A stretch of 64,000 nucleotides of DNA from an uncultured Candidatus Saccharimonas sp. (GTDB lineage Bacteria > Patescibacteriota > Saccharimonadia > Saccharimonadales > OMJO01), in the NCBI GenBank assembly GCA_943353165.1, contig CALRAM010000002.1, positions 65,716-129,715 on the forward strand, read 5' to 3'. Both the position numbers and the translations under genes were made by a program. Of this stretch, positions 1 through 64,000 are shown piece by piece (the stretch's first letter is position 1; the number at the start of each line of letters is the position of its first letter). A model generated the notes under the pieces. That model had not been told where the DNA came from. It did not search any database and saw only the letters and a list, made by a program, of their open reading frames with translations.

Positions 1-1271
<1,271 letters not shown>

Positions 1272-1275
1272 CATT

Positions 1276-1593
1276 ATGTCGGACAAAACCGCACAGGAAA
1301 TAATCGACTCGACTAAACAAAAAGAAGAAATAAAACTTAAAGGGGCCACGCCAATGATGCATGTAAAAGTGTATGCTCCGTTCAAGACTTATTTTGACGG
1401 CATGGCAGAGAGCATATCAGCCGTAAACGACACGGGCCCTTTCGATATTTTACCCCAGCACCACAATTTTATGACTCTGCTGAATCCCTGCGAGGTTATA
1501 GTTCGCACCGGAAAGACCGACGAGAGATTGCAGATAAACAAGGGTGTTATGCACGTCAAAGCCGATCAGGTTATTGTGTTCTTGGATGTTTAG
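1276..1593 (+). CDS. atpC: F-type ATP synthase epsilon subunit
   Basis: 105 aa directly after atpD. The beta-sandwich-like N-terminal region (GPFDILPQHHNFMTLL) is typical of epsilon. Confidence 0.7.
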   Translation: MSDKTAQEIIDSTKQKEEIKLKGATPMMHVKVYAPFKTYFDGMAESISAVNDTGPFDILPQHHNFMTLLNPCEVIVRTGKTDERLQINKGVMHVKADQVIVFLDV

Positions 1594-1644
1594 TAGACAA
1601 ATGTGCTATGCTTGTGCTTATAAGTTGTATGCGAAAGGATCTAT

Positions 1645-2214
1645 ATGAAAAATATAAAAAAATCTCAGTCAGGCAGTTCAATTATAGAGTTGATATTACT
1701 ATTACTCCTAATACTAATACTAATTTTGCTGGGCCTATACGTGGCTTCAAAAAACAAAAAATCCAAACAGACACCACCCCAACAAAACGTTAGTCAAAAA
1801 ACAGAAAAAGCACCAGAAACAGTAGCAACCGTAGCGTACCTGAAGATTCCTGAGTGGGGAGTCAAGATAAAACTATCTGCCGACATATTAGACGCTTACT
1901 ACGATTCTAATTCATCTACTACCATGTCGGCTTTTAGCCTTCGAACAAAATCTTTGGACTTAGAACCGGATTGCAAGAACGGCAATCAGTCAGTCGCTGA
2001 CATATTCAAAGTAAAAAAAGATGAAATTGATCCTCAGTATGAATTAGAAGCAAAGAAATACTCCCAAACGCAAAAAGGAGTAACCATAGGCGACAGCTTT
2101 TACTTTACCGGCGAATCACAATATACCTGTGCAGTCGACAAGGCTAACGAATCATTGCTAACCAAAGTCAAAAGAGCTTTTGTGAAAGCAAGTTCCGATA
2201 TAGAAAAATTATAG
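1645..2214 (+). CDS. Prepilin-type N-terminal domain protein (type IV pilin/pseudopilin-like)
   Basis: N-terminus KKSQSG|SSIIELILLLLL: Gly at -1, Glu at +5, then a hydrophobic helix. This is the class III signal-peptide pattern. Confidence 0.45.
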   Translation: MKNIKKSQSGSSIIELILLLLLILILILLGLYVASKNKKSKQTPPQQNVSQKTEKAPETVATVAYLKIPEWGVKIKLSADILDAYYDSNSSTTMSAFSLRTKSLDLEPDCKNGNQSVADIFKVKKDEIDPQYELEAKKYSQTQKGVTIGDSFYFTGESQYTCAVDKANESLLTKVKRAFVKASSDIEKL

Positions 2215-2249
2215 CAAAACAGGGGTAGGTTTGCTATAATCGATATTAT

Positions 2250-3296
2250 ATGGCAAAAAAGTTACGAGTTTTCGTTGGTTTGAGTGGTGGCGTAGATAGC
2301 TCTGTTTGTGCTGCCCTCCTAAAAGAGCAGGGCTACGAGGTAGTAGGGGTTTATATGAAGAATTGGAGTCAGGATTTGCCAGGATTTGCTTGCCCCTGGA
2401 AGGAAGATTACTATGACGCCAAAAGAGTAGCCGTACAGTTGGGTATAAAATTCCAGATGTTTGATTTTGAAAAAGAATATCGCGACAAAGTAGTGGACTA
2501 TATGCTAGAAGCTTTTGAGTCTGGAATAACACCAAACCCAGATATAATGTGCAACCAAGAGATAAAATTCAAGTTGTTTTTAGATACAGCTCTGGACAAA
2601 GGGGCAGATATGATTGCCACAGGTCATTATGCGAATACGGCCGAAGGACAACTATTGATTTCTGCAGATCAGAATAAAGATCAGACATATTTTTTGTATC
2701 GTGTCAGCAGAGATGCCTTGAATAAAACTTTATTTCCACTGGGTAAATACAAAAAACCAGAGGTTAGAAAATTAGCTAAAAAATACGGGCTGATAACTGC
2801 CACCAAAAAAGAAAGTATGGGCATTTGTTTTGTGGGCAAAGTTGGTATAAAGGATTTTTTACAGCAATTTGTTAAAACAAAAGAAGGTAATATTTTAGAC
2901 CAAAAAAACAAAATAATCGGCAGGCACGACGGAGCGATATTCTACACCATAGGTCAAAGACACGGATTGGATGTAGGTGGCGGATTGCCATATTATGTAA
3001 CTGGAAAAGATATGTCTAAAAACGAGGTTTATGTGACTAGCGATATCGACGATGCAAAATTGTGGCGCAAAAATTTTGAATTGACCAGCCTGCACTGGAT
3101 TAACCAGCCACCCCAAAATGACCAAAAGTTGTTCGTTAGGACTAGACACAGAGCACCTCTGACAAAGTGTATTATTTCCGTAACTAACCAAAAAGCCGTA
3201 GTTGTGCTGTCAGCCAAACAACGGGCATTGACTGCAGGTCAATCAGCGGTATTTTATGATGGAAATCGCGTTTTGGGTGGGGGCATAATAATTTAG
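2250..3296 (+). CDS. mnmA: tRNA 2-thiouridine(34) synthase
   Basis: PP-loop SGGVDSS, CNQEIKF and DQTYFL motifs; length 348 aa. Confidence 0.9.
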   Translation: MAKKLRVFVGLSGGVDSSVCAALLKEQGYEVVGVYMKNWSQDLPGFACPWKEDYYDAKRVAVQLGIKFQMFDFEKEYRDKVVDYMLEAFESGITPNPDIMCNQEIKFKLFLDTALDKGADMIATGHYANTAEGQLLISADQNKDQTYFLYRVSRDALNKTLFPLGKYKKPEVRKLAKKYGLITATKKESMGICFVGKVGIKDFLQQFVKTKEGNILDQKNKIIGRHDGAIFYTIGQRHGLDVGGGLPYYVTGKDMSKNEVYVTSDIDDAKLWRKNFELTSLHWINQPPQNDQKLFVRTRHRAPLTKCIISVTNQKAVVVLSAKQRALTAGQSAVFYDGNRVLGGGIII

Positions 3297-3380
3297 AATT
3301 TCGCTAACAGCCGTGGTAAATAACTCGACTGCGTGTAATCTACATTGGTAGTAGACCGTCCCTTTGCTACAATTAAATAT

Positions 3381-5267
3381 ATGACTGCCCAAGAAATACG
3401 CCAAAAATACCTAGACTTTTTTAAAGCACGCAATCATTCTGTGATTCCCAGAGCTTTATTGGTGCCTCAAAACGATCCAACAACTTTATTCACCGGCAGT
3501 GGCATGCAGCCGTTAATTCCCTATTTGTTGGGCGAAAAACATTCTGATGGGACTAGGTTAGCAAACAGTCAGACCTGTCTGCGAGCTCAGGACATAGACG
3601 AAGTAGGCGACAATCGTCACACGACTTTTTTTGAGATGCTGGGTAACTGGAGCCTGGGAGATTACTTTAAAAAAGAACAACTGCCATGGTTTTTTGAGTT
3701 TCTTGTCGAGATAGTTGGACTCGACCCAAGTCGTTTGTACGTAACTTGTTGTAGCGGTTTTCCAGAATACGATGTGCCAAAAGACTCCGAATCCGGCGCT
3801 CTATGGAAACAGTTATTTGAAGCCAAAGGCATCAGTGCCAAAGAAGTAGAAGTCGGTTCCGAAGCGAATGGCTACAAAGTGGGTGCGCAAAACGGCCGCA
3901 TCTTTTATTACGACGAAAAAAACTGGTGGAGTCGCAATGGTCCTCCGCAAGACGTCAAGATAGGCGAACCATGTGGCCCTGACAGCGAAGTATTTTATTT
4001 ATTTGATGAAATTGAACACGACACTTCGTGGGGCGAAAAATGCCACCCCAACTGCGACTGCGGACGCTATATGGAGATTGGTAATTCTGTTTTCATGGAA
4101 TACATTCGCACCAAAGACGGGTTCGAAAAATTACCAAAACAGAATGTTGATTTTGGCGGGGGTCTAGAACGTATTGCGGCTGCTAAACAAAACAACCCAG
4201 ATGTATTCAGGATCAGCATTTTGTGGCCAATTATCGAAGAGCTCCAGAAGTTATCTGGCAAAAAGTATGAAAGCCACACCGAAAGCATGCGCGTGATTGC
4301 CGATCATTTGCGAGCGGCGACTTTCTTGGCTGTCGACGGACTCGTACCGAGCAATAAAGAGCAGGGATACGTAATGCGTAGACTATTACGCCGGGCTATT
4401 CGCTTCGCCTTTGATCTGGGCATCGAGCAAAATTTCTTAGAACAAGTCGTTCCAGTTATTGCTGACATGTACCACAAAGATTATCCAGAAGTTGGCCAGA
4501 AACGCTCTGTTATTATCGAGGTCTTGGTTCGCGAGGAAAAAGTCTTTCGTCAGACGTTACGAAAAGGGCTAAAAGAGTTCAAGAAACTTACTGAAAGTGG
4601 TCTGACAGGCAAAGAAGTTTTTGTGCTTTACGATACCTACGGTTTTCCGCTGGAGCTAAGCCTTGAAGAAGCCTATAAACAAGACGTCAAAGTTTCGGAC
4701 AATTGGCAAAAAGAGTTTGATAATTTGATGAACGAACAGCGGAAACGATCACAAACTGCCAGCAAAGGAATATTTAAGGGTGGTTTGGGCGGCACCAGTT
4801 TACAGCACAAAAAATACCACACCGCTACTCACCTGATGTATCAAGCGTTAAGGGATGTATTGGGTAATCATGTTGTGCAGAACGGCTCAAACATTACCGA
4901 AGAGCGACTGCGGTTTGATTTTAGTCATCCAGAAAAGGTAACACCCGAGCAGATAGAACAAGTTGAAGAAATTGTAAATAAACAGATTGCAAATGATTTA
5001 AAAGTAAGTTTTGAAGAATTTCCTACAAAAGTAGCCGTAGAAGAAAAGGGTGCTTTGGGGCAGTTTGGAGACAGATATGGCGCCACAGTAAAAGTATATA
5101 AAATGATAGCCGATGGTGCAGCAAAACCTTATAGCTTTGAAATATGTGGTGGTCCACATGTTGACCACACCTCGCAATTAGCTGGCTCACCACCCAGAAA
5201 ATTCAAAATCATTAAAGAAGAAAGCTCATCTGCAGGTATCCGAAGGATAAAAGCTATTTTAGTATAA
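3381..5267 (+). CDS. alaS: Alanyl-tRNA synthetase, short form (catalytic plus editing domains, no C-Ala domain)
   Basis: FTGSGMQP catalytic motif; editing-domain HTATHLMYQAL and CGGPHV metal motifs. I prefer the ATG at 3381 (MTAQEIRQKYLDFF) over the upstream start at 3345. Confidence 0.9.
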   Translation: MTAQEIRQKYLDFFKARNHSVIPRALLVPQNDPTTLFTGSGMQPLIPYLLGEKHSDGTRLANSQTCLRAQDIDEVGDNRHTTFFEMLGNWSLGDYFKKEQLPWFFEFLVEIVGLDPSRLYVTCCSGFPEYDVPKDSESGALWKQLFEAKGISAKEVEVGSEANGYKVGAQNGRIFYYDEKNWWSRNGPPQDVKIGEPCGPDSEVFYLFDEIEHDTSWGEKCHPNCDCGRYMEIGNSVFMEYIRTKDGFEKLPKQNVDFGGGLERIAAAKQNNPDVFRISILWPIIEELQKLSGKKYESHTESMRVIADHLRAATFLAVDGLVPSNKEQGYVMRRLLRRAIRFAFDLGIEQNFLEQVVPVIADMYHKDYPEVGQKRSVIIEVLVREEKVFRQTLRKGLKEFKKLTESGLTGKEVFVLYDTYGFPLELSLEEAYKQDVKVSDNWQKEFDNLMNEQRKRSQTASKGIFKGGLGGTSLQHKKYHTATHLMYQALRDVLGNHVVQNGSNITEERLRFDFSHPEKVTPEQIEQVEEIVNKQIANDLKVSFEEFPTKVAVEEKGALGQFGDRYGATVKVYKMIADGAAKPYSFEICGGPHVDHTSQLAGSPPRKFKIIKEESSSAGIRRIKAILV

Positions 5268-5304
5268 AATAACACCGTCAATCCGTGCTATACTGAAATC
5301 AGTT

Positions 5305-6594
5305 ATGCTCAAAAAAATAAAGAGCCTATCAGGGGCACTAATAAACACCAAAAAAGTAGAATCCAAAAACCAGTATATTGTAGGCTTGGATATAGGTACG
5401 GAATTTGTAAAAGCTTTAGTAGCTAGGATTAACGGCGACGCCTTAGAGATCATAGGAGTTGGCCGAGCCCACCAAGATTATAACGATATGCAGGCAGGGG
5501 CTATTTCAGACATTGGAGCTGTAGTGGCTAACTGCAATAATGCTCTAAACCAAGCCGAAAAACAGTCGGGAGTTAGCGTTCGTACGGCCGTTCTGGGGAT
5601 AGCCGGAGAGCTAGTAAAAGGCACTACTACGACAGTAAAGTTTAATCGTAAAAGTGCCGAAAAAGTTCTGGATATCAAAGAGCTGGAGCATATCATTGGT
5701 CTAGTACAAGAGCGAGCCGAAACAAAGGCAAAACAACAGTTAGCGTGGGAGCTAGGGGGCAAGGAAATAGATATCAGATTAGTAAACAGTGCTTTGGTAA
5801 ATATAGAAATAGACAGTCATATGGTCACGAACCCGATTGGTTTTCAGGGCAAAGAAGTAACAGTACAGTTATATACGGCTTTTGCCCCTATGATACATAT
5901 AGGCGCCTTGGAGCGAACGGCTCACGAATTGGATCTAGATTTGTTGGCTATCGCAGCTGAACCTTTTGCTGTTTCACGGTCGGTAATCGGCGATGACCCA
6001 AATGCGACTATGAGCGCAATTTTGATGGACGTAGGGGGTGGCACGACTGACTTGGCCGTCGTAAATGATGGTGGAGTACAAGGCACAAAGATGTTCGGAA
6101 TTGGGGGCAGAGCCTTTACTAGATCCATAGAAAGAGCCCTGGACATAAGTTTTGTTCAGGCAGAAGAAATAAAATTATCATTGGGCACAAACAAAATACC
6201 CAGTTCCAAGGTCTCTGTAATAGAAAAAGCTTTAGACAAAACACTAGAAGTCTGGCTGGGCGGAATCGAGCTAGCCTTGGGCGAGTTTACTAACTTGGAC
6301 CATTTGCCTCACCGCTTACTTTTGTGTGGCGGTGGTTCCAGCCTAGATTTGTTAGTCGACAAACTAGAAGAGAGTTCGTGGTACACTAAATTGCCGTTTA
6401 CTCGTAAACCACTCATACAACACATAAGCCCTAATCAAGTCGTCGGTATCGTCGATAAAACTGGTGATGTAATTGACCACACTTTCATAACCGCCATGGG
6501 ATTGCTTAGAGTCGGACTGGATACACTGCACCAAGAAGACAACAAGCTAACAAGTTCCTTGCGTGATAAAGTAGACAGGATGCTACGCACATGA
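5305..6594 (+). CDS. ftsA: Actin-like ATPase, cell division protein FtsA-like
   Basis: IVGLDIGTEFVKA phosphate-1 motif, DVGGGTTDLAV and LCGGGSSL motifs. Confidence 0.7.
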   Translation: MLKKIKSLSGALINTKKVESKNQYIVGLDIGTEFVKALVARINGDALEIIGVGRAHQDYNDMQAGAISDIGAVVANCNNALNQAEKQSGVSVRTAVLGIAGELVKGTTTTVKFNRKSAEKVLDIKELEHIIGLVQERAETKAKQQLAWELGGKEIDIRLVNSALVNIEIDSHMVTNPIGFQGKEVTVQLYTAFAPMIHIGALERTAHELDLDLLAIAAEPFAVSRSVIGDDPNATMSAILMDVGGGTTDLAVVNDGGVQGTKMFGIGGRAFTRSIERALDISFVQAEEIKLSLGTNKIPSSKVSVIEKALDKTLEVWLGGIELALGEFTNLDHLPHRLLLCGGGSSLDLLVDKLEESSWYTKLPFTRKPLIQHISPNQVVGIVDKTGDVIDHTFITAMGLLRVGLDTLHQEDNKLTSSLRDKVDRMLRT

Positions 6595-8270
6595 GTATAA
6601 CCCAAAAAGACACTATTTATATCGACATAGACGACGAGATAACCTCTGTTATAGAAAAAGTTAATGACAGCAAAAGCAAGATATTGGCGTTAGTATTACC
6701 AAAAAGAGCAGCAGTTTTGCAGAGCACCGTAAATATGCGTTTGCTAAAAAGAGCCGCCAAAGAAAGTAACAAAAGTGTCGTGTTGATAACTTCGGAGACT
6801 GCCCTGTTGCCATTGGCTGGAGTTGTCGGCTTGCATGTGGCTAGAACCTTGAACTCCAAACCAGCTATACCGCCAGCGCCAGACACAGACGCCTCGCACA
6901 TAACCATAGATGATGATCTGTCTAGTTCTGATGTAGAAGAGCTAGTAGATATAGACCCTAAAACAACGGTAGGAGAATTGGCGGGCGACGCCATGCCCAA
7001 CGAAGATGAGCCTATAGTAGTGGATTATGACGAAGACGACCAAGCAAACGAACACAAGACCGAAAAACCTGTAAAAGATAAAAAACTAAAGGTACCCAAT
7101 TTTGACCGTTTCAGGACAATAATATTGCTCGGCGGTGGCGCGTTGGTAATGCTGTTGACGTTAGGGATCTGGGCATTTGTTGTTGCGCCAAAGTCAACTA
7201 TTACGATTAGCACCAACACATCTCCTCTGAGTAGCTCCGTTATATTAACGGCCAGCACATCTGCAAAGACGTTGGACAAGGCCCAGCAAATTGTTCCGGC
7301 CAGCACCAAAGAATCAAAGAAAACCGATACACAAAAAGTTCCGGCCACAGGCGAGAAGAATAATGGCACAAAAGCAGGCGGCACGATGACAGTTTTCTAT
7401 TGTCCAAGCAACGACAACACACAGATTAGTTTGCCAGCAGGTAGTGCTTTCGTAAACAACGGTGTAGTTTTCCGCACAAATGTAGCAGTTACTGTTCCGG
7501 CCAGCAATTTTCTGGGTGGGGGTACATGCAAAAAAGATTTATCTCAAAATGTGGCAGTTACATCAGAACAAGCAGGCGACAAATACAATTTAAGCTCTAG
7601 AAGCTACATTGGTGTAGATAACTCGGCAATTTCGGGAACAGGTTCGGCAATGAGTGGTGGCACTAGCAAAATTGTCAAAGTTGTTAGTCAGTCAGATGTT
7701 GATGCAGCAAAACAACAAATGCTAGACCGCACAAAAACCGCAGCTATAACTGAGCTGACTAAACAGTTCAATGATGCCAATATGTTTGCATTGACCGACA
7801 CTATAACAGCAGTATCTCAGACAGCAACACCGTCGCCGAGCGTCAACGAGGAAGCCTCCGAAACTACTGTAGGTCTAAATGTTACATATGCTATGACGGG
7901 TATCTCGAAATCAGACTTGAAACTCCTAGTAGAGGCCAGCGTAAAGGACAAGATAGATCTTAGCAAAGAACAGATACAAGATGAAGATTACGGGCTAGGC
8001 AAGGCCAGCGTAAAGATTCAAGAAAAGAAGGCCAACGGCGACACAAAAGTAGAGATACAATTTCAGCTGAGCATAGGCCCGAAGCTAGAGATTGATGCGC
8101 TAAAAAAAGAAGTAGCAGGAAAAAAACGCGGCGATGTAGTAAATTTGATAAATAGTAGACCGGGCGTCAAGGATGTTTCTGTTAGATACAGTCCTTTTTG
8201 GGTAATGTCTACTCCTAGCAACCCCTCAAAGATAACCATAGTACTAGAAAAAATAAATGACAATAAATAA
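6591..8270 (+). CDS. Hypothetical bitopic membrane protein, translationally coupled to ftsA
   Basis: ATGA overlap with the ftsA stop. About 95-aa N-terminal domain, acidic linker, one TM helix (ILLGGGALVMLLTLGIWAFVV) and a large Ser/Thr-rich outer domain. Confidence 0.55.
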   Translation: MSITQKDTIYIDIDDEITSVIEKVNDSKSKILALVLPKRAAVLQSTVNMRLLKRAAKESNKSVVLITSETALLPLAGVVGLHVARTLNSKPAIPPAPDTDASHITIDDDLSSSDVEELVDIDPKTTVGELAGDAMPNEDEPIVVDYDEDDQANEHKTEKPVKDKKLKVPNFDRFRTIILLGGGALVMLLTLGIWAFVVAPKSTITISTNTSPLSSSVILTASTSAKTLDKAQQIVPASTKESKKTDTQKVPATGEKNNGTKAGGTMTVFYCPSNDNTQISLPAGSAFVNNGVVFRTNVAVTVPASNFLGGGTCKKDLSQNVAVTSEQAGDKYNLSSRSYIGVDNSAISGTGSAMSGGTSKIVKVVSQSDVDAAKQQMLDRTKTAAITELTKQFNDANMFALTDTITAVSQTATPSPSVNEEASETTVGLNVTYAMTGISKSDLKLLVEASVKDKIDLSKEQIQDEDYGLGKASVKIQEKKANGDTKVEIQFQLSIGPKLEIDALKKEVAGKKRGDVVNLINSRPGVKDVSVRYSPFWVMSTPSNPSKITIVLEKINDNK

Positions 8271-8679
8271 TATACTATCTTTGGATGTTGGTGAAAAGCG
8301 GATTGGTGTAGCTCGGGCAGGCGTGGTGGCACTTTTAGCCCAACCACAAACCACTCTATTAAATGATGCTTTGGTATTCAACAATATCGCCAGACTAACA
8401 GAAGAACTGCAGGTAAGTGAAATAATTGTGGGGTTACCGCGAAACATCAACGATGAAGACACCGAACAGACCAGATATATTAGACGGTTCGCAGATAGTC
8501 TAAAGTCAGAGGTTAGTAGCATAATTATACATTTTCAGGACGAGGCAAATACCAGTCAAAAGGCAAAAGCAGAACTGCAGGAGCGCAATAAGCCCTATGA
8601 AAAAGCTGATATTGATGCACTGGCTGCTACCTACATACTCCAAGATTTTATAGACACACGTAAAGGGTCTGTTAAATGA
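8257..8679 (+). CDS. ruvX: Holliday junction resolvase-like nuclease YqgF/RuvX
   Basis: ILSLDVGEKRIGVA N-terminal motif; 140 aa. Confidence 0.85.
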   Translation: MTINNILSLDVGEKRIGVARAGVVALLAQPQTTLLNDALVFNNIARLTEELQVSEIIVGLPRNINDEDTEQTRYIRRFADSLKSEVSSIIIHFQDEANTSQKAKAELQERNKPYEKADIDALAATYILQDFIDTRKGSVK

Positions 8680-9740
8680 AAATATATACTATAAAAAAGC
8701 TCCAAAAACGCAGTTTAGCTTGGATATCTGCACTCGTAATGTCAGTCATATTGGCTGTTTTGGTATCAAGCATAATAGTAATTAGGTACATATACTTACA
8801 AGATTTGAAGCCAGTCAATGCTTCCCAGAGAAGTGTCAGTATAATTATAAACAGAGGCGCATCAGCCAAACAGATTGGAGTAGAATTAAAAAAACAAAAT
8901 CTGATTCGTAGTAATTGGTCTTTTGAGTGGTATTTACGTAGCAAAGAAATAAGAGATGCCTTGCAATCTGGCACATACGAGCTACGGTCTAGTCAGAGTG
9001 TTCAGGAAATAGTAGATGTGCTAACTCAGGGTAAAATCGTGACTGACTTGGTAACTATTTTGCCAGATCAGCGCATAGGTCAGATTCGAGCTAGATTAAT
9101 TAGCAATGGCTTTAGCGCCAAAGACGTTGACGAAGGTTTGAATCCAGAACTTTACAAGGGCCACCCGGCTCTGGTAGACAAACCCATAGGAGCAAGCTTG
9201 GAGGGGTATTTGTATCCTGAATCTTTCCAAAAATCAGCCGGCACAAAGGTTCAGACTATCATACGGGCGTCTTTGGATGAGATGCAAAAACATTTGACTC
9301 CAGAGCTTCGGGCGGGCATAAATCAGCAAGGACTGACTGTTTACGAAGGAATTATACTTGCTTCTATCGTAGAGAGAGAAGTTTCTGGGCCACAAGATAG
9401 AGCTCAAGTAGCCCAGGTATTTTTGAAACGTATCAAACAAAACATGAAACTTCAATCCGACCCCACGGCTGTCTATGGAGCCATCGAAGCCGGTAAAACA
9501 CTGTCTTTGTATGAATCACTTAGCTTTGATTCGCCTTACAATACTTATATTCGTAACGGTTTACCGGTAGGCCCTATTAGCAATGTGACAGAATCTTCGT
9601 TGCGGGCTGTTGCCAAGCCGGCAAACGGCGATTATCTGTATTTTGTTTCAGGAGATGACGGCAATACTTATTTTTCGCGCACTTTTGAAGAGCACAACAC
9701 TAATGTTGCACTACACTGCAAGAAGTTGTGTGGTTTGTAG
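8676..9740 (+). CDS. mltG: Endolytic murein transglycosylase MltG (YceG family)
   Basis: N-terminal TM helix; YLYPESF and ASIVEREV motifs. Confidence 0.85.
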   Translation: MKIYTIKKLQKRSLAWISALVMSVILAVLVSSIIVIRYIYLQDLKPVNASQRSVSIIINRGASAKQIGVELKKQNLIRSNWSFEWYLRSKEIRDALQSGTYELRSSQSVQEIVDVLTQGKIVTDLVTILPDQRIGQIRARLISNGFSAKDVDEGLNPELYKGHPALVDKPIGASLEGYLYPESFQKSAGTKVQTIIRASLDEMQKHLTPELRAGINQQGLTVYEGIILASIVEREVSGPQDRAQVAQVFLKRIKQNMKLQSDPTAVYGAIEAGKTLSLYESLSFDSPYNTYIRNGLPVGPISNVTESSLRAVAKPANGDYLYFVSGDDGNTYFSRTFEEHNTNVALHCKKLCGL

Positions 9741-9769
9741 TTAACAGATACAGAAATCAAGGGTAACTG

Positions 9770-9798
9770 TTGTTCTATTGTCTCTTTTTTGATACAAT
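9770..9798 (+). promoter_or_regulatory. Sigma70-type promoter: TTGTTC - 17 nt - TACAAT, with TGa extension
   Basis: -35 at 9770-9775 and -10 at 9793-9798, in the 295-nt gap after mltG. Confidence 0.45.
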
Positions 9799-10034
9799 AG
9801 ATTGGCAGTTTCGAGGATTTTTCCTGCATAGGACAGTAATTCTACGAGCTGAGACCAAACAGATTCATTAGTATATATTCTGTTTTTTTAGCATTAGGAC
9901 ATATTTAATGTCAGGAGCACCAAATTCGTACAACCAGCCAGTCAATAAGCGAAAAGCTAAACCTAGCATACACAAAGCAACTAACCAAGATTAGCCATAC
10001 TTTCTCAATACGAAAACCAAAGTCTAGCAAACGG

Positions 10035-11030
10035 TTGATTCGTTACGGTATTTTGGCATTAAATGTTGTAGTACTTTCTATTGTAGTTCTTTTTGTATTG
10101 AAGTCGCCAGACAACGCAAAGATTGCCAAACAGAGTGCCAACTCTTCGAATAGCTCAGAGACTATAACAAATCCTCTAGATCAATTATCTTCAGCCGATA
10201 TCGCCGCCAATGTTGCCCAAATAACTCGTTTGTCGGAAGCTGTAGCGGTAACCAACCAAGCCGATTCGGTTAATGCTCTACTGTCTGTAGCACCAGTCGA
10301 TGACAAATTAACCACCAAACCTCAGATAGTAAACAACACCACAAAGACACGTAAAGATATCAAGAAATACACAGTTGTAGCTGGCGATACGGTGTCAAGT
10401 TTGGCTACCAAATTTGGTGTAACATCAGAGAGCATTCGTTGGTCCAATGGTATTGGCGGAAATAGTAGCTTAACTACCGGAAAAGAATTGTGGATTTCGC
10501 CTATTAGTGACGGTATTGTTTATCTGGTAAAAGCAGGTGACACGGCTCAGAGTTTGGCTAATAGTTATAGAGCGAATAAAGATTCAATCATCAGCTTTAA
10601 CGACGCAGAGTTAGGCGGTTTGCCAGTTGGAGGGCGAATAGTAATTCCTGGCGGAACCCAGCAAAATGTATTTCAGGGTGGAGATTTTAGCTGGCTAGGT
10701 GGATCTGCAATATATTCAAACAATGCTTATGCATTTGGTTGGTGTACTTGGTATGTTGCAAATCGCAGGTCAGAGCTTGGCCGCCCTGTGCCTAGCAATC
10801 TAGGTAATGCAAATACTTGGTATATCAGGGCTGCAGGCCTGGGAGTTCCAACGGGATCTGCGCCAGCCGTTGGAGCGGTAGTGGTGGAAGCGAACATAAA
10901 TCATGTGTCCGTGGTAGAGCAGATAAATGCTGACGGAAGTTTTGTTGTATCCGAAATGAATTATAGAGGCTGGAATGTAAAAACTTCCAGAACAATTGTT
11001 TCAACAGGAGGAATCAAGTTTATTTACTAA
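10035..11030 (+). CDS. Secreted peptidoglycan hydrolase with two LysM domains and a C-terminal CHAP domain
   Basis: LysM repeats (YTVVAGDTVSSLATKFGV, YLVKAGDTAQSLANSY). CHAP Cys motif GWCTWYV and His motif NHVSVV. N-terminal TM anchor. Confidence 0.8.
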   Translation: MIRYGILALNVVVLSIVVLFVLKSPDNAKIAKQSANSSNSSETITNPLDQLSSADIAANVAQITRLSEAVAVTNQADSVNALLSVAPVDDKLTTKPQIVNNTTKTRKDIKKYTVVAGDTVSSLATKFGVTSESIRWSNGIGGNSSLTTGKELWISPISDGIVYLVKAGDTAQSLANSYRANKDSIISFNDAELGGLPVGGRIVIPGGTQQNVFQGGDFSWLGGSAIYSNNAYAFGWCTWYVANRRSELGRPVPSNLGNANTWYIRAAGLGVPTGSAPAVGAVVVEANINHVSVVEQINADGSFVVSEMNYRGWNVKTSRTIVSTGGIKFIY

Positions 11031-11067
11031 ATTAATTGTAGATAAAACAGATTTTGGAAACTAGACT

Positions 11068-12330
11068 ATGTTTGTAGATAAATCAGAAGTAATTTTTCAG
11101 GCTGGCGATGGTGGTGACGGCTATGTTAGTTTTCGACAGGAAAAATTTATAGATAAAGGCGGTCCAAGCGGCGGTGACGGCGGTGACGGCGGTGACATTA
11201 TATTGGTTGCCAGTAGAAACCAGAATACATTGGCAACTTTTCGGTATCAAAAACAACTGTTGGCTCAAAGCGGCAAAGCTGGTTTTAACCAAAGAAAACA
11301 TGGCAAAAGTGGGTCTGATCTATTGGTTGCGGTGCCTGTGGGTACTTCATTTATGAACTCAGAGGGAGTGGTGTTGGCAGACATGGTCCTAGATGGTCAG
11401 CAGACAGTAGTTGCCAATGGAGGCAAAGGTGGATTTGGAAATGCTCATTTTGTTTCGTCTGTTCGTCAGGCACCAATGGTAGCCGAAAAAGGTGAAAAAG
11501 GTGATCTAATAAAAGGCACATTGGAACTAAAAATGATAGCAGATGTCGGCCTAATTGGGCTACCAAACGCTGGCAAATCTACACTGCTAGCCAGTACCAG
11601 CAATGCTCGCCCGGAAATTGCTAATTATCCCTTTACTACCCTGATACCAAATTTGGGAGTGGTTGATATAGATAAACAAAATAGTTTGCTGTTTGCTGAC
11701 ATTCCAGGCCTAATAGAAGGTGCTAGTAAGGGCAAAGGACTTGGAGACGAATTTTTGCGTCACGTAGAGAGAACACCTGTATTGTTGCACCTGATAGATA
11801 TCTATACAAATGATTTAGAGACTGCATACAAAACAATTCAGGCAGAGCTAAAGGCCTACAAAATAGATTTGTCCAAAAGACCGCAGATAGTAGCATTGAC
11901 CAAAATTGACGGCCTGGACAACGATATAATAAACGACAGGATAGCTCAGTTAAAGAAAATCGTCAAAAGAGGCACCAAAATATTTGCTATCTCTGCCCAG
12001 AGCAAACAAGGCCTAAAAGAGCTGCTATACAGTAGCAAAGAAATCGTGTCAAAGTCCCGCAAAAAAGAACAGGCAAAACCAAAACCATTACCAGTCATAA
12101 AACTGAGCGAGGATGCTAGTTGGTTAGTAGAAAAAACAGAAAATGGTTTTAGGGTTACAGGTCAAAAAATAGAGCGTTTTGCCATGCGAACGGATTTTGG
12201 AAGCACTCACGGACAGCAAAGATTACGAGACATACTGAAAAAGACAGGAATCCTAAGAGAGTTAAATCGAAAAGGTATAACTGCCGGACAAAAAATTCGT
12301 ATTGGCGACCACGGCACACTAGAATACTAA
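11068..12330 (+). CDS. obg: GTPase Obg/CgtA
   Basis: Gly-rich Obg fold (GGDGGDGGD), G1 GLPNAGKST, DIPGLIEGAS, and a C-terminal extension. Confidence 0.9.
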   Translation: MFVDKSEVIFQAGDGGDGYVSFRQEKFIDKGGPSGGDGGDGGDIILVASRNQNTLATFRYQKQLLAQSGKAGFNQRKHGKSGSDLLVAVPVGTSFMNSEGVVLADMVLDGQQTVVANGGKGGFGNAHFVSSVRQAPMVAEKGEKGDLIKGTLELKMIADVGLIGLPNAGKSTLLASTSNARPEIANYPFTTLIPNLGVVDIDKQNSLLFADIPGLIEGASKGKGLGDEFLRHVERTPVLLHLIDIYTNDLETAYKTIQAELKAYKIDLSKRPQIVALTKIDGLDNDIINDRIAQLKKIVKRGTKIFAISAQSKQGLKELLYSSKEIVSKSRKKEQAKPKPLPVIKLSEDASWLVEKTENGFRVTGQKIERFAMRTDFGSTHGQQRLRDILKKTGILRELNRKGITAGQKIRIGDHGTLEY

Positions 12331-12381
12331 TTCAAAAAACTTAAATTTGTCGTGACAGAAATCGCTCTAGTAGTGTAATCT

Positions 12382-13821
12382 GTGTTTGTGGCCCAAACAT
12401 TATATTTTTATGATCTGGAAACTACCGGAACAGATACCCGAAACGACAGGGTTATGCAGTTTGCTGGTCAGAGAACAGATATGCAACTAAATAATGCAGG
12501 TCAACCAGATAATTTTTTGATAAAACTTTCTGATGATATAGTGCCGAACCCGACCGCAGTAATGATTACAGGTATAACACCACAAAAAAGCATAAACGAG
12601 GGAATCACCGAGTCCGAATTTCTGAAAATATTCAGCAGCGAAATATCGGTACCAGGAACAATTTTTGTAGGATTTAATTCTGTAAGGTTTGATGACGAAT
12701 TAATGAGATTTATGCTTTACCGCAATTTTTATGATGCTTATGAATGGCATTGGCAAGAGGGTCGCAGCAGATGGGATATGTTAGACGTGGTACGAATGAT
12801 GCGTGCACTGCGTCCAGAGGGTATAAATTGGCCATTCGACAAAGACAGCAAACCAACCAACAGACTTGAACTATTGACTGGTTTGAACGCAATAGAGCAC
12901 GGTAACGCGCACGATGCGTTGAGTGATGTGTTTGCGCTGATAGATTTGGCACGACTAATCCGCAAAAAACAGCCAAAACTCTTTGATTTTATGCTGAATA
13001 TACGAGACAAAAAGGATGTTTCTAAACTAGTAAACAGCGGGCAACCTTTTGTGTACACTTCTGGAAAATATAGCAATGATTGGCAAAAAACAACAGTCGT
13101 AGCTGTTGTCGCCGACTACGCCAACAGGGGCAGCTTGGTTTTCGATCTCAGGAATGACCCTACTGAATTTGCTTCCATGAGTCCAATAGAAATGGCTAAA
13201 GCATGGACACGGCGTCATAACGAAGAAGGAATAAAACTGCCTATAAAAAAGCTACTTTTCAATCATTGCCCTGCTATAGCACCATTGGCAGTTATGGATT
13301 TAAACAGCCAGAAAAGATTAGGCATTAAACTGGAAACAGTCCTAAAAAACTTTAAAAAACTACAAGAAACAGACCTTCGAACACCACTACTCGAAGCGTT
13401 GGATATAGTTGAAAAATCTAAACTGGCTAAAACAGAACCAAACGAAGATGTAGATACAAAACTTTATGACGGCTTTTTGGATAATAACGATAAAAATATC
13501 AGTCAAATCATCAGACAGTCAAAACCCGAGGAATTAAATGGCTTCCTGACAAAGATTAAAGACCAGAGACTTCAGGGCCTATTGCCTCTCTACAAAGCCA
13601 GAAATTTCCATAGCAGCCTTGATAGTCAGGAGTTAAAAGAGTGGGAAGAATATCGTAGACGGCGGCTAATGGGCGGCAAACAGAGTAGCCGACTGGCTAT
13701 ATTTTTCAAAAATCTAGCCCTGATAGCCAATGAACCGAACCTGACCCCGGAAAAACAATATTTGCTAGAAGAGTTGCAGTTGTACGGTCAGAGCATTATG
13801 CCGAACGATACAGACGACTAA
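12382..13821 (+). CDS. sbcB: Exodeoxyribonuclease I
   Basis: DEDDh exonuclease motifs FYDLETTG and HDALSDV; 479 aa. Confidence 0.85.
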   Translation: MFVAQTLYFYDLETTGTDTRNDRVMQFAGQRTDMQLNNAGQPDNFLIKLSDDIVPNPTAVMITGITPQKSINEGITESEFLKIFSSEISVPGTIFVGFNSVRFDDELMRFMLYRNFYDAYEWHWQEGRSRWDMLDVVRMMRALRPEGINWPFDKDSKPTNRLELLTGLNAIEHGNAHDALSDVFALIDLARLIRKKQPKLFDFMLNIRDKKDVSKLVNSGQPFVYTSGKYSNDWQKTTVVAVVADYANRGSLVFDLRNDPTEFASMSPIEMAKAWTRRHNEEGIKLPIKKLLFNHCPAIAPLAVMDLNSQKRLGIKLETVLKNFKKLQETDLRTPLLEALDIVEKSKLAKTEPNEDVDTKLYDGFLDNNDKNISQIIRQSKPEELNGFLTKIKDQRLQGLLPLYKARNFHSSLDSQELKEWEEYRRRRLMGGKQSSRLAIFFKNLALIANEPNLTPEKQYLLEELQLYGQSIMPNDTDD

Positions 13822-13887
13822 ACCTAGGTTATTTTTGATTTTATTTGGCTGTTTCTTTTTTGCGATAGAATAGTCTACCATAAGAGT

Positions 13888-14493
13888 ATGTCTACTATAT
13901 TATTCAGCGATCAATTAGAAGATTGGTTGAAAAGCAAGAGCCCCAAAACTGTTAGTCAGCTTGGTGAAGTTTTTGGTCGCCATAGTTTTGCCATAACAAT
14001 AGTCGTCTTGATGTTTTTGCCCGCGCTGCCAATACCTACAGGCGGTATCACGCATATATTTGAAATTATCTCCATGGTTTTGGCTTTGGAGATGACGGTC
14101 GGTATGCAAACAATCTGGTTACCAAATTTTGCAAAAAATATAAAGCTAGGCAAGAGGACGATGCAGAATGCCTTACCTTTCATGATGCGCAGGATACGGT
14201 GGTTTGAGCATTATTCTAGACCCAGAAATAGTAATTTGCTAGAAAAAAGAGCGACAGGCATGCTCATTGGTTTTTTAATGTTTGGATTTTCGCTAGCCGC
14301 TTTTCTGGCTCCACCCTTTTCTGGCTTGGACACTTTACCCGCTCTTGGAGTAGTAGCGTTAGCCCTTTCGCTAATCCTTGGAGATGTAGTAGTGCTGATA
14401 GTAGGAATTTTAATAGGTTTGTTTGGTATTTTTTTGGAACTATCTTTGGGCACAATTATTTTTAAAGCATTTGGTATGTTATTGAAAAAATAA
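13888..14493 (+). CDS. ExoD-family membrane protein
   Basis: About 200 aa with LPALPIPTGGITHIF followed by TM helices, a pattern typical of ExoD-like proteins. Confidence 0.5.
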   Translation: MSTILFSDQLEDWLKSKSPKTVSQLGEVFGRHSFAITIVVLMFLPALPIPTGGITHIFEIISMVLALEMTVGMQTIWLPNFAKNIKLGKRTMQNALPFMMRRIRWFEHYSRPRNSNLLEKRATGMLIGFLMFGFSLAAFLAPPFSGLDTLPALGVVALALSLILGDVVVLIVGILIGLFGIFLELSLGTIIFKAFGMLLKK

Positions 14494-14562
14494 TAAAATA
14501 CAACAGGTAAATCGTCGTTATCTGTGTTAATCTTTTGTAATAAATTAAGCACAGAGGAAAAT

Positions 14563-15264
14563 ATGCCCAGAAGGAACAATCTTCGACGTAACACTTCTAA
14601 GAGCTACTTACCCAGACAAAAACCACATTTGCCTGAGCTGGGCGCTAGACACCCGATTGTGTTTGACGAAGCACTAGAAGATTTCTTTATAAGGGCAGAG
14701 TTCGGCATGGAGTCAGCCCTTTATGACAACGAATTTTTGACAGAAAAAGTTCCTCACAAAAAGTCAAATTACAAATTATATGATAATAGTAACAGCGCTG
14801 GGATTACTATTGTAGAACGCCGCCTGTCTGCGGAATATGCAGACAGACACAGAATAAAATGGACACCCAATGACGCTGGCAGAATAAGAGGAGAGATACA
14901 GAACGAATTGGGTAGATTGGCTATACCAGACGAGTGGCCAATGAAAGTTACGTTTGACGAAATCATTCGGGTCGGCGATGCCGACGAGCAACGCTCTAGA
15001 AAATTAGCATTGTTGGTTGATCAGGGCAGTGATGTCGCTGAGTTTTTAGTTAGAGAGCACGAAATAACAATGGATGGTTTGGGCAGAGCTTTTAGGGCGC
15101 TGCGTTATCCATATGACGGCTATATGCCAAAGTTTACGGTCGCTGCGTTAGACAGGCATTTATCTAACGATGTAAAGAACGAGGCAGTTTACGAGTTACG
15201 TAGCTTATTGCCCATTACTGCCTACATAGAGCCGATTAGGTTTACAGCCCACCAAGATTTTTAA
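14563..15264 (+). CDS. Hypothetical protein with a basic N-terminus
   Basis: ATG at 14563 preceded by GAGGAA. No family recognised. Confidence 0.5.
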   Translation: MPRRNNLRRNTSKSYLPRQKPHLPELGARHPIVFDEALEDFFIRAEFGMESALYDNEFLTEKVPHKKSNYKLYDNSNSAGITIVERRLSAEYADRHRIKWTPNDAGRIRGEIQNELGRLAIPDEWPMKVTFDEIIRVGDADEQRSRKLALLVDQGSDVAEFLVREHEITMDGLGRAFRALRYPYDGYMPKFTVAALDRHLSNDVKNEAVYELRSLLPITAYIEPIRFTAHQDF

Positions 15265-15370
15265 AGCTAAATCTTTGGTTGTAAGCTTCTAAGGTGTTTG
15301 GGGCTAGCTTATTTGGTCTTTTTCGTGTATAATCAACCAGCTCTAATTTTATAAACAGGAAGCATATAGA

Positions 15371-18178
15371 ATGAACGAAATAGTAGTTAAAGGTGCACGC
15401 GAACACAATCTGAAAAATATTGATGTTTCTATTCCTCGCGGGAAAATGGTGGTGATTACAGGTCTTTCGGGTTCTGGTAAATCTAGCTTGGCATTTGACA
15501 CTATTTACGCCGAAGGACAGCGCCGTTATGTAGAGTCATTGAGCGCTTATGCGCGACAGTTTTTAGGTCTGATGGAAAAGCCAGATGTTGATCAAATTGA
15601 CGGACTCAGCCCGGCGATTAGTATCGACCAAAAGTCTACCAGCAGAAATCCCAGAAGTACGGTCGCTACGGTAACTGAAATATATGATTATCTGAGGCTT
15701 TTGTTTGCCCGAATTGGTGTTCCTCATTGCCCTAAATGTGGCAAATCTGTTACCCGACAAACTGCACAGGCAATCGTCGACCAGGTGGCATCGTTACCAA
15801 CTGGCAGCAAACTTATGATATTGTCGCCTGTAGTAGTGGACAAAAAAGGTGCCTTCGAGCATATACCAGAGCAATTCCAGCGCGTAGGTTTTGCCAGAGC
15901 CAGAATAGACGGAGTTGTATATTCGCTAGATGAATTTCCCGAACTGGACAAAAATTATAAACACACTATAGAAATCGTTGTAGACAGACTAGTCAACGAC
16001 AAACCCAGCATTGGACGATTGACGCAAAGCATAGAACAGGCACTGGACTTGGCAGAAGGAAGATTGCGTGTCCTGCATGCCGATAGCGAAGAAGTCAGCG
16101 AGTACAGCCTGCAGTATGCCTGCCTAGACCATCCTGATATAAATATTCCTGAATTAGAACCTAGAACATTTAGTTTTAACAGTCCCCATGGTGCTTGCCC
16201 TGTTTGTACTGGTTTAGGGTCACGACTAGAGGTTGATCCCGAGCTGGTCATACCAAATGGTAGGCTGACGATAGCAGAAGGTGCTATCAGACCTTTCAAT
16301 CGTATAAACGCTGATGCTTGGTACAGCAAAAAGATGAACGCCGTAGCCGAAAAATACGGTTTTAGCTTGCACGAACCAACTGCAAAATTAAAGCCAGCCA
16401 ATTTAGAGAAGTTATTGTATGGCACTGGAACAGAAAAATATCAGGTTGCTTTGGGCGGAGGTCGTTCTTTTGAAACGACTTACGAAGGAGTCATACCAAA
16501 CCTAGAACGACGGCACAAAGAAACTGACAGTGATTTTATGCGTCGCGACATAGAACGCTTTATGCGCGAAAAGCCATGCCACGCGTGTGAGGGTCGTAGG
16601 CTAAAGCCCGAAGTCTTGGCTGTTACCGTCAAAGATTATTCTATTATGGACATATGTCAGCTTTCTATAGATGATGCAGCAGAATTTTTTGAAACTATGG
16701 TTTTTAGCGACAAAGAAGCTGTGATTGCTAAACAAATATTAAAAGAGATAAACGCTCGCCTAAAATTTATGCAAGATGTAGGGTTGAACTATTTGAGCTT
16801 GTTGCGAAGTGCAGTGACTTTGTCTGGCGGGGAAGCCCAACGAATACGGTTAGCGACCCAAATAGGTTCGGGGCTGATGGGCGTATTATATGTACTGGAT
16901 GAACCTTCGATAGGCTTGCACCAGCGTGACAATGAAAGGTTGATCGGTACCCTAAAACACCTTCGAGATTTGGGCAACTCTGTCATAGTGGTGGAACACG
17001 ACGAAGAAACTATTCGAACAGCCGACTATTTGCTGGATATTGGTCCAGGTGCAGGTATACATGGGGGTAGGGTTGTGGCTATGGGTACGCCTGAGGAAGT
17101 ATCTAGAACTCCTGAAAGTGTAACTGGAATGTATCTGCGTGGTGAACGCAAAATCAGTATTCCTAAAAAATTGCGACCCGGAAACGGTAAATCCTTGGTC
17201 ATAAAAGGTGCAAAAGAACACAATCTAAAAAACTTAACAGTAGATATTCCTCTGGGCAAGCTGGTCGTAGTCAGCGGTGTCTCTGGGTCGGGTAAATCTA
17301 GTCTGATAAATGACATTCTAGCCAAAGAATTATCTGCTCGTTTGATGCGCGCAAATATGGTTCCTGGACGCCACGACGACATTACAGGCATAGAGCATTT
17401 GGATAAAGCCATCATCATAAACCAAGCACCAATAGGTCGAACCCCAAGGTCCAATTCTGCAACCTATACGGGACTTTTTACGCCAATTCGCGAACTTTTT
17501 GCCAGCGTTCCAGAAGCAAAACTACGGGGATACGGTCCGGGTCGGTTTAGTTTTAATGTCCGGGGTGGCCGCTGCGAAAATTGTTCGGGTGATGGAATAA
17601 TAAAGATAGAGATGCATTTTTTGCCAGATGTTTATGTGACCTGCGAAGAATGCAAGGGGCGTCGCTACAATCGGGAAGCCTTAGAGATTCATTACAAAGG
17701 AAAATCTATCAGCGACGTATTATCAATGACCTGCGAAACAGCGCTAGCTTTTTTCGTAAATATTCCTTCGATTTCACGCAAACTTCAGACGCTGGTCGAC
17801 GTCGGCTTAGGATACATAACGCTAGGGCAGTCGGCTACGACTTTGTCTGGCGGGGAAGCCCAACGAGTAAAATTGGCTACCGAACTGTCTCGGCGACCCA
17901 CCGGCAGAACTCTATACATACTGGACGAACCTACTACCGGGCTACATATGGAAGACGTCAGCCGGCTGTTGGTCGTACTTCACGCTCTAGTAAATGCCGG
18001 CAATAGTATGATAGTCATAGAACACAATCTAGATGTCATAAAAAATGCAGACCACATAATAGACATGGGCCCAGAAGGCGGGGAAGCGGGTGGTCAGATA
18101 GTTGCCACCGGAACACCGCAAAAAGTTGCCAGTACCGCAGAGTCTTATACAGGTAAATTTTTGAGCAAAATACTATGA
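15371..18178 (+). CDS. uvrA: Excinuclease ABC subunit A
   Basis: Two ABC ATPase modules ([18 protein letters not shown], two LSGGEAQR signatures) and zinc modules ([21 protein letters not shown]). Confidence 0.95.
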
Positions 18179-18549
18179 AACAGTTAACACTACCGTCGTG
18201 GCAGCTAGAAAAAACTTGCAAAGGTTACATAGAATCTAGATCAACCAGAGGACAAATTACAACCAATGCTAATAAATTGGCTGTAATTTTACTGGCTTCT
18301 ACAGCCATAAACAAAGCTTGGGCTGAACCAAAGCAAAATATTAGCAATGTTATGAATTCGTGGGCAGACGAATTGCACCCTGAAAGCAAGGAAACTGTAG
18401 ACTATTTATTCTCTGACAACCAAAGGTACAGAAACATAGCAAGGACAGTTTTTGCTAGCGTAAAACCTGCAGGCTGTTATGAAACAGAGCAGTTGCTAGC
18501 TAGAATTGAAAATGGACAGATAGACGTCAGTTTGCGGACAGACAGCTAG
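18175..18549 (+). CDS. Hypothetical protein, coupled to uvrA
   Basis: ATGA overlap with the uvrA stop; 124 aa; no family recognised. Confidence 0.4.
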
Positions 18550-19178
18550 CCTTTTTTTTGAAAAAATTTGCTAATCTTTGAAGCAATAATTTTGCGTATT
18601 TTTGGGTCGGAAAATATATGATAAACAGAAGGCCCAAAAGTAAGCAATGAAGCAAATGCGATTGCCGGCAATATGTAGGCGTCAATGTTCGGTATTTTGC
18701 TGCCAAAATAGTAACCCAATAGAGTAACGCCAGCTCCCCAGCTGATACAGCCTATCAAATCGAACAAAACAAACCGTTTTCTAGGCATTTTTGCGGCGCC
18801 CGCGACTACCGGGGCAAAAGTACGCACTAGTGGCAAAAATCTGGCTAGCATAATTGTTTTGCCACCATGTTTTTCATAGAATTTTTCTGCACGACGCAGG
18901 TACTCAGCCCGAAAAAGTAGCCCATCTTCTTTTTTAAATATTTTCTTGCCTGTTTTGGCGCCTATAAAATATCCAGTGTTGTCGCCAGCAACGGCGCACA
19001 AGATAATTACTGCTATCAGGGGTAACAAAGGAAGCTTGCCTTGGGCAGCAAATATGCCAGCAGGAAAAAGCAAGGTATCTCCAGGTAGAAAAAATCCAAC
19101 TAACAGGCCAGACTCTGCAAACACAATTAAACCAACCAATAGTATGCCGCCAGTTTCCAGTATGTGGTTTATGTCCAT
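18546..19178 (-). CDS. DedA-family membrane protein
   Basis: FLPGDTLLF and ARFLPLVRTFAPVVAG motifs; 210 aa, polytopic. Confidence 0.85.
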   Translation of the reverse strand: MDINHILETGGILLVGLIVFAESGLLVGFFLPGDTLLFPAGIFAAQGKLPLLPLIAVIILCAVAGDNTGYFIGAKTGKKIFKKEDGLLFRAEYLRRAEKFYEKHGGKTIMLARFLPLVRTFAPVVAGAAKMPRKRFVLFDLIGCISWGAGVTLLGYYFGSKIPNIDAYILPAIAFASLLTFGPSVYHIFSDPKIRKIIASKISKFFQKKG

Positions 19179-19304
19179 TACAAATATAAGAGTAACGGTT
19201 TTTGGTGTTTTGGTCTAGTTTGGGCCTAACAGAGTATAAACACTTTCCAAAACCAACAAAATCCTGTACAATAGCTATTAATATTCAGTTATACAAAGGA
19301 TTTT

Positions 19305-20018
19305 ATGTCGTCAGGTGATATTTTGGTGGAACTAGAAGAGCGTACCATTCTAAAAAAAGGACTTCAGCATTTGCGTGCCGAAGGAAAAATTCCAGCAGTT
19401 ATTCATGATCATGGCAAGCCGTCGTCTCATGTTATGGCTAGTGTTAGTGTCCTTACAAAAGCCTATTCCAGCGCTGGAAAACACCACCCTGTACATTTGA
19501 CAGTTGGGAGCACAAAACACCTCGCCCTAATTAAAGACGTGGATTTTGACCCAGTAAAGCATCAAATGCGCCATGTTGTATTTCAGGCTATCAGACAAAA
19601 CGAAGCTGTAGAGGCAGAAATCCCGATTGTGTTCCTCGCAGACACTGATATTCCTGCCGAAAAACAAAGTTTATTGGTGTTAAGGCAACTAGATCATGCT
19701 CAGGTAAAAGCATTGCCCAGAGATTTGCCTGACGAATTAGTAGTAGACCCTAGCAAACTAGTTGAAGTAGGAGACCACATTACGGTTGCTGACATAATAG
19801 TTCCAGAAGGTGTAACCATTTTGACAGATCCTGGCCACCCTATCGCAACTGTAGAAATGCCAAAAGACCAATTAGCAGAAGCTGACGCTTCAGCTGCTGC
19901 CTTAGCAGAAGACGCCGACAAGGCCGAAGACGCCGACAAGGGCGAAACTGCCGAAGGCGAAACAGCCACTCCTGCCGAAGGCGAGCCTTCAAAAACCACC
20001 GAAGAATCCAAAAGCTAG
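19305..20018 (+). CDS. rplY: Ribosomal protein L25 (Ctc form) with an acidic C-terminal tail
   Basis: RAEGKIPAVIH N-terminal motif and two-domain length. The tail contains tandem EDADK units. Confidence 0.8.
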   Translation: MSSGDILVELEERTILKKGLQHLRAEGKIPAVIHDHGKPSSHVMASVSVLTKAYSSAGKHHPVHLTVGSTKHLALIKDVDFDPVKHQMRHVVFQAIRQNEAVEAEIPIVFLADTDIPAEKQSLLVLRQLDHAQVKALPRDLPDELVVDPSKLVEVGDHITVADIIVPEGVTILTDPGHPIATVEMPKDQLAEADASAAALAEDADKAEDADKGETAEGETATPAEGEPSKTTEESKS

Positions 20019-20024
20019 ACGCTT

Positions 20025-21791
20025 TTATTCGTTCAAAAAACCACCAGATTGTTGCGTCCAAAGCTTAGCGTATAGTCCGTTTTTTATTTGTATTAGATCC
20101 GAATGGGATCCTTCTTCCAGTATCTTTCCTTTTTCTAGGACAATTATGTGGTCCATATGTGCGATAGTGCTCAGTCTATGGGCAATAACCAATGCGGTTC
20201 GTCCCTCCATCAGTTTCCATAACGCATCCTGTATCAGTGCTTCACTCTCGCTATCTAGGGCGCTGGTGGCTTCGTCTAGAACCAGTATTGGAGCGTCCTT
20301 TAACATTGCTCGGGCGATTGCCACACGCTGTCTTTGGCCACCGCTTAGTTTGACACCTCGTTCACCTACCAGAGTATCGTATCCATCGGACAATTCTATG
20401 ATAAATTCGTGGGCGTGGGCTTTTTTGGCAACAGCGATTATTTCTTCGGGAGTAGCATCTAGTTTGCCGTAGCTAATGTTTTCTGATAGCGTTCTATGAA
20501 ATAGCAGAGGCTCTTGGGGCACATAGGCGACAGCATCCCTCAGACTTTTTAGGGTAACTTCTTTTATGTCGTAGCCATTTATCATTATTTTGCCACCTTG
20601 TATGTCCATGAATCTCAACAAGAGTTTTGTCAAAGTTGTTTTTCCAGAACCAGAGCGTCCAACTAGACCTATTTTTTGCCCCGCGCCTATGTGTATATTT
20701 AGATTTTCAAATAATATATTTTTGTTCCCAGAATTGTGCGAAAATGTGGCGCCAACAAAGTCGACAGTTCCATTTCCAGAAGTTAATTGCTTAGCGTTTT
20801 TTTCCTCGACAATACTGTTTTTTGTTTCTAATATCTGAGCCATATCATAAGCGTCACCCATGACGCGATGATAGTTTTTTAGGATAGAGTTCATTTCCCA
20901 AAGTTGTCTAGACATATTTAGGGTGTAGGTTATGCAGAGGTAAGCTATGCCTAGAGGGATAACTTTGCGAGAGCTAGCCCAGATTGTCATGGTCAAGGCC
21001 AAGGTGTTCAAGGCAACAATCAGAGACGTATACTTGCTACTGACCCTTAGGAACCCGTGCATTGATTTGAGGGATTTCTTTCGCCAATCGGTCAATAGTA
21101 TATTGTATTGGACGGACTCGTATTTTTCATTTCCATAACTTTTTATAGCCGAAATATTTGATATAACGTCTGCTAGTCTGCCGGTATTTCTGGTGCTGGC
21201 CTGAGCCTCTTTGGTGTAAAAACCATACATTTTTTTGGATCCGATTAGCACAGTCGCAATAAATGTAACTGCAACAAGCCCTAGGACTATGGCGTATTGC
21301 CAGAAAACTATACTCAGGACAACCACGGCCACTATTATAGAAACAAAAGATGGAACAAGCTGAAAAATTATTGTGTCCCAAAATCTTTCAAACGCTCCAA
21401 TAAATTTGTTGGTTTGGGACACCAAGGACCCGCCAAACCTATTGGCATGAAAGTCTAGTGTTTGGTTAGACAGCTTATAAAATATGGTTTTGGACAAATT
21501 TCTTTGAGCGGCGGTCTCCATAGTCCATATCATGTAGAGGTTTATTCGCCAGCCAATTAGTTCGCCGTATAACTGACTGACTAAATAGGCAAGAACTAGA
21601 GCATAATTGTTGGATAATGTGCCCAAATTTCCAGACTGTAGTCGACTCAGAAAAATAGAAATGATTAGAGGACCAACAAAACTGCTGACCAGCACAGTCA
21701 AGCCGCTGTTTACCAGTGCGGCGGATGTACGATAAGGATACTGCCAGGCAGCCTTTATAAAATATCGAATGATTGTTTTGTTCATGGCCAA
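20025..21791 (-). CDS. ABC exporter, fused permease/ATPase (MsbA/multidrug type)
   Basis: Six-TM N-terminal half; Walker A GRSGSGKTT, signature LSGGQRQRVAIARA, Walker B ILVLDEATSALD. Confidence 0.9.
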   Translation of the reverse strand: MAMNKTIIRYFIKAAWQYPYRTSAALVNSGLTVLVSSFVGPLIISIFLSRLQSGNLGTLSNNYALVLAYLVSQLYGELIGWRINLYMIWTMETAAQRNLSKTIFYKLSNQTLDFHANRFGGSLVSQTNKFIGAFERFWDTIIFQLVPSFVSIIVAVVVLSIVFWQYAIVLGLVAVTFIATVLIGSKKMYGFYTKEAQASTRNTGRLADVISNISAIKSYGNEKYESVQYNILLTDWRKKSLKSMHGFLRVSSKYTSLIVALNTLALTMTIWASSRKVIPLGIAYLCITYTLNMSRQLWEMNSILKNYHRVMGDAYDMAQILETKNSIVEEKNAKQLTSGNGTVDFVGATFSHNSGNKNILFENLNIHIGAGQKIGLVGRSGSGKTTLTKLLLRFMDIQGGKIMINGYDIKEVTLKSLRDAVAYVPQEPLLFHRTLSENISYGKLDATPEEIIAVAKKAHAHEFIIELSDGYDTLVGERGVKLSGGQRQRVAIARAMLKDAPILVLDEATSALDSESEALIQDALWKLMEGRTALVIAHRLSTIAHMDHIIVLEKGKILEEGSHSDLIQIKNGLYAKLWTQQSGGFLNE

Positions 21792-22002
21792 AGCCTCCTG
21801 CTTGGCGATTTAGTAAAATGTAGTATTAGGGTTTTTGTTTTAGCAAGAAAGTGGTTAGCTGGCCACATAGGCGCAGCGTAGTGCACTTGTTATTAAATAG
21901 TTTCGTCGTGTCATTCTGCTGGCCCTTTCCGTAATTATAGTATTAGCATAATTATAACACACCTGTTAATTACTGACAAAAGTGTTAAAATAAGTATAAG
22001 TT

Positions 22003-22887
22003 ATGGAAAAAATAATACTCTATTACAAATTCGTGCCGATTAATGACCCGACCACAGTTATGCATTGGCAAAGAGAGCTATGCCAACGCTACGATCTAAA
22101 GGGTCGTATCATCATCAGTTTGGACGGAATAAATGGAACTCTGGGTGGACGAGTAGATGACCTAAAGGCATACAAAAAAGCTATGAACTTGCATCCGCTG
22201 TTCAAGGGCATAACTTACAAATGGAGCGACGGCGAAGCGAACGATTTCCCCCGCTTGTCCATAAAAGTTCGCAAAGAAATCGTAACTTTTTTGGCATCCA
22301 ACGAATTAAAAGTTAGCGCAAAAGGTGTGTTAGGCGGCGGCAAACACATAAAGCCAGAAGCATTGCACAAATTGGTAGCCGAAAAAGGCGAAAATTTAGT
22401 TTTTATGGATGGTCGTAACGCCTTTGAGGCAAAAATAGGCAATTTCAAGGGTGCGGTAGTGCCGAACACACGAACAACGCGTGATTTTTTGGAAGAGCTA
22501 GAAACTCCGCAAATGAAAGCGCTCAAAAACAAAACTATCGTGACATATTGTACTGGTGGAATACGCTGCGAGATATTGAGTAGTATGATGATAAACCGCG
22601 GGTTCAAAGATGTTTATCAGATGGACGGCGGCATAGCCAAATACGGCGAAAAATTCAAAGACGATGGATTGTGGCAAGGCAAATTGTATGTCTTTGACAA
22701 GCGTATGAATCTGGCTTTTAGCGACAAGTCCAAAGACATAGGAAAATGTAGCCACTGTGGCGCCAAAACCAGCCAATTCATAAACTGCGCCGACCAGAGC
22801 TGCAACGATCTTGTTTTGGCGTGCCAAAAATGTTCTGCTAAAACGCAGTATTGCTCCCTACATGTCAAACAAACAGTTACGGTATAA
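22003..22887 (+). CDS. trhO: Rhodanese-domain tRNA uridine(34) hydroxylase (UPF0176/YceA)
   Basis: Rhodanese loop CTGGIRCE and a C-terminal Cys cluster (CSHCG...CADQSC). Confidence 0.8.
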   Translation: MEKIILYYKFVPINDPTTVMHWQRELCQRYDLKGRIIISLDGINGTLGGRVDDLKAYKKAMNLHPLFKGITYKWSDGEANDFPRLSIKVRKEIVTFLASNELKVSAKGVLGGGKHIKPEALHKLVAEKGENLVFMDGRNAFEAKIGNFKGAVVPNTRTTRDFLEELETPQMKALKNKTIVTYCTGGIRCEILSSMMINRGFKDVYQMDGGIAKYGEKFKDDGLWQGKLYVFDKRMNLAFSDKSKDIGKCSHCGAKTSQFINCADQSCNDLVLACQKCSAKTQYCSLHVKQTVTV

Positions 22888-22888
22888 A

Positions 22889-24412
22889 ATGAATGAACAA
22901 TTGCAATCAAAGCTAGCAACCTTGCCCCAGACCCCGGGAGTGTATTTTCATAAAGACAAAAGTGGGCAGATTATCTATGTAGGCAAGGCAGCGGTTTTGA
23001 GCAATCGCGTCAGGCAGTATTTCCGCCCTTCGACTGCGCTCAGGGTAGAAAAAAGTGATCCGAAAACGGCGGCTTTGATCAGTGAAATTGCTGATACTGA
23101 CTGGGTGGAAGTCGACAGCGAGCTAGACGCGCTGTTTTTGGAGGCTGAAATGGTGCGGCGCTATATGCCACGCTACAATATTTTGCTCCGCGACGACAAA
23201 TCTATGGTCTATATTCGCATAGATTACGACAGTGCCTACCCGACGGTTGGGACCACTCGGCGTCCGCTGGACGACGGTGCACGGTATTTTGGACCATATC
23301 TCAGTGCCGTCAGTGTCCGGCAGGCTCTAAAATTGTTACGGCGTGTTTTTCCATTTGCCACCAGCCGACAAACTGGGTCAAAGCGAGTCGGCTTGCATTA
23401 TCATTTGGGCCTAGATCCAGGACTGGAAGAAGGCAAAACCAGCCTGGTAGACTATAGAGCAAATCTGCGAAAACTCATCAGCTACATACAAGGAAATAGA
23501 ACCAAAATCATAAAAGACCTAGAAAAAGAGATGAAAAAACTAGCTACCGCCAAAGATTTTGAAGCCGCCACCCTCGTCCGCAATCAACTGTTTGCACTAA
23601 AGAACCTGACCAAACAAATCGTGTTTGGCGACAAAGAATTCCTAGATATCAGCAAAGACCACGCCCTAAATGAACTAGCAGAACTGCTGGGATTATCAAA
23701 ATCTCCAAAAAGGATAGAAGGTTATGATATCAGCCACATGTCTGGCACAGATGTGGTTGCCAGTATGGTGGTCTTTTCCAACGGTGCTAGCGACAAAGCC
23801 CAGTACCGCAAGTTCAAGACAAAGATAGACCAAAACAATGACTTTTATAATATGCACGAAACTATTGCTCGTCGTTTTAAGCAAAAAAATATCAAAAGCT
23901 GGGGCCTGCCGGATTTGGTGTTAATTGACGGCGGCAAAGGTCAGCTAGACGCTGCTGTTCGTGCCAGAGACGAAACGGGACAAAGTCATATTCCATTCAT
24001 AGGGTTGGCAAAGCGTTTAGAGCAGATTGTAATACGCAAGGCGGATAATCAGGGAAATGGAAGTGGAAGTGGCGTTACGATAGATGCTAGTGTCGTAAAA
24101 AGCTTGGGCGGATATATGACGGAGACAGACGACTACATTTTGATAGATATACCACACAGTTCCAATCTGATAAAGCTACTGCAACGGATTCGGGACGAAT
24201 CGCACAGGTTTGCAGTCAGTTATCATAGCGTCCTCAAAACAAAGAGGCAGACTAGTAGCGTCCTAGACGACATCCCGGGTATCGGTCCTGCCACTAGAAA
24301 AAAGCTGATCAAACACTTTGGCTCGGTTCAGGCTGTGGTGCAGGCTGACACTGCAGAATTGGTCAAGCTAGTCGGTCCAAAAACTACAGATGCCTTACGC
24401 AGGCATCTGTAG
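22889..24412 (+). CDS. uvrC: Excinuclease ABC subunit C
   Basis: GIY-YIG motif (GVYFHKDKSGQIIYVGKA), HRFAVSYH and a C-terminal HhH (GIGPATRKKL). ATG at 22889 is preferred over the upstream in-frame start, which overlaps trhO. Confidence 0.9.
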   Translation: MNEQLQSKLATLPQTPGVYFHKDKSGQIIYVGKAAVLSNRVRQYFRPSTALRVEKSDPKTAALISEIADTDWVEVDSELDALFLEAEMVRRYMPRYNILLRDDKSMVYIRIDYDSAYPTVGTTRRPLDDGARYFGPYLSAVSVRQALKLLRRVFPFATSRQTGSKRVGLHYHLGLDPGLEEGKTSLVDYRANLRKLISYIQGNRTKIIKDLEKEMKKLATAKDFEAATLVRNQLFALKNLTKQIVFGDKEFLDISKDHALNELAELLGLSKSPKRIEGYDISHMSGTDVVASMVVFSNGASDKAQYRKFKTKIDQNNDFYNMHETIARRFKQKNIKSWGLPDLVLIDGGKGQLDAAVRARDETGQSHIPFIGLAKRLEQIVIRKADNQGNGSGSGVTIDASVVKSLGGYMTETDDYILIDIPHSSNLIKLLQRIRDESHRFAVSYHSVLKTKRQTSSVLDDIPGIGPATRKKLIKHFGSVQAVVQADTAELVKLVGPKTTDALRRHL

Positions 24413-24502
24413 TAGTTCTATATAACTCCCCGACCGTTTACCCCAGATATTCCAGAATCAAAAAACTTGGCAGCACAATATCTGCTATACTAATGGGTCG
24501 AT

Positions 24503-25762
24503 ATGGGAAAACACTTTGAGGCGGGGTTTTTTGCAAACAACCGTCAACAACTGAGGAATATATTTACTGGTACAGCACCGATAGTACTGACAGCACACGG
24601 TCAGCTACAGAGTAGCTCGGACATGACTTTTCCGTTTCGCCAAGACAGCAATTTTTGGTACCTGACAGGTCTAAACGAACCAGATATCATCTTGGTTATG
24701 GACAAAGACAAAGAGTATCTGGTGTTGCCTGAACATTTTGATTGGCGCAGTAGTTTTGAGGGCGCTCCTAGTGCGAAAGATATGATCAGGCAATCCGGAA
24801 TAGAAACTGTACTAGACAGCAAGGCAGGCTGGAAACGACTAGGCGGGCGGCTAAACAAAGTCAAACACGCTGCTACATTGGCGGCGCCACCCGCATTTGT
24901 GGCAGGACATGGGTTTTATACCAATCCGGCGCGCAGTAGACTGCACGAACAAATCAAATCGTATAACCAGGACATAGAGCTACTAGACCTAAAACAGCAT
25001 CTGGTAACTATGCGTATGACAAAACAGCCTGCCGAATTAAACGCCATACGCGATGCTATCGGTGTAACGGAGCGGTCGCTAAAAGCCCTGCTCCGAAAAA
25101 GCTGGACTGTAGAAAATACAGAGGCAGATATAGAAGCCGCCATATTGGACAATTTTCGGTCATTTGGAGCAGACCAAGAGGCCTTTGACTGCGTGGTTGG
25201 GGCTGGTTTGCACTCTGTAATCCCGCACTGGAAAGCAGACCAGGCTGCGTTGCCCAAAAAAGGGCTAATAGTTCTAGATGTTGGTGCACAGATGCATCAG
25301 TACGCAGCAGACATTACCCGAACATTTGCCCTAGGCACGCCTAGCCGGAGGATGCAACGTGTATATGACGCGGTTCTGGACGCCCATACCTACGCCCTGA
25401 CCTTGCTGAAGCCAGGAGTTGTGCTAAAAGAGTACGAACTAGATATGGAGCGATATATGGGCGAAAAACTACGCGAGCTAGGACTGATAAAGTCGATAGA
25501 ACACGCCGAAGTCCGCAAATACTTTCCGCACTACACTACCCACCATTTGGGATTGGACGCTCATGACGACTCTGACTACGCTGTGCCGCTGAAACCAAAT
25601 ATGGTGCTGACAGTCGAACCAGGCATATATATCCCCAGCGAAGCCATAGGTGTCAGGATAGAAGACGATGTGCTAATAACAGAGAACGGTGCAGAAATAT
25701 TGTCTGATGGGTTGTCACGCGAGCTAAAATCTCTTACAATGAATGTAGCAAAAAACTTATGA
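24503..25762 (+). CDS. M24B Xaa-Pro aminopeptidase/dipeptidase
   Basis: Metal ligand motifs DVGAQMHQYAADITRT, HHLGLDAHD, VEPGIY and RIEDDV. Confidence 0.85.
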   Translation: MGKHFEAGFFANNRQQLRNIFTGTAPIVLTAHGQLQSSSDMTFPFRQDSNFWYLTGLNEPDIILVMDKDKEYLVLPEHFDWRSSFEGAPSAKDMIRQSGIETVLDSKAGWKRLGGRLNKVKHAATLAAPPAFVAGHGFYTNPARSRLHEQIKSYNQDIELLDLKQHLVTMRMTKQPAELNAIRDAIGVTERSLKALLRKSWTVENTEADIEAAILDNFRSFGADQEAFDCVVGAGLHSVIPHWKADQAALPKKGLIVLDVGAQMHQYAADITRTFALGTPSRRMQRVYDAVLDAHTYALTLLKPGVVLKEYELDMERYMGEKLRELGLIKSIEHAEVRKYFPHYTTHHLGLDAHDDSDYAVPLKPNMVLTVEPGIYIPSEAIGVRIEDDVLITENGAEILSDGLSRELKSLTMNVAKNL

Positions 25763-26142
25763 AAAACCCTACAACACGCTTTTTAGTTCGATGGTTTGTC
25801 TGCAGTCTGGGACTGTGGGTAGCGGCATTACTGCTCAGCCAAAATGTTAGCTATGACAGCATGTCTGCTGTCATAATAGCTGGACTGATACTGGCAATTG
25901 TCAATGTGTTCATAAAACCAATAGTTGTCATACTGTCTTTACCGGCTATTTTGTTCAGCCTAGGCCTGTTTATGATAGTCATAAATGGTCTGATGGTAAT
26001 GCTGGTTAGCAAGCTATACGAACCCCTAAAAGTATCTAACTTTTGGGCGGCAATGCTTGCCGGTATGGTTATAGGCTTGGTAAACTACTTTGTGACAGCC
26101 ATTTTTGAAGAAAAATTATCTGCAAAGAGAAAAATCACATGA
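25759..26142 (+). CDS. Small membrane protein, YvlD/DUF360 (phage holin 4-like) family
   Basis: 127 aa with four TM segments. The pattern IKPIVVILSLPAILFSLGLF...INGLMV is typical of the family. Confidence 0.6.
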   Translation: MKNPTTRFLVRWFVCSLGLWVAALLLSQNVSYDSMSAVIIAGLILAIVNVFIKPIVVILSLPAILFSLGLFMIVINGLMVMLVSKLYEPLKVSNFWAAMLAGMVIGLVNYFVTAIFEEKLSAKRKIT

Positions 26143-26351
26143 CAATATACAATTACCTAACTATCGGATCAACATTGTTGTTGATTGTCCTAATTTTGAT
26201 ACAAACTCGTGGAGCTAGCTTGGGCGCTGGTATGGGAGGTGGTGGCGAAGTCAACATAGTTCGTCGTGGCTCCGACAAATCAATTCACCAGCTAACCATT
26301 GTAGTTGCATTTGTGTTTACTGGCTCGCTGATTTTGGGCATCGTGGCATAA
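26139..26351 (+). CDS. secG: Preprotein translocase subunit SecG
   Basis: 70 aa with two TM helices and a Gly-rich loop (LIQTRGASLGAGMGGGGE). Confidence 0.7.
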   Translation: MTIYNYLTIGSTLLLIVLILIQTRGASLGAGMGGGGEVNIVRRGSDKSIHQLTIVVAFVFTGSLILGIVA

Positions 26352-26366
26352 ACAAAAGGTGAACCT

Positions 26367-28148
26367 ATGATTGACCGCAAAACCAAACTGCGTTGGCGGC
26401 GAAATGTACGCCGTGGCAGACGTCAGGTAGAAGACTTGGGCTCTCAGGCAGAAGAGAATTTGGAGAGGCACTTTTTTCGTCGATTTGGAAAACTACTGGA
26501 TGTTCGCAGGTTCGTAATAGGCTGGATGTTGCTGGTTGTATTGTTGTTGGCTGGGGTTTCTCTCCAAACTCGATCGCTGGGTGGGTACTACAAAACCATG
26601 CGCCCTGTAAAAGGAGGCACGTATTCAGAGGGCATTTTGGGATCATTTACAAATGCTAGTCCGCTTTATGCTGCTGGGGCAGTTAATACTTCTGTCTCAA
26701 AACTGCTGTTTGCTAGCTTGTTCAAAATAGATCAAAACGGGGCTCTGGTTTCTGATTTGGCCGTCAAGTATGTTGCTGATGCTAACGGAGTCAAGTACAC
26801 GGTGACACTACGAGACAAATTGACATGGCACGATGGCATACCCTTGACTGCTGACGACGTCGTCTTTACCTATCGCACTATTCAGAACGCGGACGCCAAA
26901 TCACCATTATTTAGTAGCTGGCAGGGCATAAAAGTAGAGGCCACCAATATTTATACAGTTGTTTTTACGCTACCTAATTCGCTGAGCGCTTTTCCGTATT
27001 CTATGACAAACGGGATTGTCCCAAAGCATATCTTAGAAAATGTACCGGTTACTCAACTCCGTTCTGTGCCATTCAATACAAACCAGCCTGTAGGTTCGGG
27101 CCCGTTTATGTGGAATAGAGTGGAAGTCACTGGCAAAACCCCTGAAACCCGCGAAGAAAAGGTCGGTTTGATACCGTTTGACGGGTATCACGAGGGCAAA
27201 CCAAACATAGATAATTTTGTTGTCCGATCATTTAGAAACATCCAAAATATGGAAGAAAGTTTTTATAGTGGAGCATTGGACGCTATGGTTGGTCTGGATG
27301 CAGCTCCCAAAAAATTAAAAGATAACAAAAATATAGTCGAGTACAGCGTGCCGTTAGAGGGGTTGGTGTCGGTGTTTCTGAAAACAACTAGCGATATTTT
27401 TGTAGATGTAAAAGTTAGGCAGGCTGTAGTCCAGTCCATAGATCAGGCCAGTCTGTTAAATGGTTTGGGTTTTCCTGCTGTTTTGGCAAATTCGCCGATA
27501 CTTCGTTCGCAAACTGGTTACGACAAAACCATCGTCCAGTTAGCCTACGACAAAGCTGTCGCCAACGCGTTACTGGATTCTGCTGGCTGGACAAAGGGCG
27601 CAAATGGTATGCGGTTCAAAGACAAAAAGCCACTAACCTTTACGCTGGTTTCTCAAAATACAGAGGGGTACTCTCTAGTGACCAAAGATTTACAAAAGCA
27701 GTGGAAGTCCGTTGGTATTGATGTTGTTGTCCAGTTGCAGCCTGGAGATGATTTTCAGGGATCTGTTTCTAGGCACGACTACGATGCATTGTTGTACGGA
27801 ATCGCAATCGGACCTGACCCCGATGTTTTTGCGTACTGGCACAGCACTCAAGCTAATCTGAGCTCGGCTACACGATTAAATCTGTCAGAATATAAATCAG
27901 CCGTAGCCGACAAATCTCTAGAAGCGGGCAGAACCAGAACTGACCCTTCCGTTCGCACGGTAAAGTATCGTCCTTTTTTGGAAGCCTGGCGGTCGGATGC
28001 CCCGGCAATTGTGTTGTATCAACCACGGTTTTACTATCTGGCTAGAAGCAAAGTTTTTAGCTTTAACCCGCGATTATTTAACGAGCCCTCGGACCGGTTT
28101 TCAAATGTAAGCCAATGGATGATACGTCAACAAAAAATAGTAAACTAG
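26367..28148 (+). CDS. ABC transporter substrate-binding protein, family 5 (peptide/nickel type), membrane anchored
   Basis: KLTWHDGIPLTADDVVFTY-type motif and 593 aa length. Arg-rich N-terminus followed by one TM helix. No permease or ATPase genes adjacent. Confidence 0.75.
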   Translation: MIDRKTKLRWRRNVRRGRRQVEDLGSQAEENLERHFFRRFGKLLDVRRFVIGWMLLVVLLLAGVSLQTRSLGGYYKTMRPVKGGTYSEGILGSFTNASPLYAAGAVNTSVSKLLFASLFKIDQNGALVSDLAVKYVADANGVKYTVTLRDKLTWHDGIPLTADDVVFTYRTIQNADAKSPLFSSWQGIKVEATNIYTVVFTLPNSLSAFPYSMTNGIVPKHILENVPVTQLRSVPFNTNQPVGSGPFMWNRVEVTGKTPETREEKVGLIPFDGYHEGKPNIDNFVVRSFRNIQNMEESFYSGALDAMVGLDAAPKKLKDNKNIVEYSVPLEGLVSVFLKTTSDIFVDVKVRQAVVQSIDQASLLNGLGFPAVLANSPILRSQTGYDKTIVQLAYDKAVANALLDSAGWTKGANGMRFKDKKPLTFTLVSQNTEGYSLVTKDLQKQWKSVGIDVVVQLQPGDDFQGSVSRHDYDALLYGIAIGPDPDVFAYWHSTQANLSSATRLNLSEYKSAVADKSLEAGRTRTDPSVRTVKYRPFLEAWRSDAPAIVLYQPRFYYLARSKVFSFNPRLFNEPSDRFSNVSQWMIRQQKIVN

Positions 28149-28201
28149 TTGAATGCATTAAAGTTCCGGGATCGAAACCGATTGAACCTAGTTCAGTAGG
28201 A

Positions 28202-28230
28202 TTGTGACAGTGAGCGCAATCTTGTAAAAT
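28202..28230 (+). promoter_or_regulatory. Promoter of tRNA-Leu(CAG): TTGTGA - 17 nt - TAAAAT
   Basis: -35 at 28202-28207 and -10 at 28225-28230; the tRNA starts 9 nt after the -10. Confidence 0.55.
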
Positions 28231-28238
28231 ATATATAT

Positions 28239-28324
28239 GCGGATGTGGCGAAATGGTAGACGCGCTAGCTTCAGGAGCTAGTGGAGGCAACTCCGTGGAG
28301 GTTCAAGTCCTCTCATCCGCACCA
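28239..28324 (+). tRNA. tRNA-Leu (anticodon CAG), CCA encoded
   Basis: Hand-folded. Acceptor gcggatg/catccgc, anticodon loop ttCAGga, long variable arm, T arm ggagg-ttcaagt-cctct. Confidence 0.9.
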
Positions 28325-28420
28325 AAAACAGGCTATTATCTGCTATCCGTAGAGTTGTTTTATGGTATTATTTAAGTTGAATATAAGCATAATATATTGG
28401 ACAGGAATTTTAATAGTTTG

Positions 28421-30061
28421 ATGAATAAAATAGCACATTATCTGCAGGAACATTTGTCCGGTGAAGTTATGACCAACCAGGAAGCACTGGAGTATTTTTC
28501 TACCGACGCCAGTATCCTGCGCTTAACTCCATCTATCGTGGTGTACCCACGGAACGAAAACGATATTCGTAAAACTACCAGATTTACTTGGCAATTGGCC
28601 GAAAGAGGCAGAGTAATACCCCTGACTGCTCGTGGATCAGGAACAGATCAGAGCGGCGCAGCGCTTGGTAGCGGGATTGTCATGATTTTCCCTGCTCATA
28701 TGCACAGAGTTTTGGATCTGGATGGAAAGACCGGCACAGTAACCATAGAACCCGGAATAAACTACGGAACACTACAACAAACTCTACATACACACGGCAG
28801 GTTTTTGCCACCGTATCCTGCGTCAAAGGAGTACAGCACAGTTGGAGGTGCCATAAGCAACAATGCCGCTGGGGAAAAAACAATAAAATACGGTAACACC
28901 CGTGATTATGTCAAAAGTTTGCGCGTTGTGCTGGCCAATGGCGAAGTCATAGAAACACGCAGAATATCCAAAAAAGAGCTAAACAAAAAATTGGGGTTGG
29001 CAACCTTTGAGGGTGAAATATATCGTAGCTTAGATGTTTTAATAGAAGAAAATAAAGCCGTATTGTCTAATTTAGCGCCCAAAGTAACAAAGAATTCATC
29101 TGGTTATGCCTTGGATTTGGTAAAACGAAAAGACGGCAGCTTTGACCTGACACCGCTAATTGTTGGCTCGCAGGGCACTTTGGGAGTGGTCAGCGAAGCT
29201 GTACTAGGAACAGAGCCTCATAACCCCAAAACGACATTGATCGTTGCTTTTTTCGACGATTTGGTGGTAGCCGAAGCAGTGTTGTTGGAATTGGATAAAA
29301 TATCTGATACACCAAGCGCCATAGAGGCGGTGGACGGAAATTTGCTAAAACTAGTTAAGTCCAAAAATCCAAATCTACTAAAGGGTGTCATAGATTCAAC
29401 TCTACCAAAGCTAGTTTTGCTGGTAGAGTTTGACAATACAAGCGATCGAATCCAAAAAAGCTTGGCCAAACGCGTAGAAAAGATAATGGCTAGCCAACAG
29501 ATAACCTGTCAGATAGAAACCGATCCCGCTGCACAAGAAAAATTGTGGAGTATCCGCCGAATGTCAGCGACAATTGCGGCTAGTGTTGATGCAAATGGAG
29601 CAAAGGCTTTGCCAATGATAGAAGATGGAATTGTGCCATTGGCTAGGTTCAAAGATTATATGCACGGAGTCTATGCACTGTTTGAGCGCTATGGCCTAGA
29701 AGCTGCAGCTTGGGGGCATGCAGGAAACGCCAACCTACATATGCAGCCGTTTCTGAACTTGTCGCAGGTCGGAGACCGTCAAAAAGTATTTAGGTTACTA
29801 GATGAGTACTATGAACTAGTGCTAAGCATGGGCGGTAGTACAACAGCAGAGCATGGCGATGGTCGTATCAGGGGGCCATATTTGCCCAGAATGTTCCAGC
29901 CCGAAGAATATGAATTGTTCCAAAAAACAAAGCAGATTTTTGATCCTTATGGCACCTTGAATCCGGGTGTCAAAATCGATGTAAAGATAGAAGACATAAA
30001 GCCACTACTCAGACACGAATACAGCACGGCTCATTGGCTACAACATATGCCGCACAACTAG
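28421..30061 (+). CDS. FAD-linked oxidase (GlcD / D-lactate dehydrogenase family)
   Basis: FAD_binding_4-type motifs (ARGSGTD, GGAISNNAAGEK) and a C-terminal oxidase domain. The start could be ATG 28421 or TTG 28397. Confidence 0.8.
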   Translation: MNKIAHYLQEHLSGEVMTNQEALEYFSTDASILRLTPSIVVYPRNENDIRKTTRFTWQLAERGRVIPLTARGSGTDQSGAALGSGIVMIFPAHMHRVLDLDGKTGTVTIEPGINYGTLQQTLHTHGRFLPPYPASKEYSTVGGAISNNAAGEKTIKYGNTRDYVKSLRVVLANGEVIETRRISKKELNKKLGLATFEGEIYRSLDVLIEENKAVLSNLAPKVTKNSSGYALDLVKRKDGSFDLTPLIVGSQGTLGVVSEAVLGTEPHNPKTTLIVAFFDDLVVAEAVLLELDKISDTPSAIEAVDGNLLKLVKSKNPNLLKGVIDSTLPKLVLLVEFDNTSDRIQKSLAKRVEKIMASQQITCQIETDPAAQEKLWSIRRMSATIAASVDANGAKALPMIEDGIVPLARFKDYMHGVYALFERYGLEAAAWGHAGNANLHMQPFLNLSQVGDRQKVFRLLDEYYELVLSMGGSTTAEHGDGRIRGPYLPRMFQPEEYELFQKTKQIFDPYGTLNPGVKIDVKIEDIKPLLRHEYSTAHWLQHMPHN

Positions 30062-30077
30062 GACACTGGTTGCCAAA

Positions 30078-30106
30078 TTGAGTTTTTGGCAAAAAAATTG
30101 TAAAAT
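30078..30106 (+). promoter_or_regulatory. Promoter in front of the truncated tRNA-Leu copy: TTGAGT - 17 nt - TAAAAT
   Basis: -35 at 30078-30083 and -10 at 30101-30106. It shares the TTGTAAAAT context with the tRNA-Leu(CAG) promoter. Confidence 0.45.
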
Positions 30107-30156
30107 AACGTGGTAAATGCGCGAGTGGTGGAATGGTAGACACGCTTGTCTGAGGG

Positions 30157-30185
30157 GTGAAACCCGCCTGTGGCGGGTTGCAAGG
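30157..30185 (+). repeat. GC hairpin repeat, copy H1 (gtgaaacccgcc-tgt-ggcgggttgcaagg)
   Basis: Stem 30161-30168 / 30172-30179 with a 3-nt loop. It directly abuts the tRNA-Leu 5' fragment. Confidence 0.85.
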
Positions 30186-30311
30186 TCGGAAGCCTGGATT
30201 GCGCAAGCAACCAAGCTGAGACGGGGTCGCAAATGATTGGGAACTAATGTTCCCAGTAATATTGTGACAGTGCCGCAAGGTGATCCCCGTCTGTGGCAAC
30301 CAAGTCCTCTC

Positions 30312-30320
30312 TGGTATAAT
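30312..30320 (+). promoter_or_regulatory. Extended -10 box TGgTATAAT for the intact tRNA-Leu(GAG)
   Basis: Ends 24 nt upstream of the tRNA 5' end. It sits where the acceptor 3' strand of the truncated copy would be. Confidence 0.55.
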
Positions 30321-30344
30321 TACTTGAACCCTGTATCGATAAAT

Positions 30345-30428
30345 GCGCGAGTGGTGGAATGGTAGACACGCTTGTCTGAGGGGCAAGTGCCGCAAGGTGT
30401 GGAGGTTCAAGTCCTCTCTCGCGCACCA
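30345..30428 (+). tRNA. tRNA-Leu (anticodon GAG), CCA encoded
   Basis: Hand-folded. Acceptor gcgcgag/ctcgcgc, anticodon stem cttgt/gcaag, loop ctGAGgg, variable arm with a GCAA loop, T arm ggagg-ttcaagt-cctct. Confidence 0.9.
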
Positions 30429-30437
30429 AAACAAAAT

Positions 30438-30466
30438 AACGACCTCTAAGGTCGTTTTGTTGTTTT
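30438..30466 (+). terminator. Intrinsic terminator after tRNA-Leu(GAG)
   Basis: Stem aacgacc/ggtcgtt followed by a U-rich tail. Confidence 0.7.
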
Positions 30467-30489
30467 GTAGCCGAGGACTTGAACCGAAA

Positions 30490-30519
30490 GGTGAGACCCG
30501 CCTGTGGCGGGTCGCAAGG
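30490..30519 (+). repeat. GC hairpin repeat, copy H2 (ggtgagacccgcc-tgt-ggcgggtcgcaagg)
   Basis: Stem 30495-30502 / 30506-30513. Confidence 0.85.
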
Positions 30520-30647
30520 ACTATTGACTGATTTAATACTTGTTTTAAGTAAGTCAAAGTCGGGGTTGCGCTAGCGTGACCAAGTCCCCCGCCTGTCTGA
30601 CCGAGCCCCCTGTCTTTTTGACAAGAAGGCCAGGCAGGACGGACAGG

Positions 30648-30756
30648 TCTCTCGCGCACCAAAACAAAATAACGACCTCCATGGTCGTTTTGTTGTTTTG
30701 TAGCCGAGGACTTGAACCGAAAGGCGAGACCCGCCAGTGGCGGGTCTCAAGGACTA
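30648..30756 (+). repeat. 109-nt direct repeat, copy 2 (orphan tRNA-Leu acceptor 3' strand + CCA + terminator + linker + hairpin H3)
   Basis: Starts at tctctcgcgcacca with no tRNA body upstream. The five differences from copy 1 fall in or next to hairpin loops and at one stem-closing position. Confidence 0.9.
30723..30752 (+). repeat. GC hairpin repeat, copy H3 (ggcgagacccgcc-agt-ggcgggtctcaagg)
   Basis: Perfect 10-bp stem gagacccgcc/ggcgggtctc. Confidence 0.85.
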
Positions 30757-30767
30757 GATACTAATTT

Positions 30768-31898
30768 TTATGTGTCTTTTGGTTTGTTTCGGCTGATATA
30801 ATAGTTTATTTTTTCAAAAGCTACTACCTGAATTTGTCTGATTCTCTCTCTAGATACGCCCAATATTTGGGCTACTTCATCTAGAGTTTTTGGGTCTCCA
30901 GAGTCTATCCCAAACCGAAGCTTTAGTATATTTGCTTCCCGTTCGGTCAAAGCTGACATTAGTTGTTCTAGCTGAACGCCAGAGTTTATTTGATCAGTTT
31001 TATGTTCTGTAGAGTCTACTTCTTCGGAAATAATATCGTACAGACTATTTGTATTGTCATCTGTATCAGAGCCAAATGTGCTATCTAATGATTTGGCTGG
31101 TTTTTGCTGGGTATATATCATCAGGGCGTCATTTGCATCTTCTGGGCTTATGCCTAGTTGCATTGATAGCCATTCTACTGTGGGTACTGTGCCTTTTTCT
31201 ATTTTACCGGTGGCAAGGTTGTTCATTTCTATGCTGACAAGCTTGTTTATTGTATTTTTTCTGTGGGGCAAGCGTATCAGGTGCGCGTCGTTTGCTTCGC
31301 TTCGTTCAATTGACTGTTTTATCCACCACGAAGCGTAGGTAGAAAACTTGAAGCCTTTTGACCAGTCAAACTTGGGAATACTACGTATAAGTCCTATTAC
31401 TCCGTTATTGAAATGATCATCACGGTCTACTACGGCCGTAAAAGCAGAGCCAGATCTTTTGCCGACTATGGAGGCTACCAATCTGAGATTTGCATGGACA
31501 GCTTCATTTTCAGCCCAGTCTAATATGGGAGCCACCTGATTCTTTTCGACAATGTTTGAACTGTCATCATCCAACACATCGTGGCCGCTTTTTATCAGAA
31601 AAAACAAACTAGTTTCTTGGGGCCTGTTTAATAGGTCTACGTTTTTTAGGCTGTTCAGGACTTGTCTATAAGAGAAATCGGAAAGATTTAGGTTGCCCCC
31701 TTTGTTTGTGTATTGTTGGGTTCGTTGGGCTTTCAGTTCTTCTGCAACCGACATGTATTCTATCAGAGAATTTTCTCGACGGTCTGGATCCATCAGTCCA
31801 TCAGAAATTTCCATTAAGTGTGCTCTCTGACGAGTCCATTCTTCGTTATATTCTATTTGCGGACGTGGTTCATTTTCTGGGTTGTATTGTGCAGTCAT
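30768..31898 (-). CDS. RNA polymerase sigma-70 family factor (housekeeping-like)
   Basis: Region 2 FSTYASWWIKQSIERS; region 4.2 LDEVAQILGVSRERIRQI; 376 aa. Confidence 0.9.
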   Translation of the reverse strand: MTAQYNPENEPRPQIEYNEEWTRQRAHLMEISDGLMDPDRRENSLIEYMSVAEELKAQRTQQYTNKGGNLNLSDFSYRQVLNSLKNVDLLNRPQETSLFFLIKSGHDVLDDDSSNIVEKNQVAPILDWAENEAVHANLRLVASIVGKRSGSAFTAVVDRDDHFNNGVIGLIRSIPKFDWSKGFKFSTYASWWIKQSIERSEANDAHLIRLPHRKNTINKLVSIEMNNLATGKIEKGTVPTVEWLSMQLGISPEDANDALMIYTQQKPAKSLDSTFGSDTDDNTNSLYDIISEEVDSTEHKTDQINSGVQLEQLMSALTEREANILKLRFGIDSGDPKTLDEVAQILGVSRERIRQIQVVAFEKINYYISRNKPKDT

Positions 31899-32024
31899 TC
31901 TTGAATAGACTATACCATAATATCAAAAAAATACTAGGCCTAAACAAACTTTGCGTTTTTTTGTTTGTAATTGTTAAGGGGGTGGTCAAATAGAGCAATA
32001 CAAGGTATAATCTGTATCTGTTGT

Positions 32025-32101
32025 GGGCTCATAGCTCAGTTGGCTAGAGCACCTGCTTTACACGCAGGGGGTCCTAGGTTCGAGTCCTAGTGGGCCCACC
32101 A
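32025..32101 (+). tRNA. tRNA-Val (anticodon TAC), CCA encoded
   Basis: Hand-folded. Acceptor gggctca/tgggccc, anticodon loop ttTACac, T arm ctagg-ttcgagt-cctag. Confidence 0.9.
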
Positions 32102-32107
32102 GATAAA

Positions 32108-32134
32108 CAGCCGATCATCAAAGGTCGGCTTTTT
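32108..32134 (+). terminator. Intrinsic terminator after tRNA-Val
   Basis: Stem agccga/tcggct followed by TTTTT. Confidence 0.7.
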
Positions 32135-32182
32135 GCATGCCAAAAAGTGTATAATAGGAGCAATAATACAGGACAATTCGCG

Positions 32183-32509
32183 ATGAGCTTGAAGGATTAT
32201 CAAAAACAAATAGACGATATCGTCCAAAAGTACGAAAAACCGTATTGGCATCCATTGAGCCAATTAGCTAGATTGAGCGAAGAAGTCGGCGAGGTAGCCC
32301 GGATATTAAACCACCAGTATGGTGACAAGCCCAAAAAACCGACAGAAGTTCATGCGGAACTAGCGGATGAGCTGGCAGATGTAATGTACACAGTTTTGTG
32401 TTTGGCGAATAGTCAACACATTGAACTGGATAAAGCACTAGAAATATCGATAGCAAAACTAGAAGGACGCGACAAAGATAGGTTTGCAAAAAAATCACCC
32501 ACTACTTGA
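32183..32509 (+). CDS. MazG-like nucleotide pyrophosphohydrolase
   Basis: EEVGEVA ... ELADELADVMYTVLCLAN motifs. ATG at 32183 is chosen because the longer ORF would overlap tRNA-Val. Confidence 0.85.
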   Translation: MSLKDYQKQIDDIVQKYEKPYWHPLSQLARLSEEVGEVARILNHQYGDKPKKPTEVHAELADELADVMYTVLCLANSQHIELDKALEISIAKLEGRDKDRFAKKSPTT

Positions 32510-32548
32510 AGAAAAACAATATTTACAGTAAAATAACAGTGTTAATGT

Positions 32549-32624
32549 GGCTCTTTAGCTCAGTTGGTAGAGCAGAGGCTTGAAGAGCCTTGTGTCCCCA
32601 GTTCGAGTCTGGGAGGAGCCACCA
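32549..32624 (+). tRNA. tRNA-Phe (anticodon GAA), CCA encoded
   Basis: Hand-folded. Acceptor ggctctt/aggagcc, anticodon loop ttGAAga, T arm cccag-ttcgagt-ctggg. Confidence 0.9.
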
Positions 32625-32716
32625 TTCGACTCACTTCGTTCGCTCATGGTGAACCACGTAGAGTTCGACAATCAAACTAAGCTCAAGCGGGCCTACCCGC
32701 CGAAGCTTTAGCGTAT

Positions 32717-32792
32717 GCGGGTGTAGCTCAGTTGATAGAGCGCTTCCTTGCCAAGGAAGAGGCCAGGAGTTTGAGTCTCCTCACCCGCACCA
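32717..32792 (+). tRNA. tRNA-Gly (anticodon GCC), CCA encoded
   Basis: Hand-folded. Acceptor gcgggtg/cacccgc, anticodon loop ttGCCaa, T arm aggag-tttgagt-ctcct. Confidence 0.9.
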
Positions 32793-32800
32793 TATAAAAT

Positions 32801-32825
32801 GCCTCAGCTAGTCTGGGGCTTTTTA
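32801..32825 (+). terminator. Intrinsic terminator after tRNA-Gly
   Basis: Stem gcctcag/ctggggc followed by TTTTT. Confidence 0.7.
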
Positions 32826-32844
32826 TATGGTTTGACGACTCATA

Positions 32845-32967
32845 CTCCTGGCCTCTTCAAAGATAAAATATGGCCAGGATTGCTCGCGAACGCGCCTGTG
32901 GTCGGGAGTTTTTGAGTCTCCTCACCCGCACCATATAAAATGCCTCAGCAAACCTGGGGCTTTTTAT
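32845..32967 (+). pseudogene. Rearranged 3' fragment of tRNA-Gly with a 27-nt insert in the T stem, plus a duplicated terminator
   Basis: An inverted 14-mer of tRNA nt 40-53 (32845-32858), direct ggccagga (32872-32879), then the insert ttgctcgcgaacgcgcctgtggtcggg. T loop, acceptor 3' strand, CCA and terminator follow (32914-32967, matching 32773-32826). Confidence 0.8.
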
Positions 32968-33041
32968 TTGGCGATAGTCTTGTAAAATATGGGATATTAT
33001 AGTATAATCTGTAAATAATTTCATAAGGAAAGAAAATTAAG

Positions 33042-33752
33042 TTGAACCATCCATTATTTGAAAAAATACCAAATGCCAACATGGCCGAGGCTTGTAGCCA
33101 AATGTTTGAAATAGGCGACTACAAATTTGCTACATCTGCAAGTATTACAGAAAAATACGGCGAAACTTTTCCACCTGTTCCCACGGAAATCTTGAGTGTT
33201 GTGGCTTGTTATTTAGAGGAAACGCCGGATGGCGTAACAGCACGCACACAGTTTGCTGGTTTGTCATCCAATATGCCCGAACACTCAGAGATATCTGACA
33301 TATACGAACGCACTATAGGTTTGCTCCAGAGCCAAAGACCGTTGATCGGCAGTATTGTAGAGGGCATACCAGAGTTTCGGGGCGAAACAGGACTAATGAG
33401 ATGGTGCATGGATACCGCCTCAAAAAACGGCAAAAAATTGATGGCTGCCCATATGATAGGTCGTGTCGTCAGCGACGGTGCCATGATAGACACAACAGTA
33501 TACCCAACCGAAATAATGGAGGGCATACCTCTAATAATCAGAAATTCTATGGTCAAACTAAGTATCGAACTGGATAAAAAGGCCAGTGCCGCCGGCTATA
33601 GTTTTGACGAAATAGAAAATTTAAGAGAAATGCTAAAACCAGTCCTGCGAAATGATAGCGAATTAGCCAACCTAAGCGTTGTAGCAGTCAGTGGTTTTCT
33701 GCCAGAAGTGGACAAATTTAGAGAAGTAGTCAAGCTCAGGCTTAGTAAATAG
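33042..33752 (+). CDS. Hypothetical protein
   Basis: 236-aa ORF with a TTG start. No motif recognised. Confidence 0.45.
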   Translation: MNHPLFEKIPNANMAEACSQMFEIGDYKFATSASITEKYGETFPPVPTEILSVVACYLEETPDGVTARTQFAGLSSNMPEHSEISDIYERTIGLLQSQRPLIGSIVEGIPEFRGETGLMRWCMDTASKNGKKLMAAHMIGRVVSDGAMIDTTVYPTEIMEGIPLIIRNSMVKLSIELDKKASAAGYSFDEIENLREMLKPVLRNDSELANLSVVAVSGFLPEVDKFREVVKLRLSK

Positions 33753-33832
33753 GGCAGCTTTAGGCTTTTTTAATCGTTTATGCTATAATATAAGCTAACT
33801 ACCACTTTTGTGGCAGTTTTTTGTTTTAATAG

Positions 33833-34384
33833 GTGTCAGGAAATAAAATGTACGATTTTGAAATAATTAAAGACCCAGTCCTACCAGATAATCCATATCT
33901 GCCGTATTTGTCTGCCGTAGAGGCGGGAGTAGTTTCGCCAGATAGTTTGGTCGCTCAGGACCTTCGTGAGCCGTTGGGTGTTATGTTGGTAAATGGTCAA
34001 ATACCAACGGAGCAAGCTGGGCTGATTTCTGTCGGAGGGTTAATATTTGCCTGCGACCATACATCTGTTATCGATATTGGAAAAGACAAAATATTTCTAG
34101 GCCCTTCGTCAAAAGGGGACATAACTACCAAAGGCGCTATAAAGGATTCCGGCCTGCTGATACTGACCAGACCAAATGGTTTACTGCGAGTTGTCGGTAT
34201 GGCAGTCAACTCTAATCTTAATCCTTGGAGCCATAAACCCAGCAGACCTTTTCAGGGGCTAACGAGGAATGTTTCTATAAATCTGTTTGGAATCGGTTCA
34301 TCAGAGTACGACCCTGTCGATATAGACAAAGACGGAACAATAACTGCAATAAAGCGGGGAAGTGTTTTAAAACTCAGACCGTAG
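33833..34384 (+). CDS. Hypothetical protein
   Basis: 183-aa ORF (GTG at 33833 or ATG at 33848). No motif recognised. Confidence 0.45.
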   Translation: MSGNKMYDFEIIKDPVLPDNPYLPYLSAVEAGVVSPDSLVAQDLREPLGVMLVNGQIPTEQAGLISVGGLIFACDHTSVIDIGKDKIFLGPSSKGDITTKGAIKDSGLLILTRPNGLLRVVGMAVNSNLNPWSHKPSRPFQGLTRNVSINLFGIGSSEYDPVDIDKDGTITAIKRGSVLKLRP

Positions 34385-34458
34385 TTTTAGGCTAAATAAT
34401 AAAAAGGAGAATCGCCCGATCAAGTAACACAATGCGAAATCGCGTATAATAGACAACT

Positions 34459-36120
34459 ATGCTTATATCTGTTGAAATATCTGAAAAGTCCTTTGGAAAC
34501 AAAGTGCTGTACCATGACCTGGATTTTGAAATACAGGTTGGCGAAAAAATAGGCTTGATTGGACGAAATGGTACAGGAAAGTCCACTCTGCTCCATTTGA
34601 TAACCGGTGAAGACACTGACTTTGAAGGCGACATCTCAAAAAAACGCGGCACAGTGGTTATCAGTAGCCGTCAGGAGCATTTTGGACATGAATCAAAGAC
34701 TGTTTTGGAATATATTCAGGGCGACCTGCCAGAATATGCACATTTGACACACATAATAGACACGTATCCTGAAACTATGGGGGATGACCGCAAAAAGATA
34801 CAAGAATTTTCTGATGCGCTGGAGCGTTTTGGTCAATTGGAGTATTACCAGATAGAAGACGAGATAAAACAGGCTTTTGATAGCTACCAAATAGATCCAG
34901 CTAAAATGCATCAATCGGTTGGGTCGTTGAGTGGTGGACAAAAGCGGATGGTGGAACTGATAAAAGTCCAGCGTAGTCGAGGGCATATTGCCCTGATAGA
35001 CGAACCTACGAACCACATGGATTTTGTCGCCAAAGCATCTTTTGTGAAATGGTTGCGGGCCACCCCAGAAGCCGTGTTGGTTATTACTCATGACCGTGAT
35101 GTTCTGGGAGTAGTTGACCGTATACTGGAAATTCGCGACGGTAAATGCTATAGCTTTAGGGGCAATTACGACGCATATTTGAGGGCAAACACTAGCCAGG
35201 TAACAAATCAGGTAAACGAATACGAACTATCGCAAAGACGCATATTGAACCTGGAGGAAGATGTCATTCGTTTTCGGCGTCTAAAGGAAAAATCTAGGAC
35301 TCCTGGAACAATTAGGCGTTTTAAGTCTCAGGAACAAAAGGCAATATCGCAGATAAAAGAGCTCAGCCAAACGGCCAAGCCATCTTTTTGGATTGATCAG
35401 GAATCTGCTAGCGGGATGAACGACAAACTGACAGCCGCTTATGACAAACACAAGACCAAAAACATAAAGGTAACTACCCGAAAAAAAGAAGATTCCAACG
35501 CTGGTCGTTTGCTGATTCAGGCTACAAAAGTTAGTTTGGGCTACGAGGGCTTGCCGTTGTTTGATGATGTTAGTTTTATTCTTCGCGAAGGGGAAAGATT
35601 ACGTTTTCATGGACGCAACGGTGCCGGCAAATCTACATTTGTTCAAGCTATAATGGCCGAAGCAACCGGTGTGCCATTGGCATCACAGTGTTTTGCGGGA
35701 ACAATAGAGATAGCCAAAGAAATAAAAATAGGCCTGTATGAACAAGAGATAAATCCACGCTTTCTAGAGATGACCCTCAATCAAGCATTGGAGCAAATAC
35801 TGGATGAGAAAAAACAACCAGTTAGCGCTCAGAAAATAAAACAACTACTGAGCGACTATCTGTTCAACCCTATGTCTGACGGACAAATGCTAGTATCCAA
35901 CCTGAGTGGTGGCCAAAAAGCCCGAATTCAGTTGATAGCAATGTTAGTGGACGACCCTCAAGTGTTGATATTGGACGAACCAACCAACCACCTGGACTTG
36001 CCTAGTATAGAAGAACTCGAAAATGCGATGCAGGCCTATCATGGGGCCATAATATATATCTCGCACGATAGCTATTTTGCTAAAAAGTTAGCAGGCGATA
36101 CTATTCTGATAGATGGTTAG
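34459..36120 (+). CDS. ABC-F family ATPase (two nucleotide-binding domains, no TM domain)
   Basis: GRNGTGKST / LSGGQKRMVEL / IDEPTNHMD and GRNGAGKST / LSGGQKARIQL / LDEPTNHLD, with a charged linker between. Confidence 0.85.
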   Translation: MLISVEISEKSFGNKVLYHDLDFEIQVGEKIGLIGRNGTGKSTLLHLITGEDTDFEGDISKKRGTVVISSRQEHFGHESKTVLEYIQGDLPEYAHLTHIIDTYPETMGDDRKKIQEFSDALERFGQLEYYQIEDEIKQAFDSYQIDPAKMHQSVGSLSGGQKRMVELIKVQRSRGHIALIDEPTNHMDFVAKASFVKWLRATPEAVLVITHDRDVLGVVDRILEIRDGKCYSFRGNYDAYLRANTSQVTNQVNEYELSQRRILNLEEDVIRFRRLKEKSRTPGTIRRFKSQEQKAISQIKELSQTAKPSFWIDQESASGMNDKLTAAYDKHKTKNIKVTTRKKEDSNAGRLLIQATKVSLGYEGLPLFDDVSFILREGERLRFHGRNGAGKSTFVQAIMAEATGVPLASQCFAGTIEIAKEIKIGLYEQEINPRFLEMTLNQALEQILDEKKQPVSAQKIKQLLSDYLFNPMSDGQMLVSNLSGGQKARIQLIAMLVDDPQVLILDEPTNHLDLPSIEELENAMQAYHGAIIYISHDSYFAKKLAGDTILIDG

Positions 36121-36205
36121 CAAATACCAATAAAATTGGTATTTCGATTAGTTTTTGTTGTTCGCTAGAATGTAACAGCGTACGCTGTTATAATGTAGTT
36201 TGTAT

Positions 36206-36279
36206 GGCGCCTTGGCGGAGTGGTTACGCAGAGGTCTGCAAAACCTCGTACACCGGTTCAATTCCGGTAGGCGCCTCCA
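36206..36279 (+). tRNA. tRNA-Cys (anticodon GCA), CCA encoded
   Basis: Hand-folded. Acceptor ggcgcct/aggcgcc, anticodon loop ctGCAaa, discriminator U. Confidence 0.9.
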
Positions 36280-36293
36280 AAATTAATATATAT

Positions 36294-36379
36294 GGGCGAG
36301 TGGTGGAATGGTTTACACAAAGGACTTAAAATCCTTCCCGCTAAAACGGTTGTGGGTTCGAATCCCACCTCGCCCACCA
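36294..36379 (+). tRNA. tRNA-Leu (anticodon TAA), CCA encoded
   Basis: Hand-folded. Acceptor gggcgag/ctcgccc, anticodon loop ctTAAaa, long variable arm, T arm gtggg-ttcgaat-cccac. Confidence 0.9.
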
Positions 36380-36383
36380 ATAA

Positions 36384-36410
36384 AACTGCCAGATAATGGC
36401 GGTTTTTTTA
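36384..36410 (+). terminator. Intrinsic terminator after the tRNA-Cys/tRNA-Leu pair
   Basis: Stem aactgcc/ggcggtt followed by TTTTTTT. Confidence 0.7.
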
Positions 36411-36442
36411 TTTGCTAGGTGCTATAATGATAGTGTAATTAA

Positions 36443-37009
36443 ATGGAGGTTTATATGTGGATAGCATTAGGAATAATAGTTTTTGTACTACTCGTAGGGG
36501 TATTGATTTATAACGGTCTTGTACGATTAAATGTCCGCGTAGATGAAGCATGGAGCGATATAACTGTCCAGCTAAAACGCCGAGCTGATCTGATACCAAA
36601 CCTGATAAATACTGTAAAAGGATATGCTGCTCACGAAAAAACCGTTTTTGAAAATGTAACTGCGGCTCGTAGCGCAATGCTAAACGTAAAAGGACCTGCA
36701 GAAGCTGGCAAGGTAGAAAATCAGTTTCAACAAACTATGAAGAGTCTGTTTGCAGTTGCCGAAGCCTACCCAGACCTAAAGGCAAACGAGAATTTCAAGT
36801 CTTTACAGGCCGAATTGACAGATACAGAAGACAAGATTCAGGCTGCCCGCAGATTTTATAACGGTTCGGCCAGAGACCTAAACACAAAGATTAAGACTAT
36901 ACCCACTAGTATTTTGGCTAATATGCTGGGCTTTAAGATACGTGAATTTTTTGGCGTAGACGAAACCGAAGCTGCCAAAATCAGCAACCCTACAGATGTA
37001 AAGTTCTAA
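36443..37009 (+). CDS. lemA: LemA family protein
   Basis: N-terminal TM helix, then YNGLVRLNVRVDEAWSDITVQLKRRADLIPNLINTVKGYAAHE, a canonical LemA block. Confidence 0.9.
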   Translation: MEVYMWIALGIIVFVLLVGVLIYNGLVRLNVRVDEAWSDITVQLKRRADLIPNLINTVKGYAAHEKTVFENVTAARSAMLNVKGPAEAGKVENQFQQTMKSLFAVAEAYPDLKANENFKSLQAELTDTEDKIQAARRFYNGSARDLNTKIKTIPTSILANMLGFKIREFFGVDETEAAKISNPTDVKF

Positions 37010-37027
37010 GGCAGAATATTTAGAGAT

Positions 37028-37912
37028 ATGTATAGTGTTATAGCGGCCAACAAACGCAGGACAGTATTTATCATGCTGTTCTTTTTGGCTGTTGTCTGTG
37101 CTCTGAGCTGGATTTTTGGCAAGGCATATTCCCAGCCCTCGATTACACCATTTGTACTATTGGGCGCATTGATTTATGCCCTCATCAGCTATGTGGCTGG
37201 TTCTAGATTGGCATTGGCTGTAAACGGAGCCAAGCAAATAGAAAAACGCGACAATCCAGAGCTTTGGCGTATTATCGAAAATCTGTCCATAACAGAGGGA
37301 ATACCCATGCCAAAAGTTTATGTCATAGACGATCCATCGCCTAACGCTTTTGCTACGGGCAGAGACCCAAATCACTCTGTAGTTTGTGTGACGACTGGCT
37401 TGTTAGACATTATGGACAAAAACGAGATTCAAGGCGTAATGGCACACGAGCTAGGACACATAAAAAACTACGACATCAGGGTCTCGCTGATAGCCTTTGC
37501 ATTAGTGGCTGCTATATCTTTGATAGCAGACATTATGCTAAGGATGGCGTGGTTTGGTGGAGGCAGAGATAACGATAACAACAACAATAACCAGTTATTT
37601 TTTATCCTGGGAATAGTTGCAGCAGTTTTAGCTCCTGTGGTTGCACTATTAATTCAGATGGCCATATCTAGGAACAGAGAATTTCTGGCAGATGCAACAG
37701 GCGCATTAACTACTCGTTATCCAGAAGGTTTAGCTAGTGCACTGGAAAAAATAAAAAAAAGTGGAGTTGCTTTGAAGCGTCAAAACACATCCACTGCGCA
37801 TTTATTTTTTGCCAACCCCTTAAAAGCCAAAGGCTTGATGGGGCTTTTTAGCACTCATCCACCAATCGATGACAGGATAAATAAACTTCGTAGCATGGGA
37901 ACACACGCATAG
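37028..37912 (+). CDS. htpX: M48 zinc metalloprotease HtpX-like
   Basis: HELGHIKN zinc motif, four TM segments, and a C-terminal THPPIDDRI motif. Confidence 0.9.
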   Translation: MYSVIAANKRRTVFIMLFFLAVVCALSWIFGKAYSQPSITPFVLLGALIYALISYVAGSRLALAVNGAKQIEKRDNPELWRIIENLSITEGIPMPKVYVIDDPSPNAFATGRDPNHSVVCVTTGLLDIMDKNEIQGVMAHELGHIKNYDIRVSLIAFALVAAISLIADIMLRMAWFGGGRDNDNNNNNQLFFILGIVAAVLAPVVALLIQMAISRNREFLADATGALTTRYPEGLASALEKIKKSGVALKRQNTSTAHLFFANPLKAKGLMGLFSTHPPIDDRINKLRSMGTHA

Positions 37913-37919
37913 GATTTTT

Positions 37920-38894
37920 ATGGCCAAAAAACATATCAAAACCAAAAAAGTTGCCAAAAAGCCTAATACTGTTTCTCCACGCCGAATAGCGGATCCAAAA
38001 AAAAGGGGCATAAAGTTTCCCAGTCTAAAACGTAGTACAGCCACAAAACCACAACGAAGTACTGTTCCGGCAGCCCGAAAGCTGTTTTGGCAAAGTTTGA
38101 ATCATATTTACAAAAACTGGAAACTCTACGGCGGCATTACTCTGGTTTATTTTATTTTGAGCGTAGTATTGGTCAAAGGATTTGATGCGAACAGTACTCT
38201 GATGACCATAAAGGCTTCTCTAGTAGATCTGACAAGTAGCAAAACAGCTGGCGTATCTACGGGCTTGTCATTGTTTGGGTTTTTGGTCAGCTCTAATGGC
38301 CCGCAAAGCGAGGTAGCCAGTGTTTATCAGATGATGCTGATAACCATCGCCAGTTTAGCCCTGATATGGTCGCTGAGGCAAACATATTCAGATAAAAAGG
38401 TCAAAGCTCGCCAGGCATTTTATGGGGGAATGTACCCTCTAATACCTTTCATATTGGTAGTTTTGGTCATCATATTGCAGACTTTGCCTCTAATGCTAGC
38501 AAACACTCTATACACGGCAGTATTTATTGGCGGACTGGCAGTAAATATAATAGAGCAAATACTGTGGGGCTTGGCGCTGTTTTTGTTGATTTTGAGCAGT
38601 CTTTATATGGTCACGGCATCTATTTTTGGTCTTTATATCGTTACTTTGCCCAATATGACACCGATGAAGGCGTTGCGCACGGCCAAAGGGTTGGTGCGTT
38701 ACAGGCGATGGACTATTATGTGCAAGGTGTTGTTTTTGCCTATGGCACTATTAGTAATGGGAGGAGTTTTGATGGTGCCTATTCTAATATACGCTACGCC
38801 TTTTGCCGAATGGCTGTTTTTTGGACTGACAATCGTTTCTTTGTCAGTCATACATAGCTACCTTTATGCTCTGTATCGAGAGCTTATGGTATGA
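37920..38894 (+). CDS. Hypothetical polytopic membrane protein with a Lys/Arg-rich N-terminus
   Basis: 324 aa with about six hydrophobic helices. ATGA overlap with ligA. Confidence 0.5.
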   Translation: MAKKHIKTKKVAKKPNTVSPRRIADPKKRGIKFPSLKRSTATKPQRSTVPAARKLFWQSLNHIYKNWKLYGGITLVYFILSVVLVKGFDANSTLMTIKASLVDLTSSKTAGVSTGLSLFGFLVSSNGPQSEVASVYQMMLITIASLALIWSLRQTYSDKKVKARQAFYGGMYPLIPFILVVLVIILQTLPLMLANTLYTAVFIGGLAVNIIEQILWGLALFLLILSSLYMVTASIFGLYIVTLPNMTPMKALRTAKGLVRYRRWTIMCKVLFLPMALLVMGGVLMVPILIYATPFAEWLFFGLTIVSLSVIHSYLYALYRELMV

Positions 38895-40900
38895 GCAATT
38901 CGGAACGATATTCTGAACTTTTGCATCAGCTAGAACAGTATTCATACCAGTACAATACCCTAGATAACCCATCAGTTAGCGATGCTGTGTATGATGGTCT
39001 GATGAAAGAATTAAAATCACTAGAAGCCGAAGATCCAAAACTGATAAATCCCCAGTCTCCAACCCAAAGAGTTGGCGGAAAACTGCTAAAAGGTTTTGAA
39101 AAAGTTCAGCATAGTGTACGTATGATAAGTTTGAACGATGTATTTTCCCCTCTAGACGTACAGGCTTGGGTCAATAGAATGGAAAAATTGTTGCCAGGGG
39201 CCGACCACCAGTATTTTTGTGACATCAAAATGGACGGGTTGGCCTGTGCCTTGATATATCAGGATGGAGTATTTGTTCAGGCCATTACTCGCGGCGACGG
39301 GTCGGTGGGCGAAGATGTAACGGCAAATGTCAAAACCATCGGCAGCGTCCCTTTAAAGCTGCGTATTAGCAAAGATTACATGGGTTTTTTGCGTGGGCGT
39401 ACAGAAATTCGTGGCGAAATAATTATGCTAAAAAAATATTTCGATGAACTAAACAAAAAACAGCTAGCCGACGGAAAACAAATTTTTGCTAATCCCAGGA
39501 ACTTGGCGGCAGGCACAATCCGTCAATTGGATCCCAAACTTGTAGCCGCTAGACCTCTATGTTTCAAGGCATATGATTTGCTACGCGAAGACCCAGCCGA
39601 AGTACCAACCAACAGCTATGCATACAATGCTTTGTTCGAACTAGGTGTCAGCGCAAATCTGAGGGCTACTGTGTTTAATAATCTGTCTGATGTCATGCGG
39701 TTCGTAAACGACTGGGAGGACAAGCGTCGTTCTCTGCCTTTCGAAACGGACGGTGTAGTTATAAAATTGGATGATCGTGCTCAATACACCAGGCTGGGAA
39801 CTGTAGGCAAAAATCCACGCGGTGCCGTCGCGTACAAATATGCTGCCGAGGAAGCTACTACTGTCGTCAAAGATATTGTCATCAGTTTGGGGCGAACTGG
39901 TGCTGCCACGCCAGTCGCGGTTTTTGATCCTGTTTTGGTCGCTGGTTCGACTATTCGCCACGCTAGTTTGCACAATGCTGACGAAATAGCCAAAAAAGAT
40001 ATTCGGGTCGGAGATACCGTCGTCATCTACAAAGCTGGCGACATAATACCGCAGGTTCAGTCTGTAATAGAAAAGTTGCGACCCAGAAATGCCATGCAGT
40101 TCAGTATGGAAAAAGAGCTAGCACGGCAGTACCCAGAGCTAGAGTTTGACCGCCCTGACGGCGAGGCTGTTTACAGAGTAAAAGGCGCTACGGGTCCTAT
40201 ACTTTTGGCAAAAGGTTTGGAGCATTTCGCTAGCAAATCGGCTATGGATATCGATACTTTGGGCCAAAAAAATGTAGTTGCGTTGGTGGAATCTGGACTG
40301 ATAACTGACATTTCTGACATTTATGCCATTACCAAGGAGCAGATACTCGGAATTGATCGTTTTGCTAGCTTGTCAGCCGAAAAGCTGCTGTCTGCCATTC
40401 AGTCAAAAAAATCGCCACCCCTTTCTAGGTTTATCTATGGTTTAGGTATTCGACATGTCGGCACCCAGACAGCCATTGATCTGGCTAACAAATTTAGGCG
40501 TTTGGATAGTCTGGGAACAGCTACCTATAAAGAGCTAAAAGACGTTGATGGTGTAGGCGAAATCGTTGCCGAATCTGTCCTGGCTTGGTTCATAGACGAT
40601 GACAATCAAATTATGCTGACAAAGTTTCGTGGCCTGGGAGTGTGGCCCAAAGACGCAGAAACGGTAGTTGGGCCTCTGGCTGGCAAAAAGTTTGCAGTAA
40701 CTGGCACGCTGGAAACAATGGGTAGAGATATCGCTTCGGAACGCGTCAGAGCACTGGGTGGAACATTTCAGACCAGCGTAGCACATGACACTGACTATCT
40801 AGTAGTTGGAGCAAATGTGGGCGAAAACAAGCTAAAAAAAGCAACAAAACTCGGCACCAATCAAATTAACGAAAAAGATTTTATAAAGATGCTTTCCTAG
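38891..40900 (+). CDS. ligA: NAD-dependent DNA ligase
   Basis: Adenylation motif CDIKMDGLA, OB fold, HhH repeats and a C-terminal BRCT domain (GKKFAVTGTL). Confidence 0.95.
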   Translation: MSNSERYSELLHQLEQYSYQYNTLDNPSVSDAVYDGLMKELKSLEAEDPKLINPQSPTQRVGGKLLKGFEKVQHSVRMISLNDVFSPLDVQAWVNRMEKLLPGADHQYFCDIKMDGLACALIYQDGVFVQAITRGDGSVGEDVTANVKTIGSVPLKLRISKDYMGFLRGRTEIRGEIIMLKKYFDELNKKQLADGKQIFANPRNLAAGTIRQLDPKLVAARPLCFKAYDLLREDPAEVPTNSYAYNALFELGVSANLRATVFNNLSDVMRFVNDWEDKRRSLPFETDGVVIKLDDRAQYTRLGTVGKNPRGAVAYKYAAEEATTVVKDIVISLGRTGAATPVAVFDPVLVAGSTIRHASLHNADEIAKKDIRVGDTVVIYKAGDIIPQVQSVIEKLRPRNAMQFSMEKELARQYPELEFDRPDGEAVYRVKGATGPILLAKGLEHFASKSAMDIDTLGQKNVVALVESGLITDISDIYAITKEQILGIDRFASLSAEKLLSAIQSKKSPPLSRFIYGLGIRHVGTQTAIDLANKFRRLDSLGTATYKELKDVDGVGEIVAESVLAWFIDDDNQIMLTKFRGLGVWPKDAETVVGPLAGKKFAVTGTLETMGRDIASERVRALGGTFQTSVAHDTDYLVVGANVGENKLKKATKLGTNQINEKDFIKMLS

Positions 40901-40938
40901 AGCTTGCATAAAGCACTAGCATTGTCTACAGTAAGTTC

Positions 40939-41661
40939 ATGCGCCAACGATACTCTTTAAGAATGAACTGCTTTTCTCCTCCAGTGATGTTGGCCACTGC
41001 AATCATTGAGATCAGCTTGCTGGCTTACACATTGTATAAGTACGGAACTAAAAGTATAGGTCGACTAGTATCTCTAATACTGCTATTACTGGCGATTTTT
41101 CAAATTGCAGAATATAACATATGTGGTGGATTAGGTTTGAATTCTCATTTTTGGTCGCGTGTAGGATTTATGGTGATAGCATTACTACCTCCTCTTGGAA
41201 TACATCTAAGTATGATGATAGCAAAGAAAGACATAAAGTGGTTTAGATACACGGCATACCTCAGCGGTCTTATTTGGGTTGGAATATTCGGCTTAAGCGA
41301 AAGAGCTTTTAGCGGATATTCATGTGGCGGCAATTACATGATATTCCAGGTTAGAGAAAACCTTGGTGTCGCCTATATGTTCTACTATTATTTTTGGCTA
41401 TTTGCATCTATTGGGTTGTCTATATGGTTCATGATTAAAGCATCTAAAAGTCAAACGAAGAGCTTACTTCTGCTGATCATTGGATATTTCTTATTTATAG
41501 TACCTACATCATTAATAAACGGCATTAATCCAGCAACTATTGAAGGGTTGCCATCTATTTTATGTGGATTTGCTATTTTATTGGCGTTAGTACTGACGTT
41601 TGGTATCTTGCCAAATGAACTTAAGTCTAAAAAACGTACAAAAAATAAATTGACAAAGTAG
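40939..41661 (+). CDS. Hypothetical polytopic membrane protein (about 7 TM)
   Basis: Hydrophobic periodicity throughout and a basic C-terminal tail. No catalytic motif recognised. Confidence 0.5.
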   Translation: MRQRYSLRMNCFSPPVMLATAIIEISLLAYTLYKYGTKSIGRLVSLILLLLAIFQIAEYNICGGLGLNSHFWSRVGFMVIALLPPLGIHLSMMIAKKDIKWFRYTAYLSGLIWVGIFGLSERAFSGYSCGGNYMIFQVRENLGVAYMFYYYFWLFASIGLSIWFMIKASKSQTKSLLLLIIGYFLFIVPTSLINGINPATIEGLPSILCGFAILLALVLTFGILPNELKSKKRTKNKLTK

Positions 41662-41759
41662 TCAAACCGCTTATGATAGAAGTATATCGTGCGCTAACGC
41701 GACGCGTGAAATAAATACTACAAAAACAAAAAACCACCCGTCGCGGGTGGGCGCGCACG

Positions 41760-41790
41760 AAAAAAAAGACCGATTTAATCGGTCTTTTTT
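41760..41790. terminator. Bidirectional intrinsic terminator
   Basis: Stem agaccga/tcggtct flanked by an A-run and a T-run. It serves the plus-strand membrane-protein gene and minus-strand tRNA-Ala. Confidence 0.7.
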
Positions 41791-41792
41791 GA

Positions 41793-41869
41793 TGGTGGAG
41801 CATAAGGGATTCGAACCCTTGACCTCTTCCATGCCATGGAAGCGCGCTAGCCAACTGCGCCAATGCCCC
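41793..41869 (-). tRNA. tRNA-Ala (anticodon GGC), CCA encoded
   Basis: Hand-folded on the minus strand. Acceptor ggggcat/atgctcc with G3:U70, anticodon loop atGGCat, T arm aaggg-ttcgaat-ccctt. Confidence 0.9.
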
Positions 41870-41879
41870 AAGTACGACT

Positions 41880-41888
41880 ATTATAGCA
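41880..41888 (-). promoter_or_regulatory. Extended -10 box TGcTATAAT for the intact tRNA-Ala
   Basis: Ends 10 nt upstream of the tRNA 5' end on the minus strand. Confidence 0.55.
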
Positions 41889-41975
41889 AAAAGGGTTCGA
41901 AATATTTTAGGGATTCGACTCACCTTAGGCGAGCCCGTCGCAACATCTATGCAAACCAGTTTGCAAGAGTTGACT

Positions 41976-42006
41976 CCCTTGCAACCCGCCACAGGCGGCT
42001 TTCACC
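41976..42006 (-). repeat. GC hairpin repeat, copy H4 (ggtgaaagccgcc-tgt-ggcgggttgcaaggg)
   Basis: Same 30-nt motif as H1-H3. It abuts the tRNA-Ala 5' fragment exactly as H1 abuts the tRNA-Leu fragment. Confidence 0.85.
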
Positions 42007-42128
42007 TTGACCTCTTCCATGCCATGGAAGCGCGCTAGCCAACTGCGCCAATGCCCCAAGTATGGTGTTTGGTCTGGCACCACCTAGATATAATACATTA
42101 TTTTAGTATGCGTATTTAATGCTAAAGT

Positions 42129-42533
42129 TTAGTTTTCAGCACGATAAACTTTACGTTCTTTTTCGGTCATGCCTCCCATGATGCCTGTTTGTTCTGTGTC
42201 TGACAGGGTGGATTCCAGGCATTCGTCTATTACCACACAAGATCGACAGATACTTTTGGCGTATTCTATCGCCAGAGTATCGCGCTTGTGGGGTAGCATA
42301 ATTTCTGGAGCTAGACCTAAGCATTCGGCTTCTTTAATCCATTCATTTTTGTCTGTTTTGTTGATCGGCCCGCCTTTTTTGTGCAGAGCTAGGGCTCGGT
42401 CTGCTTCGGTGCTGTTTTTAGAAGTCCAATTTACAGGTTCGCCCGGTGTTCTGATGGTTTGCCAAGGTTTCAAGGGTTCTATTATTTCTTTATGCGTTTC
42501 CCACCATTGTCTAGGCATTTCTTTTTTAGACAT
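42129..42533 (-). CDS. WhiB-like (Wbl) iron-sulfur transcription factor with a ~65-aa N-terminal extension
   Basis: Cys pattern C-x(27)-C-x2-C-x5-C (AECLG...SICRSCVVIDEC), followed by the G[IV]WGG-like turn GIMGGM and a basic tail. Confidence 0.75.
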   Translation of the reverse strand: MSKKEMPRQWWETHKEIIEPLKPWQTIRTPGEPVNWTSKNSTEADRALALHKKGGPINKTDKNEWIKEAECLGLAPEIMLPHKRDTLAIEYAKSICRSCVVIDECLESTLSDTEQTGIMGGMTEKERKVYRAEN

Positions 42534-42660
42534 ATTGTCTCCTTTTTTCAGTTACTGTTAATAATGTAGAAGAATAGATTAGTACATAATTCAATATAAC
42601 GCAAATTTTAGTGTTTAAGCAGGTATATTAAGACGTTTTGTTTTCAAGTACGTGGTTTAT

Positions 42661-42669
42661 TGGTACAAT
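42661..42669 (+). promoter_or_regulatory. Extended -10 box TGgTACAAT, 7 nt upstream of the ATG at 42677 (probable leaderless transcript)
   Basis: Spacing from the -10 box to the ATG leaves no room for a Shine-Dalgarno sequence. Confidence 0.45.
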
Positions 42670-42676
42670 GTTGTGG

Positions 42677-43600
42677 ATGTCCAAAAAATCTAAAAAATCA
42701 CAGAAGTTTAGTCTGAATATTAGCAGCGCATATATACGGGTTATTTTTCTGGCGGCAACAGTTATATTTATGGGGTCTGTCTGGGCTTGGTGGCACATAC
42801 TCTATAGCAAACCAGAAATGGTTTTTAGCGGTGCCATAAATAACGCTTTGCAAACCAGTAGCTTTAGTCGAACCACAATTGAGAAATCCGACGGCCAAGG
42901 TTTTAACCAAAAAGTAGACGCAATTACCGAACCAAAGCAATTTGTGGGAGGCACAAACGAAATATCACAGTCAGGGGATGGCGGTTATACAGTAAAGACT
43001 GACATGTTTGGTACACCGACATCTGATTTTGTACGATACAGCTCTATAAAGACCGACCAAAAGTCGGCAGAAGGCAAGGACCCAGACTATTCTTCCATAA
43101 TCGGAATTTGGGGAAAAAGTTCTGCCGATGACAATACAACTAGCGGTCAACTTTATAGTCAAACAGTTCTGGGAATAGTGCCTTTCGGTAATTTATCATT
43201 AGCCGACAGAAGAGTAATGATAGACCTGATAAATGATAAAAAAGTTTACAAAGTAAATTACGGCAAGGTTGTTCGTAGCATTCAGGACCGTCGTCCTACT
43301 TATACCTACGAGGTCACCGTTAGTCCAGAAGCCTACATAACTATGCTAAAGAAATATGCCAGTATTGTCGGCCTGAACCAGCTAGATAAAATAGAGGCTG
43401 CAACATACAAAGATTCTCCGCCCTTGGAATTCAAGTTCACCATAGACGTCTGGACCAGGCAAATAAACAAGATAGTCTATGCTAATTCACGAAGTGATTC
43501 GTACGGTAGTTACGGAGCGCGTAACCTTAGACTAAATCCACCGACAAAAACGATAACTATTGACGAACTTCAACAGAAAATCCAAAAAGCTAGCCAGTAG
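42677..43600 (+). CDS. Hypothetical membrane-anchored protein
   Basis: MSKKSKKSQK basic N-terminus, then one TM helix (VIFLAATVIFMGSVWAWW) and a ~260-aa outer domain. Confidence 0.5.
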   Translation: MSKKSKKSQKFSLNISSAYIRVIFLAATVIFMGSVWAWWHILYSKPEMVFSGAINNALQTSSFSRTTIEKSDGQGFNQKVDAITEPKQFVGGTNEISQSGDGGYTVKTDMFGTPTSDFVRYSSIKTDQKSAEGKDPDYSSIIGIWGKSSADDNTTSGQLYSQTVLGIVPFGNLSLADRRVMIDLINDKKVYKVNYGKVVRSIQDRRPTYTYEVTVSPEAYITMLKKYASIVGLNQLDKIEAATYKDSPPLEFKFTIDVWTRQINKIVYANSRSDSYGSYGARNLRLNPPTKTITIDELQQKIQKASQ

Positions 43601-43623
43601 TACAGTGTAATATCTAATTAGAT

Positions 43624-44898
43624 ATGAAAAAATTAGCTAAAAGATTAGTAGTCAGCGTTTTGAGTCTTCAAGTCAAAAGGTTGCGTCAAAAAAACAGTTT
43701 TACTGTCATAGCCGTGGCAGGTAGTGTAGGCAAAACTAGCACCAAACTAGCTATAGCAAATATGCTAGGAGCTACCAAAAAAGTTCGATATCAAGAAGGT
43801 AACTATAACGATATCATCAGCGTTCCATTAGTATTTTTTGGCCTTGATATGCCAAGTCTTTTCAATCCGTTTGCGTGGTTCAAAGTTTTTTTTCAGATAG
43901 AAAAACAGCTAGCCAAACCCTTTGCATATAATGTCGTGGTGGTAGAACTAGGTACCGATGGACCCGGACAAATAAAATCTTTTGGCAGATATTTGAATGC
44001 AGATATTGGTGTTCTGACCGCTATCAGACCCGAACATATGGAATATTTCGCCGACATAGACGCCGTTGCCGCAGAGGAGTTAGCTATAGCCAAATTGTGT
44101 AAAAAGATGATTGTCAGTAGTGACCTAGTAGCAAAAAAGTATATGGATTCATTGCCAAATAGTCTGACATATTCGCTTCACTCCACTGCTACTTATCAAT
44201 TAACCAACGTATTGCTAACCAACGACAGCTATAATTTTTCGGTACTTTTTAACGGAGTAAACATACTACATCTAGACTACAACGCTACCTCGGAAATTCA
44301 GCTTTATATGGTCTGTGCTGCCATAGCTGTAGCCCACGAGCTAGATTTGAGTGTTGATGAAATAACTGCCGGCTTGGATAAAATAGTACCCGTAAAAGGT
44401 CGCATGAATAAACTAAAGGGCATAAAGAACTCAACGATATTGGACGATACCTACAACGCTAGCCCAACTTCAACAAAAGCAGCGCTAGATGCGTTATACA
44501 AAAGGCCAGCTGTACAAAAGATAGCCATATTGGGCAATATGAATGAACTGGGCAAGCACTCGGCAGATGCTCATAAAGAAATTGGAAAATACTGCAATCC
44601 AAAGGAACTGGAGCTAGTTGTAACTATAGGCCCAGATGCCAACAAATATTTGGCTGCGGCGGCCGAAGCTCGTGGATGCACCGTACGGCGATACAATAAC
44701 CCGTACAAAGCGGGTATGGAGCTTCAGGAACTTATAAAACCTGGTTGTCTAATTTTGGCAAAAGGTTCACAGAACAATGTGTTTGCAGAAGAAGCAGTCA
44801 AGTTATTACTAGATAATCCCAAAGACTCGGACAAACTAGTCAGACAATCTGCTGAGTGGCAAAGTCAAAAACACAAGTTGCTGGCAAAAGTTACATGA
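43624..44898 (+). CDS. Mur ligase family protein, MurF-like
   Basis: P-loop AVAGSVGKTSTK, DDTYNASP motif and a C-terminal Mur ligase domain. Confidence 0.75.
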   Translation: MKKLAKRLVVSVLSLQVKRLRQKNSFTVIAVAGSVGKTSTKLAIANMLGATKKVRYQEGNYNDIISVPLVFFGLDMPSLFNPFAWFKVFFQIEKQLAKPFAYNVVVVELGTDGPGQIKSFGRYLNADIGVLTAIRPEHMEYFADIDAVAAEELAIAKLCKKMIVSSDLVAKKYMDSLPNSLTYSLHSTATYQLTNVLLTNDSYNFSVLFNGVNILHLDYNATSEIQLYMVCAAIAVAHELDLSVDEITAGLDKIVPVKGRMNKLKGIKNSTILDDTYNASPTSTKAALDALYKRPAVQKIAILGNMNELGKHSADAHKEIGKYCNPKELELVVTIGPDANKYLAAAAEARGCTVRRYNNPYKAGMELQELIKPGCLILAKGSQNNVFAEEAVKLLLDNPKDSDKLVRQSAEWQSQKHKLLAKVT

Positions 44899-45038
44899 AC
44901 CAACCAAAAATAACTCGAGATCAGGGTATTGGGCTTGCTGGTGTCTTTGGGTGCCTTATAGATACCATCCGTTTCCCACTGTTTTTGCCACTTGGGTTCA
45001 ATTTCTTTTGGAATGCAAGCGTTGAGTAGTTATTTATT

Positions 45039-45962
45039 CTAGACTGCTTGTCTCCAGTGCGCAAAAGAGGTAGTGCTACCACGCTGGCTGGCTTCATATT
45101 TTGTCATCAATTTTTTGGTGAGCTTTCCACTTTTGCCAGTTCCAATTGTACGCTTGTCAACGGACAAAATTGGCGTAATTCGAGCTGAGCTACCAGACAT
45201 AAACATTTCATCAGCAATGTATAGTTCGCTACGATCGATAGTGCGTTCTTGGCATGGAATCCCGGCCTCTTGAGCTAGTCGAAAAATGCTATCGCGAGTG
45301 ATACCCTCCAAAATATCAGTTGCAGAGTCGGGCGTAATCAACACTCCATCTCGCACAATGAATAAATTAGCCACAGTACCCTCGGCTACATGGCCGTGTT
45401 CGTCGAGAGATATCGCTTCGTCATACCCATTCAGAATAGCTTCGTTTTTCATAAGGCTGGCATTGGCATAGCTGCCATTCACTTTGGCGCGCGAAGGAAT
45501 GGCGTTATCTGGCGTACGCTGCCAGCTGGAAACACAGGCGTGTGCGCCAGACTGTGGCAAAAACTCACCAAGTGGATATACAAACGCGCTGAAGCTGTTT
45601 GCGAGTCCGGTCATTTTGGTGCCGGCCAGCAATTCGTCCACAAACACAGTACTGCGTATCAGAACGTCTTCTTTAGTCTTATTTTTTTGGAGCAGCTGTA
45701 GGACTATTTTTTCATAGCGTTCGTATGGCCAGTTTTTTATAAAGTCATAGAAGTCCATGATCTTGGCGGAGTTAACCAACCGCGTGTGGTGGTCGTGTAA
45801 ACGGAAAACATACATTTTTTGTTGTTTTTCGTTCCAACTAGCACTGGCTGTTGTATAAACACTCAAGCCATAGAGTATGGGGGAACTAGCTATGCTTAAA
45901 TTAGCATCCCGGAAAGGGATGAACGCGTTACGCAAGTAGCATGTGCTGTCTTTGTAATTCAT
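45039..45962 (-). CDS. Class IV (BCAT/DAAT fold) aminotransferase
   Basis: IlvE-like blocks (FRLHDHHTRLVNSA, EGTVANLFIV, GITRDS); 307 aa. Confidence 0.8.
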   Translation of the reverse strand: MNYKDSTCYLRNAFIPFRDANLSIASSPILYGLSVYTTASASWNEKQQKMYVFRLHDHHTRLVNSAKIMDFYDFIKNWPYERYEKIVLQLLQKNKTKEDVLIRSTVFVDELLAGTKMTGLANSFSAFVYPLGEFLPQSGAHACVSSWQRTPDNAIPSRAKVNGSYANASLMKNEAILNGYDEAISLDEHGHVAEGTVANLFIVRDGVLITPDSATDILEGITRDSIFRLAQEAGIPCQERTIDRSELYIADEMFMSGSSARITPILSVDKRTIGTGKSGKLTKKLMTKYEASQRGSTTSFAHWRQAV

Positions 45963-45974
45963 TTTTTTTGCTTT

Positions 45975-47147
45975 CTAAAACTGCTGTAGATAGTTAGTGC
46001 TAAAAACTGTGTTTTCTTGTTGTTGCTGTTGAAACCGTTCTTCGGCTAGACGGACCAAGGTTTGAACTAGATCAACACTACTCACACCGGCGGCGCGCCA
46101 GTTGTGTTCATACAACCCGCCAGGCAGTGGGTTTACTTCGTTGAAATAAACAATGTTCGTTTTGTTATCTATCAACATATCGATTCGAGCTATGCCGTTA
46201 CAGCCAAGTTCACGGTAAACGGCCAAACCTGTTTGTTCGGCTTTTTTGTACAATTCGGCATCTAGCTGTGCTGGAAGTTCGCTGTACCCTTGGCTACCTT
46301 TGGTACCCTTGCCACCTGATTTTTTGCCACCCTTGCCACCATGCATGTATTTGGACTCAAAATCAAAGAAGTCCTCTGGCTTAGTGAGGGGCTTTTCTAG
46401 CAAAGCAGGCTTCAACTGATCGTTTCCTAGTATCGGCAAGGTTACTTCTATCAAATTTGCTACTTCTTCTTCTACGATCACTTTGCTGTCATAGTGACAG
46501 GCGACTTCGATTGCATTTTGTAGCTCTTGAACGTTTGTTACTCGAGTGATGCCAATACTTGACCCTAGATGAGCTGGCTTAACAAACAACGGATAAGTTA
46601 GGGTTTTTTCTACGATTCTTAAAATATCGGCTGGTTTGCGGGCAAAAGCATCTCTGTATATGCATTCGTATTTGGCGACAGGAATATTGCTTGATTCGGC
46701 TACTTGCTTAGCAAGAACTTTGTCCATAGCTAATACAGAAGCGTCCATGTCACAGCCCACAAACGGCACGCCGGCCATACGCAAAAGCCCCATCAGACTG
46801 CCGTCTTCTCCGTAAGTGCCATGCATGGCTGGAAACACTACGTCAATTTTACGCGAGGTTTTGCGCCCAGCAATACCACTGGCTTTTACGAGCGTCATTC
46901 CACCGTCAAATTGAACGCTGGTGGGCTGGGTTTTGTGCAGGAAGTCTTGGATTTGGCCCGAACTGAACAGGTTAATGTCTTTGAGTTTCTCGTCCCAGTA
47001 CCAAGCGCCGTTTTTGGCTATGTAAATAGCCTCAACTTTGTATTGTTTAGTTAGCTCCAGGGGCTTTATGATGCTGGCAAGGGCCGTAACTATAGAAACA
47101 TCGTGTTCTGTACTACGGCCGCCGAATATAACTGCCACTGTTTTCAT
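45975..47147 (-). CDS. ddl: D-alanine--D-alanine ligase
   Basis: VAVIFGGRSTEHDVS, FPAMHGTYGEDGSLMGLL and EVNPLPG motifs. It also carries an unusual Gly/Lys-rich insertion. Confidence 0.9.
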   Translation of the reverse strand: MKTVAVIFGGRSTEHDVSIVTALASIIKPLELTKQYKVEAIYIAKNGAWYWDEKLKDINLFSSGQIQDFLHKTQPTSVQFDGGMTLVKASGIAGRKTSRKIDVVFPAMHGTYGEDGSLMGLLRMAGVPFVGCDMDASVLAMDKVLAKQVAESSNIPVAKYECIYRDAFARKPADILRIVEKTLTYPLFVKPAHLGSSIGITRVTNVQELQNAIEVACHYDSKVIVEEEVANLIEVTLPILGNDQLKPALLEKPLTKPEDFFDFESKYMHGGKGGKKSGGKGTKGSQGYSELPAQLDAELYKKAEQTGLAVYRELGCNGIARIDMLIDNKTNIVYFNEVNPLPGGLYEHNWRAAGVSSVDLVQTLVRLAEERFQQQQQENTVFSTNYLQQF

Positions 47148-47207
47148 CTTTGTATTATACCATACTCATCAATAACTGGGTACAATTAGGGCATACAATT
47201 AATAATT

Positions 47208-48614
47208 TCATCTGTAACTATCTGGCCAGTCGTTTTGCAACATAACTAAATCACCGGCTGCCAAAAAATGCTCTAGGTTTGTGTAGTATTCTAGTGGATT
47301 GTTTTCAATCGTGACTTCACCATCATAGTTTCCAGCACTTAAACCTGCCTGAATATGGCTGGTAACGGAGTTTTGCATGAGCACTACTTTGTCTGGTTTA
47401 GCCTGCGCAATCAGGTCACCGAGTTGCTTGTGAATATTCTCCGATTCGGTACCTTGGTCAACCAAACCTGGAGTTACGTAAATCTTGCGTTTTGCTGACA
47501 AAGCCTTTAAAAGCTCCAAACCAGCACGCATGCCTTCAACATTGCCGTTATAGGTGTCGTCTATGATCCACGCGCCACCGAGCTGACGCGGATGCATGCG
47601 ATGTTCAAATGGAGTCGTTTTTGACACACCAGTGATGATTTGCTGGTTACTCAGACCAAGTTTTTTGGCAATCACAACTACTGCGGTAATAGGTCCAATC
47701 TGATGCATGCCAAGTAATCCCGTACGTAGTTCTAGCCTGTCATTGCCGTTGCTCAGAGTAAAATCAGTACCAGTAATTGAGACGGAGACATTTGACACTT
47801 TCCATTTACCCAAACCATCTATGTCGTAGGCGCTTCCTTTGATGTTATCTTTTAAAAGTTTTTGGTTGTTAAAATAGGTTTCACTTGCATCAACCACCGA
47901 TGAAATACTGGCAAAGTCTTTGACGATTGAATCTAAGTCAGGGTATGCGTCCATATGAGCCGGAGCAATCCCGGTTATAATTGCAATTTCTGGTTTGCTA
48001 AAATGGGCTAGTTTTGCAATATCACCCGGTTTGGCTTCGCCGTATTCAAACACATACACATCTTCGTTGCCTAAAGTGCTGTTGTTTACCCAACGTACCT
48101 GACTAATTAGGATGTTTTTGTTTCCTGGTGTGGCAATAATTTTTCTGGCTTCAGATATCACGGTAACTAAAAGTTCTTTCATGGTTGTTTTTCCATAACT
48201 GCCCAAAACAGCAATTCTTAGCGCCTTTGAGCTGGCAAGTTTTTGTATAGCTGCAAGCATTTCTCGATTCTGAACGGGATTAATAATCGTTTTTTGAAGT
48301 ACCACCGTCACGACATAAACTACCGATATGCAAAAAAACGGAACAAATATAATTCCACCAATAGCAAAAAAAGCATTATGCCATAAGGCCTGAGACACTA
48401 TCATGATAATGGACGCAAAATAAGCCAAGTATGCAACTACTAACATTAGCTTTATTCTTGGAGTTATATGTAGTTTGCCTCGGTTTTGAGCTTTCCGTAA
48501 GTCAGAAAAATTAACAGCCCATTTTAAAAATTTGGTTGGGTTATATTCAAACTGCTGCACCATGTAAACAAATGCCCACGGAGCGCTAGGTGTAAAATAG
48601 CTAAAAAATCTCAT
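47208..48614 (-). CDS. Mur ligase family protein (MurF-like) with an N-terminal ~110-aa membrane domain
   Basis: Three N-terminal hydrophobic helices, then the P-loop IAVLGSYGKTTMKE and IIDDTYNGN. Confidence 0.7.
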   Translation of the reverse strand: MRFFSYFTPSAPWAFVYMVQQFEYNPTKFLKWAVNFSDLRKAQNRGKLHITPRIKLMLVVAYLAYFASIIMIVSQALWHNAFFAIGGIIFVPFFCISVVYVVTVVLQKTIINPVQNREMLAAIQKLASSKALRIAVLGSYGKTTMKELLVTVISEARKIIATPGNKNILISQVRWVNNSTLGNEDVYVFEYGEAKPGDIAKLAHFSKPEIAIITGIAPAHMDAYPDLDSIVKDFASISSVVDASETYFNNQKLLKDNIKGSAYDIDGLGKWKVSNVSVSITGTDFTLSNGNDRLELRTGLLGMHQIGPITAVVVIAKKLGLSNQQIITGVSKTTPFEHRMHPRQLGGAWIIDDTYNGNVEGMRAGLELLKALSAKRKIYVTPGLVDQGTESENIHKQLGDLIAQAKPDKVVLMQNSVTSHIQAGLSAGNYDGEVTIENNPLEYYTNLEHFLAAGDLVMLQNDWPDSYR

Positions 48615-49366
48615 TTTAGAAACTCAGCGATTAGTCGGTTGACTTGTCCAGAATCTGTCTGATGCACAAAGTGTGCTGCATTTGGGATTATCTCTAGGCG
48701 TGAATATTTAATTAGTGTATGTAGTTTTTGGCCAATTGATTTTAGAGGAGTGGCTTTGTCTTGATCGCCATAGATTAATAATGTAGGAATAGCTAAAGAA
48801 GATGCGTCGGTTTGGATGTCTTGGCGAACTATTTGCCTGAAAGTTTCTTGCATGTGTGGCGCAATCAACATGTCAGAGCCAATAGCCCCATAAAGCCTTT
48901 TCTGTAGTTTTTGTTTTGAGGATACTGGAAGCCAAAATGTCATAACTTTTCCAGTCTTGGTAACTGCTTGGAGTGCTTTTCGTTTTAGGTCGTCTGAATT
49001 TCGAACCCCAGATGCCGCAATAAGCACAAGTTTATCGGCTGTAATTTGCTCTGTGACCAGTGCTCGAATGGCAAGCGCTCCGCCATTTGAATGCCCAATG
49101 ATACAGTAAATATCTAAGATATTAAGTTTATCTAGAAAATCTTTTAGAAATTCGGAGTAGTTATCCAGTTTCCAAGCTGATTTTGGTGTTTGGGATTGGC
49201 CAAAACCAGGTAAATCTACGGAAATAACTTTTTGAGACTTAGACAGTTCAGCAACAAGTAGCTTAAAAGTATCTAAGCTGTCTGCCCATCCATGCAGGAG
49301 AAGTATGGCTTTGCCTGATCCTTGGCATTCGTAGTGCGTCAAAAGACCTTGGACAACAATTTGCAT
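48611..49366 (-). CDS. Alpha/beta hydrolase
   Basis: LLLHGW oxyanion region, nucleophile elbow GHSNGG and a C-terminal His (NAAHFVH). Confidence 0.8.
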   Translation of the reverse strand: MQIVVQGLLTHYECQGSGKAILLLHGWADSLDTFKLLVAELSKSQKVISVDLPGFGQSQTPKSAWKLDNYSEFLKDFLDKLNILDIYCIIGHSNGGALAIRALVTEQITADKLVLIAASGVRNSDDLKRKALQAVTKTGKVMTFWLPVSSKQKLQKRLYGAIGSDMLIAPHMQETFRQIVRQDIQTDASSLAIPTLLIYGDQDKATPLKSIGQKLHTLIKYSRLEIIPNAAHFVHQTDSGQVNRLIAEFLK

Positions 49367-49559
49367 AAGTGTAATTATATAATGGCGGTCGGTGTATTAC
49401 CTAACTCTACTGAATTTGTTGTAGGCCAGTTTGGAGTTTATCATTTTTTATAGAAGTTGATTGTAGGCCCGTCTGAGTCAATTACCAAAGAAAAATCAAA
49501 GGTCATGCCGGTGATACTTTTTTGGCTGTATAATAAAACAATATGCATAATCTCAACTA

Positions 49560-50393
49560 ATGGCACATACAAAGAAAACTATTACGATTAAACTTTTGGC
49601 TATTTTACTGCTGGGTGGGTTGACTGTGTTCTTTATTCCGACTTCAAAAGCTTTAGCCAACGAAGGTCTGTTTTTGGTTTCTGATAGCATTTACATAGTA
49701 AAAGCATTGAACGAAAACCCTCTACTTTTACCTAGAAAACCCGTCAAACTGTTAACTAAATTAAAGTTCGCCCCTTTTTTGCCGTCCCAAGACATCGACT
49801 GTGCGGTAGATCCATGTATAGCATTTACGTTTGATGACGGGCCAAATCCTTTTACAACCCCTAAAATACTAGAAACCTTGGATCGTGTTTATGCCCATGC
49901 TACTTTTTTTGTGGTAGGCAACCAAGTAGCTAACAACTCTGCTTTGCTCAAAAAAATGCATTCATCTGGTCACGAAGTAGAGAACCATAGTTGGGGTCAC
50001 CCGGATATGACCAGATTGTCTGCCAGACAGATAAGAGAGCAAATAGACAATACACAACAGGCTGTTGTGGGTGCTGGTTTGCCAGCCCCCAAATACTTTA
50101 GGCCCCCTTATGGATTACGCAATTCCACAGTTCGGCAGGTTGTTGGTATGCCTTTTATCCTTTGGAACATCGACACAAAAGATTGGCAACAAAATGACGC
50201 ACAAACCTTGGCCCAAAGTATCATAGAACAGGCAAGGCCGGGCAGTATAATCATTTTGCATGACACAAAATCAGTTACTGCGGCTGCTCTACCTATCATA
50301 ATGGAGGGTTTAGTAGGTAAATATCATTTTGTATCGGTCAGCGAACTTTTAAAAATAACTGCTAACGACCGTGGTGAATATCGAGGTCGTTAG
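49560..50393 (+). CDS. Polysaccharide (peptidoglycan) deacetylase, NodB homology domain
   Basis: FTFDDGP, HSWGHP and ILHD motifs, with an N-terminal signal/anchor. Confidence 0.85.
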   Translation: MAHTKKTITIKLLAILLLGGLTVFFIPTSKALANEGLFLVSDSIYIVKALNENPLLLPRKPVKLLTKLKFAPFLPSQDIDCAVDPCIAFTFDDGPNPFTTPKILETLDRVYAHATFFVVGNQVANNSALLKKMHSSGHEVENHSWGHPDMTRLSARQIREQIDNTQQAVVGAGLPAPKYFRPPYGLRNSTVRQVVGMPFILWNIDTKDWQQNDAQTLAQSIIEQARPGSIIILHDTKSVTAAALPIIMEGLVGKYHFVSVSELLKITANDRGEYRGR

Positions 50394-50427
50394 ACACACG
50401 CTAGCCCCTGTGATAAGGTGTTACTAA

Positions 50428-52896
50428 ATGAAAAGATACAATCCAAAAGACATAGAACCAAAATGGCAACAACGTTGGGAAAAAGACGGCACTTATTTGG
50501 CGAATCTACATAGCAAAAAACCAAAATACTACGGCTTTGCAATGTTTAATTATCCTAGCGGTGCAGGTATCCATGTCGGCCATGTCCGAAACTATACGAT
50601 TCCAGATGTAGTTACTAGGGCAAAGCGTCAACAAGGCTACGAAGTCTACCAGCCTGTAGGTTGGGATTCGTTTGGTTTGCCCGCAGAAAATTTTGCCATA
50701 AAGACTGGTGTGTCACCACAAGAGTCCACTAAAAAAGCCATAGAGAAATACAGGCAACAATATACAGCTATGGGTTGGGGTGTTGATTGGTCCAAAGAGA
50801 TAAACACTACCGATCCAGAATATTACAGGTGGACCCAGTGGATTTTTTTGAAGTTGTTAGAAAACAAACTAGCTTATCAAAAGGATAGTGCTCAGTGGTG
50901 GTGCAATAGTTGCAAAACGGTATTGGCTGACGAGCAAGTTATAGCTGGAAAATGTTGGCGGCACGATAATCCTGACGATCCACTGATCAGCAAAAAAAGT
51001 TTGAAACAGTGGTTCTTTAGGATTACGGACTACGCCGATGAAATACTAGAAGCCACAGACGACCTGGACTGGACGCCGTCAGTCAGAGCTTCCCAGAAAA
51101 GCTGGATAGGCAAGAGCGTAGGCGTAGAGATAATTTTTGAGTTAGATAGTGACAATTCTATAACGGTATTTACCACCCGAGCGGACACAGTCTTTAGTGC
51201 GGCCTTTTTGGTGTTGGCTCCGGAGCATCCAATGGTAAAAAACATAACAACCGATCAACAGAAAACCCAAGTAGATAGTTACATAGAAAAATCCCTTCGC
51301 AAAAGCGAGCTAGAACGCCAAGTTGATGGCGACAAAGAAAAAACGGGGGTATTTACTGGTGCCTACGCCTCCAATCCAGCCAATGATGAAAAGATTCCAG
51401 TTTGGATAGCTGATTTTGTTTTGTTTGGCTATGGGACTGGTGCGGTTTTTGGCAACATTCATGACGAGCGCGATTTTCAGTTCATCAAAAAGTTTGATAT
51501 ACCGGCTCGTGTATCGGTTGTACCAGAATCGGAGTCAGAAGCTAAAAAAGTTCTGGCCAAAGAATTCTCTTATACTGCCGAAGGTATATTGGTGGATTCT
51601 GGTAAATTTGACGGCCTGCAGAGTGCAGTTGCTCGGGAAGAAATAACAAAATGGTTAGCAGACAAAGGTTCGGCAAATGAAAAAGTAAACTACAAGATGA
51701 GAGACTGGTTGATTAGTCGTCAGCGCTACTGGGGTGCACCAATCCCTGTCATACATTGCCATACATGCGGCGCGTTGCCTGTGCCTGAAGAGGATTTGCC
51801 GGTAGAGTTACCTGCCATAAAAGATTATCAGCCAACCGGAGAAAACGTATCTGTTTTGGCTGGTGCTACTGATTGGGTCAATGTTCCATGCCCTAAATGT
51901 CATGGACCTGCCGCCAGAGAAACCGATACTATGGATGGCTATGTTTGCTCCAGCTGGTATTTTTTTAGATATTTAGACCCAGCAAATAACCAACAGGCTT
52001 GGTCGAGTGACCTTGCCGATAAATGGATGCCGGTAAACTTTTATAACGGCGGAGATCATGCCACGGCCCATCTATTGTACGCCCGCTTTTTTGCCAGATT
52101 TTTTAATAAATTAGGCATGGTAAACACTCCAGAACCGTTTACAAAGATGGTCTACAACGGAAAGGTCCGTGCCGCTGACGGAACGGCTTTTAGCAAGAGC
52201 AAAGGCAACGGAGTCGATCCTCTGGAAATCATTGGACAAGGCTATGGGGCCGATGCATTGAGAGTGTACGAGATGTTTGCTGCTCCGGTAGAGCAAAATG
52301 TTTTGTGGGACCCGCAGGGTGTACCAGGCTGTTTTAGGTTCTTGACTAGGGCTTGGAATATAGTCACAGAATTTGTAGAAGCCAAGGCAGTACAATCGGA
52401 TCCAAAGGCCGACGATGAAGTACTTCGTGTGGCGCACAGGACAATCAAAAAAGTTAGCCACGACATAGTTGCTGGCAAATTCAACACTGCTATCTCTGCA
52501 ATGATGGAGGCTGTAAACGATTATCACAAGCTAAAAGACAGTCATGGTATTTCCAACAGTCCTGCGTGGAGGACGGCCACCGAGTCATTGGTTCAGCTAC
52601 TAGCCCCATTTGCCCCACATATAACCGAGGAACTTTGGAGCAATCTAGGGCACGATGATACGGTTCATATCGACCACTGGCCAATTCATGACCCTAAATA
52701 CTTGGTAACCGATATGATAAACATTGCAGTTCAGGTAAACGGAAAACTTCGTGCAAATATAATGGTCAAAACTAGTGCCGATGAAACAGAAGTATGTGCG
52801 GCTGCTAGAGCCGACGAAAACGTAGCAAAATACCTAGTAGGCGAGCCAAAAAAAACTATCTATATTCCTAGCAGAATAGTTAACTTTGTAGTCTAG
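50428..52896 (+). CDS. leuS: Leucyl-tRNA synthetase
   Basis: HIGH-type motif GIHVGHVRNY, KMSKS-type motif FSKSKGN, and a CP1 editing insertion; 822 aa. Confidence 0.95.
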   Translation: MKRYNPKDIEPKWQQRWEKDGTYLANLHSKKPKYYGFAMFNYPSGAGIHVGHVRNYTIPDVVTRAKRQQGYEVYQPVGWDSFGLPAENFAIKTGVSPQESTKKAIEKYRQQYTAMGWGVDWSKEINTTDPEYYRWTQWIFLKLLENKLAYQKDSAQWWCNSCKTVLADEQVIAGKCWRHDNPDDPLISKKSLKQWFFRITDYADEILEATDDLDWTPSVRASQKSWIGKSVGVEIIFELDSDNSITVFTTRADTVFSAAFLVLAPEHPMVKNITTDQQKTQVDSYIEKSLRKSELERQVDGDKEKTGVFTGAYASNPANDEKIPVWIADFVLFGYGTGAVFGNIHDERDFQFIKKFDIPARVSVVPESESEAKKVLAKEFSYTAEGILVDSGKFDGLQSAVAREEITKWLADKGSANEKVNYKMRDWLISRQRYWGAPIPVIHCHTCGALPVPEEDLPVELPAIKDYQPTGENVSVLAGATDWVNVPCPKCHGPAARETDTMDGYVCSSWYFFRYLDPANNQQAWSSDLADKWMPVNFYNGGDHATAHLLYARFFARFFNKLGMVNTPEPFTKMVYNGKVRAADGTAFSKSKGNGVDPLEIIGQGYGADALRVYEMFAAPVEQNVLWDPQGVPGCFRFLTRAWNIVTEFVEAKAVQSDPKADDEVLRVAHRTIKKVSHDIVAGKFNTAISAMMEAVNDYHKLKDSHGISNSPAWRTATESLVQLLAPFAPHITEELWSNLGHDDTVHIDHWPIHDPKYLVTDMINIAVQVNGKLRANIMVKTSADETEVCAAARADENVAKYLVGEPKKTIYIPSRIVNFVV

Positions 52897-52907
52897 GTAT
52901 TGTTTGC

Positions 52908-53195
52908 CTAAGAAGCTTCAGGGTCGTCGGGGTTTGGCAGGATGCGAACAGTAGTAAGTTCACCTATTCCAGACATAGTAATGTCGGGGTATTGTTTTAG
53001 GAACAATTCGCGACCGTCGATAATATTTTCTGAGTTTTTGATTTTTTTATCTAACCGTTCATCATTAATTTCTTTGATGGCTAAGGTAGCACGACCTAGC
53101 GCCCCCATGAATGCAGAAAAATCCGACATGCTGGAACTGTCGATTTTTGTTTGGTCGATTGTTGGTTTAGTTTGTTCGGGGTTAAATTTTGACAT
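52908..53195 (-). CDS. Hypothetical small protein (95 aa), probably leaderless
   Basis: A TGtTATAAT box (complement of 53203-53211) ends 7 nt upstream of the ATG. Confidence 0.45.
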   Translation of the reverse strand: MSKFNPEQTKPTIDQTKIDSSSMSDFSAFMGALGRATLAIKEINDERLDKKIKNSENIIDGRELFLKQYPDITMSGIGELTTVRILPNPDDPEAS

Positions 53196-53316
53196 TAGTT
53201 AGATTATAACACATATGTCAATATAAGGCAATATATTTGTACTTGAGATTGTTGCCATAATGGCGTATAATAGGAACTAAGTTAAACTATAAGTCACAAA
53301 GAGGAGTCTTTTTTCT

Positions 53317-53499
53317 ATGGGTAAACCCAAGAAACGAACTAGTCCACGCCGTACTGGCACTCGCCGAAGTCATTTGGTGCTAAAGCTGGCACGTGCAGTA
53401 AATGGTAAATCGCCTATAAAGGCATTTACTACGCGCAAAGAATCTGGAAAGACGCTTTCCGCTAAAATAAACGCGTCAAACAAAGTTCAAAAAGTATAG
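53317..53499 (+). CDS. rpmF: Ribosomal protein L32
   Basis: MGKPKKRTSPRRTGTRRSH N-terminus; 60 aa. Confidence 0.85.
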   Translation: MGKPKKRTSPRRTGTRRSHLVLKLARAVNGKSPIKAFTTRKESGKTLSAKINASNKVQKV

Positions 53500-53555
53500 T
53501 TACTAGTAGTTACAGTAAGCTATACTGTAACTAAGCATAAGAGGAAATTAACAAT

Positions 53556-54020
53556 ATGGCATCCAATCGTCACCTTGGTAGAATCATCGCGCTGCAAACT
53601 CTGTACGAGCAGGATTTTCGTCGTGATTGTCTAGACAAGACTTTAGATTTGGAACAGGTTCTAGAGCGAAATATCAACCGTTATCAAAAGATGGCAAAAG
53701 ATAGAAAGTTCATAGAAGGCTTGGTCAGAGGAGTAAACGCGGAAACTTCAAAGCTAGATAGTATTCTGCAACCGATTGCTCCTGATTGGCCCTTGGACCA
53801 AATAGCCAAAATGGACAGAGTTTTGTTGCATATGGGCACATACGAGTTAATGTATGACAAAAATATTCCGCCAAAAGTTGTCATAAATGAAGCCGTAGAA
53901 TTGGCCAAATCGTTTGGTGGAGACAGCTCCAGCAAATTCGTCAACGGAGTGCTAGGAACTGTGCTAAGGCAGATGGAAAGCAAAGATACTATAGATAAAA
54001 AACCGAAAGATAAATTATGA
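53556..54020 (+). CDS. nusB: Transcription antitermination factor NusB
   Basis: [13 protein letters not shown] and [13 protein letters not shown] blocks. Confidence 0.85.
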
Positions 54021-54517
54021 ACCGACCTAAACCAATACAAGGCTTCAAGAAACTGGTAACAAAACACAGACCAGCAATAAATGAAGTAGTACGCGAGCCA
54101 ACTTCTGGTGGCGTAATCTTTCGTCGTGCCGAAAAAACTAAGGCAATTGAAATATTGCTGATTCAGGACGCCAAAAACCGCTGGACCATACCAAAAGGAC
54201 ATATCGAAGAAGGGGAAACTCCAAAGCAAACGGCCGAGAGAGAAGTCAGAGAAGAAACAGGATTGCAGGAAATGAAGATTATAAACTGGCTCGGAAAGAT
54301 AAACTTTCGCTACCGTAGGCAACAAAGTCTGGTCTTGATGACAACAGAAATATTTCTTATCCAGGCCTTGGGCGACACCAATGACCTAAAGCCAGAAGAG
54401 TGGATGAATGGTATTGAATGGTTCAGTACGGCTGACGCTTTAGATAAAATAGAATATGAAGATATAGGCAAGATTATATTGCTGGGCCTAAAAAGTATCA
54501 GACAGGCAGGACTTTAG
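54017..54517 (+). CDS. NUDIX hydrolase
   Basis: Nudix box [22 protein letters not shown]. Confidence 0.9.
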
Positions 54518-55216
54518 ATGCAGGATGACAGTCTTTACAAAGCCTTTGCGCTAGAAAAATTAGGAGTTGAGTTTGTAGATATTCAGTTCCTGATTACTGC
54601 ATTCACACATCGTTCGTATGTAAACGAACATCGAAAAATTGCCAAGGAACACAATGAACGGATGGAGTTTTTGGGTGATGCTGTTTTAGAGCTAGTCGTT
54701 ACCGAGTATTTGTACAAAAACCATTCTGACCCCGAAGGTACCCTAACCAGCTGGAGAAGTGCATTGGTTAGGACTGAAAGCATTGGTGCAGCAGCGGCAA
54801 AGTTTGATTTTGAACCATTACTCAGACTCAGTAGAGGCGAAAAAAGAGGCACCACCAGAGCCAGAGAGCAGATTTTGGCAAATTGCTACGAGGCAGTTAT
54901 AGGCGCATTGTATCTAGATCAAGGTTATGACGGAGCCAAAATGTTTATAGAAAAGAGCGTTCTGGCAACTTTTGACGACATTTTAACCAGTGGTTCATGG
55001 ATGGATCCAAAGTCAAATCTCCAAGAAATTGTACAGAGCAAAGAAGGATTTACTCCTGTTTACAAGGTTTTGTCAGAAGAAGGACCTGACCACGAAAAGA
55101 TATTTAGGGTAGGTGTGTTTGTCGACGGCGAAATGAAGGGTGAAGGTAGTGGTCCTAGTAAACAATCGGGTCAGGTAGCTTCTGCAGAAGCGGCCCTGAA
55201 AGACTACAAAGATTAG
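54518..55216 (+). CDS. rnc: Ribonuclease III
   Basis: ERMEFLGDAVLELV signature and a C-terminal dsRBD. Confidence 0.9.
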   Translation: MQDDSLYKAFALEKLGVEFVDIQFLITAFTHRSYVNEHRKIAKEHNERMEFLGDAVLELVVTEYLYKNHSDPEGTLTSWRSALVRTESIGAAAAKFDFEPLLRLSRGEKRGTTRAREQILANCYEAVIGALYLDQGYDGAKMFIEKSVLATFDDILTSGSWMDPKSNLQEIVQSKEGFTPVYKVLSEEGPDHEKIFRVGVFVDGEMKGEGSGPSKQSGQVASAEAALKDYKD

Positions 55217-55321
55217 TTAACAGTTGACAACAGAGGCGATACTCTGTAAAATAACAAAGAATTATTAGTAACCTAGAATTCTCTAAAGCAGAGAATAAGA
55301 GATTGGAACCAAAAGTACACT

Positions 55322-55771
55322 ATGTTAGCAATCCGTTTGCAACGAACAGGCCGAAAAGGTCACGCCCAGTTTAGACTGGTAGTTCAGGATTCCCACGTTA
55401 GCCCAAAAAGCGGCAAAGTAGTTGCCCAGTTAGGCAGTTACGATCCTCATACAAAAGCAACTAGCCTAGACAAAGAAAAGGCATCTTTTTATCTGGAACA
55501 TGGTGCGCAGCCGTCCGAAAGAATGGTCTCTATACTTCAAAAAGAAGGTGTCAAACTGCCAAAGTGGGTTGCACCACTTGTCAAAAAAGAAGGCAAAATT
55601 CGGAGTGCAGAAAAACTACGCAAAAACCAGCCGGCTAAACCTGTAGAAGAAATAGCCCCAGAAGTCGCTGAAGCCCCAGAATCGGCCGTTGCCGAAGAAA
55701 TAGCCCCAGAAGCCGTAGAATCAGCCAAGGTAGAAGAAATAGCCCCAGAAGCCGTAGAATCAGCCGCCTAG
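55322..55771 (+). CDS. rpsP: Ribosomal protein S16 with a repeat-containing acidic C-terminal extension
   Basis: MLAIRLQRTGRKGHAQFRLVV N-terminus. The extension contains tandem EEIAPEAVESA units. Confidence 0.9.
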   Translation: MLAIRLQRTGRKGHAQFRLVVQDSHVSPKSGKVVAQLGSYDPHTKATSLDKEKASFYLEHGAQPSERMVSILQKEGVKLPKWVAPLVKKEGKIRSAEKLRKNQPAKPVEEIAPEVAEAPESAVAEEIAPEAVESAKVEEIAPEAVESAA

Positions 55772-55817
55772 GCTTTTTGCTATAATTAATACTACATAAA
55801 AACAAGGAACAAACCAC

Positions 55818-56303
55818 ATGAGTACGATTGACGAACAATTTATAGATTACATCGTAAAATCACTAGTAAGCAAACCAGATGCTGTGCAAATAGACCGAAG
55901 CATAGATGACAAGGGTGTACTACTAGAGTTGACAGTAGACGGCGAAGATTTAGGTCGTGTTATAGGCAAGCGTGGAGCTACAGCTCAGAGTCTACGCACA
56001 TTACTGCGTGCTCTGGGCACAAAAAATGAAGAACGCTACAATCTAAAGATTATAGATACTGCAGACGGCGAACCTTTGGGTCGCCCCACTAACCCAGCTA
56101 CAGCAAACAGACAGGCTAGGTCAGAAGAACTTTCTGCTGAAACCGAAGATATAAAAACTGAAAAAGAAGAAAATACACCAGCAATGCCTGAAAATGTAGA
56201 ACCTGCCCTAGAATTGCCAGAACCAGTAGAAGAAAACAATATCAGCGATGCTCTCAGCCAAACCCGCAAGGAATTGGCTGAACTAGACGACCTGGACGTT
56301 TAG
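55818..56303 (+). CDS. KH-domain RNA-binding protein (YlqC-like) with an acidic C-terminal extension
   Basis: GRVIGKRGATAQSLRTLLRA KH motif and the conserved position after rpsP. Confidence 0.8.
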   Translation: MSTIDEQFIDYIVKSLVSKPDAVQIDRSIDDKGVLLELTVDGEDLGRVIGKRGATAQSLRTLLRALGTKNEERYNLKIIDTADGEPLGRPTNPATANRQARSEELSAETEDIKTEKEENTPAMPENVEPALELPEPVEENNISDALSQTRKELAELDDLDV

Positions 56304-56459
56304 ATTAAAAAATAGTTCAAAATAACTTGAAATAGGATCAAAAGTAAGGTATTGTTATATCTAGCTTCGGCTGTTGCTACAGCGCCAAAAAACAAAAATA
56401 ATCAAAGCTCTGCGAGCCATCCGCTATTTTTAGCGAATGGGAGCTTTATGTGACAGACG

Positions 56460-56483
56460 GAACCCTGCAAAGGGTTCTTTTTG
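56460..56483 (+). terminator. Intrinsic terminator (GNRA-loop hairpin)
   Basis: Stem gaaccct/agggttc with loop GCAA, followed by TTTTT. Confidence 0.7.
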
Positions 56484-56492
56484 TTTTGCATG

Positions 56493-56501
56493 TGATATAA
56501 T
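56493..56501 (+). promoter_or_regulatory. Extended -10 box TGaTATAAT, 7 nt upstream of the trmD ATG (probable leaderless transcript)
   Basis: Spacing to the ATG at 56509. Confidence 0.45.
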
Positions 56502-56508
56502 ATTACAG

Positions 56509-57162
56509 ATGAAAATTCAAATAATAAGCTTATTTCCCGAGATGTTCGACGGCGTTCTGAACACTAGTATGATGTGGAAAGCTCAGGACAAAAACCTGGC
56601 GGAGTTTGATTGCATAAATCTACGGAACTTTGGCTTAGGCAAACGCAAAACAGTGGACGATACGCCGTACGGCGGAGGGGACGGTATGTTATTGATGATT
56701 GAACCTTTATATTCTGCCGTAAAACATGCCAAAAAAATCGACAAAAACGCGTTAGTAGTTCTAATGACTGCTAGAGGTGAAAGATTGGTCCAGAAGCGAG
56801 CCCAACAGATTTCGGAAAGTAAAAAGGGGCTGATTATTATCTGTGGTCGGTACGAGGGCTATGATGAACGTATAATCGAACTCGTTGATGAACAAATATC
56901 CATAGGCGACTATGTATTGACCGGTGGAGAATTGCCCGCCATGGTACTGGTTGACAGTATTGTACGGTTAATACCTGGTGTATTGGGTGGAGAAAAAAGC
57001 GCAGAAATAGAAAGCTTTAGCGACGGGGAAACCCTGGAATACCCACAATATACCCGACCAGAAGAGTTTAGAGGATTAAAAGTTCCCAAAGTTTTACTAA
57101 GTGGCAATCATGATTTGGTAGCCAAATGGCGAATCAAAAATAGCCAAAAAGCAAACGATTAG
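56509..57162 (+). CDS. trmD: tRNA (guanine37-N1)-methyltransferase
   Basis: MKIQIISLFPEMF start; SIGDYVLTGGELPAMVLVDSIVRLIPGVLG SPOUT knot motif. Confidence 0.9.
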   Translation: MKIQIISLFPEMFDGVLNTSMMWKAQDKNLAEFDCINLRNFGLGKRKTVDDTPYGGGDGMLLMIEPLYSAVKHAKKIDKNALVVLMTARGERLVQKRAQQISESKKGLIIICGRYEGYDERIIELVDEQISIGDYVLTGGELPAMVLVDSIVRLIPGVLGGEKSAEIESFSDGETLEYPQYTRPEEFRGLKVPKVLLSGNHDLVAKWRIKNSQKAND

Positions 57163-57199
57163 GCCTTGTAATTATACAGATACCTGCTATAATATATTT

Positions 57200-58171
57200 A
57201 TGAATGATAATATGGATGCTCCTATAAAACTTAACTGGGATTTTTCTTTTTCTGATAAACAAAACGACTATAATCCGGAATTGAGCTTTAGCCGTAACGA
57301 ACTACAAACCTTGATACAAAAAAATACAGAATTTTGCATAGACAGTGTAGCCACTAACTACAAACTCAGTAATAAAGTAGTAAATTCTATATATGACAAA
57401 ATTTCACAGTTTGAAACTAGTTTAGTAGCAGGTTGCGAGGGTGAATATAATAACAATACTCAGGAAGCTCTTAACATCGGAAATATCACGAAAAAGCTAG
57501 GAAATGTAGCGTTAATGCCCCACACTTCCTTTGCTCAACTATTCCCAAAAGATAGATCTATATTTCTGTCTGTTAATAGTGCTATTGAAGAGGCAAGGTT
57601 TCTCGACTCGGCATTAAAAGTAGTGGTACCAGTGTACAAAGAAAACAATATAATGATCAGTGAAAAAACTATGAAAAGCTTGGATATATTGGCAGAAAAC
57701 CCTAGAAAATTAATGGAAACATCCATAAGTATGGCTTATGCTAGACGATTATTGAAATACGGGCTTTTGCGTAACGAAGATATGCCTGTAGGAATGATAG
57801 ATTCACTTGGTTTCGACAAATGGATTATGCATTGCAAAGAAAAACAAGGTCGCGTAACTAACTATAACAAAAAGGATAAATCCATACTTAGCGAGTTCTA
57901 TAAAAAAGAAAATTTGGCCGTAAAGAATCTGAGGTATTCCTTGTGGACATCACTTTTTTACTCGATTATAGATGTAGATCCAGAACAAGACCCGTTTTTG
58001 TACGTTAATTATGCGCAACAAGTTGACAACAAAAGCGAGTATTCCGTAACTTTTAACTACGAAGGCACGACTTGTAGGTTGGATAATGACGATATAAAAG
58101 ACACTCTAAATAAAATATTCGTCCCTAGCGATACTAAAATGACTGTCATAGCCAACAAAACCGTAGAATAA
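57200..58171 (+). CDS. Hypothetical protein encoded by an AT-rich gene
   Basis: 323-aa uninterrupted ORF, Asn/Lys/Ile rich. No family recognised. It sits where rplS usually follows trmD. Confidence 0.5.
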   Translation: MNDNMDAPIKLNWDFSFSDKQNDYNPELSFSRNELQTLIQKNTEFCIDSVATNYKLSNKVVNSIYDKISQFETSLVAGCEGEYNNNTQEALNIGNITKKLGNVALMPHTSFAQLFPKDRSIFLSVNSAIEEARFLDSALKVVVPVYKENNIMISEKTMKSLDILAENPRKLMETSISMAYARRLLKYGLLRNEDMPVGMIDSLGFDKWIMHCKEKQGRVTNYNKKDKSILSEFYKKENLAVKNLRYSLWTSLFYSIIDVDPEQDPFLYVNYAQQVDNKSEYSVTFNYEGTTCRLDNDDIKDTLNKIFVPSDTKMTVIANKTVE

Positions 58172-58173
58172 TA

Positions 58174-59460
58174 TTACAATTTTTTGCAAACGCGACAGGG
58201 CTCTTCGCTATCGTCTTCTGCCATCCACCGAGAAGTGGCTTTTCTAAAAGGTTCGTAGTCGTGGTAGGCAACCAAATCAGCCGCCCTTCGCACTAACCAG
58301 CCCAACCTTCCATAAATCTGTACTTTTCCCCATAGAATTGCCGACCATTTTCTGCCTGCAGGTATGACATAAATAGGTTTTTTGGCGTAGTAAGGTTTTG
58401 CGCTCTTGCCATCGGCTAGTCTTTTTAGGTTTTTTGCTAAAAATTTACCATCGTAGAGTGCTGTTTGGGCCATTCCGCTGTACGGCGTGTCAGCATTGTC
58501 GCCTATGACATAAATACCCGAGTCAGACTGGAGGTACTGGTCCACTCTAACTCTACCATTGCTTGCTAGTTGAAAGCCTTGGTCAGCAAAAAAAGTATTA
58601 TTTTTGACGCCAGCAGTCCATATAACAGTTCGGCTTAGTATAGTTTTGCCTGCTATCATCAGCCCTTTTGTCGTTTCTGCTTCAACTTTGCTATTTAAAT
58701 AGATTTTGACCCCTAGTTTGTGTAGGCGCCTGCTCACAGCATCGGAATAGCGGCGGGGCATTTTAGGCAATAATCTTTTGGCGCTTTCTACTAAATCTAC
58801 ATGAATTTTAGGGTTTTTTACGTTATGTCTTTTGCATATTTCTTTTAGATAGGCTGGTAGCACTCCAGATAGTTCAACACCAGTTGGCCCGCCACCTACA
58901 ACTATATAGTTCAAGTCGGGGTGTTTGTCTACCAATAGCTGATCGTGTAAGTGTTTTTTTAGGCGTTCGGCGTCTTTGTTCGATTTTATGCCGTACGAAT
59001 ACTCCCGGAGTCCTTTTATGCCAAAATAGTTTGGCATAGTACCTATACACAGAACCAGTCCGTCAAAAGAAATACTGTGTCCAGTGTTTGTGCCAATCGT
59101 ACGACTCTTTTTGTCCAATTTGTTAACTGTGCTTTTTATGACATGAACAGATTTACCCGCAAAAAGTTCGTTCAGCATTATCGAAGAAATAATCCTGCGC
59201 CCTCCCGTAGCAGTTCGGAAAAGTGTAGGATAATAGCGAAAATCAGGTTTGTCACTAACAAGCGTAATATGAAATCTTTTGTCCTGGGATAGTTCCAGGG
59301 CGGCCTTTATCCCGGCAAAACCTCCACCAACTATAACGATTTTGTGCTTGCTCAAAAATGTTCCTTTATTCTTATGTATATTTGTATCTATGTTAGCATG
59401 TAGTGTCGCTATGTGTATAATTTGCGCAGCCATGTTGTAACAGTATGGCTTAGTTGGCAT
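58174..59460 (-). CDS. ndh: Type II NADH dehydrogenase (NDH-2) / FAD-dependent pyridine nucleotide-disulfide oxidoreductase
   Basis: Two Rossmann motifs (IVIVGGGFAG, VVGGGPTGVE). The exact start is uncertain; several in-frame ATGs precede the first GxGxxG. Confidence 0.8.
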   Translation of the reverse strand: MPTKPYCYNMAAQIIHIATLHANIDTNIHKNKGTFLSKHKIVIVGGGFAGIKAALELSQDKRFHITLVSDKPDFRYYPTLFRTATGGRRIISSIMLNELFAGKSVHVIKSTVNKLDKKSRTIGTNTGHSISFDGLVLCIGTMPNYFGIKGLREYSYGIKSNKDAERLKKHLHDQLLVDKHPDLNYIVVGGGPTGVELSGVLPAYLKEICKRHNVKNPKIHVDLVESAKRLLPKMPRRYSDAVSRRLHKLGVKIYLNSKVEAETTKGLMIAGKTILSRTVIWTAGVKNNTFFADQGFQLASNGRVRVDQYLQSDSGIYVIGDNADTPYSGMAQTALYDGKFLAKNLKRLADGKSAKPYYAKKPIYVIPAGRKWSAILWGKVQIYGRLGWLVRRAADLVAYHDYEPFRKATSRWMAEDDSEEPCRVCKKL

Positions 59461-59638
59461 GGACGCATTTATTCAAGACATAAAAACCAAAGGTTTGCTC
59501 AAGCAATTAAAACAGGATTTCGACCCTCTAAATATTTTCAACCCCCACAAAAAGACAGATACAGCGTGGGACTACACAATGGCCCATATAAGGCATCATT
59601 TTTTAGTATTTTCTAGGGGCATATATCCTGATTGGTTG

Positions 59639-60286
59639 CTAGCCGAGTATATTTATAGCTCTGGCAGCTAATAAAGCAACAGTAGTTAATGAAACCAAGG
59701 CTTGAATGGACATCAATAATTTTGCCCTATGTGTTAGCGGCATGGCGTCTGTAGGGCTAAAGGCTGTGCCAACTGTAATAGAGATGAATAGGTAATCCAT
59801 AAAACTAGGACTCCATCCTGGCTGTTCTGTAACTAGACTGGTTGTTGTCATCTGTGGAAACAAAAAATCTACTGGCGGTTGATGTGTACCACGTCCGCCC
59901 GGCCCACCTCCGTCTAGCGCCCAGTACAATAAACCGAACATAATTATATTTGTTAAGTATATAGCTAGAGCTGACAGGATAAGTTGTTTGCCGGTAGTCT
60001 GCCCGCCATTTATTAGTTTTTGTACAACCAGAACCAAAGATGAAATATTAGCAAATGAGATAACGCCAATAAGCATTAGCCCTGCAAACCGTTTAATTCG
60101 GCTAGCTACGGTGTGTGTTATAGGAGACATGATTCGTAGGGCAACCATCAGCAAAAGCTCCATGACGTATATCAGATATTTTGGTCCAATAGATAGCTTG
60201 TTTGGCAGATAAAACTGAACCAATATTGCCACCACAACCGCAAGCTCCATATGCCACAGAGGCTCGTGGACTCTTTGTTTACTCAT
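59639..60286 (-). CDS. Hypothetical integral membrane protein
   Basis: 215 aa with five or six hydrophobic helices and a Gly/Pro-rich loop (DGGGPGGRG). Confidence 0.5.
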   Translation of the reverse strand: MSKQRVHEPLWHMELAVVVAILVQFYLPNKLSIGPKYLIYVMELLLMVALRIMSPITHTVASRIKRFAGLMLIGVISFANISSLVLVVQKLINGGQTTGKQLILSALAIYLTNIIMFGLLYWALDGGGPGGRGTHQPPVDFLFPQMTTTSLVTEQPGWSPSFMDYLFISITVGTAFSPTDAMPLTHRAKLLMSIQALVSLTTVALLAARAINILG

Positions 60287-60301
60287 GTTTATACTATAAC
60301 A

Positions 60302-60688
60302 CTAACGCTTTTGTTTTGATTCCAATCTGTGAATACTGTCATGGTCCAAACCAAAAAAATGAGCCACTTCATGCCAAACGGTTTTTTTGACATGCTGTAG
60401 TGCTTCGGTGGAATTGTTGCTGATATGCGCAATAGGCAAACGAAATATAGTTATCTTGTCCGGAAGCACAAGATTGTAATTAGAGTTGCGTTTTGTCAGA
60501 GGAATTCCTTCGTATAGTCCAAACAATGTTTGATTACAGTGTAGTTTTAGGCTATTCCTTTGTTCTGGAGTTGGCTCATCGGCAGCTACAAACACAACAT
60601 TTTGCAGGTTTTTGTAATATTTTTCCGGGATGGTATCTATGCCTGCACTTATCATAGACTCAAACTCTTCCGTTTTTATATCTATCAT
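60302..60688 (-). CDS. Small zincin-like metallopeptidase family protein
   Basis: HEVAHFFGLDH motif near the C-terminus; 128 aa. Confidence 0.75.
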   Translation of the reverse strand: MIDIKTEEFESMISAGIDTIPEKYYKNLQNVVFVAADEPTPEQRNSLKLHCNQTLFGLYEGIPLTKRNSNYNLVLPDKITIFRLPIAHISNNSTEALQHVKKTVWHEVAHFFGLDHDSIHRLESKQKR

Positions 60689-61596
60689 GTTTTTAGTATT
60701 TTAGTTAGTCGGTAGTGTGAAAATTTGTCTATCTTTTTGGCAAATTTGGTCAAATACTTAAGCGCATAAGGTGCACTGATATAACTCAAATATGCATAAA
60801 GAATACCAAATAATACATCCACAACGTAATGTTCACCCAAATAAACGACTCCAAACCAAATAGACGCTGGGTAAATCAGGCTAAGTGCAAACCAACGATT
60901 GCCCCATATTTTTCGCACAAATAAGGCTAATAAAAATGGATATGCGGCATGTAGAGACGGCATTGCTGCAACCGTATTTGGCGCTAGTTGTTTGTAATAC
61001 GATGAAAAGTCTTTTACCCCAAATGCGTACCAAACATCACTTGAAACACGATGTATTGGTTCTATAAAGCGCAGATCGCTAGCCATCCACGGTGGCGCGG
61101 CAGGATATAGTACGTATGTTATAAAACCCGCATATGACAAAACTACTAGTGATGTTATAAATAGCCAATACTGCTTTGGTCGGTATTTCCAAATGGCTAC
61201 TGCCAACAGTATGGGTGTAACAAAATGTAACATATACAAAAAATAAAAATAAAAGTCATACCAAGCCACACGGCCAAAATACATATGCTGTTGTAGCCAA
61301 GCGGTTGGCAGCACCCCGCCAAATAACCACTTGTCGAAGTGAACCATTTCCATGTAGTGTACGTTACTATTTATTAATGGGGCCAAACTGCGAAGTTTTT
61401 CGTAAGATAATAAAAGCAAAACAAAAGGCAGAAAATATATGACAAAACTTTTACCTTGACCAAGTATGTAAAATAGTCCAAACAAAGCCAGAAACATTAT
61501 GTCTGGCGTCCAAAAGGTCCGCACAAATACAAACAACACAAACAAACCCAGCAAGTATCCTAAAACCAAAAATTTTCTGAAAGATATGTTCAACAC
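60685..61596 (-). CDS. PAP2-superfamily membrane phosphatase/phosphotransferase-like protein
   Basis: Polytopic, with PSLHAAY and GEHYVVDV motifs resembling PAP2 C2/C3. Confidence 0.65.
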   Translation of the reverse strand: MLNISFRKFLVLGYLLGLFVLFVFVRTFWTPDIMFLALFGLFYILGQGKSFVIYFLPFVLLLLSYEKLRSLAPLINSNVHYMEMVHFDKWLFGGVLPTAWLQQHMYFGRVAWYDFYFYFLYMLHFVTPILLAVAIWKYRPKQYWLFITSLVVLSYAGFITYVLYPAAPPWMASDLRFIEPIHRVSSDVWYAFGVKDFSSYYKQLAPNTVAAMPSLHAAYPFLLALFVRKIWGNRWFALSLIYPASIWFGVVYLGEHYVVDVLFGILYAYLSYISAPYALKYLTKFAKKIDKFSHYRLTKILKT

Positions 61597-61814
61597 AGAT
61601 ATATTGTAACTTAATTTAAATTTGTTTTACCCTAAAAAATACGTAGGCAAAGTATGTGCTATTGCAATAAGCCCCAATGTGCTATAGTTATATGCAAGCA
61701 AGTTGTTACTAACACCTCGCCGTTGTCATATTACGTTCCCACAAAGACATACTATTACCTACGGTTAGACGAAATAACGCGGGCGATATTAGTTAAAGAA
61801 AGGACAAAATAACA

Positions 61815-62096
61815 ATGGCAATTAAATTATATGTAGGCGGACTTCCGTACAGCATGACAGATAGTGACCTAGAGGCGCTATTTGCAGAAATCGGTAAAGT
61901 TGTTAGCTCGGCAGTTATTGTCGATCGCGACACAAACCGTTCAAAAGGCTTTGGCTTTATTGAAATGGAAGACGATGCTGATGGACAACGAGCTATCAAA
62001 GAACTAGACGGCAAAGACGTCGGTGGACGTTCTATTGTTGTAAACGAAGCACGACCAAAAGAAGATCGACGCCCAAGTGGCGGCGGTTACCGCTAA
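61815..62096 (+). CDS. RRM-type RNA-binding protein with a Gly/Arg tail
   Basis: RNP-2 KLYVGGLPY and RNP-1 KGFGFIEM. Confidence 0.9.
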   Translation: MAIKLYVGGLPYSMTDSDLEALFAEIGKVVSSAVIVDRDTNRSKGFGFIEMEDDADGQRAIKELDGKDVGGRSIVVNEARPKEDRRPSGGGYR

Positions 62097-62121
62097 ACTA
62101 CGATAGTCTAGTACTATTTAC

Positions 62122-62151
62122 AAAAACGAGCCTGGAGACAGGCTCGTTTTT
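62122..62151 (+). terminator. Intrinsic terminator after the RRM gene
   Basis: Stem acgagcctg/caggctcgt followed by TTTTT. Confidence 0.75.
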
Positions 62152-62162
62152 GATTGCCAAGT

Positions 62163-62204
62163 ATATATGACGGTTTTTGACATAACCGTCATATATGATA
62201 CAAT
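62163..62204 (+). promoter_or_regulatory. Perfect 13-bp inverted repeat overlapping a strong promoter (TTGACA - 16 nt - TGaTACAAT)
   Basis: Arms atatatgacggtt (62163-62175) and aaccgtcatatat (62184-62196). The -35 (62177-62182) lies in the spacer and the -10 is at 62199-62204. Confidence 0.6.
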
Positions 62205-62235
62205 ATGTGTTACAGAAAAGACGTAGAAAATTATT

Positions 62236-62898
62236 ATGGACAATAAAGATTCAAATTACAGTCATGGTCATCATCATATGGAGTTTCACGATCAAGAAGA
62301 TGTCAGGTCTAATAGACTTGCCGCGTCTGCAATTCTAAATATTGCATCTGCAGGATTGCAGCTATGGGGTGGCTATTCCGGAGTTGAAAGCGTCTTGATA
62401 GTAGAAGCAGCCGAAGAATTTACAGATGGCATGGCTTTCGCTGCAGCTGCGGTAGAAGTCAGGACTGAAAAAAAACAACTATCTCAAAAAGCCAGAAACT
62501 TAGCCATAGGGTTTGCTATGGGGGCAGCCACCATAGCAACGGGTATTACTGCAACTGAATTAGTGGCAGAGCGTGGTTCTATGCTTCAACCGTTGGAAGG
62601 CATAGATCTGAATAACAATGCGTACAAGGCCGCCGTGGGAGCACTGGCTATAAATTCTGTAGTATTCTTTTTGAATAGAAATGGAAACAAATCTGATAAG
62701 ACTATTGACAGGTTTGCTTTCAAAGATTCGCTCAAAGATGCAGCTATACCGGCTACAGTATTGGGTTTGGCTGCCGTAAAAGCGCCGCAATACATTAAAA
62801 GTATATTTGAGATTGGCGCTGTATCCTATGGTTGGTACAATACCGTTCAACTATACAAAGGTTGGCGCCGAAAAGCTCAAAAACACGAAGCTAAATAA
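62236..62898 (+). CDS. Hypothetical membrane protein with a His-rich N-terminus; weak resemblance to the cation-efflux (CDF) TM domain
   Basis: SHGHHHMEFH N-terminus and several TM helices. The first two helices loosely resemble the CDF signature but lack its Asp/His ligands. Confidence 0.4.
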   Translation: MDNKDSNYSHGHHHMEFHDQEDVRSNRLAASAILNIASAGLQLWGGYSGVESVLIVEAAEEFTDGMAFAAAAVEVRTEKKQLSQKARNLAIGFAMGAATIATGITATELVAERGSMLQPLEGIDLNNNAYKAAVGALAINSVVFFLNRNGNKSDKTIDRFAFKDSLKDAAIPATVLGLAAVKAPQYIKSIFEIGAVSYGWYNTVQLYKGWRRKAQKHEAK

Positions 62899-63149
62899 AA
62901 AATATAACGCATCCGAAAGACCTTACTTTGGAGACTGCGCCATTCATGTGTTAGGACAAGGAACCATAACCCAAAAAGACGGGTTCAAAGAGTTCTCAGC
63001 CTATATTTATTTGTTAAAAAAAGTTACTTAGACTAAATATCTAAGCAAAAAGAGTAGAATTAAATTTATAATGCTTGTTCATTTATATTATTCTAGTTAT
63101 ATTTATATGATAGTAGCAGTACAAAAATTAATAAAAAAGGATAAGCATT

Positions 63150-63698
63150 ATGGTCAAAAAAGCAGATAGAAAAACACTTGACGTAACTTTTACTTTACTA
63201 GGTCTTGCGGTCACGGTAATACTATTTGTTGCAGGCTGCATTGGAATGTATGCCTATAATTTTGCAACTTCTACAGTTAGAAGTGAATTGGTTCAGCAGA
63301 AAATCTTTTTTCCACCAGCAGGTAGTCCAGGCTTAAGTGCTAGCGAGTTTCCTGATCTTCAGAAATATGGTGGCCAGCAGGTAGACGATGGCATTAAAGC
63401 GAAGGCTTATGCCAACGGATTCATCGGAAGACATCTAGATAAAGTCGCTAATGGAAAAACATATTCAGAAGTAAGCGCCGAGTCAAAACTCGATCCAACC
63501 AACGCAAAACTAACGGCACAAAAAGCAACTCTATTCCAGGGCGAAACACTACGTGGAATTTTGCTTGGAGATGGCTATGCCTACTGGACATTTGGTTTAA
63601 TCGCCTACTATGCGTCCATAGTTGCACTTACTGGTTCTGCTGTAATGTTATTGCTAGTAATCCTAGGCTACCGACACATTCGTCATAATAAGAATTAA
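63150..63698 (+). CDS. Hypothetical protein with N- and C-terminal TM helices
   Basis: 182 aa: TM helices at both ends and a ~110-aa outer domain. Confidence 0.5.
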   Translation: MVKKADRKTLDVTFTLLGLAVTVILFVAGCIGMYAYNFATSTVRSELVQQKIFFPPAGSPGLSASEFPDLQKYGGQQVDDGIKAKAYANGFIGRHLDKVANGKTYSEVSAESKLDPTNAKLTAQKATLFQGETLRGILLGDGYAYWTFGLIAYYASIVALTGSAVMLLLVILGYRHIRHNKN

Positions 63699-63700
63699 AC

Positions 63701-64000
63701 ATGAAAAAAATTATATTAGTATTAGGCGTGACTCTGGTTATTGTTTTGGCTGGTGCGTATTTTGTAGTTAATCGTAGTTCAAGTACGCAAACTTACACTA
63801 GTCCATCGAGCGCTGTCATTACAACTAGCTCAACACCCGGTACTTCTCAAATTAATACGGCTGCCGTAATGAAAGAAGTGAAGTGGGGGAATGACATGCA
63901 GATCTCCTTCACTAGTGGCCTAGTACGGATACAGGCCAACGGTATACCTAATCACAAGAGGGACTCCCAGTACGCCGTTCCAAATAATCAGGTGGTTGTG
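63701..64000 (+). CDS. Hypothetical secreted/anchored protein; 3' end lies outside the window
   Basis: ATG at 63701 and the signal-like MKKIILVLGVTLVIVLAGAYF. The frame is open to the window end. ANGIPNH resembles YHYH-domain proteins (weak). Confidence 0.4.
   Translation, partial: MKKIILVLGVTLVIVLAGAYFVVNRSSSTQTYTSPSSAVITTSSTPGTSQINTAAVMKEVKWGNDMQISFTSGLVRIQANGIPNHKRDSQYAVPNNQVVV

Follow-up and report, generated by a model that had tools for sequence, protein, structure and literature searches.

A truncated tRNA-Leu(GAG) copy beside the intact gene

The window analyzed here is a 64,000-nt stretch of contig CALRAM010000002.1 from an uncultured Candidatus Saccharimonas sp. An intact tRNA-Leu(GAG) gene is located at 30345-30428 on the forward strand (ARAGORN; Rfam tRNA, 53.2 bits), and directly upstream lies an incomplete second copy. 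The 5' arm of this copy (30114-30157, forward strand), a 5-nt leader followed by tRNA nt 1-39, is identical to 30340-30383 (44/44). The variable arm reappears at 30269-30282 (tRNA nt 42-55; 14/14 identical to 30386-30399), and the 3' half of the T loop is retained with the 3' strand of the T stem at 30301-30312 (12/12 identical to 30408-30419), both on the forward strand. The acceptor 3' strand and the CCA are absent, and the copy does not have the complete cloverleaf with both acceptor strands that marks members of RF00005. A first-pass annotation had expected one intact and one pseudo call; ARAGORN and Rfam called the intact gene and left the upstream copy without a call. The layout it described, in which a 5' fragment is followed by a structured insert, a promoter-like junction and the intact gene, was confirmed, and the same 1-kb arrangement is present at 99.8-100% identity in at least four independent assemblies.

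The insert had been drawn up to 30344, but the insert proper stops at 30268. It consists of core A (30156-30268, forward strand), a full copy of the three-hairpin element that occupies the anticodon loop and scores 47.3 bits with covariance model R1 (E=6.6e-9). Its hairpins are H1 (30158-30182), P2 (about 30185-30222) and P3 (30223-30268, including a 33-nt extension hairpin). The existence of H1 is borne out by its 27-nt pattern, found four times in the window and never in 100 shuffles. The proposed gggaac/gttccc helix is also real and is an extension of P3, but ggttgc (30176-81), said to pair with gcaacc, is in fact the 3' strand of H1. A further proposed helix, agacgggg/ccccgtct, does form in the minimum-energy fold of core A but lies outside the family structure and is missing in a sister strain (L061/62); ccccgtct falls within the stump of a second insert at 30283-30300 (forward strand). 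Comparison with the sister strain identified this stump, a remnant of the 5' half of H1 (ATCCCCGTCTGTGGCAAC), as what is left of a second core in the T loop; a complete 89-nt core takes its place there (GTGGAGG/CGAGAACCGCC...GGTGAC/CAAGTCC, slashes at the junctions).

That the insert is an intron, group I or otherwise self-splicing, of a split tRNA gene, or that the arrangement is an assembly artefact, is extremely improbable. The insert does lie near position 37/38, and group I introns are common in the tRNA anticodon loops of Patescibacteria (PMC13011429), but the 89-nt core matches no group I or group II intron even at E<=10, the 3' exon is only partial, and an intact, uninterrupted gene comes next. 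The missing acceptor 3' strand thus refutes a split tRNA or intron, as the independent assemblies refute an artefact.

A promoter consensus scan returned three sites, against 0.8 expected. One, TTGAGT-17-TAAAAT (30078-30106, forward strand; 9/12), precedes the truncated copy, in agreement with the earlier claim of a native-looking promoter, and is kept in the sister strain save for 4 spacer nt. The TATAAT box claimed before the intact gene was also found (GTGGCA-16-TG-TATAAT, 30293-30320; 10/12 with TG). Its TG-TATAAT (30313-30320) opens junction J (30313-30339, forward strand), which continues with an antisense T-arm piece, ACTTGAACCCT (30322-30332). Expression of the intact gene would be kept by this junction box, by read-through from the upstream promoter, or by both.

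A three-hairpin core family at tRNA genes

Four cores and three stumps are present in the window, and of its eight tRNA genes, four have neighbouring spare partial copies that carry a core or stumps. Downstream of tRNA-Leu(GAG), with all features on the forward strand, a bidirectional terminator hairpin (30427-30467; inverted repeat I4, terminator scan on both strands) is followed by an antisense T-arm segment, GAGGACTTGAACC, left from an inverted tRNA 3' half (30473-30485; 13/13 complementary to 30404-30416) and typical of downstream units. Core C (30490-30581; R1 71.7 bits, E=2.2e-14) is full and occupies the T loop of a partial copy on the downstream side. The stretch 30582-30661 comprises the T-loop 3' half AAGTCC, an unrelated ~58-nt hairpin and a tRNA 3' end, TCTCTCGCGCACCA (30648-30661); repeat D1 starts at 30648, matches 30415 onward (120 nt, 93% identity) and includes a second terminator copy (30660-30700), also found by the terminator scan. 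A small hairpin similar to the ~58-nt one was seen at another locus (L014). The last unit (30706-30798; I7; R1 28.3 bits, E=1.2e-4) combines a second antisense T-arm segment (30706-30718) with degenerate core D, in which H1 (30723-30752) is intact and the remainder decayed.

On the reverse strand, intact tRNA-Ala(GGC) (41793-41869; ARAGORN and Rfam) is preceded by an upstream-type unit (41870-42062) with a 53-nt exact repeat and core B (R1 90.7 bits, E=1.2e-18). It reads TACTT leader plus nt 1-53 (42062-42005), core B (42006-41918), TCGAATCCCT, antisense TTCGAACCCTT (41901-41891), TATAAT (41885-41880) and leader. The downstream-type unit at tRNA-Gly(GCC) (32793-32970, forward strand) has a decayed core: a terminator, an inverted copy of the variable and T arms, GGCCAGGA and a 27-nt H1 remnant (32880-32906) are followed by a 3' fragment (32907-32933) and the duplicated terminator. 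Upstream of tRNA-Leu(CAG), a core stump (P3 plus extension) lies with a variable-arm fragment at 28166-28219 (forward strand); aligned locally with core A of L062 it scores 64, whereas 300 shuffles reached no more than 32.

The insert is one copy of a large, apparently undescribed family of ~89-nt elements with the build H1-P2-P3. Model R1 matches 4 + 65 + 96 copies, and at least 165 are present in Saccharibacteria/Patescibacteria contigs. The 48 genome loci with a core are nearly all labelled Saccharibacteria or Patescibacteria, and the core pattern occurs in more than 120 metagenome stretches. A phage origin was rejected, as two patterns gave 0 matches in 2.9 M viral contigs. No Rfam 15 family matches the core at gathering threshold or at E<=10, where only tRNA and sub-threshold noise were returned, and full-text searching of a paper library found no description of it; both results agree with the first-pass annotation, which knew of no described class with such an architecture.

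Like a structured RNA, the core has covariation-supported helices on one strand. RNAalifold of 35 cores gave 32 pairs, 20 of them with compensatory changes, and the sense fold beat the antisense fold in 34/35 (p=4.5e-7); the conserved structure is that of the tRNA-sense strand. In the 96 metagenome cores, whose alignment was fitted to the model, 95.6% of cells are paired (27-46% with partners slid), double changes occur at 30/32 pairs, and a G.U pair in P3 is conserved in 74/95. The single-stranded motifs GGUGARA/GCAAGG/CGGGG are invariant. The ends read GGTGARA... and ...GTGACC, and H1 (CCGCC-NGT-GGCGG) is unrelated to P3 (GGTCGC-N5-GTGACC).

Several other identities were tried and rejected. 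By eye, the GGUGAGA...GCAAGG motifs misfit hammerhead, twister, HDV and hairpin ribozymes and the K-turn. ARAGORN was negative for tmRNA or a permuted tRNA. As a TnpB/omega-RNA or bridge-RNA guide, "core plus ~20-nt tRNA fragment" would have the cell's own intact gene as target, and such a protein is absent. H1 has a weak likeness to CRISPR-DR28 (17-19 bits vs a gathering score of 35); the units are spaced 233-334 nt apart with tRNA-derived sequence between them, which does not suit the regular ~30-40-nt spacers of a CRISPR array.

Most cores reside at tRNA genes. A same-strand tRNA lies within 400 nt of 121/165 cores (28 tRNA species), and in 100 of these 121 the flank is identical to that tRNA over 12 nt or more; 5 cores have an opposite-strand tRNA only. 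Upstream cores sit with 5' tRNA fragments, a layout that recurs at dozens of tRNA genes, and downstream cores with 3' fragments. Many upstream-type loci share the order T-loop half, short loop, antisense T arm, -10 box and tRNA seen at junction J. Downstream-type cores are in the T loop in 42/43 cases; upstream-type cores occupy the D arm (15), the anticodon arm (15), the variable region (4) or the T loop (23), and all pseudo-copies end in the T arm. An intact cognate gene adjoins in every case in which the flanks were assigned to a tRNA, and no intact tRNA interrupted by a core was seen among the loci examined. The copies often start near +1 and end at the CCA or the terminator end. Some carry foreign-looking alleles (L003, L060). 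Leader identity was discarded as a marker of the transcription start, since 0-5 nt are common across loci (by eye) and the window's two units are inconsistent.

Within hairpin loops the core is placed after G-G(-T), in the orientation of the tRNA, for head-on tRNA-Ala and co-directional tRNA-Leu alike. The junctions show 1-3 nt of microhomology or loss; target nucleotides are lost and not duplicated. A closing-stem test on core flanks was uninformative because most sites are T arms. One host is a structured RNA other than tRNA (L075/L099/L100), with 5' partial copies and a core upstream of an intact copy; this arrangement hints at a mechanistic link between core insertion and duplication.

Proposed origin of the partial copies and apparent movement of the core

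Our main reading, to which we assign a probability of about 0.5, is that 30114-30344 represents a spare copy of tRNA-Leu(GAG), truncated and without function, next to the working gene on its upstream side. Tandem inversion duplications are a known type of duplication. Template switching at short inverted repeats is well established as a source of inverted triplications (PMC4689423, PMC10766183). The partial copies may be products of such switching in a fold-back (snap-back) mode, with tRNA and terminator hairpins as the switch points, yielding direct-inverted-direct duplications that were later trimmed. This inferred origin is well supported for downstream units and partly supported for upstream ones. 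Downstream spacers consist of the terminator followed by tRNA nt ~76 to 43 in inverted, diverged form (mean alignment score 30.2 vs 18.2 in controls, p=3.5e-9), an inverted copy that reaches rc(CCA) in 37/52, and downstream units have the direct-inverted-direct order with junctions at palindromes that defines a tandem inversion duplication. Upstream units have only a short inverted T-arm piece left. Antisense T-arm matches that are exact over 8 nt or more were found in 25/53 units of the downstream type and 19/53 of the upstream type, and in no controls (upstream: 0/53). The pieces at 30322-30332, 30473-30485 and 30706-30718 would be the inverted remnant of the duplication. In units A and B of the window, the duplicated leader is only 5 nt long and the -10 box recurs at the junction; neither is predicted by a trimmed fold-back duplication.

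Partial tRNA copies also occur without a core, with inverted tRNA segments in direct-inverted-direct order; one core-less locus (L047) has an inverted D arm and a duplicated promoter. Core-less and inverted copies argue for fold-back duplication rather than site-specific integration. The latter spells out the proposal of the first-pass annotation: a ~225-nt integrative mini-element with its own promoter and a replacement tRNA 5' part, site-specific in the anticodon or T loop, would have displaced the native 5' part in mirror image of integrase islands. We consider it unlikely. It would account for the unit layout, the recurrent -10 box and the differences between close strains, and a small circle of arm, core, arm and junction, recombining through either arm, could produce both unit types. 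The break points, too, lie in loops used by tRNA-targeting integrases, reportedly the subject of the sublocation classes of tRNA-gene integration that Williams drew up in 2002. But only the ~89-nt core is common to loci, the cores are spread over four different loops whereas every pseudo-copy stops in the T arm, and inverted and core-less copies, one with a duplicated promoter, are unexpected from site-specific integration. On whether the element carries a tRNA segment that restores the gene, the observations are mixed: direct repeats are present and some pseudo-copies have foreign-looking alleles, but the arms match the local tRNA and the cores appear to move without them. The units are non-coding and 190-280 nt long, with no recombinase inside and, among window ORFs of at least 150 aa, none nearby; the viral contigs gave no match. 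The mirror-image polarity is not upheld either, as the same core is found downstream with 3' fragments, in the classical polarity.

From sequence comparison, the core alone appears to be what moves. The nearest relative is at a tRNA for a different amino acid in 70/83 cores, with upstream and downstream types mixed, and the tRNA pieces adjoining a core match the local tRNA. Closest relatives at different tRNAs between local flanks point to independent movement of the core. Nested and tandem or double cores occur, some inside other cores.

Close strains differ in their cores. Between the window and L061/62, whose flanking gene is 95.5% identical, core presence or absence differs. The first ~76 nt of core A (H1, P2 and the P3 5' strand) are identical in L061/62, and the P3 extension hairpin is another sequence. 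The block 30473-30748 is missing there, with AGGACT microhomology at both ends and an ambiguous direction of gain or loss. The same tRNA has an empty site in L059. No orthologous pair sharing the same pseudo-copy with and without a core was found. The tRNA fragment and the first ~76 nt of core A together (30114-30231) show 0 differences from L061/62, against 4.5% of sites in the neighbouring gene. Such conservation, like the promoter kept by upstream copies and the deep covariation, would also suit a host-functional RNA, a ribozyme, protein-binding RNA or processing signal that is expressed from tRNA promoters on a tRNA-like scaffold and kept by selection; the invariant single-stranded motifs and the conserved G.U pair would fit it as well. 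Repeated truncation or deletion (30283-30300, 32880-32906, 28166-28219), presence and absence between near-identical strains, the empty site in L059, nested and tandem copies, downstream copies that follow terminators and the lack of a matching Rfam family make this quite improbable.

On our favoured reading, core insertions into the sole functional copy would be lost by selection, and cores would accumulate, nest and decay in the spare copies. Copying of the core itself would run through a single-stranded intermediate of the sense strand, either RNA or top-strand DNA, and would depend on a factor whose gene lies elsewhere. Every window ORF of at least 150 aa is either a housekeeping gene or lacks annotation, with no recombinase, integrase, transposase, HUH gene or reverse transcriptase among them, and the lack of transposition or copying machinery in this set counts against this reading.

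Two proposals put the copying step at the RNA level. In one, an abundant core RNA and tRNA transcripts or fragments would be joined when a reverse transcriptase, or a polymerase acting as one, switches templates at GGU microhomology, and the chimeric cDNA would recombine beside the parent gene, making the core a bacterial counterpart of SINEs or U6-L1 chimeras. We hold this possible at long odds. Sense-strand structure with a conserved G.U pair, cores oriented as the tRNA (121 vs 5), stable and abundant host RNAs (tRNAs and one structured RNA of another kind), loop junctions with 1-3 nt of microhomology or loss, and copies running from near +1 to the CCA or terminator end all suit it, and a terminator hairpin could self-prime the inverted copy of nt 76 to 43. 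However, terminators precede the downstream units, the window ORFs of at least 150 aa include no reverse transcriptase, and Patescibacteria are reported to lack group II introns (PMC13011429). In at least one case, moreover, a core-less copy arose by duplication of DNA, because it includes an untranscribed promoter. In the other proposal, equally tentative, the core is an RNA-level mobile element, small and ribozyme-like or ligation-competent, that enters GGU loops exposed on tRNAs and further stable RNAs. Its active part would be made up of the invariant GGUGARA/GCAAGG/CGGGG junctions together with the conserved G.U pair, and self-primed or template-switching reverse transcription would fix the chimeras in DNA beside the parent gene.

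In a further proposal the core is the relic of an ssDNA transposon, a non-autonomous derivative of an IS200/IS605-like (HUH) or similar hairpin-recognising element moved in trans and inserted 3' of GG(T) in extruded hairpin loops. The absence of terminal inverted repeats and target duplication is in line with this, as are subterminal hairpins at both ends, one-strand structure with G.T tolerated, a short conserved left-flank motif and insertion in hairpin loops that include P3 of another core. Yet the two end hairpins are dissimilar, H1 stems covary freely while single-stranded motifs are invariant, an RNA-like pattern, and 1-3 target nt are lost at the junction. Cores were never seen in the inverted T-arm copies, and the window ORFs of at least 150 aa include no HUH gene. 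Insertion of IS200/IS605-type elements is biased toward the lagging-strand template. Core B lies on the opposite strand from cores A, C and D under a uniform window GC skew, which places it on the leading-strand template (a single case). We regard such a relic as doubtful.

Implications and comparison with known systems

Saccharibacteria genomes are ~1 Mb in size, and their tRNA genes are probably mostly single-copy. Our findings suggest that essential RNA genes can harbour small selfish elements and still work. If our reading is right, the cores are a structured miniature family with an unusual niche, the loops of tRNA pseudo-copies, small-scale fold-back duplication is recurrent at tRNA and terminator hairpins, and many of the "tRNA fragments," spurious ORF calls and broken contigs of CPR assemblies may be accounted for. 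Model R1 can be used to annotate the family. If the RNA-level reading is true, the core, an enzyme-less, strand-specific 89-nt element, would be a bacterial analogue of SINEs or retrozymes.

Integrative elements that target tRNA genes (tyrosine-integrase islands, prophages) likewise leave a partial copy beside an intact gene, and integrase islands share the anticodon and T-loop break points, the tandem 3' fragments and, downstream, the classical polarity. Unlike them, the units described here have an 89-nt insert without integrase or cargo, upstream 5'-fragment units, sites in the D loop and variable region, an inverted tRNA copy, and local tRNA arms that are not transported by the element.

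REP/BIME, Rickettsia palindromic elements (RPE) and Correia/MITEs are small structured repeats, and RPEs are also found inside genes. The core resembles them in being ~100 nt long, non-coding, enzyme-less, present in many copies and conserved in structure but variable in sequence. It differs in its asymmetric three-hairpin build, strict sense orientation and near confinement to the loops of partial tRNA copies beside an intact gene; the terminal inverted repeats and target-site duplication of MITEs are absent, and 1-3 target nt are lost. With PATEs (IS200/IS605-derived) the core shares strand-specific hairpins near the ends, the lack of TIR and TSD, and a target motif 5' of the left end. Whereas PATEs have similar subterminal hairpins at both ends, recognised by one HUH transposase, those of the core are dissimilar, its stems covary freely, target nucleotides are lost, an HUH transposase is unseen, and orientation follows the tRNA and not replication (one testable case).

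Archaeal (Thermoproteales) tRNA introns can occupy multiple sites. Like tRNA introns, cores are structured inserts in tRNA loops, near 37/38 and several per copy, and both show signs of intron-like transposition between tRNAs; in contrast, the host copy of a core is incomplete and incapable of yielding a tRNA, no ribozyme family matches, and the junctions are imprecise, with 1-3 nt lost.

The GIY-YIG homing endonuclease SegB of T4 is reported to drive segmental amplification at tRNA loci (PMC2330249, PMC13096335). In L023 and L017, GIY-YIG ORFs separate a tRNA 5' fragment from the intact tRNA, and in L015 the position is immediately upstream of the tRNA, but such ORFs are found in only 4/48 genome loci and are bare ~80-aa catalytic domains. 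An HMM built from the four locus ORFs detected no convincing GIY-YIG in the window (best E=0.024; no Pfam match), and we rejected such a driver there.

The units share with ODIRA-type and tandem inversion duplications (PMC4689423, PMC10766183) the direct-inverted-direct order, junctions at terminator, T-arm and D-arm hairpins, and later trimming. They differ in spanning tens of bases instead of kilobases, in recurring at tRNA genes, and in that one particular structured element appears to settle in the spare copy.

Insert at the tRNA-Leu(GAG) locus

The first-pass annotation described a promoter-bearing 5' fragment of tRNA-Leu(GAG) fused to a structured insert of ~190 nt at 30078-30344, together forming an element of ~225 nt. 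Sequence comparison bears out the tRNA part of this description. The segment 30114-30157 (TAAAT plus tRNA nt 1-39) matches 30340-30383 at 44/44 positions, the variable arm reappears at 30269-30282 (14/14), and the T loop and 3' T stem are retained at 30301-30312 (12/12). At this locus, the sole tRNA call in the ARAGORN and Rfam check was the contiguous gene at 30345-30428. A simple consensus scan recovered the promoter-like TTGAGT-17-TAAAAT at 30078-30106 and, for the box in the junction (30313-30339) between the pseudo-copy and the intact gene, gave GTGGCA-16-TG-TATAAT at 30293-30320. At least four separate public assemblies share this kilobase at 99.8-100% identity, so the arrangement is not an assembly artefact. 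Several contigs break within the tRNA-Leu/core repeat region.

Two helices proposed for the insert need revision: ggttgc, previously paired with gcaacc, makes up the 3' arm of hairpin H1, and the agacgggg/ccccgtct helix is peculiar to a single copy of the insert (core A, 30156-30268). Public gene calls place a 216-217-aa ORF without a Pfam hit across the tRNA/core region (window 30009-30662, minus strand; 4237-4890 in the related locus L049); this ORF is almost certainly spurious.

A family of three-hairpin cores

The H1 pattern GGTGARA-stem-NGT-stem-TYGCAAGG (30 nt, after the tRNA fragment) occurs four times in the window versus 0 in shuffles. Besides core A, the same tRNA-Leu has two copies on its downstream side (core C, 30490-30581, and the degenerate core D, 30706-30798), and a further one is found on the other strand, upstream of tRNA-Ala(GGC) (core B, 42006-41918). 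The tRNA-Ala(GGC) locus is organized in the same way, with the leader plus nt 1-53 followed by the insert, a T-loop half, TATAAT and the intact gene. Scanning one genome per species for the exact pattern gave 48 loci, nearly all labeled Saccharibacteria or Patescibacteria; a looser H1 pattern matched more than 120 metagenome stretches and found none in viral contigs.

Thirty-five simple copies align over ~89 nt as three hairpins, H1, P2 and P3. RNAalifold predicted 32 pairs on these copies, with compensatory changes in 20. In 34/35 of them, the strand in tRNA sense gives a better fold than the complementary one. The 35 copies were used to build a covariance model, which detected 4 cores in the window, 65 in genome loci, and 96 among the metagenome matches listed for the looser pattern. 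When the 96 metagenome cores were aligned by fitting to the model, pairing was found in 95.6% of cells (27-46% with slid partners), double changes at 30 of the 32 pairs, and one conserved P3 G.U pair in 74/95 cores.

A same-strand tRNA lies within 400 nt of 121 of the 165 cores (window, genome loci and metagenome matches listed), and 100 of the 121 have flank identity of at least 12 nt to that tRNA. Only an opposite-strand tRNA is nearby for 5/165, and most of the remaining ones, among the matches listed, are at locus ends. At least 28 tRNA species host cores, and core orientation follows tRNA orientation, the head-on tRNA-Ala included. In the upstream type the order is tRNA 5' part, core, remaining tRNA to the T arm, junction and intact gene; in the downstream type the intact gene comes first, followed by terminator, spacer, variable region with the 5' strand of the T stem, core, the segment from T loop to CCA and, in many cases, a copy of the terminator. 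Among the matches listed, 42/43 downstream cores sit in the T loop, and upstream cores are found in the D arm (15), anticodon arm (15), variable region (4) and T loop (23). The left flank ends in a purine, the core begins with GGTGARA, and 1-3 tRNA nucleotides are missing at core junctions. Insertion sites thus show a preference for loops and for GG(T). Cores are also nested in other cores between GGG and GTC of P3, paired within one pseudo-copy, and arrayed in tandem. Among the loci examined, none had a core interrupting an intact tRNA. In Leu(NAG) and Pro(GGG) copies, anticodon-loop insertion sites fall directly after G37, the substrate position of the tRNA m1G37 methyltransferase TrmD, whose gene is at window 56437-57159.

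Cores are also hosted in tandem 5' partial copies of the first hairpin of a ~350-nt structured RNA (GGGGGTGGGCACC...), found between pth-like and dprA genes, upstream of dprA, in loci L075, L099, L100 and L142 (e.g., L100 ~1150-1750); Rfam and ARAGORN made no call for this RNA. At another locus (L036, 4900-5120), a core lies within a non-tRNA multi-hairpin region, with no tRNA across the 8-kb locus and no Rfam match.

Probable core movement and proposed origin of spare tRNA copies

Hosts were assigned for 83 cores; in 70 of these, the closest match among the other cores belongs to a tRNA of another amino acid (e.g., Glu and Met units share 96% identity, Pro and Arg units 93%), and upstream and downstream types are intermixed in core relatedness. 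The tRNA pieces adjoining cores match the local tRNA. Since nearest relatives are at other tRNAs while adjacent tRNA pieces are local, we take the transferable unit to be the 89-nt core rather than the ~225-nt block proposed initially. Judged by sequence relationships, the distribution across tRNAs indicates independent core movement.

In a sister strain whose flanking FAD-oxidase gene is 95.5% identical, 30114-30231 (tRNA fragment plus the first ~76 nt of core A) is identical and the P3 extension hairpin is swapped. The T loop of this strain holds a complete second core, versus a stump at 30283-30300 in the window, and 30473-30748 is wholly absent; gain and loss of this segment fit alike, because its end points share AGGACT. 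In more distant relatives, tRNA-Leu(GAG) stands without any unit (L059) or with only P3, the T-loop half and the junction remaining (L058). Short hairpins are exchanged whole for different ones, with identical flanks, between close relatives or duplicate copies (window 30231-30263 versus sister-strain L062; L015 terminators; D-loop hairpins in L018, L019, L023 and L059), which looks like hairpin swapping.

Further units are present in the window. Upstream of tRNA-Leu(CAG), a core stump (P3 plus extension) with a variable-arm fragment at 28166-28219 is nearer to the sister strain's core A than to the window's own (alignment score 64; shuffle maximum 32). The tRNA-Gly(GCC) downstream unit at 32793-32970, with an inverted variable-plus-T-arm copy, a duplicated terminator, a 27-nt H1 remnant (32880-32906) and a 3' fragment (32907-32933), represents the same system in decayed form. 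A second small hairpin insert, unrelated to the core (CCCGCCTGTCTGAC...CAGGCAGGACGGACAGG), is located within the 3' strand of the T stem in downstream pseudo-copies (window 30588-30645; L014 ~2868-2900).

The spacer after the terminator in downstream units is a diverged inverted tRNA copy, running from CCA back to ~nt 43 (mean local score 30.2 versus 18.2 for controls, p=3.5e-9); the reverse complement of CCA is reached in 37/52 spacer alignments. Downstream units thus read direct, inverted, direct, with the terminator hairpin as the hinge. In upstream units a short antisense T-arm piece persists after the T-loop half, and exact antisense T-arm matches of 8 nt or more were present in 19/53 upstream units, 25/53 downstream units and 0 controls. 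Core-less partial copies exist at tRNA-Phe (L059), tRNA-Ile (L007), tRNA-Leu(CAG) (L060) and in L026. At locus L047 (2330-2540 and 2990-3225), core-less upstream partial copies of tRNA-Arg(CCG) and tRNA-Lys carry an inverted D-arm segment. At tRNA-Arg(CCG), the direct copies on either side of the inverted D arm both contain the promoter, with a 22-nt promoter segment duplicated exactly. Because the promoter is included, the tRNA-Arg(CCG) duplication took place at the DNA level. As read from the order of the copies, direct-inverted-direct tRNA copies bear the hallmark of template switching by fold-back (tandem inversion duplication/ODIRA; PMC4689423, PMC10766183) with subsequent trimming. Self-primed copying of a terminated transcript would account equally well for the downstream architecture.

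Candidate machinery and relation to known systems

We propose that spare tRNA copies would arise by fold-back duplication and that cores striking the sole working gene would be purged, so that cores would accumulate and degenerate in the spare copies. The intact gene may be expressed from the junction -10 box and/or by read-through. Window ORFs of 150 aa or more either have housekeeping functions or lack annotation, with no transposase, recombinase, reverse transcriptase or homing endonuclease among them. GIY-YIG ORFs of ~80 aa lie next to core-bearing tRNAs in 4/48 genome loci, which we estimate to be above chance: between tRNA 5' fragment and intact tRNA in L023 (128-373; PF01541, E=5e-19) and L017 (rc 1680-1889), directly upstream of the tRNA in L015 (rc 763-960), and downstream on the opposite strand in L039 (7240-7470). 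None was detected in the window. Amplification of tRNA loci by SegB-type enzymes has been reported (PMC13096335), and breaks at tRNA genes may originate from the GIY-YIG ORFs.

No description of the core was found in Rfam 15 or by full-text literature searches; a paper on Patescibacteria tRNA introns (PMC13011429) deals with group I introns only. We rate the core as a structured miniature repeat in a new niche. An RNA-level mobile element would, if true, be categorically new, and we consider it unlikely. Among known systems, the cores and units come nearest to tRNA-targeting islands, REP/RPE/MITE-like repeats, IS200/IS605 PATEs, inverted triplications and tRNA introns, all of which have some traits in common with them and depart from them on at least one defining test.

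Follow-up and report, generated by a model that had tools for sequence, protein, structure and literature searches.

The GC-rich hairpins that lie beside tRNA genes in the window, by which is meant the whole 64-kb stretch of DNA that was analysed, belong to a larger non-coding module of 88–92 nt, here called M. At a probability of roughly 0.6, M is a tiny, discrete insertion element of Saccharibacteria that is mobilised in trans, is specific for tRNA genes and survives only in dispensable copies of them. M matches no catalogued RNA family or mobile element. Rfam gave only the tRNAs and matches at chance level, both with its curated cut-offs over the window and with E ≤ 10 for the two loci; M had no intron match even at E ≤ 10. 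Neither by eye nor with Rfam did M match hammerhead, hairpin, HDV-like, twister or similar ribozymes, and full-text literature searches found no description of it. A CRISPR repeat was considered and rejected, since CRISPR-DR28 scored 17–19 bits in Rfam against a threshold of 35, and the spacings are 334 and 233 nt with DNA in between that is itself repeated.

M opens with UGAGAG, a hairpin (H) and GCAAGG, continues with a long variable hairpin (P2) and GGG, and closes with a hairpin (P3) that ends in GUGAC; its ends are fixed, as (G)/UGAGAG ... GUGAC/(C). Of its subterminal hairpins, both on the sense strand, H marks the 5' end and P3 the 3' end. The earlier note on this DNA had described H alone, as a hairpin unit of about 30 nt with four copies at tRNA loci. 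All four are present, and far above chance: the core CCGCCWGTGGCGG occurs exactly four times in the window, and shuffled sequences gave 1.0 ± 1.1 matches with up to two mismatches, the observed count being reached in 0 of 100. H1 (30156/8–30185, plus strand), H2 (30490/2–30519, plus) and H4 (41977–42006, minus) are the 5' parts of the modules M1, M2 and M4, and H3 (30723/5–30752, plus) is a module cut down to its first hairpin, with only H aligning to the covariance model. The hairpin is therefore real but makes up only the 5' third of a three-hairpin module; about 60 nt of M beyond it, and the behaviour of M as a discrete insertion, had been missed. The perfect 10-bp stem reported for H3 was confirmed, as were the degenerate cores, now placed at 30283–30300 and 32880–32905, both in the T loops of partial tRNA copies. 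The 9-mer CGCCTGTGG, thought to be confined to tRNA loci, has one further occurrence at 7345–7353 (minus) within an ORF, where it comes without a hairpin and without a covariance-model match.

The fold of M is supported by covariation. A covariance model, R1, was built from 31 hand-trimmed copies, in whose alignment 95% of cells are paired and double changes occur at 18 of the 30 pairs; a control in which partner columns were slid along the same alignment gave 36–48% paired. Among 94 distinct copies, in an alignment fitted to the model, 96% of cells are paired, with compensatory double changes at 27 of 30 pairs, including 8 of 9 in H. The proposal that the hairpin is a conserved base-paired element is borne out by this covariation, and the compensatory change noticed at its third stem pair recurs across genomes (GC 72, AU 13 and GU 9 in the 94 distinct copies). 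G-U pairs outnumber A-C pairs (GU/UG 57, AC/CA 7), which places the fold on the tRNA-sense strand and fits the option of an RNA structural module; one G-U pair, in P3, is kept in 80 of 87 scored copies. When all columns were scanned against all others for covariation that would point to pseudoknots or tertiary pairs, the sole outcome was that P2 is longer (by columns 34:84 and 31:87 in alignment A4). H is joined to P2 and P3 in every copy except decayed ones. The subtypes of P2 are independent of tRNA identity, and near-identical P2 sequences are found at different tRNAs.

R1 matched 125 copies of M across the window and 91 public loci, and true matches were confined to Saccharibacteria/Patescibacteria. 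An exact search with a 22-nt pattern gave 42 genome loci, 40 of them in Patescibacteria and the other two without a model match, plus 49 metagenome loci. The suggested tie to tRNA loci held when the model was combined with a table of genomic contexts: most copies are tRNA-adjacent, with 110 of the 125 no farther than 350 nt from a tRNA, 108 of which share its strand; 27 tRNA species are involved. The REP-like, genome-wide scatter that the earlier note had held out as the contrary outcome was not found, as R1 had no match away from tRNA loci over the 64-kb window. The orientation of M follows the tRNA and not replication; GC skew is positive throughout the window, yet M4 is on the minus strand like its tRNA and is inverted relative to M1–M3 within one replichore. 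Five of the eight tRNAs in the window have no M, and the set of tRNAs that carry it varies by genome. A phage origin was rejected: three search patterns, based on the H core, on a variant of P3 and on a variant of the H stem, had no match in 2.9 million viral contigs.

M takes the place of 2–3 nt, mostly GT or TT, at G/NN/C sites. These belong to the D arm, in its loop or stem, to the stem or loop of the anticodon arm (37/38), or to the variable and T loops. In downstream units it stands in the T loop in 31 of 31 cases; in upstream units it is found at tRNA positions 17, 24–25, 30, 37, 46 and 51–54, with about 10 of 48 mapped upstream insertions in stems rather than loops, which is awkward for the targeting of a folded tRNA. 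M is also nested within M, replacing the GT of GGG-GT-CGC every time, and two loci (L005, L037) have two copies within one partial tRNA copy. In a single case (L014) M lies in a small-RNA-like gene other than a tRNA, which has no Rfam match at E ≤ 1. The truncated tRNA copies that carry M adjoin an intact gene; some reach from the promoter end as far as the T arm, the others from the T arm onwards to the 3' end. There are also partial copies free of M (L089), so that the duplication and M may be independent. Several contigs terminate inside M arrays.

Evidence for a discrete insertion comes from two loci of near-identical strains, L061 and L092, whose flanks are 98–99% identical and which read GAGGG-(88 nt)-CGAATCC and GAGGG-TT-CGAATCC, respectively. 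The difference is a bare 88-nt M within a full-length tRNA-Ser(CGA) gene, where it replaces the TT of the T loop without target duplication, leaving the filled allele without T54-T55. The two are read as filled and empty states of one site; both are short metagenome contigs, for which the collapse of a repeat array is a conceivable alternative. A comparison of the flanks of every copy with every locus gave no other clean filled/empty pair.

The tRNA-Leu(GAG) locus of the window, on the plus strand, has a promoter-like −10 box (TAAAAT, ending at 30106) upstream of a partial tRNA-Leu(GAG) copy at 30114–30157, which consists of a 5-nt leader and the 5' part to about position 39 and is the same as 30340–30383 (repeat D2, 44 nt, 100%). 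M1 (30158–30268; R1 45.3 bits, E = 3e-9) follows at the anticodon loop's 3' edge in this copy and comprises H1 (to 30185), P2 and a P3 bearing an extra inner hairpin; its minimum-energy fold is the three-hairpin fold (z = −5.6). The rest of the partial copy and the junction to the intact gene (30269–30344), read against the intact tRNA, hold the variable arm (30269–30282), a decayed H remnant in the T loop (30283–30300), the 3' half of the T loop with the 3' strand of the T stem (30301–30312), an extended −10 box TGgTATAAT that ends at 30320 and an inverted T-arm piece, ACTTGAACC (30322–30330). A promoter-like site, GTGGCA-16-TATAAT, runs from 30293 to 30320, and its −35 box lies in the H remnant. 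The intact tRNA-Leu(GAG) (30345–30428; ARAGORN, Rfam tRNA 53.2 bits) is followed by a terminator-like hairpin (30438–30456) and by a spacer, delimited from sequence at 30467–30491, with an inverted copy of the T arm, GAGGACTTGAACC (30473–30485), that pairs with the T arm in the fold.

The complete module M2 (30492–30580; R1 65.2 bits, E = 5e-14), with H2, P2 and P3, sits within the T loop of a 3' partial copy of tRNA-Leu. Its minimum-energy fold is the consensus fold (z = −4.7), and its P2 agrees at 42/42 nt with that of the new L061 insertion. The remainder of this downstream unit (30581–30722; repeat D1, 120 nt, 93% identical, spacing 233) consists of a 3' fragment of the T loop (30581–30587), an unrelated 60-nt hairpin insertion (30588–30647), a copy of the tRNA 3' end, TCTCTCGCGCACCA (30648–30661), and a second terminator (30671–30689), then a second spacer with an inverted T-arm piece. 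A relative that is 96–97% identical (L087/L103) has exactly one 233-nt unit fewer. H3 (30723–30752) is 16 nt from the stop codon of a convergent sigma-factor gene with sigma-70 domains (30768–31898, minus) and probably serves as its terminator; it alone of the hairpins scans as terminator-like, on the minus strand. In a search for strain polymorphism at this locus, nine assemblies with an identical sigma-factor protein proved 99.7–100% identical to 30001–30800 where their contigs cover it.

At the tRNA-Ala(GGC) locus, on the minus strand, the partial copy (42005–42062) runs from a 5-nt leader and the 5' end to the 5' strand of the T stem and is the same as 41817–41874 (repeat D5, 58 nt, 100%). 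M4 (41918–42004; R1 97.8 bits, E = 7e-22), the top-scoring copy in the window, replaces G53-T55 of its T loop; the sense strand folds at −35.7 kcal/mol versus −23.5 for the antisense. The junction to the intact gene (41870–41917) holds a T-loop 3' fragment, CGAATCCCT, an inverted T-arm piece (41891–41901) and, read from sequence, an extended −10 box, TGCTATAAT, about 10 nt 5' of the intact tRNA-Ala(GGC) (41793–41869; ARAGORN, Rfam tRNA 63.8 bits). The inverted T-arm pieces are a difficulty for the insertion reading of M. What the earlier note called pseudo tRNAs are exact partial duplicates of the adjoining intact genes, Leu matching at 44/44 nt and Ala at 58/58 nt. At tRNA-Gly(GCC), on the plus strand, a decayed downstream unit (32793–32971; repeat D4, 61 nt, 93%) comprises a terminator, a 22-nt inverted copy of tRNA positions ~39–60 (32837–32858; inverted repeat I5, 22 nt, 95%), a direct copy that spans the variable region with the 5' strand of the T stem (32872–32879), a 26-nt H remnant (32880–32905) and a copy of the tRNA 3' end with a terminator (32906–32971). 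The 26-nt piece is too decayed for detection by the model and appears to be what remains of an M. The direct repeats of tRNA segments in the window (44, 58, 61 and 120 nt) flank the inserted DNA and leave an intact tRNA, as at the attachment sites of elements that integrate in tRNA genes, and the same is seen at most loci.

An enzyme that could move M was sought in its surroundings. The 56 ORFs of the window, compared with Pfam, are housekeeping genes or match no family, and include no recombinase, transposase (RAYT (Y1) among them) or reverse transcriptase. Tyrosine recombinases are absent from the 25 most frequent families among 119 neighbour ORFs of 43 loci, a count that families present once or twice would escape. 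L003, L025 and L026 have large serine recombinase genes no more than 2.5 kb from M; three independent islands of the same family (L043–L046) have no M or tRNA within 10 kb, so that the nearness to M looks incidental and the enzyme was rejected as its partner.

Taken together, these observations suggest how M may live. Insertion of M would knock out the host tRNA, and M would then persist only in dispensable genes or in truncated duplicates beside an intact copy, which would confine it in the window to the pseudo-tRNA pieces at tRNA-Leu, tRNA-Ala and tRNA-Gly. Since M is non-coding and no recombinase is nearby, it would be moved in trans via a single-stranded intermediate of the sense strand. 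The route that is tentatively preferred, at clearly less than even odds, begins with the entry of M into tRNA transcripts, after which reverse copying of the chimeric RNA would place DNA next to or inside the parent gene. Such a route would account for partial copies that begin at the 5' end of the transcript or stop at the CCA or terminator, and also for the snap-back inverted pieces within them. It is possible, but doubtful, that M instead undergoes strand-specific transposition as single-stranded DNA into the exposed non-template strand of heavily transcribed tRNA genes. No less speculative is a reading of M as a parasite of tRNA at the RNA level, a structured and possibly catalytic RNA of about 90 nt that would insert itself at exposed G/NN/C sites of tRNA and other stable-RNA transcripts and become heritable after reverse transcription and recombination at the parent gene. 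In that case one would regard the truncated tRNA copies as "retro-pseudogenes" of bacteria, beginning at the transcript 5' end or ending at the CCA or terminator and cut short at the opposite end; snap-back inverted pieces are typical of self-primed cDNA. We know of no transposition or reverse-splicing chemistry that replaces 2–3 target nt without target-site duplication. The presence of M at 37/38 of tRNA-Leu(NAG) and tRNA-Pro(GGG) in many genera could also reflect old vertical inheritance and a host function, not current mobility. Decayed copies seem to be recycled by the host, judging by H3 as a terminator-like hairpin and the H remnant as a −35 box.

Among other explanations, a role for M as recombination arm in miniature integrative cassettes, like integron attC or a folded phage attP, is rather unlikely. 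Small DNA circles would carry M with a replacement tRNA part (promoter and 5' part, or 3' part and terminator), and integration at the M boundary would displace the original part and build arrays, the folded, single-stranded M being recognised by an unlinked recombinase. The make-up of the units, a −10 box and 5' part upstream and a 3' part and terminator downstream, would keep the tRNA functional; arrays of two to three units occur at the Leu locus of the window and in L024, L041 and L071, with a RelB/YafQ toxin-antitoxin pair as cargo of one L041 unit. As in attC sites, sequence varies and structure is kept, and known tRNA-targeting elements leave arrays of partial tRNAs (bioRxiv 10.1101/2020.12.28.424599). 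The 233-nt unit, present in the window and missing from the 96–97% identical relative, would fit a cassette, but homologous recombination between the 120-nt repeats could produce the same indel. Other observations are harder to accommodate: L061 and L092 differ by a bare M, with neither tRNA part nor cargo; upstream M often lies in the middle of a duplication (D loop, 37, variable loop) with tRNA homology on both sides, hence off the duplication boundary; and M inserts into M. Separate cassettes, most of them empty, would be needed for 27 tRNAs, the signature boxes of attC are missing, and no integrase is associated, the serine recombinases near three loci belonging to a type of island that elsewhere lacks M and tRNA over 10 kb. 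It is improbable that M is a host-serving RNA domain of tRNA leaders and trailers, inherited vertically under selection, that steers tRNA transcription, processing or stability or binds a Saccharibacteria-specific protein. Most tRNAs lack M and the carriers differ between genomes, copies decay to remnants (30283–30300, 32880–32905 and H3), downstream units sit behind a terminator, P2 subtypes are not tRNA-specific and the fresh insertion in L061 destroys the T loop. These points outweigh the recurrence of M, across many genera and amid the same neighbouring genes, at one site upstream of tRNA-Leu(TAG/GAG) and of tRNA-Pro(GGG), structure maintained by compensatory change in ~1-Mb genomes that otherwise shed junk, the conserved G-U pair of P3 (80/87), a sense-strand fold co-oriented with promoters and the reuse of pieces such as the terminator-like H3 and the −35 box in the H remnant.

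A small tRNA intron, self-splicing or removed by the host, is very improbable. At the 37/38 sites two nucleotides are gone, including part of the 3' strand of the anticodon stem, and L061 lacks the TT of its T loop; because 2–3 nt are missing, removal of M fails to rebuild the tRNA. Nearly all host copies are truncated beside an intact gene free of M, and M falls short of the size needed for group I or II catalysis, with no intron match in Rfam. To our knowledge, the archaeal splicing endonuclease is absent from bacteria. The intron reading does account for the sense orientation, for 37/38 as the commonest site, which is the canonical position of tRNA introns, and for M in tRNA genes with a complete 3' half (L061, L009), and Patescibacteria are rich in tRNA introns (PMC13011429); even so, the junction sequences come close to refuting it. 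Scarcely credible is the view that H is a generic REP-like palindrome or terminator, or, as had been proposed, the core site of a tyrosine recombinase with two 6-bp arms (AACCCG and CGGGTT) around a 7-bp centre, CCTGTGG. H is palindromic, tRNA loci are favoured integration sites and H3 is terminator-like on the minus strand, but the supposed centre is a 3-nt hairpin loop with its closing pairs, and the free covariation of the arms (double changes at 8 of 9 pairs) already contradicts this view. In other copies they are replaced wholesale yet stay complementary (AACUGCC/GGCAGUU, GAUGAGCC/GCUCAUC, AAAAGCC/GGCUUUU), a swapping of sequence with retention of pairing that argues for a folded single strand and not a protein-binding DNA site. 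Furthermore, the fold is strand-specific, H comes together with P2 and P3 outside decayed copies, the bases after it are GCAAGG, with no T run behind H1, H2 or H4, and the window has neither scattered copies nor a recombinase.

The trans-mobilised insertion element thus remains the preferred reading. M is a new structured element with strong covariation, found in one lineage and absent from Rfam and from the literature searched, and an apparent mobile element that targets only tRNA genes is unexpected in genomes of ~1 Mb with single-copy tRNAs. It would account for partial tRNA duplications, assembly breaks and spurious "hypothetical protein" calls at tRNA genes of Saccharibacteria. The RNA route, if true, would reveal that non-coding RNA moves in bacteria by a new means, and an RNA parasite would be a non-coding bacterial retro-mobile element without a known counterpart. 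The DNA route, if true, would point to a strand-specific insertion enzyme with a compact, programmable-looking substrate.

Several known systems resemble M in part. The short tRNA introns of archaea (Thermoproteales) are tens of nucleotides long, lie in sense at many positions and have reportedly spread between tRNA genes. M is likewise a small non-coding insert in the D loop, at 37/38, in the variable region and in the T loop, with related inserts in different tRNAs. Archaeal introns, however, have bulge-helix-bulge flanks and are excised exactly by the splicing endonuclease to leave a functional tRNA, whereas M has no bulge-helix-bulge, removes 2–3 nt of the tRNA, is found mostly in truncated copies and has a bacterial host. 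With the group I introns that Patescibacteria carry in their tRNA genes, M shares the phylum, the tRNA genes, the sense orientation, the anticodon loop and a covarying structured RNA. Those introns exceed 200 nt, match Rfam with a catalytic core (P3–P9), splice precisely in vitro and lie at 35/36 or nearby in functional genes (PMC13011429); M is about 90 nt, has no Rfam model, occupies at least six kinds of site and leaves a tRNA that cannot be restored.

Like MITEs, REPINs and IS200/IS605-derived elements, M is about 100 nt, non-coding and multi-copy, has hairpins near both ends and a strand-specific structure, occurs at discrete filled and empty sites and needs mobilisation in trans. These elements are scattered between genes in an orientation set by replication, whereas M is confined to tRNA genes and oriented by the tRNA strand; M also lacks terminal inverted repeats, the hairpins at its two ends differ from one another and no matching transposase was seen. 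Hairpins at both ends and the absence of target duplication (L061/L092) agree with IS200/IS605 derivatives; replication-set orientation and exact insertion 3' of a fixed tetranucleotide do not, as 2–3 nt are replaced, and in making no target-site duplication M differs from miniature insertion elements as a group. Like attC, M keeps its structure over drifting sequence, folds on one strand, falls in the 60–140 nt range and lies at the ends of small units in arrays, with toxin-antitoxin cargo (L041). An attC site is one long imperfect hairpin with RYYYAAC/GTTRRRY boxes and G/TT recombination, adjoined by an integrase gene and attI; M differs in its three separate hairpins, its UGAGAG ... GUGAC ends, the lack of boxes and of a nearby integrase, and its insertion also as a bare module. 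Tycheposon-type elements are kilobases long, have their own integrase and use a tRNA segment as attachment site (bioRxiv 10.1101/2020.12.28.424599). In contrast, no integrase was found with M, its units are mostly 140–230 bp, non-coding and without an ORF, and the tycheposon junction has no conserved structured RNA-like module. What M has in common with tycheposons is partial tRNA copies beside an intact gene, stacked units and the supply of a replacement tRNA part that keeps the gene working (bioRxiv 10.1101/2020.12.28.424599).

The four hairpins of the earlier note were all found in the window, at 30156-30185, 30490-30519 and 30723-30752 on the plus strand (H1 to H3) and at 41977-42006 on the minus strand (H4), and they recur above chance: the 13-nt core is present four times exactly, with shuffles giving about one match even when two mismatches were allowed. 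The third stem pair does alternate between A-U and G-C, and folding confirmed the perfect 10-bp stem of H3. It was wrong that the 9-mer CGCCTGTGG is confined to tRNA loci, as it occurs again within an ORF at 7345-7353 on the minus strand, a site with no hairpin and no match to the covariance model discussed below. Alignment around the matches to CCGCCWGTGGCGGGTYNCAAGG, one exact 22-nt pattern searched against one genome per species, revealed conservation reaching around 60 nt past the hairpin, which makes up a third of a larger unit.

This unit, termed M, opens with (G)UGAGAG, hairpin H and GCAAGG, continues with the long hairpin P2, which has several sequence subtypes but always keeps its pairing, and GGG, and closes with P3, a hairpin of 7 bp that has an RRA triloop, conserves one G-U pair and ends in GUGAC(C). 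The covariance model that had been proposed was built from 31 trimmed copies (R1) and run on the window and on public loci, and covariation was found. In the 31 copies, 95% of cells were paired and 18 of the 30 pairs had two-sided changes, with slid registers only 36-48% paired and no shuffle or slid register coming close. Among 94 distinct copies, double changes were seen in 27/30 pairs, including 8/9 within H, in an alignment fitted to the model whose counts lean towards structure; in one example the H stem CCCGCC/GGCGGG is replaced by AACUGCC/GGCAGUU. The excess of G-U over A-C pairs (57 vs 7) and the far better folding of the sense than the antisense strand indicate that the structure belongs to the tRNA-sense strand. 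M is a conserved, strand-specific three-hairpin module confined to one lineage, for which no matching Rfam entry and no description in the literature searched were found. Covariation, strand specificity and distribution together rule out REP and terminator readings of the hairpin, and on the same three grounds the suggestion of a tyrosine-recombinase core site fails.

Extra hairpins are tolerated at the tips of M's own helices (e.g., L010:3643-3779, window 30226-30268, and the public loci L026, L029, L040, L096 and L009). The L010 copy has a 50-nt insert in the H loop, and an inner hairpin of about 30 nt recurs in the P3 loop, including that of M1, the first full copy in the window. In the "GAGUCAACUCUUGC" subtype of P2, the invariant GCAAGG tail of H is able to pair with the P2 5' strand instead, and for M4 (window 41918-42006, minus strand) this gives the fold of lowest energy; the predicted pairing may represent a switch in conformation, or it may be a folding artefact.

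The seed pattern gave 42 genome loci, a set conditioned on the presence of M and under-sampling variation in H, of which 40 are from Saccharibacteria or other Patescibacteria; the remaining two had no R1 match and are therefore chance pattern matches. With the window and 49 metagenome loci included, R1 found 125 copies in total, 110 of which have a called tRNA, drawn from 27 tRNA species, within 350 nt, on the same strand in 108. One of the two "opposite strand" cases, L061, has M inside a tRNA-Ser gene that ARAGORN misses because M interrupts it. In the other, L014 (825-1110, minus strand), M lies in a 5' partial duplicate of an unassigned ~95-nt sequence with a terminator at its end, whose intact copy (~825-914) adjoins tRNA-Arg and which gave no Rfam match at E<=1; this may be a new small RNA gene, targeted by M as a tRNA is. 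Apart from at least one other small gene, M occurs in tRNA genes alone, and invariably on the sense strand.

The decisive case for discrete insertion came from L061 and L092, two short metagenome contigs that are 98-99% identical over >1 kb and present one clean filled/empty polymorphism. The tRNA-Ser(CGA) gene is normal in L092, its T loop reading GAGGG-TT-CGAATCC, and in L061 88 nt of M replaces the TT of the full-length gene, with neither a duplication nor a target repeat at the site. The P2 of this copy is 42/42 identical to that of M2 in the window, while H and P3 differ. As L092 also carries a tRNA-Ser(UGA) gene, wobble decoding makes the disrupted tRNA-Ser(CGA) probably dispensable. The ends of M are fixed and its targets obey a loose rule: junctions read ...G|M|C..., and 2-3 nucleotides of the tRNA are gone. 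The T loop loses TT or GTT, the variable and D loops lose GT, and sites after position 37 lose AG or GC. M is even found within M (L011, L019, L021 and L039), where an inner copy with a different H stem takes the place of the GT of GGG-GT-CGC, at the start of the outer copy's P3. P2 subtypes are independent of tRNA identity. The window is one replichore by GC skew, and M4 is nevertheless inverted together with its tRNA, so the target gene, not replication, sets the orientation.

Comparison of each M-bearing segment with the neighbouring intact tRNA revealed upstream (59 copies) and downstream (49 copies) layouts. In upstream units the partial tRNA copy begins 0-12 nt 5' of the mature 5' end, is broken by M at ~17, 24-25, 30, 37 (18 cases), 46 or 51-54, and extends, in the cases inspected, to the T-stem 3' strand, followed by a short inverted T-arm piece, a -10 box and the intact gene. 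In downstream units the intact tRNA usually has a terminator after it; an inverted T-arm-region copy comes next, then a short stretch of the variable region and T-stem 5' strand repeated in direct orientation, then M. The unit closes with tRNA sequence from T-loop position 56/57 onward, which stops at CCA (L015, L020, L023, L025 and L032) or past a terminator copy (L027 and the window). All 31 mapped downstream cases have M in the T loop, the sole loop of such a fragment. The window holds 8 tRNA genes and no other Rfam family. Its tRNA-Leu(GAG) has an upstream unit (30114-30344), with M at the anticodon-loop edge and, in the T loop, a second copy that has decayed, and one and a half downstream units (30429-30752); tRNA-Ala(GGC) has an upstream unit (42062-41870) and tRNA-Gly a decayed downstream unit (32793-32971).

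Every partial tRNA copy inspected has an inverted T-arm-region copy of the same tRNA at its truncated end, of up to 22 nt and 95% identity at tRNA-Gly (32837-32858), with equivalents in most loci; no mechanism considered explains these pieces well. Partial tRNA copies also exist without M, so the duplications may be independent of it. At L089:5950-6400 (minus strand), two further M-free 5' tRNA-Leu fragments lie downstream of an upstream-type unit at tRNA-Leu(TAG), each breaking in or just beyond the anticodon loop and continuing into unrelated DNA and ORFs, a pattern that points to larger elements by which the 5' portion of this tRNA is likewise replaced. In the downstream partial tRNA-Leu copy, the T-loop fragment is separated from the T-stem 3' strand by an inserted, unrelated segment of 60 nt at 30588-30647, CCCGCCTGTCTG...CAGGACGGACAGG, which is GC-rich and can form a hairpin. 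Across the tRNA-Leu/M array (window 30009-30662, minus strand; L047:5237-5890), public annotation has a "hypothetical protein" of 216-217 aa without a Pfam match, almost certainly a spurious ORF, and several public contigs of this species stop inside the array, indicating that the repeats break assemblies.

Decayed copies appear to have been put to use. At 30723-30770, H3, a module reduced to its hairpin, lies 16 nt beyond the stop codon of a convergent sigma-70 gene (30768-31898, minus strand) and scans as terminator-like on that gene's strand, a role that may account for its "repaired" stem; it has the appearance of a co-opted remnant. For the intact tRNA-Leu(GAG), the best promoter-like site lies at 30293-30320. 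Its -35-like hexamer, GTGGCA, is supplied by a decayed remnant of H (at 30293) and stands 16 nt before an extended -10 box, TGgTATAAT, which directly follows the truncated tRNA-Leu copy.

We infer that M is a non-autonomous mobile insertion, which presumably wrecks the tRNA it enters; this would be why it is found solely where the gene is dispensable or where a truncated copy has an intact gene next to it. None of the 56 ORFs in the window, all housekeeping or without a family match, is a candidate mobilising enzyme. M may pass through an RNA intermediate that is then copied back into DNA, and the evidence leans this way given the confinement to abundant stable-RNA genes, the sense-only orientation, the way partial copies start or stop at transcript ends, and the inverted pieces of snap-back type. 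The main alternative is that M inserts as single-stranded DNA into the non-template strand that highly transcribed genes expose. The absence of 2-3 target nucleotides is accounted for by neither. A host function, which the same M site upstream of tRNA-Leu(NAG) and tRNA-Pro(GGG) across many genera would favour, is improbable, because M is patchily distributed, has in places decayed to remnants and was inserted destructively in L061.

That M might instead be the att arm of cassettes seems unlikely, if less so than a host function. Units keep the tRNA functional and build arrays, and one 233-nt unit in the window is missing from L087 and L103; yet M was inserted bare in L061, sits mid-way within duplicated segments, occurs nested and has no linked integrase. 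An array of three M units lies downstream of tRNA-Lys(CTT) at L041:3144-4460, and the third encloses a promoter and a RelB-antitoxin/YafQ-toxin gene pair (3701-4233), a point for cassettes, so M units can bracket cargo. An intron reading fails, since removing M does not rebuild the tRNA. A large serine recombinase is near three loci, but was rejected as a partner because the same family is found elsewhere without M or a tRNA within 10 kb. This recombinase, with 1822 relatives at E<=1e-20, belongs to an island family widespread in Saccharibacteria (L003:5209-7700; L043-L046) that also encodes an XRE-type regulator, an Mrr-like nuclease and a TraG/TrwB-like coupling protein, and its members resemble integrative mobilisable elements that seem to have no relation to M.

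Follow-up and report, generated by a model that had tools for sequence, protein, structure and literature searches.

Plant mitochondrial t-elements, mascRNA-type tRNA-like 3' ends and the 3'ETS-leuZ of E. coli are tRNA-like processing signals or trailer-derived RNAs, and archaea such as the Thermoproteales and Nanoarchaeum possess multi-intron or split tRNA genes and transposed introns. The tRNA-Leu(GAG) locus in the 64,000-nt stretch of Candidatus Saccharimonas DNA analyzed here (hereafter, the window) shares with the former a structured tRNA-trailer RNA element that reuses a T-stem-like helix, the acceptor 3' strand and CCA. It differs from them in bearing no sequence or Rfam relationship to any of them, in lying beyond a terminator, in its missing or degenerate 5' acceptor strand and in a role that is putative. 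With the archaeal genes it shares the placement of one hairpin module within loops of several tRNA-derived sequences (in the Leu copy the anticodon loop, in the Ala copy the T-loop, with other hairpins in the D-loops of the relative L107); here, however, the host is a bacterium, no tRNA can be made from the interrupted copies, which lack an acceptor strand, and an intact gene lies alongside. Short GC-rich hairpins with conserved flanks and variable but still pairing stems, repeated in the genome, are likewise a feature of REP/BIME elements and MITEs, from which the hairpins described here differ in standing only beside tRNA genes (16 of 16 plus-strand model matches), in the absence of a RAYT or transposase and in being set in larger conserved modules.

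Two further comparisons concern the repeated structure itself. As in tandem segmental duplications, the units repeat head to tail every 226-233 nt, close strains have either one copy or two, a difference of exactly one period, and the divergence between copies is similar to that between strains; in contrast to such duplications, the units are differently truncated and the intervening DNA is an old, conserved set of modules rather than a fresh one. As in the partial tRNA copies left at att sites, a direct repeat of the 3' end lies downstream of an intact tRNA, with patchy presence and precise empty sites, and in relatives the repeat begins in the T-loop. Here, however, the interval is 124 nt and not kilobases, no recombinase is found, identity extends for another 95 nt past the tRNA, the structured interior is conserved across genera, and 5' partial copies also occur upstream. 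Partial tRNA copies are a known signature of integration, as stated in PMC9897764, which cites Reiter 1989 and Williams 2002. They are usually dismissed as integration scars, but in this case they occur in the absence of mobile-element genes and at four tRNA families. Literature searches retrieved no description of such elements.

Anatomy of the tRNA-Leu(GAG) locus

A preliminary description of the locus reported a direct repeat of 109 nt, at 30415-30523 (R1) and 30648-30756 (R2). Our recount yields the same 104 identities in 109 positions, and a repeat search extends the pair to 120 nt at 93% identity. The make-up of each unit was also correctly given (the last 14 nt of tRNA-Leu(GAG), a terminator, a linker and a GC hairpin), and site-by-site alignment places the five differences exactly as described: two in the terminator loop (30447/30680 and 30449/30682), one just 5' of the hairpin (30492/30725), one in the hairpin loop (30503/30736) and a G to T change at 30514/30747 by which the stem of H3 is made longer, the bases in R1 and R2 being, respectively, T/C, A/T, T/C, T/A and G/T. 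These differences are not adenine-specific and no reverse transcriptase is found among the neighboring genes, so the template and variable repeats of a diversity-generating retroelement (DGR) were discarded. The repeat is real, but its coordinates had been drawn too narrowly, since a third unit lies upstream at 30114-30339. The 109-base repeat is part of a three-unit array (30078-30756), all of it on the plus strand, with unit offsets of 226 and 233 nt, and its copies follow each other head to tail in the same orientation and with a constant period of 226-233 nt. The array consists of a promoter-like site with a perfect 44-nt copy of the 5' end of the tRNA, joined to a structured insert (unit A), the intact tRNA with its trailer (unit B) and a decayed tRNA body with its trailer (unit C), the last of which ends in the final 14 nt of the tRNA followed by the same terminator, linker and hairpin. 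The locus is flanked by a FAD oxidase gene and a sigma-70 factor gene.

The preliminary description had overlooked the upstream partial tRNA copy with its third hairpin (30114-30185). This copy is preceded by a promoter-like sequence, P1 (TTGAGT-N17-TAAAAT, 30078-30106), that is also kept in L090 and L094, and it comprises four leader bases and, as far as the anticodon loop, the 40 nt with which tRNA-Leu(GAG) begins (30114-30157), identical at 44 of 44 positions to 30340-30383. Hairpin H1 follows at 30156-30185 (GGTGAAA-CCCGCC-TGT-GGCGGG-TTGCAAGG; 55.2 bits with the covariance model). The structured insert at 30186-30298, absent from L090 and homologous to the tRNA-Leu(CAG) trailer of L104, contains a helix, GGAAGCCTGG/CCAAGCTGA, with a GCAA-loop hairpin, and a second helix, GACGGGG/CCCCGTC, that encloses a long hairpin together with 14 nt copied from the tRNA variable arm (30269-30282). 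Folding of 30158-30300 gives a z-score of -5.05. The insert is followed by what we term a pseudo-T box (ACCAAGTCCTCTC, 30299-30311), composed of the 3' half of the T-loop and the T-stem 3' strand without the acceptor strand, which abuts a -10 box in an arrangement shared with L105 and L107. This -10 box is TG-extended (TGGTATAAT, 30312-30320) and belongs to a second promoter-like sequence, P2 (30293-30320), that precedes the intact tRNA. In the leader, an anti-T segment at 30322-30330 (ACTTGAACC) complements the T-arm sequence GGTTCAAGT.

The intact tRNA-Leu(GAG), in which CCA is encoded, occupies 30345-30428 (ARAGORN; Rfam tRNA, 53.2 bits). Its last 14 nt open R1, which continues with the terminator stem (30438-30456), the linker GTAGCCGAGGACTTGAACCGAAAGG with its anti-T segment (30473-30485) and hairpin H2 (30490-30519); R2 has the same order, with a terminator stem at 30671-30689, anti-T at 30706-30718 and hairpin H3 at 30723-30752. 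Within the linker, GAGGACTTGAACC matches the exact reverse complement of the T-arm of the tRNA (30404-30416), a relationship that had also gone unnoticed. The terminator of each copy is a bidirectional intrinsic one, called on both strands, with a GC-containing stem-loop, a T-run after it and an A-run before it, and the differences between R1 and R2 are confined to its loop. On the minus strand, H3 is also terminator-like for the convergent sigma-70 gene (30768-31898). The spacer between the repeats begins with an AT-rich hairpin (30524-30557), predicted by folding and conserved in the alignment with L107, and continues with a conserved core made of a G-rich hairpin and a pseudo-T box (GTCGGGGTTGCGCTAGCGTGACCAAGTCC, 30559-30587), to which segments in L104, L105, L107 and the tRNA-Ala leader of the window are homologous. 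A 60-nt GC-rich hairpin (30588-30647) separates this pseudo-T box from the second 3'-end copy.

Structure and conservation of the spacer and hairpin modules

The spacer is strongly structured, as first proposed, with a z-score of -3.4 for the fold of 30524-30661 and of -4.7 for that of 30467-30661, and its segment ACCAAGTCC can be accepted as a T-loop-like remnant. The second acceptor 3' strand, on the other hand, had been considered an orphan; its predicted partner is the linker segment GCCGAG (30470-30475), and the predicted closing helix between linker and second acceptor strand comprises 12 bp followed by a free ACCA. In the shorter fold (30524-30661) the same strand pairs around GCGCTAG (30568-30574). 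Among Leu alleles the conserved GGGGTYGC motif shows no covariation with the sequence of the 3' tail, and acceptor-like pairing between the two was therefore discarded.

Nor is the spacer specific to this locus, as the preliminary description had it: members of the same conserved family lie next to tRNA genes of other Saccharibacteria. The spacer and H2 are 81% identical (82/101) to positions 3178-3300 of L107, beside a tRNA-Leu(CAG) gene. Fourfold sites are saturated among the relatives comparable in register, L107 included (identity of 0.31-0.37 against 0.25 for random sequence, the value for the window against L107 having been computed out of register). The alignment therefore indicates that the spacer is old, kept at 81% beside tRNA-Leu(CAG) in a genome of saturated divergence. 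The promoter and leader regions of tRNA-Leu in L105 and L107 contain a G-hairpin, GTGAC..AGTCC, TCTATAAT and CTTGAACC, and in L105, L095 and L111 a contiguous ...AAGTCCTCTCTCGCGCACCA lies 146-241 nt downstream of the intact tRNA, so that the 60-nt hairpin that parts the pseudo-T box from the 3'-end copy in the window is lineage-specific. The displaced tRNA 3' end of L104 is an L105-type allele, unlike L104's own intact gene. In L108 and L109, which belong to other genera, the trailer element is absent. Several tRNA genes of Saccharibacteria are accompanied by such hairpin and spacer modules, whose conservation looks selective, although horizontal exchange among Saccharibacteria, rather than selection, could account for that of the spacer.

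The hairpin module shows extensive covariation. Across 13 sequences, 98.1% of cells are paired and six of eight pairs have changed on both sides, compensatory changes keeping the stem while loop and flanks are conserved. The covariation score was reached by none of 500 shuffles, and slid controls scored at most 0.16 (30-50% paired), although an origin of the hairpins as perfect palindromes can mimic covariation between independent instances. The covariance model of the hairpin gives 16 plus-strand matches in 169 kb, all adjoining tRNA genes, and the module is also present at tRNA-Ala, 11 kb from the tRNA-Leu array. In Rfam 15, applied to the window and five relatives, only tRNA reaches threshold; the hairpins score 17-19 bits against CRISPR-DR28 (gathering score, 35), and permissive thresholds return chance-level matches only (CRISPR-DR28, mascRNA). 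With three copies only, irregular spacing and sub-threshold scores, a CRISPR array was discarded. A GTAG motif is often found 5' of the GC segments, as in REP/BIME-type elements. The recurrence of GTAG led us to consider a REP/MITE or REP/RAYT element, which was rejected on the grounds that copies are not dispersed in 169 kb and no transposase is seen.

Analogous elements at other tRNA genes

An analogous design is found in the trailer of tRNA-Gly(GCC) (32793-32972, plus strand) and recurs in L107. In the window it comprises a terminator, a 15-nt anti-T (32844-32858), a partial copy of the tRNA 3' part into which 26 nt (32880-32905) are inserted, a copy of the 3' end that stops at 32933, and the terminator in a second copy. 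The leader of tRNA-Ala(GGC) (41880-42060, minus strand) presents an analogous organization: a 53-nt copy of the 5' end plus leader bases (42060-42005) is followed by the hairpin module already described (42004-41977) and by a structured insert, after which come a pseudo-T box (41923-41909), an anti-T segment at 41901-41893 and a TATAAT box. Analogous trailers also follow tRNA-Phe.

ARAGORN and Rfam call only the intact genes, with the exception of a decayed tRNA-Phe copy in L090 (30.7 bits). Unit A is missing the 5' strand of the T-stem as well as the acceptor 3' strand, unit C retains only 14 nt and a degenerate body, and the partial Ala and Phe copies likewise lack one acceptor strand. A split or intron-containing tRNA was accordingly discarded, as the pieces minus their inserts do not rebuild a complete tRNA, and so was a split tRNA made from an upstream 5' and a downstream 3' piece, as the two Leu halves do not complete each other and most loci are one-sided. 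Hammerhead or other small ribozymes and group I or II introns, suggested by the GUGA starts, have no Rfam support and are further rejected because the interrupted copies cannot yield a tRNA.

Strain variation and origin of the repeat

The sigma factor is nearly lineage-specific in protein searches (a reference-genome scan with it gave only paralogs, of up to 38% identity), and relatives were therefore sought through the FAD oxidase; a metagenome scan yielded 11 loci, four to five of them useful, and the sample amounts to some ten genomes. Unit number does vary among relatives: close ones are set apart by whole periods, and their junctions coincide. Relatives with a single unit (L094, L090, L091), which had been advanced as evidence that would undermine the duplication, do exist, but the two-copy form occurs in many independent assemblies and the difference is hence a real polymorphism and not an assembly artefact. 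In L094, with flanks 96-97% identical, units A and B with the linker-hairpin are accompanied by exactly one repeat copy: the sequence aligns to 30000-30523 and 30648-30900, overlapping by 109 nt, or one copy, and has no spacer. In L090 and L091, GTAGCCG(A/T)GGACT is joined directly to AGATACT, without the linker-hairpin. At the five variable sites L094 has T, T, T, A and G, against which R1 presents one to two private changes and R2 three; this pattern fits either a recent duplication in the lineage of the window or an old arrangement lost in L094. The divergence of R1 from R2 (4.6%) is close to the synonymous divergence between the window and L090 (5%).

We favor, with a probability of roughly 0.55, the interpretation that the repeat represents a single period in a short array of tRNA-Leu(GAG) transcription units, placed head to tail and modified by local recombination. 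The presence of promoters before unit A and the intact tRNA, and of a terminator in each repeat, supports an array of this kind. In this clade, tRNA-Leu units would be parted by a conserved structured spacer composed, in order, of a bidirectional terminator, a T-arm-complementary linker, a GGTGARA-stem-NGT-stem-TYGCAAGG hairpin, further hairpins and a GTGACC-AAGTCC pseudo-T box, the last of which would normally lie directly against the -10 box and the anti-T leader of the tRNA that follows. The outer units may then have been truncated by local recombination at short homologies. Upstream, an AGG/GG junction would have joined H1 to the initial 40 nt of a tRNA copy; downstream, an exchange between a pseudo-T box and a real T-arm would have deleted the promoter and most of the next tRNA, leaving R2 as a remnant made of the last 14 nt with terminator, linker and hairpin. 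Exchange between R1 and R2, through gene conversion or unequal crossing-over, might maintain their likeness at about 95% and add or remove the 233-nt period, which would explain the close strains with one copy, and a further deletion of 43 nt between AGGACT repeats would explain L090 and L091. The order of these events is conjectural, and the ancestral state is a reconstruction, as no intact tandem pair of tRNA-Leu(GAG) genes with a full spacer occurs among the approximately ten genomes. Given that genomes of about 1 Mb that shed non-essential DNA have kept these modules, their retention suggests a constrained role in the termination, processing or insulation of tRNA units, in which they would presumably act as RNA or DNA structures; alternatively, they may point to a new tRNA-mimicking RNA. 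Such loci are also hot spots of strain-level structural variation and of tRNA-Leu allele replacement.

Alternative interpretations

It might tentatively be proposed, although we regard it as rather doubtful, that Saccharibacteria carry an undescribed family of expressed, tRNA-derived structured ncRNAs in the leaders and trailers of Leu, Ala, Gly and Phe genes, defined by an antisense of the cognate T-arm and a covarying GGTGARA...GCAAGG hairpin, to which trailers add a copy of the T-stem 3' strand, acceptor and CCA. Its members would be 3'-end mimics or T-arm antisense regulators in tRNA maturation, surveillance or defence, and changes in copy number would tune their dosage. For the window, the corresponding claim, which we deem unlikely, is that the trailer from linker to second CCA (30467-30661) is an ncRNA gene that mimics a tRNA 3' end or 'top half'. 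In the modeled structure, the anti-T and the 3' part of T-loop and T-stem would close a multi-hairpin domain, exposing the acceptor 3' strand and ACCA, with a terminator of its own after it; readers of tRNA 3' ends (processing nucleases, the CCA-adding enzyme or a toxin) or upstream 5' fragments would be its targets. Folds of every trailer examined (Leu x5, Gly x2, Phe x5) do contain a closing helix and a largely free acceptor-3'+NCCA tail, and the helix of the window has, at 12 bp before ACCA, the length of the acceptor plus T-arm stack, but this minihelix geometry is not kept in the other trailers. In the tRNA-Phe trailers the non-tRNA core is near-invariant while adjacent terminators are unalignable and neutral divergence is saturated, with compensatory changes in 19 of 47 consensus pairs; the Gly anti-T covaries with its cognate tRNA (ACTCCTGGCC versus CCCCTGGCC), and the Leu and Gly loci of the window have a terminator again after the second 3' end. 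Against these observations, the trailer lies downstream of a good terminator with no recognizable promoter of its own, matches no Rfam family, and is dispensable, as judged by its absence from the close strains L094 and L090 and from several genera (L108, L109).

Less probable still are attL/attR-like scars of small non-autonomous, or internally deleted larger, integrative elements that recombine into the segment of tRNA genes between T-loop and 3' end. Several genomes do have, 130-240 nt downstream of genes for Leu, Phe and Gly tRNAs, direct repeats of the 3' end that start in the T-loop, in keeping with the integration signature described in PMC9897764; their distribution is patchy, with precise empty sites (L094, L108, L109), and the alleles of intact gene and fragment differ in L104 and L090, as with incoming outside DNA. 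A repeat that runs from a crossover to approximately the tRNA 3' end is nevertheless seen only in relatives, those of L105, L095 and L111 spanning 21 nt from the T-loop. In the window, identity begins within the 3' strand of the T-stem and continues for 95 nt after CCA, in agreement with the initial view that this is not a simple att-site duplication. Moreover, the 'cargo' amounts to 124 nt, and no integrase, transposase or recombinase is found near the Leu, Gly and Ala loci of the window. The exact tRNA 3' end was not found in viral contigs, and BLAST against phage and plasmid records, collections that may lack Saccharibacteria elements, matched the tRNA gene alone. Upstream 5' partial copies and a conserved, covarying interior would also be unexpected for scars.

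We consider it decidedly improbable that template switching at the T-arm hairpin during replication produced this architecture as a by-product with no function (DUP-INV-DUP), in which case forward-inverted-forward T-arm sequences and hairpin insertions would persist only through slow deletion. The Gly and Phe trailers do present the 5' segment of the T-arm, which is forward in the tRNA, first inverted, as a perfect anti-T of 10-15 nt, and then forward once more; complementarity to flanks is T-arm-specific, affecting 13-17% of tRNAs against 0-2% for other tRNA regions, and GC hairpins are inserted in the D-, anticodon- and T-loops of partial copies. However, the conservation of non-tRNA cores at saturated neutral divergence and the maintenance of stems by compensatory changes argue for constraint, and it would be surprising for junk to persist at the same sites across genera in streamlined genomes of about 1 Mb.

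Finally, the probability of an assembly artefact, that is, a mis-joined or duplicated repeat, is negligible: although the contigs L003, L007, L008 and L009 end inside the repeat, at least four independent assemblies span the whole locus, and the five differing positions make both copies distinguishable. Region 29900-31000 is 100% identical in three of these assemblies (L001, L002, which is GCA_964703795.1, and L005) and has two mismatches in L004, while the shorter contig L006, which covers the locus partially from 30374, has one. The short-read contigs L007 and L009 end at 30695, some 30 nt inside the longest stretch common to both copies, which is where a short-k-mer assembler (the k-mer size being assumed) would be expected to branch if both copies were present. 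Such loci break short-read assemblies. They also give rise to a spurious 217-aa 'protein' in public annotations, the minus-strand ORF 30009-30662, which has no Pfam match, overlaps the tRNA and is counted against as a gene by the 233-nt indel of L094, whose length is not a multiple of three.

Organization and strain-level variation of the Leu locus

The two copies of the 109-nt repeat, R1 (30415-30523) and R2 (30648-30756), are identical at 104 of 109 positions, as the preliminary description had claimed, and the make-up it gave for each unit is borne out: both copies carry the last 14 nt of tRNA-Leu(GAG), the intact gene for which lies at 30345-30428, followed by a bidirectional intrinsic terminator, the linker GTAGCCGAGGACTTGAACCGAAAGG and a closing GC hairpin. 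The five differences also fall where it had placed them: the terminator loop has two, the hairpin loop has a single one, another directly precedes the hairpin on its 5' side, and the last extends the stem of H3, the hairpin of R2. The repeat is real, since independent assemblies agree on it and contig breaks fit two copies. The region 29900-31000 is 100% identical across three independent assemblies, with two mismatches in a fourth; a fifth, shorter contig covers the locus from 30374 onward with one mismatch, and two short-read contigs end at 30695, about 30 nt into the longest stretch shared by R1 and R2, which is where a short-k-mer assembly graph would be expected to branch if both copies exist.

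The observation thus stands and its interpretation is supported in part; the coordinates first assigned take in only a portion of the structure, and a further unit, unit A, lies upstream. Its partial 5' copy (30114-30157) matches the start of the tRNA at 44 of 44 positions, made up of the initial 40 nt of the gene and the four leader bases before it. This copy comes with a promoter-like site of its own (TTGAGT-N17-TAAAAT), and its anticodon loop is the point of fusion to H1 (30156-30185), the third hairpin copy. The insert 3' of H1 folds strongly (z = -5.05) and includes a 14-nt copy of the variable arm; also 3' of H1 are a T-arm-like remnant, or pseudo-T box (ACCAAGTCCTCTC), a TG-extended TATAAT and, in the leader, the segment ACTTGAACC, which is complementary to the T-arm. 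The linker contains, as GAGGACTTGAACC, 13 nt that match the reverse complement of the T-arm (30404-30416) exactly. The downstream element (30467-30661) has a predicted fold of -84.5 kcal/mol (z = -4.7), in which a 12-bp helix pairs the linker with bases that immediately precede, and partly belong to, the second acceptor strand; ACCA stays unpaired. Because this predicted helix reaches it, the second acceptor strand, formerly regarded as an orphan, has candidate partners. The genes flanking the locus are ordinary, coding for an FAD-linked oxidase and a sigma-70 factor; the names carried by homologs of the oxidase assign the genome to Candidatus Saccharibacteria. Gene callers have annotated in several public assemblies a minus-strand ORF (30009-30662, 216-217 aa) that spans the tRNA and repeat region; antisense to the tRNA and lacking any Pfam match, it is almost certainly spurious as a gene.

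The structure of this locus varies among close strains. In L094, the flanks of which are 96-97% identical to the window, unit A, the tRNA and the linker-hairpin are accompanied by exactly one repeat copy and the spacer is absent, a 233-nt indel that changes the frame of the minus-strand ORF, which therefore could not be conserved there. In L090 unit A is shorter, the linker-hairpin is absent, the acceptor stem of the intact tRNA differs (GCGGATG), and the sequence reads GTAGCCGAGGACT|AGATACT, a junction that a 43-nt deletion between AGGACT repeats would explain; L091 has this short form too. Repeat copy number is therefore a strain-level polymorphism, and the 109-nt repeat, taken alone, is an ordinary case of it. 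The L094 bases at the five variable positions are T,T,T,A,G, and by that comparison both R1 and R2 carry private changes. Their 4.6% divergence roughly equals that of synonymous sites in the window and L090, and the data fit either a gain of the second copy in the window lineage or its loss in L094.

Conserved modules at the Leu locus and other tRNA genes

The spacer and the hairpin are old modules that other genomes share. The design seen after tRNA-Leu(GAG) recurs in more distant genomes, where the gene is followed in turn by a terminator, GAGGAYTTGAACCG..AGG, one or two hairpins and additional hairpins, with GTGACC-AAGTCCTCTCTCGCGCACCA after them. That segment is the second copy of the tRNA 3' end, found 146-241 nt downstream in L105, L095 and L111. 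In a multiple alignment, the spacer (30524-30647) has a core, GTCGGGGTTGCGC..GTGACCAAGTCC, with homologous segments in L104 and L105 and, within the window, in unit A and the tRNA-Ala leader. A covariance model of the hairpin revealed a further copy in L107, where it lies upstream of tRNA-Leu(CAG), and from the hairpin through the spacer core L107 and the window share 81% identity over 101 aligned positions. At fourfold-degenerate sites of the neighbouring gene, the relatives that could be compared in register, among them L107, have reached saturation (0.31-0.37 identity versus 0.25 for random sequence); the window-L107 figure is out of register and unusable. In L105 and L107 a G-rich hairpin, GTGAC..AGTCC, TCTATAAT and CTTGAACC constitute the promoter and leader region of an intact tRNA-Leu gene; the spacer is thus what ordinarily lies between tRNA-Leu transcription units in this clade. 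Near-identical trailers, the elements 3' of the tRNA, are also seen 4.4 kb apart in one genome, behind tRNA-Leu(CAG) and tRNA-Leu(GAG) (L095, 860-990 and 5320-5450).

The same design recurs at other tRNA genes. In the window, the tRNA-Gly(GCC) trailer (32793-32972) comprises a terminator, an anti-T segment that is a 15-nt perfect reverse complement of the gene's own variable/T-stem region, and a partial 3' copy into which 26 nt are inserted. The terminator then occurs a second time and, as in the Leu repeat, its two copies differ mainly in the loop. Upstream of tRNA-Ala(GGC) (41880-42060, minus strand), a perfect copy of the first 53 nt of the tRNA (56 nt counting three leader bases) is joined at the T-stem to a hairpin of the Leu type (TGAAAGCCGCCTGTGGCGGGTTGCAAGG), after which the leader carries a pseudo-T box, the anti-T segment TTCGAACCC and a TATAAT. 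Equivalents at tRNA-Phe and tRNA-Gly are present in L090, L104, L105, L107 and L111; the tRNA genes of L108 and L109 are plain, without such trailers. Flank complementarity to the tRNA's own T-arm was found for 13-17% of 52 tRNAs, compared with about 5% when tRNAs and flanks were mismatched and 0-2% when other parts of the tRNA were used.

Several further arrangements were noted. Upstream partial copies of tRNA-Phe and tRNA-Gly in L107 (8022-8110, minus strand, and 8388-8470) have GC-rich hairpins inserted in the D-loop (e.g. TCCGCTGTACAGCGGA), and hairpin insertions in partial copies therefore occur beyond the T-loop. A terminator module, TCCTCCGTCGC...GGAGGATTTT, recurs in different genomes after the CCA of Leu and Gly tRNAs and of tRNA-end copies (L104 3560-3600 and 1796-1840; L105 5760-5800; L107 8579-8625), as if trailer modules had been shuffled among tRNA loci. 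In the window, the spacer between tRNA-Phe and tRNA-Gly (32625-32716) includes TTCGACTCAC...CATGGTGAACCA, which resembles the TGGTTCG...GTGAACCA hairpins found after tRNA 3' ends in L104 and L105.

The hairpin module combines constant GGTGARA and TYGCAAGG flanks and an NGT loop with a variable stem (CCCGCC/GGCGGG, ATTGCC/GGCAAT, CAATTC/GAATTG, ATGTCC/GGACAT, ACTGCC/GGCAGT). Pairing is kept in 98% of cells, with changes on both sides in six of eight pairs; none of 500 shuffles equalled the score, and slid registers collapse. All 16 plus-strand matches to the covariance model in the 169 kb searched adjoin tRNA genes. Although their terminators cannot be aligned, the five tRNA-Phe trailers have an almost invariant non-tRNA core in common, with compensatory changes at 19 of 47 consensus pairs. 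Hairpin pairing, adjacency to tRNA genes and the tRNA-Phe core provide comparative evidence for constraint.

Origin and possible role of the modules

The locus is best read as a short tandem array of tRNA-Leu units with a conserved structured spacer between them. Its outer units would have been cut short by recombination at short homologies, upstream through exchange at AGG|TGARA and downstream through recombination of a pseudo-T box with the real T-arm, and exchange between R1 and R2 would keep the 109-nt repeat similar and copy-variable. Such an array would account for the sharp identity boundaries, the presence of a terminator behind every 3' end, the difference of one period seen in L094 and the age of the spacer. 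The role that we infer for the modules is plausibly to terminate transcription and insulate the locus from the convergent sigma gene (on the minus strand, H3 reads as a terminator), or to act in pre-tRNA folding and processing by antisense pairing with the T-arm.

The main rival, in which the trailer itself is an expressed mimic of the tRNA 3' end, seems unlikely, because the element sits after a terminator, has no promoter of its own and is dispensable, close strains doing without it. An att-scar origin of the repeats would fit the T-loop-anchored repeats of relatives, but is rather improbable given the 109-nt identity in the window, the conserved interior and the missing recombinase. Genes for integrases, transposases or phage proteins are absent from the surroundings of the window's Leu, Gly and Ala loci. 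The tRNA 3' end is absent from the viral contigs searched, and phage and plasmid records match the tRNA only. Least probable of these readings is a purely mutational origin by template switching, which accounts for the forward-inverted-forward T-arm pattern but leaves the conservation unexplained. The module family that the repeat brings to light beside Saccharibacteria tRNA genes appears to be undescribed in the literature searched, and merits genome-wide and transcriptomic follow-up.

Rfam models match tRNAs only, plus one decayed tRNA-Phe copy in L090 (30.7 bits), so some of the halves are decayed whole-gene duplicates. The displaced 3' end in L104 is an L105-type allele, unlike that of the resident intact gene, and in L090 the acceptor stems of fragment and intact gene are not the same; these mismatches indicate that such loci have recombined with divergent alleles. 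Acceptor stems of tRNA-Leu isoacceptors are likewise swapped among genomes (L090 3129-3212; L104 3600-3684; window 28239-28324), GCGGATG belonging to Leu(GAG) in L090 and L104 and to Leu(CAG) in the window, and GCGCGAG being common to both isoacceptors in L095, a pattern suggestive of gene conversion, or of allele replacement, between tRNA-Leu paralogs. The sigma-70 factor (30768-31898, minus strand) is nearly lineage-specific, with only three homologs above 41% identity among 5.8 billion proteins. Its L091 ortholog has 63% protein identity, yet about 80 nt of tRNA end, terminator and linker beside the stop codon are 96% identical to the window, and identity falls to 84% across the 3' end of the gene, which suggests a recombination boundary within that end.
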